This document shows, one piece after another, positions 1-64,000 of a stretch of DNA of 64,000 bases. Source of the stretch: Narcine bancroftii (Eukaryota); contig NC_091471.1 in assembly GCF_036971445.1 (NCBI RefSeq), positions 159,650,001-159,714,000 of the forward strand, in the 5' to 3' direction. Both the position numbers and the translations under genes were made by a program. Under the pieces are notes generated by a model. That model was not told where the DNA came from and ran no database searches. It saw only the letters and a list, made by a program, of their open reading frames with translations. Position 1 is the first letter of the stretch, and each line of letters starts with the position of its first letter.

Positions 1-329
1 GACAGTTAATGGATGCCAGATTGACTGGATGATGCCCAAGATATTTTATTATTTAACACTTTGAAAATACTTATTTATGGATGAGTAATTTAAGTTACTC
101 CTAGAATCACATTATTCTCCACATTGGGGAGGGTTTTGTTTGGCAGGGGGGATGGGAATCAGAATGAGAAGGCAGTGAAAAGGGCAGAAGATACACAAGT
201 AGATACACTGTGTAGCAAGATTGCGAGGAATGATAGATAGGCAGTCAAAAGGACAAAATTGCATGTGTAAGATTAAGGATTTAACTTGGGGTGCTTTGGA
301 AACAAAATTGAAGAATGATGAATACAGCA

Positions 330-3300
330 CTGAAAGTTTTGTATTTAAATGCCACAGTATAAAAAACAGTTGATGATTCCTTTGTGCAGTTGGAAGTTGG
401 CCGTCACGAAGTCATGCTGAAAGAAGAATACAGTTGGGAACTAAACATCCATGGACACAGTGTTAGAAGGACAGGAAGATGGGCAGAGTTGGGTGGGGTG
501 GAATTGCAGGTTAAAAATGAAATTAAATCTTTGGAGAGAAGAGACATTGAATTTATAAGATATATAATCTCTGTGGGTAGAATTTTTAAAAAAAGCCCCT
601 AAAAGGAGTTGTATATAGGCCTCCAAACCATATCCAGGATGTTGCAAAATACAGAGGGAGATAGAGAAGACATGAAAAAAGGGCAATGTTACAATAGTCA
701 TGGTAAATTTCAATCTGAAGGTTGATACTGGATCCCAAGAGAAGGAATTTATTGAATGTTTTCAGGTTAGCTTCTAGGGAAATGGCATTTCTGGATTGGG
801 TATTGTGTAATAAACCAGTTGATAAGGGAGCTGAAGGTAAAGTAATTCAGCCTGCAGTCCAAGAGCAAGAAAATAACATCAGATATGTCAGTATGCCAAT
901 GGATTAAAGGGGACTATAGAGGTTGCAAGAGATCTGGCAAAAGTTGATTGGAAAGTCCAGTAATTGTTGGTGTTTCTGTGAGAAATAAGGAAAGTGCAGG
1001 TCACGTATATTCATAAGAAATATTTGAATGGAAAAGTGACAGACAAAATAAATAAAGTAAAAGGCACAAAAAAAGTACAAGGCAAAAAAAATTAGTGGGA
1101 AGATGGATTCGAAAGCTCTTAAAAGCATACAGAATGCAACTAAGGGAGGTAATTAGGAAAGAAAATAAGAACTTTGAAAGTAAGCTAACAAACAATATCA
1201 AAAAGGAGACTAAAACCTTTTTAAAGTATATTAAAAGTTTTTAAAAAAGTGGCGAGAATAGATACAAGACCAATAGAAAATAACGCCCAATAGAAAATAA
1301 CGCTGAAGACATTGTAATGGGAGACAAATAGATGGCAGAGGAACTGAATTCATCAGTCCTCACTGTGAAGACAGCAGTAGAGCTGACTTTCAAGGGCATC
1401 ACATAAGAGAGTCACAATCACCAGAGAGAAGCTGAATGGTCTAAGGTAGCTAAGCCTCCCAGCCCAGATGGAAAGAAGTAGCTATAGATTGTGGAGGCAC
1501 TAGTAATGATCTTACAAGAATCAATAGATTCTGGCATGGTTCCAGAGGACTGGAGAATTGCCAACGTCACTCTGCTATTTAAAAAGGGAGAAAGGCAACA
1601 GAAAGGTAATTATAGAGCTGTTAGCTAAACATTGGTGGCTGAGAAGTTGTAGGAGTAGATTGTCAAGAATGAGGTTATGGAATACCTGGAGGTGCAGGAC
1701 AAGATAGGCCAAAGTCACTATGGTTTCCTTCAGGGAAAATCTTGCCTGACAATCTAGTGTAATTTTTTGAGGAAATTACAAGCAGACTAAACAAAGGAGA
1801 TGCAGTGGGTGTTGTTTATTTGGATTTTCAAAAGGCCTTTGACAAGGTGCTGCACATGAGGTTGCTCAACAAGATGAGAGTCCATGGTATTACAGGAAAA
1901 AATACTAGCATGGGTGGAACATTGGATAATTAGCAGGAAACGGAGAGTGGGAGTAAGGGAATCCTATTAGGGTTGGCTACTGTTTACCAGTCGTGTTGTG
2001 CACAAGTCGAGGTTGGGGGCAAATCTTCAAACGTTGTAAGTTAATGATTTGGATTGTGGAATAAATGGTTTTGTGGCCAAATTTGCAGAGGATACCAATG
2101 TGAGAGATAATAGAATATAGGAAGTAAAGCTAGTATGAATGAAATAAGGAATACTGGACTGGACTAGAGGAAGTTAAGTAAGTGCTGAGTAGGGATGAAT
2201 TCTGATAAGAGTGTGAGGAAGGGTTACGCAAGTATAATAGAGTAAGGGTCTTATAGTGATAGAAAGAATTAGCAAGTTCTGCATATAGAATTAGTAAGTC
2301 CTGGAGGTTGAGATGTGTGAATAAGGACAAAGGCTTGACATGATGGGACTCAGGATACCCCATGGTCTTTCAAGTTTACAGAAACTGGACTTAGACAGAA
2401 TTACCAAATGCCAAACCAATCCAGGAGGCAGAAGAATGTTAGGGGGGGGGGGAGGGTACCTCTACACTGAAATGAACTGTATAAAAGTTGGGTGAGCCCC
2501 AGTATGTGTGCCTATTCCCAGGGTAAGGGGAAGCACCCAACTTTGCACTGTTGTACAATAAATGTTCTTTGTTCTCAATTTTTGGCTCGAGCGAAATCTG
2601 TGAAGGTACTTCTGTTTCTCACACTAAGATAGGTGGAAGGGCAGGTAGTGATGAGGAAATGGAAAGGATACAGAGAGAAGAGAGAGATTAGGAGAATGGA
2701 CAAAGAAGTAGGAAAGGAAAGGAAATAAAAAGTATGATCATGCACTTTTGTAGAAGGAATAAAAGGGAAGACTATTATTTGGATGGGAAGAAAATTAAAA
2801 ATATGGAGGTGCAAAGGGACTTCAGAGTCATCGTGCAGGATACCTTGAAAGTTAACCTCCAGGTTGAGTTGGTGGTGAAGAGGCAAATGTAATGTTGCCA
2901 TTCATATCTAGAGGAATAGGATACAAGAGCAGTGATATGATCTTGAGGTCTTACAAGGCACTAGAGAGACCTCACTTGGAGTAGGGGCGAAAGTTTTGGG
3001 GTCTCTAAGGAAAGATGTGCTGGCATTGGAGAGGGATTAGAGAACATATACAAGAATGATTCTTAAATGAAGGGATAAGCATACGAGGAACATTTGACGG
3101 CTCTTGGAATCTACTCCTTGGAATTCAGAAGGATGGTGGGGGGGGGGGCGTGAAAGCTCAAAGAAGCATTTTGAATATTGAAAGGCCTGGACAAAGATGT
3201 GGAGAAGTTGTTTTCCATGGTAGGGAAGTCTAGGACAAGAGGGCAAAACTTCAGGATTGAAGGGTACCCATTTAAAACAGAGATGTGAAGGAATTTCTTT

Positions 3301-3331
3301 AGCTAGAGTAGTGAACCTCGAATTTGCTACC
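330..3331 (+). mobile_element. Degraded CR1-type LINE ORF2 (endonuclease + RT), interrupted by a solo LTR and by the provirus
   Basis: Decayed CR1 motifs (GKSCLT, YLDFQKAFDKV, KFAEDT). The tail resumes at 16417. Start boundary approximate. Confidence 0.8.
2099..2623 (+). mobile_element. Solo LTR (525 bp)
   Basis: TGTGAGA...TCTCACA inverted ends; 4-bp TSD ccaa/ctaa (1 mismatch) splitting the CR1 DTK-IGG codons; TATAAAA at 2480 and AATAAA at 2557. Confidence 0.8.
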
Positions 3332-3916
3332 TGTAATGGAAGATTTAAACCGTGTTTCTTACTTTTGCAGCCTTTGCTTCTGCAAGGCTGAGAACCTGCT
3401 TGTTGCATATGAATTAGTAGACATTATCTAAATTTACACCATGAGGCCCAGAGATGCAGTTGTCTTTTGTTGGTCGCAGGCTGTCAGGAGACCTTGAAGA
3501 TAATTAAATCATTTGTTCAAAGAGATAAGATCTGAAGTAAACAACTTTTGGGTAATATAAGCCATGGTCCCACTGCTGAAGTTTGAGACTCTCCAAGAGG
3601 TGGCAACATCTCTCAGCAAGAAGAACTTCAAGAGTCCAGCTAACGTCCTGGTCGAGGGAGGTGGAGAAGCTGCTACCGGCGCCCCGACAACCTACTACAA
3701 GTGCGCAGTTCAGCAGTTGGGACCAGTCCAGGCGTTGATAAGTATAATTGGGAAGGGCTTGCATATTGTAGTGTGAATTCAGCTTTTGATTTTGTAATAA
3801 AGACTTGTATAAACTGAACTGTTCTCGGTGTGTGTATGTCTATTTTCTTTTGGTAGGTCAAACACTGTGACCAATCTAAAACGAACAAAGTGAGAGGTAC
3901 AAGTTTACCCAAGACA
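3332..3916 (+). repeat. ERV 5' LTR
   Basis: TGT...ACA ends, TATAA near 3556, AATAAA at 3796; direct repeat of 15823-16411. Confidence 0.95.
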
Positions 3917-3918
3917 AT

Positions 3919-3936
3919 TGGCGCTGCGAGCAGGAT
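3919..3936 (+). promoter_or_regulatory. Primer binding site, tRNA-Ser type
   Basis: TGGCGCTGCGAGCAGGAT starts 2 nt after the LTR. It is complementary to the vertebrate tRNA-Ser(CGA) 3' end as I recall it (..ATCCTGCTCACAGCGCCA), with 1 mismatch. Confidence 0.8.
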
Positions 3937-3946
3937 TCGTCTCAAG

Positions 3947-5723
3947 ATGTTTTGCCAAAAGAAAGAGGTGAGCCCTAATTAGTTCTTGATTCCGGGATGG
4001 ACTTCCAAAGACGATGGGTTTGGCATGTTGGCCAATACCCTGTCTTTGTTGGGACCACCCATTAGTTGGGATGAAAAGTTAGACCCATCAAGTGCACCTC
4101 TGGGAGAGCAAGTTGCCACTCTCCTTCAAGAAAGTAAATTTCCTGGTAAAAAGGAGACACTGAGGGACGGTTTTTGGCTGCTGGCCACAGCCTTACGCCA
4201 CTCCGTTCAGCGTGAAGCTGAATTAGTTCAAAGAGAAGTAGAATCTCAGCACAAGAGAGAGCAATTAGAGGAGGTGCTAGAAGACATGAGACAACGCTGT
4301 TCCATGATGAGTGCGATTGTTTGCACCAGTCAGGACCGAGCCAAAGAATGTCCAAACGATCTGACGTAATATTAAACTCCGGCAGCAGCTCTGTGCAGAT
4401 AAAGAAAGGCATGGAGCAGAACCCGATCTACATCATATTCGTGCCATAAGGAATGGCGACGATCCTGATGTAATTGATGAATGGGACGGGAATATCTGGA
4501 ATGATGACCATGGTAATAATGCAGATACTCCTCAGCATGTGCCCAACATAATGCCCTCTCCACCTGCTGTTCACGCCCACCCTGTAAGGCAGCAGACTTC
4601 CCAAACAGACGGAAGGGGTGTTGATGTAAGGGTAGAGATTGAAGGGATAGATACCCCGATCTCCCAAGCGGACCCAGGGGAAGATACCCAAACCCTTGCT
4701 TATGCTCTATGGCCTACCCCCTCTACGGGATGGCCTAGGCCTCGTCCCGTCCACTGGACAAAGGTCCCTGCGGGCCAAAGTGGGAGCAGAGGTCAAGAGC
4801 AGTCAATGATCCGTGACTTCTCTATAAAAGAGCTGGCTGCCATTGGAGATCGATTTAGGCAAAAGGCGGGAGAAACTCTGGCGGCCTGGCTCCTGCGTGT
4901 TTGGGAGCAAGGAGGGGGTAATGTATATTTAACCCCTGAGGAATTTTTGGGATTAGGAACATTGACTACTGATATCCGGGTCACTGCTGAGCTGCGGGGT
5001 AGAAGAAGAAAGATGGATTACTTACTTGCCACTCTAGGGGATGCCCTGCTATGAGTATACCCATCACCAGTAGATTGGGATTTACATTTGCAGAACAATT
5101 GGGGCACCCCAGAGGAGGGCATAGCAGTAATTTGTCAATGGGCCCTGGCCTCTGCCTTGTATGCACGGTGTTTGAGGCTGTGGGTACATGGGGGGAGCCC
5201 TGATGAAGAGATAGTCACGGCCAGAATACATACCAGATTGGTTCGTTCCGCCCAACCCACTGTACAGGGACTGGTTCTGTCTGTAACTAGTCCGCTAATT
5301 GGGCACCCTATGTCTGAGGCAGTGCACGCCTTATCTGGGCTTAGAGAATTAGAGTTGGGAGGTAAAATCCACTCATGTACAACCCAGGTTAAATCAGACA
5401 AGCAGGATGAAAAGAAAGGGGCTGCTGCTAGTAACGGACCGACAAGAAAGGACCTTTTTCTAACCTTGTTAAAGTTAGGCGTACCTAAAAGTAATATTGA
5501 TGGGAAACCTACTGCAGTCCTTTATGCCCTTTATAAGAGGAAGGCAGGGGAACATCTTCCCCAGCTGTTGAGTCCTCCTGGCTCAGCTGTGCCATCTGCT
5601 CCCACCGAGCCAGTATCTCTTGCTCCAGTTATCCGTGATGAGATACAACAAATGGTTAAAAATGCTTTTACGGATAATAGCGGCATGTGGGCCAGGAAGC
5701 CCCCGAACCCTACTAAAGCATGA
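3947..5723 (+). pseudogene. gag: ERV gag (stops and frameshifts)
   Basis: ATG 3947 is in frame with ORF 3986. ERV-L/S-type motifs FRQKAGETLAAWLLRVWEQGG and LGVPKSNIDGKPT; PSAP late motif 5592-5603; no CCHC knuckle seen. Confidence 0.85.
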
Positions 5724-5921
5724 GGGTATGGGCAGGGCCCCCGTGTCTACTCAATTGAGATACGGCGGATACACGGGGATCCATGGCCCTACATACCGTT
5801 AACAGTCCATTGGGGTGGGGGTAATGACCGCCAATATTTGGCCTTGGTCGATACCGGTGCGGAGCACTTGGTGATTCCGGGTAACCCTGACCTCTGGACT
5901 GGATCAACATTTCGAATAGAG
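5724..5921 (+). pseudogene. pro: ERV protease N-terminal half (continues at 13332)
   Basis: In frame after the gag TGA: ..YLALVDTGAEHLVIPG..TFRIE, continuing GMGG..CILGINML after the L1. Confidence 0.88.
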
Positions 5922-6055
5922 AGAGGAGTCACGTGATGGAGTAGTGGCCGGTAGGGGAACTCCAGCCCTCTCCAGAAAAGTTAAAAAAAGATAGAGAAAA
6001 AGCAAAGGCACAAACTTAAAAACCAAAACAAAGTGAAAGTAAAAGTGTGGAGAAA

Positions 6056-7262
6056 ATGGCAGCGAAGAAAGAAAAACCAAAAACGGGAAGAAAAGAAGAA
6101 GGAAAGACGTCGGAAGAAGAAGGTGAAGGCCTTACCTGTCCTAAGAGGCCCGCCGCGGAGAGAGAAGCCCGCTCCCGCAGGTCAGTGGAAGTCCCGGGCT
6201 CGGGACTACAAAAATGGCTCGCAGAGCCGAGTAAAAGTGCGCAATGCGCATGAAAAAAAACCACACTGACGGGAGGGGGGGAACAGCTGCGGAGTCGATC
6301 TCCACAGCTGAGAGAGACACCTGCAGCACAGCAGCAGGTGCAGAACACAGACAACAACGACAACAAGAAAGAAGAGGGTAAAAAGAAAACAAGGAAACAA
6401 CAGATGGTCAATCCAGAGGAAGAAGAAGAACAGAAAGAAGTGGAAGAAGAGAAAAGCAAGACAATGGATGTATCTTTTTTTTAAAGAATATATGGAATCA
6501 GTGAAAGAATGGCAATTACAAGAATTTGATGAGATAAAAAGAAGAATTAAGAATGCAGAAGAAAAAATGAATAAAATGGAAGTGGCCAAATCAGAATTGG
6601 CAAAAAGAGTGGAAAATATGGAAAAACGAGAAACATTTCTAGATATGGAGGTAGAAGACTTAAAAGAGAAATTAGAAGAATCTAATAAAAAAGCTAAAGA
6701 GGCACAGGAGCTGTTAGCTCAGAAGATGGATATAATAGAAAACTATAATAGAAGAAATAATATAAAGATAGTGGGCCTTAAGGAAGATGAAGAAGGCAAG
6801 AATATGAGAGAATTTATAAAAGATTGGATCCCCAGGGTCCTGGGAAGATCAGAATTACAGGAAGAAATGGAAATAGAGAGGGCACATAGAACTTTAGCCC
6901 CGAAACCACAACCGCAGCAAAAACCAAGATCCATTTTAGTAAAATTCTTAAGATATACAACAAGAGAAAATATATTGGAGAAAGCAATGAAGAAAGTAAC
7001 AAAGGACAAAAAGCCACTGGAATATAAAGGTCAAAAAATTTTTTTCTATCCAGACATAAGTTTTGAACTCCTGAAGAAGAAGAAGGAGTTCAATACAGCG
7101 AAAACGATCTTATGGAAAAAAGGATATAAGTTTATGTTAAGGTACCCAGCGGCACTTAAAATAATTATTCTAGGGCAACAAAACAGACTATTCTCGGATC
7201 CAGAGGAAGCAAGAAAATTTGCAGAACAACTACAAAACAAGCAGAGAGAAGAAGACATGTAA
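6056..7262 (+). pseudogene. L1 ORF1 (coiled coil, RRM, CTD; frameshifted near 6255)
   Basis: RRNNIKIVGL, IERAHR, FYPDIS and YPAAL motifs of L1 ORF1p. Confidence 0.88.
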
Positions 7263-7324
7263 TAAGAGTAAAAATGACCACGATCTATATGTATGTGTGT
7301 AAAGGAGTATATGTGTGCGTATAT

Positions 7325-8838
7325 CTACTAAATAGAATAATACCTAGTGTCGCCGAGAATATTCTCCCAGAATCACAGTGCGGCTTTCGCGCAAACAGAG
7401 GAACTACTGACATGGTCTTTGCCCTCAGACAGCTCCAAGAAAAGTGCAGAGAACAAAACAAAGGACTCTACATCACCTTTGTTGACCTCACCAAAGCCTT
7501 CGACACCGTGAGCAGGAAAGGGCTTTGGCAAATACTAGAGCGCATCGGATGTCCCCCAAAGTTCCTCAACATGATTATCCAACTGCACGAAAACCAACAA
7601 GGTCGGGTCAGATACAGCAATGAGCTCTCTGAACCCTTCTCCATTAACAATGGCGTGAAGCAAGGCTGTGTTCTCGCACCAACCCTCTTTTCAATCTTCT
7701 TCAGCATGATGCTGAACCAAGCCATGAAAGACCCCAACAATGAAGACGCTGTTTACATCCGGTACCGCACGGATGGCAGTCTCTTCAATCTGAGGCGCCT
7801 GCAAGCTCACACCAAGACACAAGAGAAAGTTGTCCGTGAACTACTCTTTGCAGACGACGCCGCTTTAGTTGCCCATTCAGAGCCAGCTCTTCAGCGCTTG
7901 ACGTCCTGCTTTGCGGAAACTGCCAAGATGTTTGGCCTGGAAGTCAGCCTGAAGAAAACTGAGGTCCTCCATCAGCCAGCTCCCCACCATGACTACCAGC
8001 CCCCCCACATCACCATCGGGCACACAAAACTCAAAACGGTCAACCAGTTTACCTATCTCGGCTGCACCATTTCATCAGATGCAAGGATCGACAATGAGAT
8101 AGACAACAGACTCGCCAAGGCAAATAGCGCCTTTGGAAGACTACACAAGAGTCTGGAAAAACAACCAACTGAAAAACCTCACAAAGATAAGCGTATACAG
8201 AGCCGTTGTCATACCCACACTCCTGTTCGGCTCCGAATCATGGGTCATCTACCGGCACCACCTACGGCTCCTAGAACGCTTCCACCAGCGTTGTCTCCGC
8301 TCCATCCTCAACATCCATTGGAGCGCTTACACCCCTAACGTTGAAGTACTCGAGATGGCAGAGGTCGACAGCATCGAGTCCACGCTGTTGAAGATCCAGC
8401 TGCGCTGGATGGGTCACGTCTCCAGAATGGAGGACCATCGCCTTCCCAAGATCCTGTTATATGGCGAGCTCTCCACTGGCCACCGTGACAGAGGTGCACC
8501 AAAGAAAAGGTACAAGGACTGCCTAAAGAAATCTCTTGGTGCCTGCCACATTGACCACCGCCAGTGGGCTGATAACGCCTCAAACCGTGCATCTTGGCGC
8601 CTCACAGTTTGGCGGGCAGCAACCTCCTTTGAAGAAGACCGCAGAGCCCACCTCACTGACAAAAGGCAAAGGAGGAAAAACCCAACACCCAACCCCAACC
8701 AACCAATTTTCCCTTGCAACCGCTGCAATCGTGTCTGCCTGTCCCGCATCGGACTTGTCAGCCACAAACGAGCCTGCAGCTGACGTGGACTTTTTACCCC
8801 CTCCATAAATCTTCGTCCGCGAAGCCAAGCCAAAGAAG
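7325..8838 (+). mobile_element. 5'-truncated RTE-clade LINE inside the L1 inter-ORF spacer
   Basis: FVDLTKAFD, GVKQGCVLAP, LFADD and C-terminal CNRC..SHKRAC; GAAGA-like tail running into (TA)n; one frameshift. Confidence 0.9.
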
Positions 8839-9292
8839 ATATATATATATATAGTGTGCATACATGAATGTATCCGCATTTAGAGGAAAATATATAGAGT
8901 ATAGACAAGAATTAATAAGGGAGGGAAATGGAATAGAGGGAATAAGGAGGGAATTAAAAGAGTGACCTCTGTTACATATGAAAATTGAAATCTTTTCTGG
9001 GGGGGGGCTGGATGGGGAGGAGTTACGGTCACTGCAAAATCAGCTGACGTTTGCGAGTGAATTCGCAAATCCAAATGGAGAGGGGAGATGTGGTTGTCCA
9101 ACAAGGGATAAAGGACAACTCAGGAGGGGGAGGGGAGAATGGGGTTAAATAAGTTTTAAATAGGAGAATAAGGAAAATGTTTGATGTTTTAGAAATGTTG
9201 TCTTATAAAGTGTTCAAAACAAGAAAGCAGAAATGGATAAGAAGGAAAGGTGATGATGGAGAAACGGAAAGGGAAGATAAACAAAGTACAAA

Positions 9293-12200
9293 ATGGCTAC
9301 GCTGAACTATATGACTTTAAATATTAACGGAATACATAACCAAATTAAAAGGAAGAAACTGCTAAATTTACTGAAAAAAGAAAAAAATTGATGTAGCATT
9401 TGTGCAAGAAACACATTTAACTGAATTGGAGCACAAGAAATTAAAGAGAGATTGGGTAGGACACGTAACAGCAGCGTCGTATAATTCAAAACCAAGAGGA
9501 GTAGCTAGTAAAAATTAATTTAACATTTAGTAAAAATGTGCCAATTAAAATAGAAGAGGAAATAGTAGATCCAGCAGGGAGATATGTAATGATAAAATGT
9601 CAGATATATTCGGAGTTTTGGAATCTACTCAATGTATATTCACTTAACGAAGAAGATCAAAAGTTTATGCAAGATATTTTTTTGAAGATAGCAGATACGC
9701 AAGGGAACATATTAATAGGAGGGGATTTCAACCTGAATTTGGATTCAAATATGGACAAAACTGGGAAAAAAACTAACAGAAAGAACAAAGTAACCAAATT
9801 TATAATTAAATCGATGGAAGAAATGCAACTTTTGGATATATGGAGGAAACAACACCCAAATGAAAAGGAATATTCATATTACTTGGCTAGACATAAAACA
9901 TACTCAAGGATAGACCTATTTTTGTTATCAGCTCGTATGCAAGATAGAGTAAGAAAAACAGAATATAAAGCTAGAATATTATCGGACCATTCACCCTTAA
10001 TATTGACAATAAAGTTAGAGGACATCCCTCCAAGAATGTATAGATGGAGATTAAACTCCATGTTACTCAAAAGGCAGGATTTTAGAGAATTCATTGAAAG
10101 ACAAATTAAAATGTATTTTGAAATAAATATGGAATCAGTGAAAGATAAGTTTATACTATGGGATGCAATGAAAGCGTTCATTAGAGGGCAAATAATAAGT
10201 TATGTAACCAAGATGAAGAAGGATTATAATCAGGAAACAGAGCAGTTGGAAAGGGAAATAGTAAATATAGAAAAAGAATTAGCAATGAAGGAAGATACAA
10301 GTAAAAGAAGAGAATTGGCAGATAAAAAATAAAATATGAAACACTACAAACATACAAGGTGGAGAAGAATATAATGAAGACAAAACAGAAATATTATGAA
10401 CTAGGGGAAAAAACGCACAAAATTCTAGCATGGCAGCTTAAGACAGAACAAGCTAAGAAAATGGTATTGGCATCAAGGAAAAAAGACAAACAAATCACAT
10501 ATAATCCAAAGGAGATCAAGGAAAACTTTAGAGAATTCTATGAACAATTATACCAAACTGAAAACGAAGGGAAAGAAGGGAAAATAGATGAATTTCTAAC
10601 TAAAATTGAACTACCAAAACTACAAAGAGAGGAACAAAATAAATTAACAGAACCACTTGAAATAGTAGAAATACAAGAGATAATAAAAAAATTACCAGAT
10701 GGATTCCCAATAGAATTCTATAAAACATTTAAAGATTTATTAATTCCTCCCCTCCTGGAAGTAATCAACCAGACTGATAAAACACAAAGTTTACCAGATT
10801 CATGTAAAACAGCAATAATTACAGTAATACTAAAGCAAGGGAAAGATCCACTCGCACCAGTGTCATATAGACCAATATCATTACTTAACACAGATTATAA
10901 GATAATAGCTAAACTATTAGCAAACAGATTAACAGAGTATGTACCGAAAATGGTAAATCTAGACCAAACTGGATTTATTAAAAAAAGACGTACAACAGAC
11001 AATATTTGTAAATTTATTAACTTAATTCATGCAGTAGAAGGGAGTAAAGCGCCAACAGTAGCAGTTGCTTTAGACGCAGAGAAGGCCTTTGACAGAGTAG
11101 AATGGAATAATTTATTCAAAGTATTGCAAAAATTCAGTTTACCAGATAAGTATATTAAATGGATTAAAGCATTATATAAGGGGCCATTGGCGAAAGTGTC
11201 AGTATATGGATATATATGAAAGCAATTTAACTTAAGCAGGTCAACACGGCAGGGATGCCCACTATCACCCTTATTGTTCGCGTTAGCTAAAGAACCACTA
11301 GCAGAATTGATAAGAACAGAAAATAATATAAAAGGGATAAAAATAAAAGACAAGGAAAATAAAATCAGTTTATTTGCGGATGATGTTATAGTATACTTAA
11401 CAGAACCAGAACTATCAATAAAAGAATTATATAAGAAATTGAAGGAATATGGAGAAGTGTCGGGTTACAAGATTAACGGAAATAAAAGTGAAGGAATGCC
11501 TATGAATAATGCGGATTTCTCAAAATTTAAGAAGGAATCACCATTCAGATGGCAAATGCAAGCAATAAGATAGCTAGGTATACAAATAAATAAAAATCTC
11601 GGCCAACTATATAAACTCAATTATTATCCACTAATGAAAAAATTACAGGACGATTTAGAGCATTGGAAAGATTTACCACTAACACTAATAGGAAGGATAA
11701 ACTGTATTAAAATGAACATTTTCCCAAGGATATTATACCTATTTCAGGCATTGCCAATACACTTGACAGAGAAATTCTTCAAGGAGTTAAAGAAAATAAT
11801 AAGGAAATTTTTACGGAAAGGGGGGAAACCGAGGATAGCACTAGATAAATTAACAGAATGGTATAAACAAGGAGGCTTACAACTGCCAAACTTTAAAAAT
11901 TATTATAGAGCCGCACAATTAAGATACCTATCAGATTTTTATCAAACAAGGGAAAAGCCAGATTGGACTAGATTAGAATTAGATAAAATAGGGGAAAAGA
12001 TACCTGAACACATATTATATAAATGGGATGAAAAATTGGTACAGCATAGAAGTTCTCCAGTATTACATCATCTACTCAATATTTGGAAGAAGATTCATGT
12101 AGAAAGGAATAAAACAAATTATCAATTACCAAAACTAATATTGACGCAAAATAAGTTACTCCCTTTTACAATAGATAACCTTTCCTTTAGAGAATGGGAG

Positions 12201-13083
12201 AAAAAAGGGATCAAAAGAATAGAAAATTGTTTTTCAGGAAATAGATTATTATCCTTTGAACAAATGAAAGATAAATACAATATAACTCAAGATACAGTGC
12301 TGGCATATTACCAATTGAGATCCTACTTGAAGGACAAATTAGGAAGCAGTCTGAGTTTACCAGAGGGAACTAACTTTGAATATGTGAGTACAGATACAAT
12401 GACAATCAAAAGATTTATAACAAATATGTATATTAAACTGCAAGAAAAGGAGAATGAGGAAACAAATGGTAAAACTAAACAAAAATGGGAACAAGATTTA
12501 AATATAAAGATAAAAAAGAAAACATGGGAGAAGTTATGTTCTGGAACGATGAGAAATACAATAAATACGAGGTTACGTATGATACAATATAACTGGATAC
12601 ACAGGCTATACATTACACCTCAAAAGTTAAATAAATGGGACCCAACAGTATCTGATAGATGTTTTCGATGTAAAAAAAAATGGGAACAACAATTCATGCA
12701 ATCTGGACATGTGAGAAAGTAGAAAAATTTTGGGAAGATCTAAACCAAATATTAAATAAAATTACAGAAAACAATATACCAAAAAATCCAGAGATCTTCC
12801 TCCTAAGTAACATAAAAAACAAAGAATTTGGAATTGATTTGGATGGTGCACAAAAAAGATTTGTTAAGATAGCTCTAGCCGTAGCAAAAAAATGTATTAT
12901 GTCAACCTGGAAATTGGAAGATAATTTGAAAATACAACAATGGTATATAGAAATGAATAAATGTATTCCATTAGAAAAAAATAACATATAGTTTAAGAAA
13001 TAATATTGAAATATTTGAACAAATATGGGAGCCTTACATGAAACACAATAGAGAAAACCTACCGGGGACATTCACTACCTAAA
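9293..13083 (+). pseudogene. L1 ORF2 (APE endonuclease, RT, C-terminal cysteine-rich region), disrupted
   Basis: MATLNYMTLNING start, GGDFN, SDHSP, DAEKAFD, RQGCPLSP, LFADD, CFRC..HAIWTC; split over several frames. Confidence 0.92.
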
Positions 13084-13331
13084 TTAACGAAAGGAGAAGG
13101 AAATGAAAAAATTGACTCAGTGGAATTTCTTGTTTATTTTTATTGAATGACAACATTGTTTGACTGGTTTAATGTATCCTAGATTTTGTACTTTAAATGG
13201 ACGGGGGGGGGGGGGGGTGGGGGGGGAGAAAATGGCACTGTATATATTTGAAAAGGAAAAAGTATGTATCATGGTTAATGTGGTTTATGGTGTGAAAAAT
13301 AAAAAATTTAAAAAAAACATTTCGAATAGAG

Positions 13332-15409
13332 GGGATGGGAGGAGCGATCACCCTGGCGAAGGAAATAAAAGTCCGCGCCACGGTGGGTGATGGCCCTTCC
13401 CCTATATGGTTACATACCCTGGTGGCTGCCACTGACGAGTGCATCCTGGGTATTAATATGTTGGCCGGTACAGCCCTTAATACTAGCCAAGGGGGATTTG
13501 CATTTGGAATTCGGACTATTACAAAAAGACTAGTGGTGGGTCGGGCTAAGTGGGATCCTGTGATGGTGCCTCCCCCTCACCCCCCCCCCCCCGAAACCAG
13601 TATGCATTCCACAATATCACCTCCCTGGGGGGCAGGAAGAGATTACTGCCACCATCAATGCTTTTCAAGAAGAAGGGGTAGTGAGGCCCGCAACGTCGCC
13701 CTTTAATAGCCCTGTTTGGCCGGTTCAGAAGCCTGATGCCTCCTGGAGAATGACAGTTGACTATCGTTTTTTGAACAAACATGCCCCACCACTTGCTTCG
13801 GCAGTTCTGGACATTGTTACCCTTATTGAAAAGATTGCTACTGGGAAATCAAGAACATGGTATGCTGTCATTGATCTCGCTAATGCCTTCCTCATTATTC
13901 TTATACACGAGGTCTCACAGGATCAGTTCGCCTTTACCTGGAAGGGGCGTCAGTATACCTTCACACGCCTCCCTCAGGGCTATGTACACTCTCCCACTAT
14001 TTGCCATAGCCTAATTGCCCGTGATTTGGAGACGGTGCCAGTATCGCCTTCCCTTTCAATTCACCATTATATTGATGATGTGATGATCCAAGGGGCCACG
14101 GAGGAGATGGTACAGAAAGCAGAACAAGAGGAGTCCTGGTTTACTGATGGTAGCAGCCGGTGGGTGCAAGGAAAGCAGAAGTGGAAGGTGGTGGCTTACC
14201 ATCCCAGGTCAGGAACTCACTTATTGTAGGAGGGGGATGGTGGCTCCAGTCAGTATGCTGAGTTGAAGGCGATCACTTTACCACTCGACCCCCATGATTA
14301 CCCTCTTCGCTTGTTTACTGATTCCTGGGCTTTGGCTAATGGACTAGTGGTATGGATGCCTGATTGGCAAAAGAACGACTGGCTGATCCATGACCGCCCA
14401 GTATGGGGCAAACAGCTGTGGCAGCTGTTGTGGGATGCTTCCCATCATCGTGAGATAACCGTATATCACGTTGATGCCCATACCAATGCAACGATGAACA
14501 TGGCACAACATAATGCAGTAGCAGATCAGCTTGCCACTATCAGCCGCGCCGATACTGTCCCCCTGGATCGACGGGCACATGAACAGAGTGGCCATTTGGG
14601 GGAGAAGGGATCAGCTATGTGGGCACATACACATGCCTCACCCGTCCATCAGGACGATGTCCGCATGGTCGTGCGCACATGCCCAGCATGCCAGCTTGTG
14701 AAGTCCCGCATGGCCGAATAAGACAGGGTGCTCGCTCATCTGCGGTCTGGCAAATTGATTACATAGGCCCTATGCCAGTCTGTATGGGTAAACGTTACAT
14801 CCTTGTTATGGTTGACACCTTTTCAGGCCTGGTTTTTGCTTTTCCCACTAAGACGGCTGACCAAGCTAGCACTATCCAAGGACTAAACCATTTAATTTCT
14901 CGTTATGATGTACCAGAGGAAATTCAGTCTGATAATGGCTCGCACTTCTCCGGGAAGGCAATCTGTGTTTGGGCAGCTGACAACAGTATTTTATGGGTCC
15001 ACCATATTCCTTATTACCCGCAGGCTGCCGGGTTAGTTGAACGAATGAATGGCTTACTGAAGGAACAAATTCGTTTGTTAACACCACTGGGGACCCTGAA
15101 GGGGTGGTGCCATGTGCTGGAGCAGGCAGTCGACAATTTGAATCATAGCCTTTTGAAGGGAGGTACACCTTTCCACCGACTTCTTCACACTTTTGAACTA
15201 CAGCCTATTCCTGAGGAAAACAGTCATTGCCCCCCATTCTCGAGCCAGAGAATGCCGGACAAAAGGGATGGGTGGCACCAACAGGTAATGGCCCTCCTGT
15301 AAAAGTTGAAATAGTGACACCTGCCCAGGGTAACACTCGGTGGGTAGCTATTGAGGGACAGGATAGTTTAGTTTGTTTAAATACTGAATGCTTATGGCAT
15401 CTTGAGTGA
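13332..15409 (+). pseudogene. pol: ERV protease C-half, RT (internally deleted), RNase H and integrase
   Basis: RT YIDD; RNase H WFTDGSS and FTDSWA; integrase HHCC, WQIDYIGP, SDNG, VERMNGLLK; several frameshifts and stops. Confidence 0.92.
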
Positions 15410-15434
15410 CATATGTCAGGCTTCTCTGTTCCAG

Positions 15435-15795
15435 GTCCTCCGTCTTGCACTCCTGCTGATCTGGCTTAACCGCTGCTTTGATGCCAGCAATTGGATTTGT
15501 AATGTAGAGGATGTTCTGAGGGAGTTGCCCGTGGGGGACACGGCCTGATGTATCCATTAATATATCTGATATTGTTAAGCATGTTTCAAAATCTGTTTGT
15601 GAGCTTCAGTATCTGGGTATTGTGGCCCACAAGGATAGTTTGAATCCTCTTTCATGGTTAGCTGGTACATTTGGGGGATTGGGCCACATTATTCTCCGTT
15701 GGTTGCTCACATTATTGCTTATTTTTGTGCTTTATTATAGTTTTAGTTTCTCTTTTTCACTCCTTCTGTACTCAAATGCTTATAAGGTCTCATAA
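15435..15795 (+). pseudogene. env: ERV env remnant (signal-peptide-like start, N-glycosylation site, transmembrane anchor)
   Basis: After acceptor cttctctgttccag it reads VLRLALLLIWLNRCFDAS..; a one-base shift in the G5 run at 15533-15537 gives ..INISD..NPLSWLAGTFGGLGHIILRWLLTLLLIFVLYY.. Confidence 0.65.
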
Positions 15796-15822
15796 GTGAC
15801 AGGCCGCGAACAAGGGTTGGAA

Positions 15823-16411
15823 TGTAATGGAAGATTTAAACCGTGTTTCTTACTTTTGCAGCCTTTGCTTCTGCAAGGCTGAGAACCTGCTTGTTGTATA
15901 TGAATTAGTAGACATTATCTAAATTTACACCATGAAGGCCAGAGATGCAGTTGTCTTTTGTTGGTCGCAGACTGCCAGGAGACCTTGAAGATAATTAAAT
16001 CAATTGTTCCAAGAGATAAGATCTGAAGTAAACAACTTTTGGGTAATATAAGCCATGGTCCCACTGCTGAAGTTTGAGACTCTCCAAGAGGTGGCAACAT
16101 CTCTCAGCAAGAAGAACTTCAAGAGTCCAGCTAACGTCCCGGTCGAGGGAGGTGGAGAAGCTGCTACCGGCGCCCCGACAGCCTACTACAAGTGTGCAGT
16201 CGTTGCCTCGCTTCGGCAGTTGGGACCAGTCCAGACGTTGATAAGTATAATTGGGAAGGGCTTGCATATTGTAGTGTGAATTCAGCTTTCGATTTAGTAA
16301 TAAAGACTTGTATAAACTGAACTGTTCTCGGTGTGTGTGTCTAATTTCTTTCGGTAGCTCAAACACTGACCAATCTAAAACAAAGTGAGAGGTACAAGTT
16401 TACCCAAGACA
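15823..16411 (+). repeat. ERV 3' LTR
   Basis: About 17 substitutions and 4 indels versus the 5' LTR by manual comparison; preceded by purine-rich GAACAAGGGTTGGAA (PPT-like). Confidence 0.95.
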
Positions 16412-16416
16412 CTACC

Positions 16417-16600
16417 TTAGACAGCTGTAGAAGCATGGTCTTTGGATATATTTAAGGCAGAGAATGATAGGTATGTGAATTGCCAGGGTATCAAAGTTAT
16501 GGGGAGAAGGCATTGGAGTGGAGATGAGTGGGAGAATGGAATAGCTCATGATGGGGTGGTGGAGCAGTCTCGAAGGGCCAAACATCCTGCTTCTGCACCC
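16417..16600 (+). mobile_element. 3' tail of the CR1 split by the provirus
   Basis: Continues the CR1 C-terminal/3' UTR sequence directly after the second CTACC TSD. End approximate. Confidence 0.65.
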
Positions 16601-17399
16601 AACATCTTTTGGAAGTCACTGAAGCTAAGCTCCTTCCACCCCCACACAGAGATTCAGAACAATCAGTCCACATATTGATGTAGTTGGATTTTAGTCAGAT
16701 GGGAAATCCATTGGCCACAAAGGTCGGAATTTAAATTTACAGTTTTGGAGTGGTGTGAGTGGATTTTATAAGATTAATATGACTATTTTAAAATGGATGT
16801 ATTCAGTCTGCTTGACAGGTTTCAACAGCCAATCTCCTGGATGGATAAGAGGTGCTTTCAAAATGTTTCATTTTTTAATCCACCTGCACTTTGGAGTTTA
16901 ATTTATTCCCACAAGAGTTCTAATAAACTATGCTAAGGCACTATCTATATTCTCAAATAATATCATGTTTGGTACTACCCATAGCATTGATTTAATCATG
17001 GATTTTAAGTGTTTGGATAGTTATAGAGGTCTTACATTTTCTATTTGTAAAATAGAATAGTAGGCCATATTAGTGCATTTAATAAAAATTTATTCCATTT
17101 GATACATGGCACTGTGCATAGATAAATGCTACTGCATCTATCAAATTATAGACTGCCGAATAGCAACATCTTTTACCTACATCTCTGGATTTTCATGGAT
17201 GAAATGAAACAAGAATTTATTGTCATTTCCACAAGAACAATGTACAGATGGACTGAAATTCTTACTTGCTGCAACAGGCATGTAACTCTAATGGTATAAA
17301 TTAAATTAATACAACATGCCAGTACAGAAAAAATAATACTAAAGGATAAATAAATAAATATTCAGATACAATTAGTACGAATGACATTAGTATGCAGTG

Positions 17400-18302
17400 T
17401 TGCATTCAGATCTTTTGGTGGTCCCAGAGTCATTTATGATAATGGCTATGGAAGTATTGGGAGGTTCAAAAACCTGATGACATTCAAGAACATCTTGCAA
17501 TAGTTAAGATTTGGACTTCAGGCTTCTGGATTTACTGCCTGAAGATTGCAGTGAGGAGATTGTAGCCAAGCTAAAGGTGATTCTTTATGAAATTTTCTGC
17601 CTTCTTCAGGCAGCAGTTCACATGGGCGTTTTCAATTGGCGGGAAGTTTGTTCCTTAGATGGTCTTTTATAGGTTTCCACTTTTTACAGCCTCTGCTTTC
17701 ATGGCACTAAAATTACTAATCTAGACCAGGATGCAACCAGTATATTTTACATAGTACACCTGTTGAAATTTGATGGAGTATTCAATAACATGCCAAATCT
17801 CCCTGGATTTCTTAGAAAGTGGAGCTGTTGGCCTGCCTTCTTCATGACTGCCTGGTTCCAGAGGAGGTCCTCTGATATCTGGACCCGTATGAACCTGAAT
17901 GCACATCCTGTCAATGAAGATAGGTATATGCTCCTTTGGCCTCTCCTTCCTAAAATACACAAGAAAGTCTTGATGACGTTGAGTACAAGATCGTTGTTCT
18001 GGCATCACACATCCTACATTCTGGCTCGTCGTTTCCGCTATTTGGCCAAAGGCAGTGTTCTTAGCGAATTTATAGGTTATGTTGAAGCAGAACTTGGCTG
18101 CGCAATCCTGAGTGCATAGGGAACAGATCAGGGGAGAAAATGAGGTGCCCCCATGTTGAAAGTCAGCGTGGAGATGATGTTGCCAATGGGCACTGACTGG
18201 GGTCTGCTGATGAGGAAATTGAAGCTCCAGCTGTAAAGGGCGAACAGACACCAGATTTCCAAATTTGATCATCAGTTTTGTTGGTATGACTATGTTAAAC
18301 AA
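17400..18302 (-). mobile_element. Degraded Rex1/Babar-like LINE RT fragment
   Basis: FNIVIPTKL, SPLICSLCTQDC and KKAGQQLHFLR resemble Rex1-type RT. Boundaries approximate. Confidence 0.6.
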
Positions 18303-18568
18303 ATTGGTGGTACCCCTACATTGTCTAATTTACAAAATAACTGAAGCCAAAAGCATTCCACGTATTTAACTCACCATCATCTTCTTGGTTAATTCTTAAT
18401 ACTCTTCAAAACTGAGTAACCATTTACAAATAGTTCTACAATTTATGACAGATGAGCAGAACTTTCTCTTGTGATCCACATTTAATCATCAAGAATTATT
18501 TAACAAATGTATCTGTTTATTTGGCACTAATTCATTGCAATTGTTTGAAACTGATTTATTAAACTCAC

Positions 18569-18712
18569 CACCCAAAAGTAGCAACACCATGAGATCAGAA
18601 GCTGTTTTAAGCTCAGAGATATCATCTTCTTTATTGCTATCTACCATCTCTTCAACAAGCTCCAGCAGACAGTCCACTAATCCTGCATCAACTAGTTGTA
18701 GTTTGATGACAT
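18569..18712 (-). CDS. RAP1GDS1: RAP1GDS1 exon 8
   Basis: DVIKLQLVDAGLVDCLLELVEEMVDSNKEDDISELKTASDLMVLLLLG between tttcag and gtgagt; 144 nt. Confidence 0.95.
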
Positions 18713-20014
18713 CTGAAACAAAAGTTGTGTTGAAGTTATAGTCTTAGATAGAAGTTTTTTCAAATCGTATTCGATACTTTTTTTTTACTCTCTATACTTG
18801 GAGCAGAAAACCCATCTTCAGTTAAGAAAATATAACAGTTTGTTTCCGATTAATAGAGAAAAAAAAACTAAAATAAAAACTGGCCAAGCTGGGAAAAAGT
18901 AATCTTGCTTGGAAAATGATATCTTCAAGATTCAATCAAAGCAAGTGTTGGTAGCAAATCAACCCACAACTATTAATTTTGCTGTTCCCAAAATCAGGGT
19001 TCAGTTTCCTGCTTACCCACTACATTACAAGCCTGATATGAACACAGTCTAATACATAAATATACAATATTTTAAAATTTATTAATGAAGAAAAAGAAAA
19101 GCCTGATTAATGAATGTTTTGCATTTATAGGTTTAAATTCCTTTGAATACAAATATCCATAGATTTCAATTTCCTGAAGCAACTTGAAACTCCAAGAATA
19201 AAATAGGATTTTAAAAAAAAATTGAAATAATTTGACAGTATCGGTGGACTGCAGAAATCCATTATTCTTTAATGTACTGGAAAAAAAAAATAAATGAAAA
19301 GCAAGCAATTTTATGATTTCCTTCCAGGTTTTAAAAATTTTGATTCAACTGAAATAAGTCTCTCTATTTGTTTTTAAATGCTATTTTCAAACTTGATCCT
19401 CAATCACCCATCACACAAACACAGTAATTTTCAACGTTTTCAGATGACTCGACATTAAGCATTTCTATTAAATAATCAGTGGAAAAAATGTTGTGGGGCA
19501 ACTACTGTCCTATGTCTGTGCCACTGCCACATATATAACATTGTTCTTTTAAAAAGGAACACATTGACATTTCTTACAATAAAAATTTAATTCAAGTTCC
19601 GATAAGGTGTCATATTTAAATTTACTTTCGTCAACCAAAATAAGTCAAATTTATTACAGCCTAACTAATTTATGAATGGAAGATCAAGTCCATCTCAGCT
19701 GATTGTCACATTACTAAGGTACAGTGAGAAAATGTATTAAAAGTAGCATAACTATTAATAGCAGCCGAAACAGTTCAGAATACTCGGTGAGACCAGTTAG
19801 TCCGAAGCAAAGATCATGATAAAGGTAGGCCATTTGATCTATTTACAGTAACCTATCCAAAAACAAGAGAGACTACAGACATCTGGAAAACAGGAGGGAA
19901 CTCAGCAGGTAAGGCAACATCCATAAAAGGCAACAGTCAACGTTTCAGCCATAATCTTTCATCAGGATTCTTAATGTGCTATGAAGTTTCTAATTTTCAG
20001 CCACAAATCTAAAG

Positions 20015-20312
20015 GTCTCTACTGGGGGCAGATGGACAGACAGAGCTCAGGGAGACCTCTATATCAGGCATTAATTATTTGGAAATGCTAACAGGATTTC
20101 TAGCACAAACGTTTTTCTGTGCGAGGGAGGCTGACATTCATGTACTGCTGAGGTCTTAAATATTCTTCCTGTAACATGTTAGCCATTGAGACTTGGCACT
20201 GGTGCATTCAGAGGAGCATTTGGGTTACTGCCGCCTACCTGCCAGGACAAATCAACGTACAGACAGACCTGATGTCCAGGAAATTCAATGATAGCACTGA
20301 GTGGAGTCTGGG
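20015..20312 (+). mobile_element. DIRS-type retrotransposon RNase H fragment
   Basis: TGGRW..INYLEML and IWVTAAYLPGQINVQTDLMSR..EWSL motifs. Confidence 0.65.
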
Positions 20313-21160
20313 TAAGAAATATTATTGTTCAGGTGAAATAAAATCAGAGTCTTTTTCAATTTGTTCTCGTGGTTCAGCATTCTGGACAGCAATTTTCCCA
20401 TTGCCACTATTAACATCAAAAGCACATGAATCATTCTATCAATTACTGCATATGGGATTATCCTAACATGCAAAATGTAATTTACCTACACATTAAACAC
20501 TCCAGTTTCAAAACTGATCTTTCCCGATTTTGCAAAGTGGGAGTTGTTTTGGTGCGGGGTGGGGGGGAAGAGAAAGAGGGGCAGACTTGCACCTGGCAAA
20601 CATAAAAATATGGTCATCTATTTTTACATGGAAGATGCAAAGATACTTTTTCTACGCTAGCAAAACTTGACTGGCCCTAGATCTATGCCAAGAAATTTAA
20701 ATGCATTGAATTTATCCTATAATTGATGAAATGTCAGACTATAAATCTATTAAAACAGTTTGAATATTCGGATACATCTCGATGAACAAGTACAGCGGAA
20801 GATAAACTAATTAGCAAAAAAAAAAGAAAAGCAATTTTTAAACTATCTGAAACATTCTCGAAATTTGAAAAGGAAAACAAAATTGCACTTTTCCCTTAAC
20901 ATGGCATACCTCTGTTCATACAAATTATATAGTAGCTCTGACTGCACTGCTTTCACATTGTATCCAAGTCCAAAGATTGGTAGCGTAACTTCTCCAGAGA
21001 TTTTGTAACAAATTTGGTCATGAAACATCTATTCAGTACCACTTCAGGCAGCTTAGCTTCCAGAACGTTTAAAGTAATAGCAGTATATAGTGCCTGTCAT
21101 CACAGTGATGTTTGTTAAAGAGCTTGCATATGATTTAATGTTTCATGAAAGAAAACTCAC

Positions 21161-21286
21161 CATGTTCAGCCAATGGAGCCAAGACTTCAAAAATCATTTC
21201 TTTCTTCTCGTGTTCAGTTTGCTTTTTGAACAGTTTTACAAGCTCCTCTGCAATCTTTGTTGATGCAAACTGTTCTTTGCTGGACT
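21161..21286 (-). CDS. RAP1GDS1: RAP1GDS1 exon 7
   Basis: ESSKEQFASTKIAEELVKLFKKQTEHEKKEMIFEVLAPLAEH between tatttag and gtgagt; 126 nt. Confidence 0.95.
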
Positions 21287-22023
21287 CTAAATAAAAACAA
21301 AAATATACAAAGCTTTAAAAAACATCAGAAGAAAGATGTCTTAAAAGCAACAATTTTGACACAGATTACATTTTTTAAATATTAATAATGATAAAATTTC
21401 AACAAATTTCAGGTATTAGGCAGAACAAGCAAATTCCTCAATATTTAAAGCAATTTCTCTACATTTTAAATTCTACAACACAAAATCTTGTAATCTTTAT
21501 GCATTTTTATAAGAGACTCTATAAGTTCCTCCCAAAATAATGGAAGTGAAGTGAACAAAGACAGTAGTCAGTGTGAGTCAGTTTAACTGAAACTCCCATG
21601 TGAGCTTATAAGCACAACCCCCATGATACTTTGCTGCCCCCAGGACCATTGTGACTTCAGCCTGGAGGGCTGGCAAAGCTTTTAATGTCTCAGGGCTCTC
21701 AGCCCCACGCGAGCCTGCACCTCTGTGACCCGGTTCACTTGCAGATCGATGCAGCCCGCTACATGCCATTCCACCCCCCAGAACCAGTGTCAGGAAGTGA
21801 TGAGTACATTCTTTGTATAAAGTTTTTTTGTTTAGGTAGGTGACGCCTCTGTTGTGGGCATGCTACCGGCATCTGCTGCTCCAGGTTGACATGTGCCGGC
21901 TTGAGGCAGTCATTGATGAATGCTTCTTCCTGCCTCCAATGTCCAGTACACACATCATTCCTTTGCGTTGGAATACTTTATAAAGACCCTCATATGGTGG
22001 AGTTCAATATATCCCATGGGCAC

Positions 22024-22142
22024 AACTTGACTGGCCCTAGATCTATGCCAAGAAATTTAAATGCATTGAATTTATCCTATAATTGATGAAATGTCAGACT
22101 ATAAATCTATCAAAACAGTTTGAATATTCGGATACATCTCGA
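22024..22142 (+). repeat. 119-bp dispersed duplicate of 20664-20782
   Basis: Direct repeat, 1 mismatch, offset 1360 bp. Confidence 0.95.
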
Positions 22143-24038
22143 CAGTCCTTGAGCTCACTTGGGATGTAGGAGGCAATCAGACCATGGTGTGACAGGGACA
22201 GGTGCTAGGTACTGACTTTCTCCCGAAGTCACCGTCAGGAGAGCTGTTGGCAGTTCTTCCTGTCCTTGGGCCGGTGGTACAAATTCACTTGGGACCATAA
22301 GCGAGGCTCCATACACGAGTTTGGTGGAGGATGAGGCCAGATCTTCTTTTGGCACACTGAGGATTTCTAGAGGCATCCATGGCAATTAGTCAGTTCAATT
22401 GGGGCCACTGAGTTGAGCCATCAGGGCAGTTTTCAGTTGGCAGTGAAACCTCTTGACAAGGCCATTGGACTGAGATGTAATTGGGTGCTGAGGAGCTGGA
22501 ATAGTGCTGACCATAGTGTCGAGGTGAACTGTGCCCCTGTTCGAAGTTATGTCCATTGGCAGTCTGAAATGGGCCATCTAGTTCGCAATGAAGGCCCTGG
22601 TGCAGGACGTCGTGGATGTGTCCGAGAGTGGTACCGCCTCTGGCTATCTGGTAAAACTATCAACCATGGTGAACAGGTACATAGCATGTCTGGAGATCAG
22701 CGTGGACCAACAATGTTGATGTGAAAGTGGTTGAAATTCCTGTCTATCAAGGTAAATGACTGATGCGGCTCTGAATCTTGGAGGTCTGGCAGTGTATGCA
22801 AATTCTGGCCTAGTGGCTGACCAGTTTACAGAGGCCATGCCACATAAACTTGCGGTGACCAGCTGCATCGTAGCAATTATGGATGGGTGGACTAAGCCAT
22901 GAATGGTGTAGAACACATGACACCTCCAAACCACTGGTACGATGGATCTTGACTGTCCGGTGGATAGGTTGCAGAGATGCATAGCCCCAGAAGGTCCAAA
23001 CCTCGCGTCCTCCAGTTTGAGGCCTGAAATGGCAGTACGGTATCTTGGCGTCCTGCAGCTGCGCTGCTGCCAGAGCAGTATAATCGATCCCAGGAGCCAA
23101 AGAGCTAATTGATTGAATGGACGTATGGGAGAGTACATCTACCATAAGATTCCCCTTGCCTGCAATGTGCCTGATGATAGTGATGTATTCCAAGATATAG
23201 GAGATGCCTCTGTTGCCTTGCGGAGCACAGATCCGTCCTCTTAGCAAAGGCGAATGTCAGAGGCTTGTGGTCCGTGTAAACTGTGAAATCCCTCCCTTCC
23301 AGGAAGTACTGGAAATAGTGGATGGCAAGGTAAAAGATGAAGAATTCTCAGTTGAATGCACTATTTCTACTCTGGTGGCCTCAGCTGCCACCGAAAAAGG
23401 CAAGTGGCTTCCAAATCCTGTCGACCAGCTACTCCAGGACGCTTCCTATGGCAGTGTTTGACACATTGACCGTGAGGGCCATGGGCATATTGACTTTTGG
23501 GTGCACGAGTGTGGTGGCATTGGCCAATGCATCTTTCACTTTGTGAAAAGCTGCTGTCACCTCATTCCACTCCAGGTCCTTGGGCTGGTCAGAAAGTAGT
23601 TTGAAGAGTGACTGCATGATCCTGGCTGCCACTGGTAGATGATGGTAGAAAGTTACCATGCCTACAAATTCCTACAGCCCTCTAACTGTGGAAGGCCAGG
23701 CAAACCTGCGTACAGCTTCCGCCTTGGAAGGAAACGGCACTGCCCTTTGTCAGTCAATGCAGTGCTTGAGGAAATAGATTGTTTTAATACCAAACTGGCA
23801 TTTGGCAGGATTGACAGCCAGTCCGTATTCGCTAAGGCGCTGGCAGAGCTGATGCAGGTGTGTGCCATGTTCCTGATGGAGCAGATCCAAGCAAGGTAGT
23901 CGGCAGCAGTAGGCAGCAGAACCCCAGTGCTGATGGTAGTACCACCGTTTCTTCTCCAAGCTGTCCCCAGCTTTGTTAAACTTTCTCTCTAGAGCTGGAA
24001 CAACCCGGTCAATGGCTACATAGTTGATGGCAGGTCTT

Positions 24039-26681
24039 TTTTGTTAAAAAAAAACTTTATTTAATCGTTAAAAAAACCAAATAATATGACGTATACAGCA
24101 ATTAAACATGAACATTTTAAAAAATATATATAGAAAAAAAGAAAAAAAGAAACCCCCCCCACTTCAGCCAACTCTCCTAAGGAGAGCCATAAAACAGAAA
24201 AAAACAAAGAATATTATAAAGAAATTAAATATACATATTAAAATCTAATCAATATAAATTGAAATGCAAATATTCTGAGTATAACAGCCACTTATTAAAA
24301 AAATTAAAATTATCATGCAAAACATATGTAATTTTTTTCATTATTAAACAATATTTCATCTCATTATGCCATCTATTAATATCAATCATATTTGTATCTT
24401 TCCATGTACTAGCAATACATTTTTTTGCTACGGATAAAGCTAAATATACAAAAGCAAGCTGGAACTTATCCAATCCCAAACCTTTCAAAGGTTGCAAACG
24501 ACCCAATAAAAATACTGTTGGATCTAAAACTATTTTAATCTTCTACAGATATTCTAAAAACAATTGAATTTTCTTCCAAAAAGATTGTATATGTATACAT
24601 GACCAAACAGCATGAAAAAAAGTTCCAACCGTATCACCACATCTAAAAACAAATCTGATTCATTAAAACCATATATTTTTTAATTTTTCAGGTGTCGAAT
24701 ATAATTGATGTAAAAAATTGTAATTAATCATTGCATAATGTGCATTTATCAATCTAGTTACACTATCATAACAAATATCTAACCAATCCTCTTCAGGAAA
24801 AATAAAACCAATATCCGCTTCCCATTTAATTTTAGATTTAGCCCAGAAATATAACCCTTCTCTGGTACCTTCATAAAAAAAGTCTCAAATTTAGTCATTT
24901 TAGGTAAAAATCACATCTCTACCAAACATACATTTTATCAAAGATCTCGAACATTAAAAGTAGCAAACCTCAACTTTGACATATCTACTATTATTACTAA
25001 ATACCAATAATATCTTTATATAGAAACTCAAATCAATTAAAAAAAAAAATCACAAATTAAAAAATAATAGAGAAAAAAAAGAAAATCCCCCCAAAAAACT
25101 ACCAAAAGGTAGTAATCCCCTAAACAAAAATTGGGTGTGGGTCACCCACCAGTGGCTGATGACTAGTAAAGAACTTAGTGCAAATCTCCCCCTCCCCAGC
25201 CAAACAATCAGTAACATCAAAATATCATAATAATAAAAGAAAAAAGTAAAAAAATTCTTCTTTTCATCCAGAAGATTCCAATCTCAAAGATCCCATTTCA
25301 GAAGGAGGTAGACTCTTTCCATTCCTGTTTTTCTCATTTCTGCCATTTCTTCCGTTTCCAGAGCAACCAGATTTTTCTTTAGGAGATAATGGTGGACTAC
25401 GTCTTTGTCCTCTTATATCTGGCAATGAATCAGTAAAAATCATTGCTTCACGATCAGTTTCAAAAAACTGAAATTGATAGTCTCCATAAAACACCTTCAA
25501 CACTGCAGGGTAATGAAAAGTAGACTTATAACCTTTACGCCACAAAACTTCTTTAGCTGGATTAAATCGACGTCGACATTGAATGACCTCTTGACTCAGA
25601 TCAGGATTAAAAAAGACACTGCTATTCTGAATCAATAATGGGGTTTGTCGTTGTCTCGTATTTTGTACTGCAAGTCGAAGTATTACTTCTCTATCCAAAT
25701 AACTCAAACATCGAATTATTACCGGTCTTGGTGGTTGACCAGCTGAGGGTGTTCTTCTCAAAGCTCTATGGGCTCTTTCCAGTGCCAATTCCCCCAAAGA
25801 AAAATTCTTGCCCTAATATTTGCAGAATCCAGTCTTTAAAAAAACGAAGAGGATCTTGTCCTTCTATTCCTTCTGGCAAACCAACAATTTTCACATTATT
25901 CCTTCTGCTTTGATTTTCCAAATAATCTATTTTTATTTCTAGCTCCTTATCACGTTCTCCTAATTCTATGACTGATTTTTCCACCTTCAATACTTTTTCT
26001 GTGTTAGAAGTCACTTGTTGTTTACAGTCCAAAAAAGCAGTCTGAAATTTTTAAAATTCTTCATAAGATGAATTCATTTGAACCATTTCATTCATTTGAG
26101 ATGTCAACAAATCCATTCCAGGTTTTATAACAGCTTAAATAGCTGCCTTCAATTGTGATTAGGTAAAGCTTATGTCACCGACATAATGGCAGAACAAAGT
26201 AACTGCAGCTCCTACTGCAATTCAACAAAAGGCATTTTAAAAGATTTACTGCGGTCTGGACTCCCAGCAACGGCATCCCGACTTCTTCAGGGAGTCGCCG
26301 CTGGTCTCCCCCCACATCTTGTTGTCTTCTCATCCATTCGCGAAGAAAAACGACTTCTTCAGATTGTAATGCTGCCTGATGCATTTCCTTTTCAGCCTCC
26401 AAAGGTGATCCTTGGGATTTAGGCAATGAAGAAATTAAGTCTGGGGCTGCTTCAAGTCGTCTAGGCCCCAAATCTTCAGCACTTCGAAAATGTATTTTCT
26501 TTTGACCTTGAGATTTAGTCTTTTTACCATTAGTGGCCATAATAATTCCTTAATACTTTAAACTAAAATTTAAAAAAATTAAACTTGGAAACAAAGGGTT
26601 AAAAAACGGATATTTAAAAGTCTGGCCAGAGAGGTCCAGATTGCATGTCTAGACTCTACGCCATCTTGCCACGCCCCCCCC
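24039..26681 (-). mobile_element. L1 with ORF1 and internally deleted ORF2
   Basis: 15-bp TSD TTGATGGCAGGTCTT (24024-24038, 26682-26696); 5' G-run and YY1-like AAGATGGCG; frameshifted ORF1 26540-25264; ORF2 start fused to its C-terminus. Confidence 0.88.
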
Positions 26682-26699
26682 TTGATGGCAGGTCTTCAA

Positions 26700-27048
26700 T
26701 GTTGGTCGCAGACTGCCAGGAGACCTTGAAGATAATTAAATCATTTGTTCCAAGAGATAAGATCTGAAGTAAACAACTTTTGGGTAATATAAGCCATGGT
26801 CCCACTGCTGAAGTTTGAGACTCTCCAAGAGGTGGCAACATCTCTCAGCAAGAAGAACTTCAAGAGTCCAGCTAACGTCCCGGTCGAGGGAGGTGGAGAA
26901 GCTGCTACCGGCGCCCCGACAGCCTACTACAAGTGTGCAGTCGTTGCCTCGCTTCGGCAGTTGGGACCAGTCCAGATGTTGATAAATATAATTGGGAAGG
27001 GCTTGCATATTGTAGTGTGAATTCAGCTTTCGATTTAGTAATAAAGAC
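26700..27048 (+). repeat. Internal fragment of the ERV LTR (third copy)
   Basis: 349-bp match to 15959-16307 with 3 differences; lacks LTR termini and TSD. Confidence 0.93.
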
Positions 27049-27875
27049 CAACCTGCGAGGGTCACCGAAGTTGTTGTCAGCAAGGAGCAGATGAATGTCC
27101 TCCAGCATTTGCTCTAGGAATGTCTACTCAAACAGCAGACAGGGCCTGCATCTGTCCATCAGCACCAGCATGTCATTCACAAGGGCAGATGATATGCGGT
27201 CACCCAGGCTGTCCATATGCAGCAGCCTCGCTGCTCACCCACAGCGGGAGAACCTGAAAGTGCATCTGAGGAGTGCTTTGAGTGCCTCAGACCTGTCTTC
27301 AGTGGGGGCTGCTGCAGGAAATCTACAATCTTGCTGGCGGTCTCCTGGTCTAGAGCACTGGCCACCTAATGGCATTTTGTGGCGTCAGTGGTGATCTGCT
27401 AACATGAAACTGAGCCTCAGCCTGCTGAAACCAGACAACAGGCTGTGAGGTCCAGAATGTAGGCTGCTTCAAGGAGAGTGCATTAACATCATTCACCAAG
27501 AGGTCCAAATTTTCCGATTTGGGCTGTCAGGGTCACCAAATGTAGCGAACAAAGACACAGTAGTTGGTGTGAGTTGGGTTAAATGATTTTACTGGAACTC
27601 CCCTGTGAGCTTATAAGGACAAGGACAACCCTCATTATACTTTTCTGCCCATTTTTAACATAACCCTGGAGGGCTGTCAACGCTCCCAATGTCTCAGGGC
27701 TCTCAGCCCCGTGTGAGCATGCACCTCTGTGACCTGGTTCAGTGCTACAGAAGTAAAATTATGTAAACTATGGTGAGCTTCACAAAGTACTAGATGCCAT
27801 TTGTGAGCACATGATGCAAAACAAATTGTCAACAATCACAAACTGATTGAAACTTCATGATATAACCCAACTTAC

Positions 27876-28004
27876 CTATCTCTGCCAGGTTACCAAATGC
27901 AATCAAGCACATTTCTGTCAGTGCTGTATGCTGGGAATGAACGCCCAACAATTGAACCAAAGTGGGAATGACTCCCATATTTATCAGCTGAGCCTGCAGT
28001 GCAT
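27876..28004 (-). CDS. RAP1GDS1: RAP1GDS1 exon 6
   Basis: DALQAQLINMGVIPTLVQLLGVHSQHTALTEMCLIAFGNLAEI between ttttacag and gtaag; 129 nt. Confidence 0.95.
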
Positions 28005-29950
28005 CTGTAAAATAAAAGTTTGTAAGTCAAAAGAAACCTTAAATCCTGAAAGTTTTTCTGAACACATGATCTTTTGACAAAGCAAGCAATGAACAGTTTG
28101 AAAAGAAGCAACTTGCAAAACACACAAAACCAAAAGCAATGGACTCGGGAGACTATCATGCTTGGAATGGTTAAAGGCTTTATAACCCAAGCAATACAAC
28201 CATGTTAGATTTCTCAGCCCTAATATGCTACATATCAATAGGCAGAGTACAATGAAGCATCTATGAATGTTCAAAGCAAAACTAATACACAAGCTTGAGA
28301 TGACAAGCCCAGCATTGGACCGTACAAAACAACAGGATTATTGAACAAATATTTAAATAAACAGAGCATGATAAATGTGGCAATCTATTTGTTCTTCCCC
28401 CCCCCCCTCCATGGTTACCAATGTTAAGAATCAGTTAAAAAAAAATGGCTCAGAAATGATGCAGCAAAATTAAAGACCGCCTATTTTTAAAACATTTTTT
28501 GTAATTTAAGAAGTCCAGAGACCCAACCACACTCAATGCTTTCTACCAATTTCATTCATTTTAAACTTAGCAAAGCTAAAGCTGCTTCAAATAGTAACAA
28601 GACACAATTTCGCTCTAAATTTTGGACATCGGAAAGTGGCAGGTTCCATTCTCAAGGTTGGAGCAATTTAAAAAAGAAACACAATCTATTCAAGGGACAT
28701 GGGTGATGCAGGCTGATCAGGATTTAATTGCTTGTACCTAACTGACCATGAGAAAGTGAAGGTGAGCTGCCTACTTGAACTGCTGCCATCCCTGATGTGT
28801 GGGTATACCCACAATGCTTTTCAGAAAATTTCCAGCATTTTGATCCAAATTCAAAGCAGATAACTAGTCTGGTCTTAAGTGGGGGGGGGGGGGGGGGGGG
28901 GAGGAAGGGAGATAAATTAGTCAAATGTCATGAAAATATTGTTGACTTTAGCCGTGTTATCCTAAAAACTTAAAATTTATGATACTACTTTACATTATGA
29001 AAAATAGTTGGTAAGTGACAGAAGCTTGCAACAATGAATGCAAGTGGAATCATACCCTGATAAAAGTTAGTTTATTCAATAGTAGGACGGACAATTTCTA
29101 ACCCCAATTGCAGAATGTGTACTAGTAGGCTTGGTTACAATTGTAAAACAGAACATAAAGCACAGTACAGTTTTGTGCAAAATGTTAAATATTTTGCAGT
29201 ACCCTAACAGAAATGAGTGTGCTCTATTTTCATCTTTTGTAAGGTTATCTAAAATTTGATAATTAACTGATCAGCCTAAACCAAGGGTAATCTTAAAACG
29301 AGCGATGTAAACTATGTCATTCATCATTTTCTTTACATATCTGGCACAGATCACAACATTCAAATATTGCAAAATTACCAAAGTTGTTAAAATTCCCAGA
29401 TAAAATCTACATATGCAGGTGTAAGTTTACATCAATCTCCCACACAAGTTACAAAATTTCACTTTAATACATATTAACGCTGCATTCGGTTTTTAAACAG
29501 GTTTCCATTTAATAATCTACCTTTTCCAATGTTTAGCCACATGAACTGGATTCCATAGAGGTAAGCACATGTTTCAAGTCAGTTATTTTTTTTTTCTTAC
29601 TTTACACAAGTTTGATTGTACAGGTGACAAAATAATATAATTACTCATTTCATAAACTGCAGTAATCACAGGAATATCATATAAAGAAATTAAATTCAAC
29701 AAAATACTTCAGATGCCAGAAATGTGAAATAAACATAGCAAATGCTTTCAAAAAACAACTGTGGAGGGACTAAATTGGTGAAAATTTACACTGTGATTTT
29801 CTATCAGAATTGAAAATTGTTTGGGATGAGAAAGAAAAAAGGAATGAATGTAACATCAGATAAGATTATGTAAAAGATGATGCTGTCATATGAAAGAGTA
29901 GACATTTGAATAAAACTCAGAAGATTGGTATAAATGTTAAAATGAAAATA

Positions 29951-30168
29951 CAGTAAAACCCCTGGTATCCAGCACCTATGGGGAAATTGATAAATGCTGG
30001 ATGAGTGAATTTTCCATTTGCTTGATATTGCATATTGCATTATTGGTGAACTAATAGCAAGGTGTGCCAATTTTAAATCTGCATTTTTTACCAATTTATT
30101 TTCCACTTTTTTTGCCAGTTGATTGAGGATGCCAGTTGCATGAATTCCAGATAATAGGGGTTTTAGTG
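29951..30168. mobile_element. Tc1/mariner-pogo-type MITE
   Basis: TA|CAGTAAAACCCCT ... AGGGGTTTTAGTG|TA terminal inverted repeats with TA TSD. Confidence 0.75.
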
Positions 30169-30796
30169 TAGCTGAATTCCACTCCTTTTCTTTCTTTTGT
30201 TTCACCATTATTGCCCTTTAGTCTTGCACCATCATACATTTTATTTAATCTCCTGTGCCTTCCTTGCTACTGCTTTTTCCACTTTCATTGTATTCTTTGC
30301 ATCCTGATCCCACACCTTTCATCAGAACAAAAAGTTGATCAATCTGGAATGTCATCTCTCCTTTCTCTCTTTCGTTCTGCTTCCTGACCAAATGAGCACT
30401 TCCACGACTATTTTTATTAGAAATGAGCAATATTACTTAGCTGGACTTTAATGCAGGAAATGTTTATCAAATGCTTAAAGATTGATGGATTGGAACTTTA
30501 CAATTGTTCGGTGTGGACTAGAAGGGCCTAATGGCCTGTTTCCGTGCTGTAATTGTTATGTTAGAAATCCAGTAGCTTCAAGATGAATGATACCTTAACA
30601 GATGGCTGTAAAAGGCATCATAAATACACACCACGTGCAAAATAAGAAAAAAACAAGAACTGATGGGTACTTGAAGTGAATTCAAATTCTGTAATGACCT
30701 GAAGTTTTATTACATTTTAGTACAACTTCACATTTCTGGCTGCTGTTTGTGAAATTACATTATACAGCTATGAGTTGCAGCTCGTAATCATGACAA

Positions 30797-33330
30797 GCAG
30801 CGGCCACCAGGACTCGGGCAGGACTCGGGCAGGAGGCGCAGCGGCCACCAGGACTCGGGCAGGACTCGGGCAGGAGGCGCAGCGGCCACCAGGAGACGGG
30901 CAGGACTCGGGCAGGAGGCGCAGCGGCCACCAGGACTCGGGCAGGACTCGGGCAGGAGGCGCAGCGGCCACCAGGACTCGGGCAGGACTCGGGCAGGAGG
31001 CGCAGCGGCCACCAGGACTCGGGCAGGACTCGGGCAGGAGGCGCAGCGGCCACCAGGACTCGGGCAGGACTCGGGCAGGAGGCGCAGCGGCCACCAGGAC
31101 TCGGGCAGGACTCGGGCAGGAGGCGCAGCGGCCACCAGGACTCGGGCAGGACTCGGGCAGGAGGCGCAGCGGCCACCAGGACTCGGGCAGGACTCGGGCA
31201 GGAGGCGCAGCGGCCACCAGGACCCGGGCAGGACTCGGGCAGGAGGCGCAGCGGCCACCAGGACCCGGGCAGGACTCGGGCAGGAGGCGCAGCGGCCACC
31301 AGGACCCGGGCAGGACTCGGGCAGGAGGCGCAGCGGCCACCAGGACCCGGGCAGGACTCGGGCAGGAGGCGCAGCGGCCACCAGGACCCGGGCAGGACTC
31401 GGGCAGGAGGCGCAGCGGCCACCAGGACCCGGGCAGGACTCGGGCAGGAGGCGCAGCGGCCACCAGGACCCGGGCAGGATTCGGGCAGGAGGCGCAGCGG
31501 CCACCAGGACCCGGGCAGGACTCGGGCAGGAGGCGCAGCGGCCCCCAAGACTCGGGCAGGACTCGGGCAGGAGGCGCAGCGGCCCCCAAGACTCGGGCAG
31601 GACTCGGGCAGGAGGCGCAGCGGCCCCCAAGACTCGGGCAGGACTCGGGCAGGAGGCGCAGCGGCCCCCAAGACTCGGGCAGGACTCGGGCAGGAGGCGC
31701 AGCGGCCCCCAAGACTCGGGCAGGACTCGGGCAGGAGGCGCAGCGGCCCCCAAGACTCGGGCAGGACTCGGGCAGGAGGCGCAGCGGCCCCCAAGACTCG
31801 GGCAGGACTCCGGCAGGAGGCGCAGCGGCCCCCAAGACTCGGGCAGGACTCGGGCAGGAGGCGCAGCGGCCCCCAAGACTCGGGCAGGACTCGGGCAGGA
31901 GGCGCAGCGGCCCCCAAGACTCGGGCAGGACTCGGGCAGGAGGCGCAGCGGCCCCCAAGACTCGGGCAGGAGGCGCAGCGGCCCCCAAGACTCGGGCAGG
32001 AGGCGCAGCGGCCCCCAAGACTCGGGCAGGAGGCGCAGCGGCCCCCAAGACTCGGGCAGGAGGCGCAGCGGCCCCCAAGACTCGGGCAGGAGGCGCAGCG
32101 GCCCCCAAGACTCGGGCAGGAGGCGCAGCGGCCCCCAAGACTCGGGCAGGAGGCGCAGCGGCCCCCAAGACTCGGGCAGGAGGCGCAGCGGCCCCCAAGA
32201 CTCGGGCAGGAGGCGCAGCGGCCCCCAAGACTCGGGCAGGAGGCGCAGCGGCCCCCAAGACTCGGGCAGGAGGCGCAGCGGCCCCCAAGACTCGGGCAGG
32301 AGGCGCAGCGGCCCCCAAGACTCGGGCAGGAGGCGCAGCGGCCCCCAAGACTCGGGCAGGAGGCGCAGCGGCCCCCAAGACTCGGGCAGGAGGCGCAGCG
32401 GCCCCCAAGACTCGGGCAGGAGGCGCAGCGGCCCCCAAGACTCGGGCAGGAGGCGCAGCGGCCCCCAAGACTCGGGCAGGAGGCGCAGCGGCCCCCAAGA
32501 CTCGGGCAGGAGGCGCAGCGGCCCCCAAGACTCGGGCAGGAGGCGCAGCGGCCCCCAAGACTCGGGCAGGAGGCGCAGCGGCCCCCAAGACTCGGGCAGG
32601 AGGCGCAGCGGCCCCCAAGACTCGGGCAGGAGGCGCAGCGGCCCCCAAGACTCGGGCAGGAGGCGCAGCGGCCCCCAAGACTCGGGCAGGAGGCGCAGCG
32701 GCCCCCAAGACTCGGGCAGGAGGCGCAGCGGCCCCCAAGACTCGGGCAGGAGGCGCAGCGGCCCCCAAGACTCGGGCAGGAGGCGCAGCGGCCCCCAAGA
32801 CTCGGGCAGGAGGCGCAGCGGCCCCCAAGACTCGGGCAGGAGGCGCAGCGGCCCCCAAGACTCGGGCAGGAGGCGCAGCGGCCCCCAAGACTCGGGCAGG
32901 AGGCGCAGCGGCCCCCAAGACTCGGGCAGGAGGCGCAGCGGCCCCCAAGACTCGGGCAGGAGGCGCAGCGGCCCCCAAGACTCGGGCAGGAGGCGCAGCG
33001 GCCCCCAAGACTCGGGCAGGAGGCGCAGCGGCCCCCAAGACTCGGGCAGGAGGCGCAGCGGCCCCCAAGACTCGGGCAGGAGGCGCAGCGGCCACCAAGA
33101 CTCGGGTAGGAGGCGCAGCGGCCACCAAGACTCGGGCAGGAGGCGCAGCGGCCACCAAGACTCAGACAGGAGGCGCAGCTGCCACCAAGACTCAGACAGG
33201 AGGCGCAGCTGCCACCAAGACTCAGACAGGAGGCGCAGCTGCCACCAAGACTCAGACAGGAGGCGCAGCTGCCACCAAGACTCAGACAGGAGGCGCAGCT
33301 GCCACCAAGACTCAGACAGGAGACGCAGCT
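30797..33330. repeat. GC-rich minisatellite, 41-bp and 30-bp units
   Basis: About 28 units of 41 bp, then about 46 units of 30 bp (GCCCCCAAGACTCGGGCAGGAGGCGCAGCG). The 41-mer is the 30-mer plus an 11-bp internal duplication. Confidence 0.98.
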
Positions 33331-33446
33331 CTTTTGGTTTAATTATTGTAAATTGGGTCAATGCTTGGCAACCAAGATACTGACAAATTCAGCATCATAA
33401 AGAGAATTATCATCCAATTAATTTATTAACTGACAATGGGATATTA

Positions 33447-36400
33447 GAAACATAGAACACAACAGCATAGAAAATTGCCACCTCGGACCTTCTAGTCTAT
33501 GCCAAACCATTTATTTTTGCCTTATCCCACTGACCTGCGCCCAGTCCATAGTTCTCCATACTTCTCCCATCCATATACCTGTACAAATTCTTCTTAAATT
33601 CTCCTCAGCTTGCAGCTCGTTCCACACTCCCACCACTCTTTGTATGAAAAAGTTTCCCTCTCATGTTCCCCTAAGCTTTTCCTCTTTCACTCTTCACCCA
33701 TGTCCTCTGATTTGTATATCACCTAACCTCAGTGGAAAAAGAATATCTACATTTACTCTGTCTATCCCCTTCATAATTTTAAAAACCTCTATCAAATCTC
33801 CAGGAAATAAAGTCTTAACCTGTTTAACCTTTCCTTATAACTCCATTCCTGAAGTCTGGCCAACATCCTAGTAAATCTTCTCTGAACTCTTTCCATCTTA
33901 CTTACATCTTTCTTGCAGTTAGGTGACCAAAATTGCACTCAATACTCCAAATTTGGCCTCCCCCAATGTCTTGTACAACTTTAGCACAACATCCCATCTC
34001 TGATACTCAATACTTTGATTTATGAAGGCCAATATGTCAAAAGCTCTCTTTGCAACCTTATCCACCTGTGACGCTACTCTCAGGGAATTATATATCTGTA
34101 TTCGCAGACCCTTCCGCACTCCTCAGTGCCCTATCATTTACCATGTATACCCTTTCTTGGTTGACCTTATAAAATGCAATATCTCACACTTGTCTAAATT
34201 AAATTCCATCTGCCATTTTCAGCTGGTCCATATCCCTCTGCAAGCTTTGAAAACCTTCTTCACTGTCCACAATGCCTTCAATCTTGGTGTCATTTGCAAA
34301 CTTGCTGATACAACTTACCTCATCATCATCAACATCATTGATATACATGACAAACTACAATGGTCCAAGCACTGATACCTGAGACACCACTAATCTCAGG
34401 CCTTGAGTCTGAGAAGCAATCATCCACCACTACTCTCTGGCTTCTCCTGTCCAGCCATTGTCGAATCCAGTTTACAACTTCATCATGAATAATGAACATC
34501 TAAACCTTCCTACCTCCCTCCAATGTGGGATCTTGTCAAAGGTCTTGTACATAACATCCACAGCCTTTCCTTTGCCAATTTTCTTGGTAGTCTCCTTGAA
34601 AAACTCTACAAGATTGGTTAAACATGACCTATCATGCACAAAGCCACGTTGACGATCCTTAATCAGTCCATGGCTATCCAAATAATTGTATACCTGATCT
34701 CTTAGAACACCTTCCAATAATTTACCTACTACTGACATCAGAATCACTGGCCTATAATTTCCAGGGTTACTTTTGGAGCCTTTTTTAATCAAAAGAAGAA
34801 TGAGCACCCCTCCAAACCTCAGGCTCCACACCCGAGGCTAAGGGCATATTAAATACTTCTGCCAGAACTCCTGCAATTTCTACACTAGCCTCCCTCAAGG
34901 TCTGAAGGAACATCTCATCAATCCCTCAGGATTTATCAACCCTTATTTGCTTTAAAACAGCAGGCTCTTCCTCCTCTGTAATCAGTCCAGGTTCCATGAC
35001 CTCCCGGCTTGTTTTCCTTACTTCCCACGACTCTGTGCCCACTTCCTGAGTGAATACTGATGAAAAAACCATTTAAGCTCTCGCTCACCTCTCTTGGCCC
35101 CATACAAAGTTGACCATTCAAGGGGACCAATTTTGTCCCTTATCCTTTTGCTCTTAATATAGCTATAGGATTTCCCTTCACATTGTCTGCCAAAGTAACC
35201 TCACATCTGCTTTTAGTCTTCCTGATTTCTTTCTTGAGGTTTCTCTTGCATTTAAAAAAATACTCAAGTACCCTATTTGCTCCATTTTGCCTATACCTAC
35301 TATACACCGCTATCTTCTTTCAAACCAAATCCCAATATCCCTCAAAAACCAAGGTTCCCTATGACTGCTAACCTTGCCTTTAATTTAGACAGGATCATAC
35401 AAACTATGTACCTTCAAAATTTCACCTTTGAAGGTCCTCCACTTAACTCACACATCCCTTGCCCAAAAATAACTCATCCCAATCCACACATTCCAGATCC
35501 TTTCTCATTTCCTCAAAATTATCCTTTCCCTAATTTAGAAGCTCAACAAGGCCCAGATCTATCCTTCTCCATTATTAACTTGAAATCAATGGCATTATGA
35601 TTACATTCCCCTATACATACTTTGGTCACCTATTCTGTCTCAACAAGGCCCAGATCTATCCTTCTCCATTATTAACTTGAAATCAATGGCATTATGATTA
35701 CATTCCCCTATACATACTTTGGTCACCTATTCTGTCTCATTTCTTAATAGATCCAGTATTGCACTCTCTTTAGTTGATACTTCTATGTAGTGATTTAGAA
35801 AACTTTCCTGAACACATTTGACAAACTCCAAGCCATCCAGCCAGTATTGGAGTCCCAGTCAATATGTGGAAAATTAAAACCTCCTTATGTTTCCTGCAGC
35901 TGTCTACTATCTCTCTATAGATTTGGTCCTCCAATTCTCGTTGACTACTGGGCAGTCTATAATTCAACTCCATGAGTGTGGTCATACTTTTACTGTTCCT
36001 CAGCTCCACCCATATTGCTTCAGTGAACGACCCCTCTGGTCTGTCCTGCTTGAACACAGCTGTGATATTTTCCCTGACGAGCAATGCCACTCCTCCCCCT
36101 TTCATTTCCGGTTCTACTGCATCTAAAGAAACAGAAGTCTGCAACATTGAGCTGCTAGTCCTGCCCCTCCTGCAACCAAATTTCACTAATGGCCATAATG
36201 TCAAAATTCCACATGCTAATCCATGCTCCATGTTTGTCTGCCTTTCCTTCAACACTCCTGGCATTGAAAATGCACTGTAGAAAATTTCCACCACATACGT
36301 CTACCAGTGCATGCAATTTTCACATTATCTTTTCCCTCCACTTATCTATCTGCTCTGGCACTCTGGCTCCTATCCCTTTGCAAATCTAGTTTAACATGTG

Positions 36401-37110
36401 TTATATAGGACTAGATATTAATATCCCTTACTGCACTCTTGAGACTTGCTGCCTTGACTCTGTGGGGTAGCTAAATGAGTAGAGGCATCTTCTGGGTTGC
36501 CCTCCTTCCTCAGTGTTATGCTGATAGACCCACGACACCTCTGGAGGGTTCAGCAATGAATCCTGGCGTCCCATGCTAACTCCCTTGATGCCATTCACTT
36601 ATTTGGGGGTTCAGATGGAATCTTCTGAGCATCCTTCAGATGTAGCAGAGCTCAGCATTGATTACTTTCTCACAAGATTTTGGTCACTTGATTAATAGCT
36701 TTCCGTTGCTGGTCAAAATAGGCCGAGTTCGGGTTGTTTTCCTATGCCTTCCCTCAAGGATATTTGTACCCCTCCAGTTCGGATGCAAACCGTCCCATTG
36801 GAACAGATACCACCTCCCCTGGCAGAGAGCCCACTGATCCAGAAATCTGAAGCTCTCCCTCCTGCACCATGTCTGTAGCCCCATGTTAAGATGCATTATC
36901 ATCCTATTTCTAACCTCACCAGCATGTGACACGTGTAGCAATCCTGAGATCACAACCTTGGAGGTCCTGTCCTTCAACCTAGCGCCTTACTCGCTGAACT
37001 CTCCTTGCAGGACATTCTCACCCTTACTACCCACGTCATTGGTCCTTAAATGGACCTAAACAGCTGCTCACCCTCCGACCTGAGAACGCTGTGAACTTAA
37101 TCTGAGATAT
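33447..37110 (-). mobile_element. Near full-length degraded CR1 LINE with SGNH-esterase ORF1
   Basis: ORF1 KVVISGLL..DGLHPN; ORF2 GGGVALLV, PGNYRPV, SCLTNLVEFF; tctatgtttc tail. 5' boundary approximate. Confidence 0.8.
35544..35737. repeat. 97-bp perfect tandem duplication
   Basis: Two consecutive identical copies starting at 35544 and 35641. Confidence 0.92.
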
Positions 37111-39400
37111 CTCGGATATTGACAAATAAAAAAATTTAGAATGTTCTATTTACCAACTGAATTTCTCAGAGTAAACCAACTGAAAACAAACCATCATCCA
37201 TGATAATGCACCAACTGTGTCTCTTAGAAATTATCTGAATGACAACATGAACTTTTACAAGTATTGAATTTATAAATATGATTAAAAAGAAATGCATTGT
37301 ACATGGCTTCAGTGACCAAGTGTTTTTAACATTAGACAAATATTTTCACGTTGCTTAGCTGAAAACATTGTCTCGCTCCGTACCAGATGCCAACATACAC
37401 TGAGAATTTACAGATCCACAAAAGTGACCAATTTAGATGTCTAAGAATTATAGGTCACTACCACAACTAAGAACACGAGTATACATTATTAGAAGGAGAT
37501 ACCTTAAAATCATTGAGGCTCATTTATCTGAATTAATTTTAGCTTTTTCATCTCCATGAATGTTATGCTTTGAAGGTGGTAAGAGTTGTTCCTAATCTTG
37601 CTTGATACTGGGCAGTTTAGTAATTTTGCTAGTTTTATATTCCAATTTAAAATCTATGAATATTTTAAAAACTTTCACTGATTCTGAAAATGTGAAAAGA
37701 CAATTCTGGAAATGCTCAGGAGGCCAGTCAGCATCTGTGAAAATTAAAAGTTAATAGTTCAAGTCAAAGCTTTTCATCAGAACATATCAATAAAAGGTTA
37801 ACGATTAGAGTTATTAATTATTTCTCACAATAGATGTTACTCGATCTGCTCAGTATTTCCAGCAGCTTCTAAAAATGTTTTACACAACCTTAATTTTCAT
37901 CTGATGAATAGAATTATACCTCAAATCCCCTTTTTGGCAACTAGAAAGGTCATGTCTTTGCAATTAAGTCACAAAGCAAGTCTATTATTTCCCTATATTA
38001 AAAAAAGCCCATATACTACAAGCCCTATTTCAACCTTATTGCTCTGTCAATGTTAATAAAATGTGTTCCCATTTACAAATTCAACCACAACACATCCTGG
38101 TGCCAAATCTGGATTTGTGGCTGCTTCACATTGATCACAGAATGCATTACTGGCACTCCTGAATTAGGAGGACCTCATAACCATTTCCAAATGGTTAACA
38201 AATTCAACCTTTATTCTTAGATATACAGTATAACTAACTCTCAACATTTCAAAATAGAACTACCTTCAAATCCAAAAATAAACTATGCGGTCTGGACCAA
38301 ATGTAAGAAAACGCAACAATAAAATGTAAATACAACTTTACTGACCCAATTCTTTTCATTTGAACTTGAATTCCAAATACTATCAATTTGTTAAAACTGT
38401 TTACAACACTTGTTATCTCAAACTACAACTTAATGTACAAAATATATTTAATTTTTCACAAAAATACTTCATGTAACCAAAGAGTTAAAGCTACATCCAG
38501 TACAACCTCCCTAAAAAATAGCTTTCAACTTCTAATCAACTGACTGGCAAGATCAAATTCTACTATACTTGGCCAATGAACAGGTCAGGAGTCTAGAAAT
38601 AACCCTTTCACCTGGTTAGGAAAGCAATTTCAAAGTAAATTATAAAACTGCTTAACATTACATGCATCTTTATTAAGTACATTGAAGAATCCATACATCT
38701 CACATTTTTGGAGATTATGAATGACCTGGAAATGTTGACCTTTTTCCCTTTTATACTGTATCTAAAAAGGAGTAGAAGCATGAAACCTTGTGTACTAAAA
38801 TGAAAATGAAATTTTATTTCAGATTAAGGCAATGAAATTCACATTAACTGAGGTAAAGGTGAGCATTAAAAAGTAACATTTTATAGCAGACACAACTTGA
38901 AATTAGAACATGAAAGTTTTTAAATAATATCACCAACACTGCAAGATGAAGCAGAAAGCAATAGAAAGATTAACCGTCTTGACACTGTGCAGAAAACCTC
39001 TTGACTGTTCAAAATTTAATAATTTTATTGGATACTAATAAGGTTTTGCTTGTAATTCATATGCAAATAAAATCACCCTCTTTCCTCTCTACAAGGTGGA
39101 GCTCATTTAAATAAATTCAATTTTCAGAAGTTAAAATTCAATTGGAGCTTCTTTGAACATGAAGAACCAAATGGTGGGGTTAAGATTATTTTTGCCAGTC
39201 AAGGATCTTATTATAGTAATAATAAGCAAGAGATTACAAAAACAAGAAAAATAAGGGAAATAGAGGACAAGACAAAACAAAAGGTCAATGATTTTATATT
39301 GAAGGTTTCAGAATTTTTCAAAGCTATAATACTAAATATTGAATGAAAATGTTTGCTTTATGTACATATGCAAACTATAAATATTTTTGTTTTAGTTTAC

Positions 39401-39547
39401 CATTATCATTGCTATAGTTCAACAGGAAGCCACAAAAGACAGTCAAGAGCTTCTGATTGGCCGCGTCAATATTACTGCATAGTGTCTGTAAGTGGTCAAC
39501 TACTATCTGTACGCCACCAGAGAGGTCAACTGCATTCCTGCCCTCAT
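39401..39547 (-). CDS. RAP1GDS1: RAP1GDS1 exon 5 (cassette exon that separates SmgGDS-607 from SmgGDS-558 in mammals)
   Basis: HEGRNAVDLSGGVQIVVDHLQTLCSNIDAANQKLLTVFCGFLLNYSNDN; 147 nt = 49 codons; tttgcag acceptor, gtaaac donor. Confidence 0.93.
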
Positions 39548-40289
39548 CTGCAAAACAAAGAATTAAATTAAAAAATCTGCAACATAAATATAATTTCAAA
39601 CTAGGCATAGAGAAAAATAAAATGCTTTAAATAAAAAAAAAACAAGCAGCATTTATAAAATAATATCAGTAAAGTGTCAGCCGTAAACAATTGTTTTAAT
39701 AAAATTAACAGTTTTTGAAACTGACCCTAAATGAAGCACCTGCAAGAATGCATTTTACACTCAGCCAGAGAACCACTACAATACTTTCACCTCCTATTCC
39801 CTCGCCATTATGCCTGAAGTTCCCCAAGGATTCATTCTGTCGTCTCTTTCTATATAGTATAATTTGCCATGAGTCAAAACATGATACTGATGTCATATGT
39901 AAAGCAAGTTCTGTCTCTCAAAACCTCACCAATTTATCTGATCATGGCATGTTGGACAGCCAGGACAAGGAGAGCAAAAATTTCTTCCAACTAGTCATCA
40001 AGAATTGTTGCTACTGCCTGAGCAATATGTCTTATACATTCAGTATCATGGATAACTGTACAAACTAACTTTCCAATCACACCAGTCTTATCACTAAGCA
40101 TATAATTTTCTGCCTCATTTAAATGTACCCGACTCTGCATCCTGCAGCACGTTTGCAGCTGATTTGCTTCCACACATTTTCTCTATATTTGACTCTTTCC
40201 ATTATTCTTGATAATTCTGAATACTAACCTCCATAAAGTTAAGATCATGAAAATTTCAAGGCAGGATGCTGGCAGTAGTTTTGCAAGTT

Positions 40290-40980
40290 CAACCATCACC
40301 CAAGTTTAATGATCTACATCAACAAACAATTTTGGAATTCAACTGTGATGCATTTTGGGAAGTTAAATGAATTGTTGAATACAAACACCTTGGTGTACAT
40401 TTACACATTTTCTCTGAAAATGGGAACACAGGTAGCAAGGGTGGTGAAGAAGGAGCAGGCCAAGGAAATTAGTCAAAAACTTTTGACGCTGAGTTACAAA
40501 TGTACAAAATATTTGGTTAGGCCAAGATTGTTTACAGTTCCGGTAACCACACTACATGATAAATAAATCTGAACTAGAGTGGGTGCAGAAAAGAAGCACA
40601 AGGATATATCTGGATTGGAGGGCTTGCATTATCAGGAGAGATTGGAAAGATTAGGTCTATTTTTTTAAGGAGATCAAGACATGAGAATCGCAAAGAGACA
40701 AGGAAGCTAGATCTGTTTTCCATGGTAGGGGTCTAAAACTAGAGGCATGAATTTTAAGATGAGAGGGAGAAGGGTTAAAGGATATCTGAGCATCAAAATG
40801 TTCACATTGTAGCTGGTATCTGTAATGAGTTACCAAAGATGGTGCTGGATGTAGGAATAGTAACAACATTCAAGAAGGATTAGATAGATACTTGCTGAAC
40901 AGGGCATAAAGGAAAATGGCACTAATGCAGGAAAAAGGAATTAATGTAGATTGGCACAATGGGTGGCATTGACATTCCAC
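40290..40980 (+). mobile_element. Degraded CR1 3' fragment
   Basis: VMHFG and LVRPRL motifs followed by CR1-like C-terminal sequence. Boundaries approximate. Confidence 0.55.
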
Positions 40981-42284
40981 TCCAAAGTGGCTGTCTCTTT
41001 CTATACTGCAAAACTTCATTACTGTTAACTTCATTTTCAAATCCTCCCATGGTATTACCCACTCCTATCCCACTCATCTTCCTGCTCTGCAAGTTGGCAA
41101 GATTTTCATTTGTTCAGAACAAATCTGTGCATTTCCACCTTTAACCTCAGCACAACCTCAGACACACCATCAGCATCCAAGATCCCAAGCAGTGGAATTA
41201 TTTTTTCCTACCAAATCTCATCTTACGACTTAATTTTTTTCATTTTTTTTAATATAAACGGCCTTATAAAACCTACACTGATTAATCCTTCTTCATTGAT
41301 CATAAGCATTCATTTCCTTATGAATATTCTTTGAAAGCTTTGCTACTTCAAAAATGAACAAAATAGATACAAACAAGGCAACTTTCTCCATGATTTATTG
41401 CTCAACACCTTCTAAAGCTCAGAGTTTAAAATGATAATTACTGGAAAGCTGAAGAACTCTCATGAAAGAAACTTAATACAAGACAATAACTTTCATATTG
41501 TCTCAGTTTGAACAACCTTCAAGGGATCTCTAGAGAAAGTTATAAAAGACACCCCAAAGCCTTAGAACCACAAACCGCTGGTCCTGCTTTTTATATAAAA
41601 AAAAGGATTATAAACTTGTTATGGTACATGAGCAATGAGTACCCAAGAAATTTCTGATCTTTTACATAGTGCTTAAGACCACATGTACTCTACAAGATAT
41701 TTGAAGACACAAGGCATCTTTAAAGATGTCATAAAACTTTCAAACAGAAAATGTTAATGCCAATAATCCAAAGGAGCAAATGAAGAGAAGAAAACACAAA
41801 GGTTGTATATGTTCAAGTAAAACAAATTGAATTCTTGAGCTGAGAAAGCCTAGTGTAGCACTGAATATTCTTCAACTTTGGGGATATTATCCACACTAAA
41901 AAAATTGTGTATATCACACTGAGGAACAGGCTTTTTCCACAGCAGCTGAGCAATCTATAATACACAAAATGTATGCAACTTACAAGTAAAATTTGTCATG
42001 ACTGTTGAAAAAGATGGATGTAATGATGCTTTAAAGTTAGAATAAAATGCTTCCAATTTTCTTTGCACCACCAGGTTTATGTGATTTGTCTCCTCCCCAC
42101 CACAGTATTTTACATTTATTACATGATAAATTATCTGATTATCGAATACTGTTCCAAAGCTTTAGTTCATGCAAGTGGATAATGCCTGCATAAATACTTA
42201 TTTAACACAGTTGCCTTGCCAAGCAGCCAAATCCATTGACAGATTTTTAATGGAAATTGGAAATACATTGCAGAATATTTCACT

Positions 42285-42479
42285 TACTGAAACAGTACTA
42301 CTGAAACAGTACTACTGAAACAGTACTACTGAAACAGTACTACTGAAACAGTACTACTGAAACAGTACTACTGAAACAGTACTACTGAAACAGTACTACT
42401 GAAACAGTACTACTGAAACAGTACTACTGAAACAGTACTACTGAAACAGTACTACTGAAACAGTACTACTGAAACAGTA
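42285..42479. repeat. 14-bp tandem repeat (TACTGAAACAGTAC) x~14
   Basis: Perfect array read directly. Confidence 0.97.
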
Positions 42480-43825
42480 GTTTTGTACAATATTCTTTTT
42501 TTTAAAGAATCTGTAGCGTCTTCATACTTGTATACATATAAATAAAGAGGAGAAAACCATTGGATCAGTTAGAATGAATTAATCAGTAATCCTATATTAA
42601 ACAAATTGACTCTTGTTAGTCATTCATAAGAATATATGTCTAATAAAATGACCAGAATTATAATCACAGATAAAAAAGTTAGTTGCAGTAAATTTCATTT
42701 GTATTACAAATTGAAGAGCTGGAGATGCAGGAATCTGAAATGGCAACAGAAAATGTTCAAAACGCTCAGCAGCATCTGTGGTAAGAGAAACAGCTAACAT
42801 CTGAGGATGAAGATCAATCTGACAAAAAGACACTCTCTTGAAAACTCATTTTCCTTTCCACAGATGATGTCTGACTTACTTAATGCTTCCATCCTTTTTA
42901 AATTTTTTTTTATATTGTTGGCAGGTTGGAAAGATAATATAGTTTTAGTTCAATTATTGGAAACATAATCTTTGTATTTTATCAGTTTCCACAAAATTCA
43001 TTAGACTAGGGTCTGGACCTCTGTCATAAATTTACTACAACTATATTCTTATTCTAATTATTTGACTATCATTGTTAATATATAATTCCTGAATTTTACA
43101 CGAACTATGCAATCTCACTGCACTTAATCATATTGTTTCATGTGCAGTACGATGTATAGGATTAGTATGGCACTGGTCAAGTGGGAGGGATATGGAAGAA
43201 TTGGGAAACAAGACATACGTGGGCCAAAGAAAGAGTTAAATATTTTATTTTGTTGAACATAAATTAGACCACAAGAGATAGGAACAGAATTAAGCCATTC
43301 AGCCTATTGAGTCTGCTCCACCATTCGAATCATGGCTGACATACTGGTATGAAATTAGTATTAAAGGGTTGCCCAAATAAAATTAATATTTGTGTAACTA
43401 ATTACAATGAGTCTCTGCATCAAAGCATCAGAGCAAAGTAATGCTTCTTGTATTAAAAAAATTAATACAAGCAGAAATAGCCTACTCAGAAACAAGATTA
43501 TTCCAAAATTCTAAAAACCCAAGAATGCTAATAGACCAATTTGAGAACATAATGCATTTAGACTATTTTTGTAAGGTGACAAATCTTCACATTTTAATTT
43601 TTAAATCTTTCATGCTACTGTTGATTAAACCAGACAGCAATAAGTAAATTTTATTGCATTTGAACCTCCTGCCAGTTTTGTTACATATGGTTTAATTTTA
43701 AAAGAGAAAACGATTCATAATTTCATTTTAGCACTAAACTAGAAGTACCAATTGTTAAATTGAACCATTAAGTACCCAAGGTTATGAACATCATATCAAT
43801 TTAACAATCTTCATTTTGGACTTAC

Positions 43826-43951
43826 GGCTATCATAGCAAATATTTCCCAGAGCACGTCCCGTTTGAAGAAGCACTTCTTGATCTTTGTTGTTCAGGAGCA
43901 GAACCAATGGTGGAATCAATCCTGTATCCACACATGTGTTTCGAATGAATT
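43826..43951 (-). CDS. RAP1GDS1: RAP1GDS1 exon 4 (armadillo repeat)
   Basis: EFIRNTCVDTGLIPPLVLLLNNKDQEVLLQTGRALGNICYDS between tttgcag and gtaagt; 126 nt. Confidence 0.95.
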
Positions 43952-44204
43952 CTGCAAACAGAATGGATATTGTCGAGATATTTCTCAAAAATACCCAAAA
44001 TCACTATGGATCCAAATTGAAGACATTATCAGACGAAATTCCTATCCAAGTTGCAAGGCATTTGCTTATATTAAAACTTAGGTCAATACATTCCAAATTT
44101 TCTACATTTTTTTTTCTTTTTAAGGAACGTGAAAAGATACAAGTCAGACAATTTAATTACATTAGAGTAAAATTATAAAGTTTATAAGTGAGTCATAAAT
44201 GACC

Positions 44205-44440
44205 CCCATAACTTCTAGTATCTTATATCCAAATTATTAATTGAATAACAAATCTTTTCCATATTCAAACAGGACACAATGTCACACAACCATTGATCAT
44301 GAGTTGGCGGGGCAACGTCCTTCCATTTAAGTAAAATTGCATGCCTCACCAAAAGAGAGGCAAAAGAAGCGGTGCGACTCTGACACCGAGATAAAGAATT
44401 GTTCCCTCCTGTTGTACTGAAGAGGCCCCCCAAAGGATTC
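44205..44440 (-). mobile_element. L1/Tx1 ORF2 C-terminal fragment
   Basis: ILLKWKDVAPPTHDQWLCDIVSCLNMEKI motif. Confidence 0.6.
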
Positions 44441-45489
44441 AGTGTTCAATCTATATTGAAATTTTTGATACCTTTTAACTGTCATTTCAAATTTTAAAAT
44501 TAACTATACACAGAGGGATTTACAATATTCACTCAAGGACCAACCAATACCTGAATGGATAGAATAATAAAAAAATGTCTATCTGATACAGCCATTTCAT
44601 GTAAACAAAAGGAACAGAGGGAAATCTGGATTTTCCATTAAATGGACATAAATTTGCATCATTAAAACTGCAACTCAAAACATAATTGAACTCGAGTGTG
44701 TGCCATATCCACTCGAAATTTATTTTAATCAAAGTGAACAATGAACAATTCTGTCCAATCTAATGCTCAAAATGTATTTCCCCTTCATCTATTTGTTTCT
44801 ACATTTCCTGCCAAAAGATTGGGCAAATGTGCAAGTTACAGATTGGCATGGTGAACAAATACATGATCCAAGAGGGCTTATAGGAATCAAAGGTGCGATA
44901 AGAGCTAGAAATACCGAACAATGTTGGAATGCAAAAATGGAATACAATAATTCTGTTATTGACCTGGATTGGTAGTGTTGATGAACGAAAGAATTTGGGG
45001 TTTATTCCTAATAAAAAGGTAAAATAAAATCATGTAATGTTATCATCAGCCCACTCTGGAGTAGGGATTGGGGACAAGCAGTGGAAGTTGATCAGGACTT
45101 AAGACTTTGTTTTGGAAGGGGTTAACCAAGATGAAAGTTATCTGATTTGCAATGGTGCAAAGGATAGTACTAATCAAAGTATGAAATGAGAAATTAATAT
45201 ATTCAGCATTCACGTATATTCTTTTCATGGTGGATAAGCTTGTGTGGTCTTGTGATCCTGAGAGTGATGCCATCTGGACCTATACTCCTGGTAAGGTTAG
45301 CCATGGCAGTAAGGTCAAGGGTGAAGTCCCTGACATGGAACAAGCCAACTAAATTCTCAACGATGGAACAACGCCACTTTGAACTCGATGGCTGTAACAA
45401 ATCCATCAGCTCCAATCATCGTGGTTTTAATGCCATAGGAATTAGTTGGTTGGTGAAGTATCTTATCCTTCTTGGAGTGCACCATCAAA

Positions 45490-46978
45490 TCTTTCTTTGG
45501 CTTGGCTTCGCGGACGAAGATTTATGGAGGGGTAATGTCCACGTCAGCTGCAGGCTCGTTTGTGGCTGACAAGTCCGATGCGGGACAGGCAGACACGGTT
45601 GCGTTTGCAAGGGAAAATTGGTTGGTTGGGGTTGGGTGTTGGGTTTTTCCTCCTTTGTCTTTTGACAGTGAGGTGGGCTCTGCGGTCTTCTTCAAAGGAG
45701 GTTGCTGCCCGCCGAACTGTGAGGCGCACGATGCACGGTTTGAGGCGATATCAGCCCACTGGCGATGGTCAATGTGGCAGGCACCAAGAGCTTTCTTTAG
45801 GCAGTCCTTGTACCTCTTCTTTGGTGCACCTCTGTGTCAGTGGCCAGTGGAGAGCTCACCATATAACACGATCTAGGGAAGGCGATCGTCCTCCATTCTG
45901 GAGACGTGACCTACCCAGCGCAGTTGGATCCTCAGCAGCGTGGATTTGATGCTGTCGGCCTCTGCCATCTCGAGTACTTTGATGTTGGAGATGAAGTTGC
46001 TCCAATGAATGTTGAGGATGGAGCGGAGACAACGCTGGTGGAAGCGTTCTAGGAGCCGTAGGTGATGCCAGTAAAGGACCCATGATTCGGAGCCGAACAG
46101 GAGTGTGGGTATGACAATGGCTCTGTATACGCTAATCTTTGTGAGGTTTTTCAGTTGGTCGTTTTTCCAGACTCTTTTGTGTAGTCTTCCAAAGGCACTA
46201 TTTGCCTTGGCGAGTCTGTTGTCTATCTCGTTGTCGATCCTTGCATCCGATGAAATGGTGCAGCCGAGATATGTAAACTGGTTGACCGTTTTGAGTTTTG
46301 TGTGCCCGATGGAGATGAGGGGGGGCTGGTAGTCATGGTGGGGAGCTGGCTGATGGAGGACCTCCGTTTTCTTCAGGCTGACTTCCAGGCCAAACATTTT
46401 GGCAGTTTCCACAAGACGCAAAGAGTAGTTCACGGACAAGTTGCTCTTGTGTCTTGGTGTGAGCTTGCAGGTGCCTCAGATTGAAGAGACTGCCATCCGT
46501 GCAGTACCGGATGTAAACAGCGTCTTCATTGTTGAGGTCTTTCATGGCTTGTTTCAGCATCATGCTGAAGAAGATTGAAAAGAGGGTTGGTGCGAGAACA
46601 CAGCCTTGCTTCACGCCATTGTTAATGAAGAAGGGTTCAGAGAGCTCATTGCTGTATCTGACCCGACCTTGTTGGTTTTCGTGCAGTTGGATAACCATGT
46701 TGAGGAACTTTGGGGGGCATCCGAGGAACTCTAGTATTTGCTATTTCCTACTCATGGTGTCGAAGGCTTTGGTGAGGTCAACAAAGGTGATGTAGAGTCC
46801 TTTGTTTTGTTCTCTGCACTTTTCTTGGAGCTGTCTGAGGGCAAAGACCATGTCAGTAGTTCCTCTGTTTGCGCGAAAGCCGCACTGTGATTCTGGGAGA
46901 ACATTTTTGGCGACACTAGATATTATTCTATTTAGGAGAATCATAGCGAAGATTTTGCTTGCAATGGAGAGCAGCGTG
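45490..46978 (-). mobile_element. 5'-truncated RTE LINE, same family as 7325-8838
   Basis: Reverse-complement match with the same RT and C-terminal motifs; has small deletions. Confidence 0.9.
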
Positions 46979-47019
46979 TTAAACAAATACACACAGGCAT
47001 CTTTGCAAATTCCAGAGAT

Positions 47020-47285
47020 TCCACACTCTGACTAAAGAAATTCCTCCGCGTCTATTTTAAATGGGCGCCCTTCAATCCTGAAGTTGTGCCCTCTTCTCCT
47101 AGACTCTCTCACCAAGGGAAACAACTTTGCCACATCTACTCTGTCCAGGCCTTTCAACATTTGAAATGCTTCTATGAAGTCCCCCTCCTTCTTCTGAACT
47201 TCAAGGAATACAGTCCAAGAGCTGTTAAACATTCTTTACATTCCAATCCCTTCATTCCAGGAATCATTATTGTAAATCTCCTATC
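47020..47285 (-). mobile_element. CR1 3' fragment
   Basis: GDFIEAFQMLKGLDRVD..RGHNFRI motif. Confidence 0.65.
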
Positions 47286-47785
47286 AGAGAGCTATCCTCT
47301 CCCCTTCTTTTCTGCCTTCTCAACTGCATCCACCCATGACCTGTTACCTGCTGGCCTGTGCTCCAACCCTTCCTCTTCTCTCCTCTCCCCACCTTATTAT
47401 TCAGGTGCCTGTCTGTATAGCTGATGAAGCACCTAGGCCTGAAACCTTTGCTACCTTTAACTTTCTATAGATTCTGCATGACCTGCTGAGATTCTCTAGC
47501 ACATTTGTGTAATGTAATTGACTCAGCATCTACAGACTTTGTCTCACACGATTTAAAGACTGCTTGATTTAAAAATTACAGGTTATCATAATTTTAATTG
47601 CAAATCTTTACAACTGATTTAGTTACAATACACAAATTGAATATTAATTTCTGAAATATTGAGGAAAAGCAATAAACATTTATTGTACATAAAAGGCTGT
47701 TGCTCCGGACAAAATAAAACATTGAGAGATGGTGCAATGAAACTGAAGATGTTCCAGCAGAGCAAGTTTGTGTGGAAGACCTCAC

Positions 47786-47908
47786 CATTTTTGGCTACTT
47801 CTGCAATAATGTTTGCTACTTTTGCTGCACAGGAACAATGTGGAGACAGTAGACGTGAGAAAACTTGAAGAATGCCACTCTCCTGCAGCTTTACACTGGT
47901 TTCTGCAT
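47786..47908 (-). CDS. RAP1GDS1: RAP1GDS1 exon 3
   Basis: ttgcag|AT GCA GAA... encodes NAETSVKLQESGILQVFSRLLSPHCSCAAKVANIIAEVAKN, then gtgag; 123 nt. Not in the ORF track. Confidence 0.93.
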
Positions 47909-48379
47909 CTGCAACAAAGATTCCAGTTATAAGTTAACATTCAATTACATCCAGGAAATGTAAACATGCTTTATGCATTTATATCCAAGGCAAATAATGA
48001 ATTGGAAGGATTATATATTCTATGTGTTTAAATAAACCTGTTGGGAAAGCAGGTTCAAAAGGTAAACATATAAGAACTCCATAGTAGGATATAAATGTCT
48101 GAAGAGACAACAGGCAATAATGGAAAAAGTTTGGTATTGGGGCAAAATAATTGAAAATTAAATCCTGGAGATGGTTAGAGATAGATATACATGTATAATC
48201 ATAATAAAGCTTATTGTTATTTATATTATATAATGTTCCAAAATTCTTATGTTCCAGGTGAACAGGTATTCTGTTAAAAAATTAAAAACTACAATAGTAT
48301 ATTTAATTGAATCAAAAGGAGACAATACAAATAAATATAAAATATTCAGTTATCCTAGTGCAAAAAAAAGAGCAATAGT

Positions 48380-49200
48380 GCAGAGTCCCTGAATAGGGTT
48401 AAAAGGGAAGGTTCAAGAGTCTGATAGCTGCTAGTAGAAACTATTCTTGAACCTGGAAGTGCTGGTCTTCAGGGTTCTGTACCTTCTGCCCAAAGGTAGC
48501 TGTAAGAAGTTGAGACAAGGGAATATTGGGGATACTTCGTGATGGTGGATGCCTACTTGTGGGAATGTCTTACGTAGATGCATTCAATGGATGGGAAATG
48601 AGAACCCCCTGGCTATGGTTGTTACCTTTTATGACCCTGGGCACATCACATCCCCATACCAGGTTGTGAGACACCCAGACAGTATACTTTCCGCAGTGCA
48701 CTTGTAGAAGCATGATATTTGACAACATGCCAATTCTCATCAGATTCTTTAGAAAGTAGAGCTGGTAGTGTGCCTTCTTCATAGTGGCCTTAATGCGCTG
48801 GCACCATGAGAGGTCTTCCAAAAAATGGACTTCCAGGAACTAACCCTCTCTACCCCAGTCCATCAAAGTGGACAGGTTTCTGGCCCTTCAGTTTCTCCTT
48901 CCTAAAAGGAACAACATGCTCCTTGGTCTTGGTGATATTGAGAGCATTACTGCTCTAGCCCATCCATTCTCAACCTTCATTCTGACTCATCATTTCCAGT
49001 AATTTGGCCAACAGCATTGGTGTCATCTATAAATATGTAGATCAAGCTACAGCCAAAATTGAGAGTAGGAGGACTATGCATGCAGCCTGTGTTGACGGTC
49101 AGTGTGGAGGTGATGCTGCCAATTAGCATTGATTGGGGATTGTCAATGAGGAAGTAAGGCCTCTAGTTGAAGAAGGACAGAGTCCTAGATCCTGCTGATA
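48380..49200 (-). mobile_element. Degraded Rex1/Babar-like LINE fragment
   Basis: EDLSW..KKAHYQLYFLK motif; similar to 17400-18302. Boundaries approximate. Confidence 0.55.
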
Positions 49201-52200
49201 TTATACACAGAGAAATTTAAATTAGATGTTAGGGACTTGGGTTAATAGACAAACTGATATGCACAAAATAATAGGAAAGCAGAATCACAGATGAACTGAA
49301 AATGTAAGAGATGAGACTATTCAGGTAAACAAGGGAGAGGCAGAAATGGGAAATAAGATCCTATCAGTTCATAGAATAAAAGATGGCATTTAACTAAGTG
49401 ACAGCATGAAAACAAGGGAACAAAGGTAGGGAAGACTATTAAAACAAAAGTGGAATACTAAGAAACTCTTGAGAAATTCTGTTGAACAGCCAAGCCTCAA
49501 ACAAAATGAAGGGATTCACATAAAAGTGCACAGAAGTCTGATAGATGACTCTATAATAATCCCAAAAACTGTTTATTGATTTCCAAATTTAAAACACTAT
49601 CAAGTTTAATTTTTGGTCCAGAAAAGGATCACCCTTTAATCATTCTATCACTTGTGATAGTACTTCCATTGAACCAATGCACTCCACAAAATCTCCTTGA
49701 CTGATCAGTTTAAAAAATGATTATTTACTGGATGCTTAGGATTTTCTTGAATATTAACCCTTTTTGTTTCCTCTTGCTTTTTGAATAAAATAAACCCTTT
49801 TAAACTATGAGTCTCATTGCAGCATAATACAATTTTAATTTCAGTTGAAACTTCAAGCTTTAAACTATATACTTGTGTAGTCAGAAAACACCATTACAGA
49901 AAGGAATAAAGGATAAAATTAACAAATTACACTTCAAGAATTTATTATTCATCTTCATTTCTGTATGCATGTGGGCTTGAATCATGTTTACTCTGTGTCT
50001 GCTACATGCAGCTGTAAACTAGAATCACAGAGGATTACAGTTTGATGGGCAAATGAGCTTCTTTCCAATTTTTATTGGCACCATGCAAGAACAATAAATA
50101 ACAAGAGTAGACCATTCAGCAAGATCATAGCTAATCTACCTCAAACAAATTTTCAGTCATATTCCTACTACCTTTCATAACCACTAATGATTTCATCCGC
50201 TTTGAATGCAATCAAAGATTAAACTTCCAAGCTTAGTGATTCAGAAGAAATTTCTAATTTCAGTCTTAAATGATTTCTTCTTATTTTGACCTAGCTTCAG
50301 ATTTAGCTGAGGAAAATTCAATCTGCACCAGTTCTGTAGAGCCCACTAAAAATGTAATGTTTCACTGTGATCACTCCCACTCTTCTAAAGTCTAGAGAAT
50401 GAAGATCTAATCTATTCAATCACTCAACTGAAAATCCTGCCATCCCAGATATCAATCTAGTAAATCTTCATTGCATTCCCTTAATTGCATGTGTATCTTT
50501 CTTTTGGGAAGGAGACCACACTTGTATACCATACTCTAGTTGTGCTCCCACCAAGATCTTCTTTAATCATTGAAGTGGGACATTTTTAGCTGTGGTAAAC
50601 ATCAACTTTTAGTGAAAGTCATGGTCTTAGAACATGAAAACAGGCCCTTCAACCCAAATTTTCCTGTTCGACCAGAATGTCCCACCCCCCGCCTGTATCA
50701 ATTAATTTTTTTTCCTAATCTTTGTAATAGTACCTGCTTCAACCACCTCCTCTGCAGCCCACTCCATTCACTCACCATCCTATGTGTAAAAAAAAGTTTC
50801 TCCCCATCCCAGGTTCCTGTTAAATCTCTCTCTCCCCCCCCCCCCCCCCATCTGAAACTTGGTTGCTCATTCCCCTATTCTGAGCAAAGCACTGTGCATT
50901 CACCCAAACTATTCCTCTTTTGGTTTTGTTTACCTTAACATGTCAAAGGGCACCCAGATATCTGTAAATATAAACATTCCTCACTTTTACGACTCAAGTG
51001 GAAAACCTTAATTTTCCATATAGTATACATCACTTATCATGCAGTTTCCCTTTAAAAAAAATTAATGAAGCCTCTCGTCATTCCTGGGTAGTTGGTCATC
51101 AGAAAACTTGGAAATAATACAATTGTATGTGGTTATAACCAGGTGACCACACAAATAGGTCAGAGTGAGAATGGGAAGGAGAATTAAGATGGCAGACATG
51201 AACCTCCAAGTTAGCCCTGCAGACTGAGGACTGCCTTGAAGAAATCACACAAACTTGCCAAAGCTGAAAGACCATACATCTTTGAATGCACTGCATGGGG
51301 ACTAATACAAACATCATGTTTTATAGTGAATATCATTTACAAATTTAATAAACATGCATTTTCTCTTTGGGAGCCTAGATAACCAAGCTCTGCAGAATTG
51401 GCAATGTGTTGGCCAGGATGGGCTATTTTTGCTGCTACAGCTGCTCTCCATAGCATTCCTTTTCTCAATTAAACCCTCTGCCTCATCCACATCATGCAAA
51501 GCCTTTGTCTCCATGACCAGAAAAGGCTTAGTGCACCAACTCTGGATGGCATAGGCAGAGCAACAAAAATTGGCAAAGTGGAGGCATGCAGTCAAGAAGA
51601 CACCATTTCTGCACAGGAGCTCTGAGCAATAGCCCAAGGACAGAAGGGAGCAGCAAACTCAAAACCACAGCCATTATCCTAAAGAACATCAGTCTTACCA
51701 TGCTACTATAAAATGTGAGACATTTGTATTTTTATTAAATTTAGCTTTACAAGGTGAGCCTGGCTCAGCACTTTAACCAGGTTGAGATAATTTGTGACTA
51801 GTGTTATGCACTTTGGCCAATATTTGCCAATGGTTTGAGCAGGGCACCCCGTCCAATAGTCAGCTATAAAAAAATGATTAAGTTTGGATTATTTATTATC
51901 TGTATCCACTCCATAATTACTAAATGTGTTTCATATTTTATTGTCCATGGATATCAGAACTGTCACTAATTTAGAATTAGTATGTTAAAGACAAATTATA
52001 TTTGCCTAATTTCCCCCGAACCTTGTTTAATTTAAGGGAATAAAAACCTCGCAGTTCTTGATAATTTAACCCAAAGAGCAGGATTTGGGAAATTTGCATT
52101 TGAATCACCAAAGGACAATGCTGCCACCTTTGAGTTATAAATACTTAATCTACACTTATTATTAACCAGCAAAATATTCATCTTGTATTACTGTCACATA

Positions 52201-53839
52201 CGACCCAGTGTATTCCCCACATAGATAATAAAATTGAGAAATAGTGGCAAAAAAATAGCCCACTTGCATGTTTATATATTAATGTCAACTGAATGGGCTA
52301 GAAGTTTTAAAAATTTTGCCTAAAGGCAGTTAGTTTGGCTTTTTGTATCAAATTCAAGCAAACAAAACTGAAGCTTTGATGGAAACATTATGATGCAGAA
52401 ATTGGCTAGTGCAATATTATGAAAGCTTCCTGCTTTGGTAAATCCTTATGAATAGCTTTTCCAAGTGATAATGAAAAGTGTTCAAAAACTTAGCCATATA
52501 TATTTGTATTCACTCATGAGATGTAATGTTGCTAATAATTCCATGCACAATGATCTGTTGAGCCAAATCCCTGATGTGAAGTTGCAGGTTTGGGATTCCC
52601 GACACTGCAAATGGGTAGGAAAAGATGGAATGTTCATCCATTGATGAAGAAATAACAGTTTGCTTGATGATGTTTGTTGATGGAAGGAAGCTTGCAGCAT
52701 TTGTCTTTCTCAACAAAAGGCTGTAATAAATATTCCTGAAGAATATTAGCAATGTTTTCTGTGGAGATTACAGTACCCCATAACATTCACTATTAGAGGA
52801 ATTACAAGTTAAGGGTTTCAAAATAAAATACCAAAGATTTTTTTTAAAAAACAGCTATCTGAAAATACCATACATCTAATGTTTTGCATCAAAGTGTAAT
52901 TATACTGTTAATAATATTCACAAAATTGCTAATTGTAGGTTCAACCCCTGATCTTGAGATTCTAGACTCTTGCTTCGATGCAACATTGAACTGCTGCTTG
53001 GAACAATTAATCAAAAAAAAAATTGCAATGGTATTTCTAACTGATTTCTTATTCCAATCAAAATTTAAGAGCCAATGTTCAATTTGGGGACACTTTTCCC
53101 ATGCAGTTATTTTTGTGCATCACCCTTTACAGGTCTCAGAGAAGCCTCATGTCAGATTTTTTTGAATTAGTCTGAAAAATCAAAATTTTGCTTTAAAAAC
53201 CATGACACTGCAGACATGAAATTAGTATCTGAAGTTGCAGATACAATTCCTGGAGTAGCGATACTGCAAAGCCTGATTTACAAGCCTCAATTTAATACCC
53301 ATGCACACCATAATATAATTTGAGCACATTTATAATTTAAGTATTGTCCCACTGCACAAATTAACATCAGTATTACCTATGTGAGAGTTCAATTTCAAAA
53401 CTAAAAATTCAAGATAGAAATAGAACAGTGTACACAAATATCTATCCAATACTATTGTGTTTAATATGAATTAGGCAATTAAATGTTGGAAAATAACTGC
53501 AAAGTCCTGCAGAAAAAGGCTGATGAACATAGCAAGTTTAAAAAAAAGACTGCAAAGCAGCAAGGTCCATGAAATACAACAGCTCAAAATACAAAATTGG
53601 AGATCCAAAGTTATCATTTCTTTCAAACAAAAAAAAATCCAAGATCTTTAAAAAAAAAATGGTGACACTGCTGTAATGGCAGCACTAGCATTAGTACGGA
53701 TCAGGAGAGACAGTGCTGCTCTGCGGAATCCTACTATCCGGCCCAAGGATGAAGGCTTGTTCAGAGTTAAAACAGCCTATTAAAGCAACTAGCTGTGTTT
53801 TTTTTTCCAAATTCCTGCAGCCATGGAGGTCTTTTTTTT

Positions 53840-54560
53840 TTAAATTAAAAAAATATTTTATTTAATTTTCCATTGATGCAGTAACTACAATTATAATAGA
53901 TATTAAAAAACCAAATTGATTACATACATGGTTTTCATCCTACCTCACAACCCCTCCCTCCCACCCACCCTTCCCCCAAAAAAAATACAGATTGAAAAAA
54001 GTAAAATAAAACTTTAAATGTACAAAATAAAAAGAAAAGAGAAAATTAAAAAAAATTGGATTGCAGAGAGATGTTGTGCATCTGTTCGAACATAAACATA
54101 AGAGGAAAATTCTGCAGGGTGGCAAATTTGTAAAAATGTAGAATATTTAATTCCTAAATTATGAGTAATTTTTTTCTCAAGGACTACAACTTTGAATTTC
54201 AGCATGCCACCTTGGCATACTTAAAGATGTATCTGATTTCCAAGTAATTGCAATACATTTTCTTGCTACCGCTAATGTCATTTTAACAAATTTTAATTTA
54301 GGATTTGAACCCAATATTTCCTAATAAAAATCAGGATTTATGGGAAAACTTTTTGGAACAAGTTAGTGGAGTTATCTATCGTCACCCAAAAGGTCTCACA
54401 TTAGGAAAAAACCGTGTTGAATGTACAAGAGATCCCAGATCTTTACCACACCCAAAACATTGATCTGATAAATCAGATTTCAATCTATTAAATTTCTCTG
54501 GTGTAAGATATAATTGATGTAAAAAAAAATTGTAAGCAGTAGTATTTAAGCATGGTCCAG
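53840..54560 (-). mobile_element. L1 3' end fragment
   Basis: HQLYLTPEK..CFGC..H motif, 3' UTR and A-rich tail. Confidence 0.6.
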
Positions 54561-55052
54561 CCAGACTGTATAGGCAGGTTTGAAGGTTCAAATGGCCTTT
54601 TAGCTTGTCTGTTCTTCCTAAGTAACTGACTGCTCAATGTAGATTCTCATGACAGAAGCAAAATGTAAACTTCAGTTAATGGCAGCATCTCAATGTGATT
54701 ATTTAAAAATTGCACTGCATTAGAAACCTGGGCATTGAAATTGCAGTAATTTTTGTTAATTTACAGAATTTGAAGAATCTAGCAAAAAAGTACTGGCAGA
54801 AGAACTGGTTCAAGGGCTTTGCTAATGCTGTTTTCAATTGGAATGTGAACCATTTTCCCTGCAGGGGAAACTGAACCACACTGAACCATAGCTAAGCAAC
54901 TTCCAATAAATTATAGACAGCATTAAAACAAACAAAAAATGCAACTGCAAACTCAGTTAAGCCACAGTAAAATCCTTCAACTTTTGAGTAGCTGGAACTG
55001 GTAACTTTTTAAAACCATGCAATTACAGTATTTAGTGAAAAAGTACACTTAC

Positions 55053-55157
55053 TGTTTTGAGCCAAAGCTTGGAGAAGGCAGTCCAGGCATCCCTCTATGC
55101 TATCTGATGTACCATCAGCAGTTAGCTTCAATTTTTGCAGTGCATCATTTAGGTTAT
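55053..55157 (-). CDS. RAP1GDS1: RAP1GDS1 exon 2
   Basis: ag|AT AAC CTA... encodes DNLNDALQKLKLTADGTSDSIEGCLDCLLQALAQN, then gtaagt; 105 nt. Confidence 0.93.
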
Positions 55158-55399
55158 CTTTTTTTTGGGGGGGGGGGCAGGGTTGATGGGGGGAAAAAAA
55201 ATCAAAGATGAAAGTTTGACTGTGCGTAGACAAATTTTAACTACTTAAACATTACATTATACAAGTACATTTATTTCACTACAGACAACATTAAGCACAA
55301 TCCAATGTTCCATACAATACATACCATATCAAGGATTAAGCAAATGGAATGGTACTGATTAGTTTAAATTTCTCTGCTGTCTCCATCCTAACATTTGTC

Positions 55400-56220
55400 A
55401 ATCCAAACATTTGTTTGTACCATTTTGGAGATTTAAAAAAAGGACTAAGGGAGAAATATTGGCACAAGAGACTCGTGGTTGAGAAGCATATTAAACAAAG
55501 AATGAATTAGGCTAGTGGATGCTGTCCACAAAATACTTGAGCAAATCTAGAGAATTATCCATGATGAGTCAGTAAAATGGATCCAAAATAGACAGACATA
55601 CAAGACAGGATAATGAAGGGGTATTTTTGCTGACTGGAGGTCTATTACCAGAGATCAACAAGGATTAGTATGGTGTGGGGGAGGGGGGGGGCTCTATTTC
55701 AAAACAAGGTGACCTGATTAGTAAGTTTACAGACTATATAAAAATTGGCTGAGCTGTGGATAACTAGTCAAATGATATAGATGGATACAAATCAGTTAGC
55801 AAAACAAAAACTAAACAGAGTGTAATGCAAACTGAGATATGATGCATTTTGAGGGCAAAAGTTTGTTGTAAATATTGGCAGCATTCTTTTGAACAGTGAT
55901 GTTGGGGAGTTTGGGATGAAAGTCTGTAGCTCTCTGAAAGAGGCAACACAAGAGGAAGAAGTAAGGAAAGAATATGGCGTGCTTGTCTTCATCAGTTAGG
56001 GCAACAAGCACGAAAGTTGGGAAGTTATTTTGCAGCTGTACAAAACTTGGGCAAAGCCACATTTGAAGTATTGTGTGTATCTCTGACTGCCACATTACAG
56101 GAAGGATGTGGAGGCTTTGGCAAGGGTACAGAAGAGATTGACCAGGAAGTTGTCTAGATTGAAGTGCATTAGCTACAAGGTTGGACAAATATGAAATGTT
56201 TTGGAGTGCCAGGAGATGTA
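55400..56220 (+). mobile_element. Degraded CR1 RT fragment
   Basis: KFTD, MMHF and LYKT..PHLKYCV remnants. Boundaries approximate. Confidence 0.5.
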
Positions 56221-58194
56221 CAAATTTGAGGTACATATCAACTATTTGCCCTGTTTCCACCACACCCCCACTCCCCCATACACAAACAACCGGGTCTAAT
56301 ATTAAATATTGGAGGGCTTTGGTCTGAGTACATACATGACATCATACAACCCCGAGATTATTTTTCCTGTAGGCCACACAAAATTTCTACTTCTGGGTAC
56401 CTTAAAGGAGATTTACACTTTGGTCAATAATTTTACAGCTCATTTGAATTTCCTCTCAACTTCCCTGTTTGGGTTTAGAGACAAGACAAAGTTGAGTGTC
56501 AAAGAGAAGACAGAGCAATCCTCAGGCATAATGGAACACAAAAACCTGGATATCAATGGAAAACCAGAAATGTATTGAGATAGTGCTTAAAAATAGAATT
56601 CAACTGTATCAAGCTTTAGAAAGTTATTTCCCCATAAATAATGGAAGCATGATTATTCATTAATGGTCACATACCTATACTATTCCCATAATCTAGCACT
56701 AATACACTAGCAAAAGACTGATAGCCACATCGTGACGGTGGGAACATCCAGAGTTTTGTAACTGAAGATGCTCCAAAATTCTTTAGAGGAACATAGATTT
56801 AAATATGTTAAACAACTTTCTTTCAAACCCTGCCACAAGACATTGTACTATGAAAAGTTAATGATGCACTGCCTTCCCCAATTTACCAAATTGCTTTATG
56901 CATCAATTGTTCTGCCTACATACAATAAATATCCTAAAATATTCCCAAGAAACCCAGTAGGCTGAATTTATAGCATTATCCATCTAAACCTCCATAATGA
57001 ATGGTATGGGACTGAACAACAAGTATAAAATTGTTGAAGAGTCATTAGAAATAAAAATTTCCCTTTACCAATAATTACGCCAACTTCAAATTCTCACAAC
57101 TATAAAATATTTTTACCTTTCTCCATTTTTATAAAAGGACACAAAAATCAACAGACTAACAAGTCTGCCTGTAAAATACCCAAACAGAATTCAACCAAAC
57201 AGATGGAAAAGATTTTTGTTTATTATAAAATTTGCTTTCCTTTAAATATTTTCCCATTGTGACTAATGATTTTTATGTTTGCTACTTATGGTCAATATGG
57301 AATCTTCTCTGCAACAGAGATAAAAATATAGCTGGAATATTTACAGAAATGTAGAACAAGCTAAAATCCAAAATGTTACCCAAAGGGACTTAAACTGGTT
57401 GGTAGCATAATTGGCTGGAATATCAAAGTGTCAGATCTTGCCAGCTGTGAAAAAAACCTCAAGCATTGTTCCACATTCTCTACCATCCCTGCAAATGATG
57501 CACCAGATAAAACAGAATATAATGCACATAGGAAAACAACATCTCAGCCCCAAACTCAATTTACCTTAAAACTGGTACTGGCCAAATTTGAGGTTAGTGA
57601 TCCCACTATTAATCTTCCTCAATTATTTCCCCTCTCCCTTTCTAACCCCATCACTCTAATTTATTGCTATGTTTTATATCAGAGCACAAGAATCTGCAGA
57701 AGCCAAATCAATTTTTCTTGCAGTGAATGGAAAGGCAGGGAATATCAAAAATTTAAATTTATTGTCACAATACACACACATTACATACAACCCTGAGTAT
57801 TTTTTTCCTGTGGGCCAGGCAGAATTTCTATTTACTGGTAGTACAATAGCACTCAAAATAAGTATCATAATTAAATTCAACAATTAACAGCTTAGAAACT
57901 GTTCTTATTGTAATAAATTTAAAATCATCCAACTTTATGATGAAAGGCTATTTAATTGGCAAAGTGCAATAATTTTCTGTACAAATGAAATTTCATCTGC
58001 ACTACCTGCCATACAATTTCCTGTATAAGAGAATGGATTAATCTAAAAGCACATTACAACTCATTGTGGGCATCATAGTGGATGGCTGCTCGTTTATTCT
58101 TGCTTTTTATAACATTTAAATTATATCCCAGCTTGTCTGATTCATCTCAGTGCAGCTTTCCTGATGAAGTATTTTCAAACAAAAATGTGGACTC

Positions 58195-59130
58195 GTGGCG
58201 TTTTGGAGTCCCGGTGCACATCACTAGCGACAAAGGGGCACAGTTCACGTCTGCCCTGTGGACTCAGATGGCGAAGCTCCTGGGGGGGTCAAGCTCCACC
58301 ACACCACCTGCTGTCCAACAGATTGGTGGAGAGGTTCCACAGGCACCTGAAGGCATTGCTTATGGTCAGGCTCTCTGGACCAGACTGGGCAGACGAGCTA
58401 CCCTGGGTCCTCCTTGGGATTAGGACGGCACCCAAGAAAGACCTGCAGGCTTCAGCAGCAGAGATGGTCTATGGTGCACCGCTTTCCCTGCTGGGTGAGT
58501 TTTCCAGCCCAGACCCTGACACCACGGCCACCGACAAAAACCTGGGGGCGGACCTACGCAGGCAACTTGTCTCCCAACCTCCCCCAACCTTGTTTCATCT
58601 CCCCAAAGAGCTCGACTCAGCCCAGTTCATTTTCATGTGGAGAGGACCACAAGGTGCACCACCGCTACAGCAACCGTAAGAAGAGCCATACAAAATCTTG
58701 CACCGGTCTGGCAGAACTTTCATCCTGGACGTTGTGGGGGGGGGGGGGGGGAGAGAGAAAGAGAGGAACTTTTTACGGTGGACCACCTGAAGGCGGCCCA
58801 TCTGGACTTATCACAGCTGATGCAGATGGCTGTGCCCAAGCACCAGGGCTGGCCGCCAAAGCGACAGGACTCGTAGCCGTTTCTGGGGGGGGGGGGGTTG
58901 TGTGGCGGCGCACATCCTCATGACAAACTGGCCTGCTTGTATTGCCATGTGGCAGGGCAGCCATGGGGAAATGGCATCATCAGAGGTTTCTCTTGGACTC
59001 CAGCATCCCTTCCAGCGCGCTCCCTGGGCAGCAATTATGAGGTCACAATGCACCAGGTGACTGAGCTCATGCTGCTCACACCACCACAGACTGTCTATTG
59101 CCCACTAAGCTCCACCTTTGTGCGTAGTTA
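58195..59130 (+). mobile_element. Gypsy integrase fragment with PPT and probable 3' LTR start
   Basis: RFGVPVHITSDKGAQFTS, LVERFHRHLK, LPWVLLGIRT; G-run PPT then TGTGG near 58901. End approximate. Confidence 0.75.
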
Positions 59131-60369
59131 TGCTCAAGTCCATGGCAGTAGTTATTTAAATGAACAAAATATTGGTCTTGTATTCCATGCAAGATGAGGA
59201 GCTCTGAATTTACCAGTGTTTTTGTGAAATTGTGCAGATATCCTAGACAATGGAGTCATTTAAAATATTTCAGATGCTGGTTTTCAGTTTTTCACACTGA
59301 TTTTCAACTTCCTTGAATTAATAAAAAAACGTTTTTGGCATTGGAAGGATGGTCATTACATCTTTAAATTTAAAAATGATAGGGAATGACAGTTAGACTT
59401 TCTTAAATCATATTCACAATTCCAGATATTTAAAAATACCAAAATATTCAATAATCTGATGCAGATCAACCTTAATTTTATAGGTACTGAAGAAACACAG
59501 GGCATGGCTTCCCTATCAAAGATAACAATTGCAAGATGAAGTTCTATTTATCAAAAAGAAACATACTAAAAGACACCCCAGTTCTAAAGGAGATCATTCA
59601 TTGCTAATGGTTCATTTTCTGCAATGACAAAAATTGCATGGGGTAATCAAAGCTATTCTTAATCACTGAGATTAATCACTGAACTGACAAAGTAGTTTCA
59701 GTTCAGTCACTTGTATTACTGTAACACCACTCATCAGCACCCAATAACTTGCTCAACACATTTACACATTTTATTTCCATATCCCCAAGTGGCAACCAAG
59801 TTTTAGAAAAAAATCTCTTCAAAATTCAATCATTTTATTGTGGGTTCTGGCAACTGAGCACTATCCTCTCTTGAAATAAAAAAGAGTACAGGATTCCACT
59901 GGGCTCGCCCATGTGCAACATGAATTGTTAAAAGCTATTTTTAAATGCCTCCAACAAGACAGAGAACCGAACACGGTCAATGGTCAAATTTAATTCTCAG
60001 GAGTAAGACACGACTACACGAATTCCTCTTTGCATACACACGGTGTAAAAGGAACTGACAGCTGCAGACGAGGAGGAAACAGAACAAATCGAGGCATGCA
60101 TTTGGCTGTCCGCAGAGACTGGATTTGTTCGTTAAGGAGAGATGCAGTTCACAGACGACCAATTTCAGAGCAATCTGCCAACATCAGGGTGGAGGCAGCA
60201 GGGTCAGATAGCCATTGAAAGTTAATGCAGCACAGATGAGACCTGCAAAAGCTTTCCTCTCTTCCTCCTTTCCACCACCTCCTCCTTCTCCTCCCCAAAG
60301 TACGATCGATCTTCTTTCTGCCTCCACCCTGGGGAAGACATGCGCACTATCTCCACCCCACCCTCCCCA

Positions 60370-61090
60370 CAAGGCCGTGCGCACCCCCGGCGCGCGGAAC
60401 TTACCCATGACGTGCCGGCGCGGGGCTGGGCTCGAGACCCCACGGACGGTCGGGACCGTTACCCCGCCCCCGCCTCAGGAGGTTTGGGGCGGGGGGGCGG
60501 TTGAGCCTGACGGATCCGACCCTCCCACGGTCTGAGGAGAAGCACGCCGAGGGTGCGGCTCCAAATCGAGATGGGGGATCGTGAAGAAATTCCGGCCTTT
60601 TAACCCTCCTGCTGCCCAGCAAGGGGGTACAACCCGGGACTGAGGCGGGCCTCAAACACCCTAGTGGCAGCCGAAGCTCTGGCAAGCCGTCGGTGCGGAG
60701 GTACTGTTGCCGATTGCTGCTCTGCTCTGCTCTCTCCTCCCTCGTCGATGCTCCTGAGCAGCCGCCACAGCCGTTAGCTCTTCATCACCTCCGAGGTTGC
60801 GCGCATCAACCGCCCCGCCCGTTTTCGCGGCGATTGGAGCCTGGCCGACCTTGACATGCCTCCCTTTGGTGAACATGTACGTTCATCACGTCGATATGCA
60901 CCAATTGAGCAGACGGAGGCGGGATGCAAGGTGTCCTGCCTCCCATTGGTTGTCCTTGTCACCTTCCTCACTGCCTTCCCATTTTGCTCTTTAAAAAGAC
61001 TGAGTAGTCCCTCCCCTGAAGAGATCACCGATTGGCTGCTGAATGGAACGTCGACACGCCGCTGCGTCCCTGATTGGCTACTTCGGCAGT
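60370..61090 (-). promoter_or_regulatory. CpG-island promoter and 5' UTR of RAP1GDS1
   Basis: GC/CpG-rich block over exon 1; GC box CCGCCCCGCCC 60810-60820; five CCAAT/ATTGG boxes (60833, 60901, 60945, 61031, 61073); E2F-like TTTTCGCGG at 60822. Confidence 0.8.
60405..60408 (-). CDS. RAP1GDS1: RAP1GDS1 (SmgGDS) coding exon 1 (ATGG)
   Basis: Minus strand reads gtcATGG|gtaagt inside a CpG island. The phase-1 donor joins exon 2 to give M-D-N-L, the known SmgGDS N-terminus. Confidence 0.85.
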
Positions 61091-61388
61091 CAATTATTCA
61101 CACAGTCCTTGTCCAAGAGGTAAACAAAAAATCTGCAGATTCCGGGTTCCAGTGCAGTCACATGGCATCCATAGAAGCAAAAGGTAGTGGACGTTCCGGG
61201 TTGCAGCCCCTCTGATCTGAAGGAGTGTCAAAAATCAGGCAGACGTCTGAATAAAAAGGGGGGGGGGAGAGGGGGAACACCAGTTAACGGGTAAGTTGAT
61301 TACAGGTGGGAAGGAGAAGAAGAGAAAGATGAGAAGTGATTACGGGAGAGGGCAGAGTTAGAAGGGGTGGGAAATTTTAAAAGGGGGT

Positions 61389-62808
61389 TAGAGAAAAAGC
61401 GGGGAATTATAGGCCGGTGAGCCTTACATCAGTAGTGGGCAAAAGGATGGAATCCATTATTAAGGATGTAATAGCGGAGCATATGACTAGCAGAGAAGGG
61501 ATCGGACAGAATCAACATGGATTTACAAAAGGTAAATCGTGCTTGACAAATCTATTGGAATTCTTTGAGATGGTGACAGGTAAAATAGATGGGGGAGAGC
61601 CAGTGGATGTGGTGTACCTGGACTTCCAAAAGGCCTTCGATAAGGTCCCGCATAAACGACTGGCTTCCAAAATCAAGGCTCATGGGATTGGGGGCAAAGT
61701 ATTGATGTGGATTGAGAACTGGCTGGCAGGTAGAAGACAGAGAGTTGGGATAAATAGCTCGTTTTCTGAGTGGCAGGCGGTGACCAGTAGGGTGCCACAG
61801 GGATCTGTACTGGGACCCCAGCTATTCACAATTTACATTAATGATCTGGATGAGGGGACTGAATGTAATATCTCCAAATTTGCAGATGACACTAAGCTAG
61901 GAGGGGTTGTGTGCATGGAAGAGGGGGTCAGGAAGCTCCAGTGTGATTTGGATAAATTGAGGGACTGGGCAGATACATGCCAAATGCACTACAATATGGA
62001 TAAATGTGAGGTTATCCACTTTGGTAATACAAACCGGAGGGCAGATTACTATTTGAATGGCAATAGATTAAGAGATGGGGAAGTGCAGAGAGACCTAGGG
62101 GTACTTGTACACCAGTCTCTGAAGGCGAACATGCAGGTACAGCAGGCGCGGTTAAAAAGGCAAATGGTATGTTGGCTTTCATATCAAGAGGGTTTGAGTA
62201 TAGGAACAAGGATACCTTACTGCAGCTGTACAGGGCCTTGGTGAGACCCCACCTGGAGTATTGTGTGCAGTTTTGGTCACCTGATCTAAGGAAGGATGTT
62301 CTTGCAATGGAAGGAGTGCAGAGGCGATTCACCAGACTGATACCTGGAATGGCAGGAATGACTTATGAGGAAAGATTGCGCAAATTGGGATTGTACTCCC
62401 TGGAGTTTAGAAGATTGAGAGGGGATCTCATAGAGACATATAAAATTCTGGCAGGACTGGACAGAATGGATGCAGATGGGATGTTTCCAATGATGGGAAA
62501 ATCCAGAACCCGGGGCCATGGTTTGAGGATAATAGGCAAACCATTTAGGACCGAGATGAGGAGGAATTTCTTGACCCAGAGGGTGGTGAATCTGGAATTC
62601 ATTGCCACAGAGGGCAGTAGAGGCAGATTCATTAAATATATTTAAGAGGGAATTAGATATATTTCTTCAGTATAAGGGTATGAAAGGTTACGGAGAGAAA
62701 GCGGGGACGGGGTACTGAACTTTAAGATCAGCCATGATCTCGTTGAATGGCGGAGCAGGCTCGAAGGGTCGAATGACCTACTCCTGCTCCTATCTTCTAT
62801 GTTTCTAT
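61389..62808 (+). mobile_element. Young 5'-truncated CR1 LINE
   Basis: Nearly intact RT (YLDFQKAFDKVPH, VPQGSVLGP, KFADDTK) with cttctatgtttct tail. Confidence 0.92.
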
Positions 62809-63599
62809 TAGAGGAGAGGAGACAGGGATGAGGAAAAGAGAAAATGGGGAGGTTCATATTCCCTTTTCACACTGCCAATCCTCCAAAAAGGCAAGGAAAC
62901 AACCCGAGTTGCAGTACCTGGTAAGCCATTCACACAGGTTCATGTGGCTATCTTGAATCTAAAGGGCCCAACCTCCAGTGGTGATGTCCCGAATTACATA
63001 TTCACAGGGCAGTAAAATCATAGTGGGAATAAAGCACATAAGCACACAAGGTATAAAAGAGAGTGGGAAAAAATGCACACAATTTAATAAGACTTGCACG
63101 TGTAATGTATAAAAGACCATGAGAAAATCTACTATAGTGGGCTTCAGTCTGTTCAAACTTGGGAACTGAGAGGAAACTGGGCTGAGCACTAAAGCAAGTT
63201 CTGTAATCATACTAGGTAAAGCAGAACAACCTAGTTTTTACATTATATTAGGTATTATAAGTAATCTTGAAATGAATTAAAACACAGGTATGTGCTGACA
63301 GCCCACTGGCCGTGGGCTGACAGACCCATTGGCTGCTCAGTGACAGCTCCACTTGTCCACGTGTGAAATATTACTGCACTGATATTAAAACTACCAGACT
63401 GCCGCACGTCATATTCACATTGCAATCTACAAGGTACCAAGTCAAATCCGAGTTAACTCAGCCAGGCTCTGACACAACCCCCCACCCTCACCAAGAGGCA
63501 GAACCCGGTTGACTTTTACCCACCCTGTCCAGTTTGGACCTTTCACACTGCCAGATTACCTGCTATGGACCCATTAAATTGCCCGGTTCAATCCACTTT

Positions 63600-63700
63600 A
63601 TTTGGTGGTATGATGTCTGATTGGAACTGCTAAGAGGAAATATGAGGTGTTGTTCCTCCAATTTATGGGAGGCCTTATCTTGGCTGTACATGACAGTCAG
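63600..63700 (-). mobile_element. Penelope-like element, GIY-YIG C-terminal remnant
   Basis: Minus strand encodes KLEEQHLIF; probably continuous with 62810-62860 and 61110-61388. Confidence 0.5.
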
Positions 63701-64000
63701 ATCATATACTTTTTATTGTCATGCAATAAAACCGAAATGTAATATGCCTATTGTCTGCCACTGAAGCAGTCAAAGATTTTCTGTTAGCATTGCCCAGCAC
63801 CCCTTACAGTCAGAGAAAGAGATGCAAAAGAGAGTTCCCCAGAGCCACCGTCTGTGGATTTGTCTGCAGTGCTCTCACAGCCTCTGCAGTCACACAATAG
63901 TCCAGTTCAGTTCATGACATCAGTAACCCATGCCCATATCTAAATCACCGACACGATGAGGAAGCCCACAGCGCCCAGGGCCCTTCAGGAGCCTTCCTTG

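Follow-up and report, generated by a model that had tools for sequence, protein, structure and literature searches.

The window, that is, the whole stretch of 64,000 nucleotides of Narcine bancroftii DNA analysed here (contig NC_091471.1, positions 159,650,001 to 159,714,000), contains one provirus, flanked on both sides by the target-site duplication CTACC, and no tRNA gene. This provirus is dead, with stops in gag, a LINE insert, and deletions in the reverse transcriptase (RT) region and in env. Its features are the following:

3332..3916, + strand: 5' LTR, with 17 mismatches against the 3' LTR over 577 aligned bases
3919..3936, + strand: primer-binding site (PBS), above the splice donor
3947..3967, + strand: opening seven codons of gag, ATG included, basic, the same codons that are joined to env in copies L157 and L158
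3968..3973, + strand: splice donor GTGAGC in phase 0 (GAG, then GTGAGC), with its GT at 3968
3947..5723, + strand: broken gag, with stops and one frameshift in the window copy
5922..13316, + strand: nested LINEs interrupting the protease region, about 7.4 kb, with duplicated target
13317..15409, + strand: pol remnant, with a deletion of about 845 nt at 14117/18 and the pol stop TGA at 15407-09
15411..15413, + strand: env-frame codon located 24 nt above the acceptor (position -24), ATA in the window lineage
15420..15434, + strand: env splice acceptor (pyrimidine tract and CAG), with its AG at 15433-34, in phase 0 to a hydrophobic frame
15435..15795, + strand: env remnant, comprising the signal-peptide h/c-region and the start of SU, then the end of TM in another frame
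15823..16411, + strand: 3' LTR

The PBS, like that of the rest of the family, is presumably of the tRNA-Ser type and, because it lies above the donor, a spliced RNA retains it. In the window copy, the frame opened by the ATG at 3947 stops after 11 codons. Sibling copies run through the site of this stop, three of them reaching 591-600 aa, so that the stop represents damage to this copy and 3947 is the true gag start; for the same reason, we rejected the possibility that this ATG heads a separate upstream ORF.

Exons of the genome, G000, agree at 96-98% with NCBI proteins labelled Narcine bancroftii, a ray. Searches with the two ends of the provirus retrieved 1,511-1,584 candidate copies in the genome, and the family has at least 1,500 members. 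For each end, 40 candidates were scored and 30 fetched, and conservation is reported here as counts per copy and not from a family consensus. The GT after gag codon 7 is present in all of the best 30 gag-end copies (of at least 1,500) and the exact donor 9-mer in 26 of them. It is equally constant among env-bearing proviruses (13 fetched whole, 12 with a PBS), where donor and gag ATG occur in 12/12, and in proviruses of a sister subfamily with a deleted env, hereafter mini-env (12/12). The CAG of the acceptor is found in 28 of the 30 window-type copies and the acceptor itself in 29 of 30 env loci, so that the pair is conserved at both ends. A preliminary description of this DNA had already placed the ATG at 3947, the seven codons, the phase 0 donor at 3968, the acceptor AG at 15433-34 and an upstream TAA at 15378, all of which we confirmed in the sequence. 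Its wording of a good donor and a strong acceptor fared less well. On a crude consensus count applied to one full-length copy, the donor scores 7/9, which places it in the best 12 of 404 GTs, in phase 0 as claimed, although the motif alone is not outstanding; the acceptor, which has 9 pyrimidines out of 14 in that copy and 10 in the window, does not reach the best 21 of 195 YAGs. The splice motifs by themselves are unremarkable. What lifts this pair above chance is the existence of two genomic copies joined exactly at both sites.

Above the acceptor, the env frame of the window copy is closed by the TAA at 15378-80, after which 18 open codons lead up to the acceptor with no in-frame ATG. Below it, the frame continues for 37 codons only, and a deletion of about 1.1 kb at 15544/45 joins the two ends of env out of frame. 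The env-like frame reported to begin at 15435 is thus env-derived and in phase 0, but 15435-15795 had to be rejected as a whole env: it consists of two env ends around the deletion, and the window copy itself is unable to make Env. The same holds for its subfamily, where the deletion is out of frame and the frame below the acceptor ends after 9-44 codons in 30/30 copies. The mini-env subfamily retains a 132-codon open frame with a signal region and a TM anchor.

A search with PF00429 recovered family members that retain the missing 1.1 kb and whose full env matches this domain family. These represent 30 distinct env loci, in 23 of which env is open for 495-502 codons below the acceptor. These open frames extend just 18 codons above it and, in 22 of the 23, without any in-frame ATG, as had been claimed from the window alone. 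The first Met below the acceptor is residue 160-161 in all 17 open copies where it was located, and the NCBI models of the family env (P0057 and P0058) start at internal Met residues and have no signal peptide. As a control, we examined another env family of this genome, unrelated to the first: in 6/7 loci its frame opens with a Met of its own. The family was recently active: the LTRs of some copies are identical, and in the youngest copies whose three genes are all open they match at 98.5-99.9%.

These youngest copies have TTG at -24, one base past the pol stop. At this codon, TTG characterizes the young open-env lineage, ATA the window lineage, and ATG two other lineages. An in-frame ATG above the acceptor in intact members, which the preliminary description had regarded as evidence against a borrowed start, is thus found in one of the 23 open full env copies; it also occurs in several broken copies and in 30/30 fetched copies of the young mini-env subfamily. 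The loci with this ATG include L103/L186, L067, L188, L194, and L195. In a tree of 37 chosen loci, ATG at -24 adjoins the TTG clade (support 100/100) and appears also in a separate clade (100/99), in a backbone without resolution. As the known acceptor lies below it, the ATG at -24 is intronic.

Two copies elsewhere in the genome carry the join that these sites imply. In both L157 and L158, the LTR, PBS and gag codons 1-7 are followed immediately by the env exon, from its first base on. L157 (G000:C17) is env-only, with two LTRs 5.9% apart, a complete U3 and a target duplication matching at 4/5 positions; its env is full-length but broken. L158 (G000:C5) is a second integration, truncated past about 55 env bases. 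The LTRs of the two copies are 9.2% apart and they are sisters in another tree with modest support (87/92); they are two integrations, possibly of a single splice event. They were found with a 19-letter junction pattern that has four matches in the genome, the other two of which (L112 and L113) we discarded as chance matches; the reversed control pattern has two. Reciprocal pattern searches of the genome revealed no other partner site for donor or acceptor. The gag exon followed by anything except the normal intron start gave three matches, namely L157, L158, and one point mutant (the pattern match L200 was rejected as a point mutant). The env exon with a base other than C at -3, a pattern that would overlook donors whose exon ends in CAG, gave nine, namely L157 and eight point mutants. 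In a DNA search with the L157 junction, L157 and L158 were the only copies to span the join among the 40 scored of 1,582 candidates. L157 probably corresponds to a provirus built by the viral machinery from a spliced RNA, that is, to a fossil of the spliced mRNA.

As it stands, L157 encodes MFRRKKE followed by VLCLALLLIWL (hydropathy peak 3.6), a basic start and a hydrophobic stretch; next come small residues and then a W-x-C motif that also occurs in the stingray env. Judged by eye, this joined N-terminus is a predicted Env signal peptide, the n-region of which would be provided by gag codons 1-7 (3947..3967 in the window).

Two NCBI models (P0060 and P0062) join host exons to the env acceptor of the family in phase 0. 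The host genes concerned, both known as NCBI model isoforms, are an NKAIN-like gene and HSPBAP1; the HSPBAP1 exon ends in GAG followed by GTAAT, and some 23 kb below it lies a family copy of the same orientation. Assembled contigs, presumably of RNA, from four runs of one study were compared with a full-length copy at 88% likeness, and the donor-to-acceptor join is absent among the 14 joints listed. Likewise, none of the 32 pieces listed, of 964, bridges the L157 junction (82% likeness) with 31 letters on either flank; the loose ends among them are unspliced continuations at both sites. Since contigs drop rare forms, these look-ups neither support nor refute the join.

Taken together, the data indicate that this family very probably makes Env from a spliced mRNA in which gag codon 7 is joined in frame to the env acceptor. 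A single spliced mRNA would remove the whole gag-pol region as an intron, ribosomes would begin Env translation at the gag ATG, and the joined N-terminus would act as a cleaved signal peptide. Reverse transcription and integration of this spliced RNA would have produced the join seen in L157 and L158. The join proposed in the preliminary description thus stands for the family, base for base in these two copies, but not for the window copy, which is dead.

Env could instead begin at a start codon of its own directly behind the pol stop, ATG in some lineages and the near-cognate TTG or ATA in others, and be reached via an unseen acceptor within the integrase region, the gag-joined form being a minor or second product. 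A start of this kind is described for XtERV-S of Xenopus tropicalis in the available portion of its report (PMC8278194), the stingray env model has its own Met, the loci named above and all 30 mini-env copies offer an ATG at -24, and the 18 codons above the acceptor are open in most copies. However, 10 of these 18 codons overlap pol, which may account for part of their conservation, and the youngest copies with all genes open have TTG. Moreover, neither the genomic joins nor the 14 RNA joints listed show an upstream acceptor, and the host-gene models take the downstream acceptor even in the ATG lineage, leaving the ATG in the intron. We therefore regard a separate env start as improbable.

It is still less probable that L157 and L158 are ordinary internal deletions produced by template switching at the four nucleotides AGGT, with the splice motifs incidental. 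As donor and acceptor share AGGT, such a deletion would yield an identical join; internal deletions are frequent in the family, and the two copies are possibly of one origin. Nevertheless, 93,883 position pairs of the full-length copy share a 4-mer, and the chance of hitting this pair, named beforehand, is about 1.6% given one independent deletion in each of some 1,500 copies. Template switching would also leave the open-env copies with no start codon and the use of the acceptor in the host-gene models unexplained. Finally, the frame at 15435-15795 might be imagined as a functional small membrane protein made by the splice, as the open mini-env of the sister subfamily could suggest. We give this practically no credence: the frame stops early in every window-type copy, and the stops, LINE inserts and deletions throughout the window copy refute it there from the sequence itself. 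The gag-started Env remains by far the best account of the family.

The family fits a class III-like, ERV-S-like endogenous retrovirus, judging from its coding sequences. Gag and pro-pol share one frame with a single TGA between them, Gag has neither a Cys-His box nor Gly2, and Env is of the gamma type (CXXC, furin site, ISD, and CX6CC). No dUTPase Pfam family was detected in the 1043-aa pol of L094, which matches ERV-S as characterized in the available text of PMC8278194 and contrasts with ERV-L and XtERV-S proper. Among solved structures, the integrase is nearest to that of foamy virus (96 bits versus at most 60). In a quick RT tree, built with no named reference ERV, the family is sister to stingray P0001 (support 86) within a clade that includes X. 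tropicalis P0024 (support 95), and the other env family of the genome lies on a long branch (33% identity versus 42-65%). The closest pol outside this genome is that of stingray, and outside rays the searches yielded hardly any usable relative of Gag. The class II RT and integrase and the Gag Cys-His boxes that define alpharetroviruses are absent.

Stingray Gag models have E-A-T where the ray family has E-V-S, in all 11 models that include this start, and E-A-T allows no GT donor at that codon. Together with the own Met of the stingray env model, this suggests that the arrangement may be limited to the lineage of this family, in a comparison of protein models without DNA in which Gag and env may stem from different proviruses. 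It is conceivable, at somewhat less than an even chance, that the family records a switch: an env ATG located just after pol, the XtERV-S layout and still present in some lineages, would have become intronic with the appearance of a donor in gag codon 8 (Ala in stingray, Val here) and would then have decayed twice, to TTG and to ATA, while the Gag N-terminus was turned into an n-region. This would be an independent origin, in class III, of the strategy known from avian alpharetroviruses (ASLV), with intermediates and a fossil mRNA in one genome.

With this family, the gag-started Env would be a strategy not only of alpharetroviruses and some insect errantiviruses but also of a class III vertebrate retrovirus, and it has likely evolved repeatedly. 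It would explain why automated annotation gives this family truncated Env proteins devoid of a signal, and it suggests that, in ERVs of fish-grade vertebrates, an env "without a start codon" may be intact. Proviruses derived from spliced RNA can provide direct splice-site evidence for extinct or unculturable retroviruses. In addition, the env acceptor of a recently active family turns up in annotated host-gene isoforms.

A full-text literature search, with most subscription papers and Repbase-type entries outside its scope, returned no class III ERV whose env begins with the gag start, in agreement with the preliminary description, to which no such case was known. In snakehead retrovirus, a fish virus, the Env start reportedly lies on a 5' exon above the donor, at a separate ATG upstream of gag and not at the gag ATG. 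The portion of a survey of anamniote Env available to us (10.1101/2021.11.23.469661) contains nothing on splice sites.

Among described viruses, XtERV-S is similar in its class III pol, gamma-type env and in-frame gag-TGA-pol, in the absence of a Cys-His box and of a myristoylation Gly, and in an env frame overlapping the end of pol, according to the accessible part of its description (PMC8278194). The same source gives it a tRNA-Ser PBS, the type that we presume for the ray family. It differs in the env start of its own at the pol stop, in a dUTPase in pol, and in a predicted donor within the LTR that excludes the PBS from the spliced RNA (PMC8278194), whereas the donor of the ray family lies in gag, below the PBS. 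As far as the excerpts available indicate, OVEX1 (PMC2717909), like XtERV-S, has its donor above gag. A precedent for L157 and L158 exists in endogenous MMTV copies that lack exactly one viral intron and have been read as integrated cDNA of spliced mRNA, at least in the section of that work at hand (PMC11998498); MMTV loses the rem intron inside env, and the ray copies the whole gag-pol intron.

The mechanism itself was already known, and not only from ASLV, the example given in the preliminary description. In the idefix subclade of Drosophila errantiviruses, env's principal exon is spliced from inside gag, whereas other subclades employ either a short exon lying upstream of gag or an AU dinucleotide, to follow the available text (PMC12992720). 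These insect viruses differ from the ray family in belonging to the Ty3/gypsy lineage and in having a baculovirus-type F envelope (PMC12992720). The closest parallel is nevertheless ASLV, in which Env and Gag begin with the same six residues (PMC8220723, as partly available): in both cases the donor lies a few codons into gag and the join is in frame, with six shared residues in ASLV and seven in the ray family. The six Gag residues of ASLV stand at the front of a signal region of 62 (6 + 56) residues according to the same portion of that paper (PMC8220723), whereas in the ray family the seven residues would form the entire n-region of a signal peptide of about 24 residues. ASLV belongs to class II and is far from the ray family in both RT and integrase, so that the likeness is one of convergence and not of kinship; what is apparently new here is the occurrence of this mechanism in a class III virus.

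The mini-env subfamily of the provirus family is very young: its 101 scored copies are 97-99% identical, the paired LTRs share 98.4-100% identity, and its gag, pol and env all carry in-frame deletions. An open mini-env of 132 codons, made up of a signal region, a short ectodomain and a TM anchor, is retained in 29 of the 30 subfamily copies that we fetched, although the subfamily may possibly be simply too recent for these frames to have decayed. Entered via the env acceptor, the mini-env exon also forms the 3' end of NCBI isoforms of two host genes, HSPBAP1 and an NKAIN-like gene, from which host-Env fusion proteins are predicted.

Loci L201-L242, e.g. G000:C5:53137598-53137999 (G000, the host ray genome): mini-env subfamily
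G000:C9:256192299-256215865: HSPBAP1 with mini-env exon
Contig C15 of G000: NKAIN-like gene with mini-env exon

The LTR itself likely contains a small intron, since three assembled contigs of X2, a run of presumed host RNA, leave out a 111-nt segment that begins with GT, ends with AG and has a strong pyrimidine tract, whereas none of 239 genomic LTR matches, a count that is not de-duplicated, lacks this segment. Its splicing likely removes an AATAAA signal and one upstream ATG. In the env-only provirus L157, the 3' LTR begins with a second copy of a piece of the env 5' end, a duplication that perhaps arose by template switching during reverse transcription. Across loci L031-L060, L091-L103 and L157 of the one family, the primer-binding site, which we take to be of tRNA-Ser type, occurs in at least three variants, which probably reflect priming by different tRNA-Ser isoacceptors.

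L094:2015-2125 (full-length family copy), window about 3745-3856: candidate intron in LTR R/U5, skipped in contigs
L157 reverse complement, 4472-4516: duplicated env 5' end piece, 45 nt, at the start of the 3' LTR

The window holds further repeats, the LINEs being named by the appearance of their ORFs rather than by library search.

5922-13316: L1/Tx1-like LINE, inside the protease region of the provirus
About 7305-8840: RTE-like LINE, interrupting the L1/Tx1-like LINE
26700-27048: partial third LTR of the provirus family, 93% identity across 337 query bases
About 30670-33400 and 42270-42480: tandem repeats, with unit lengths of 41, 30 and 14 nt

A second env-bearing ERV family (L104-L110), unrelated to that of the window, still has many open frames; Gly2 is present in its Gag, and its env of 569 codons has its own Met.
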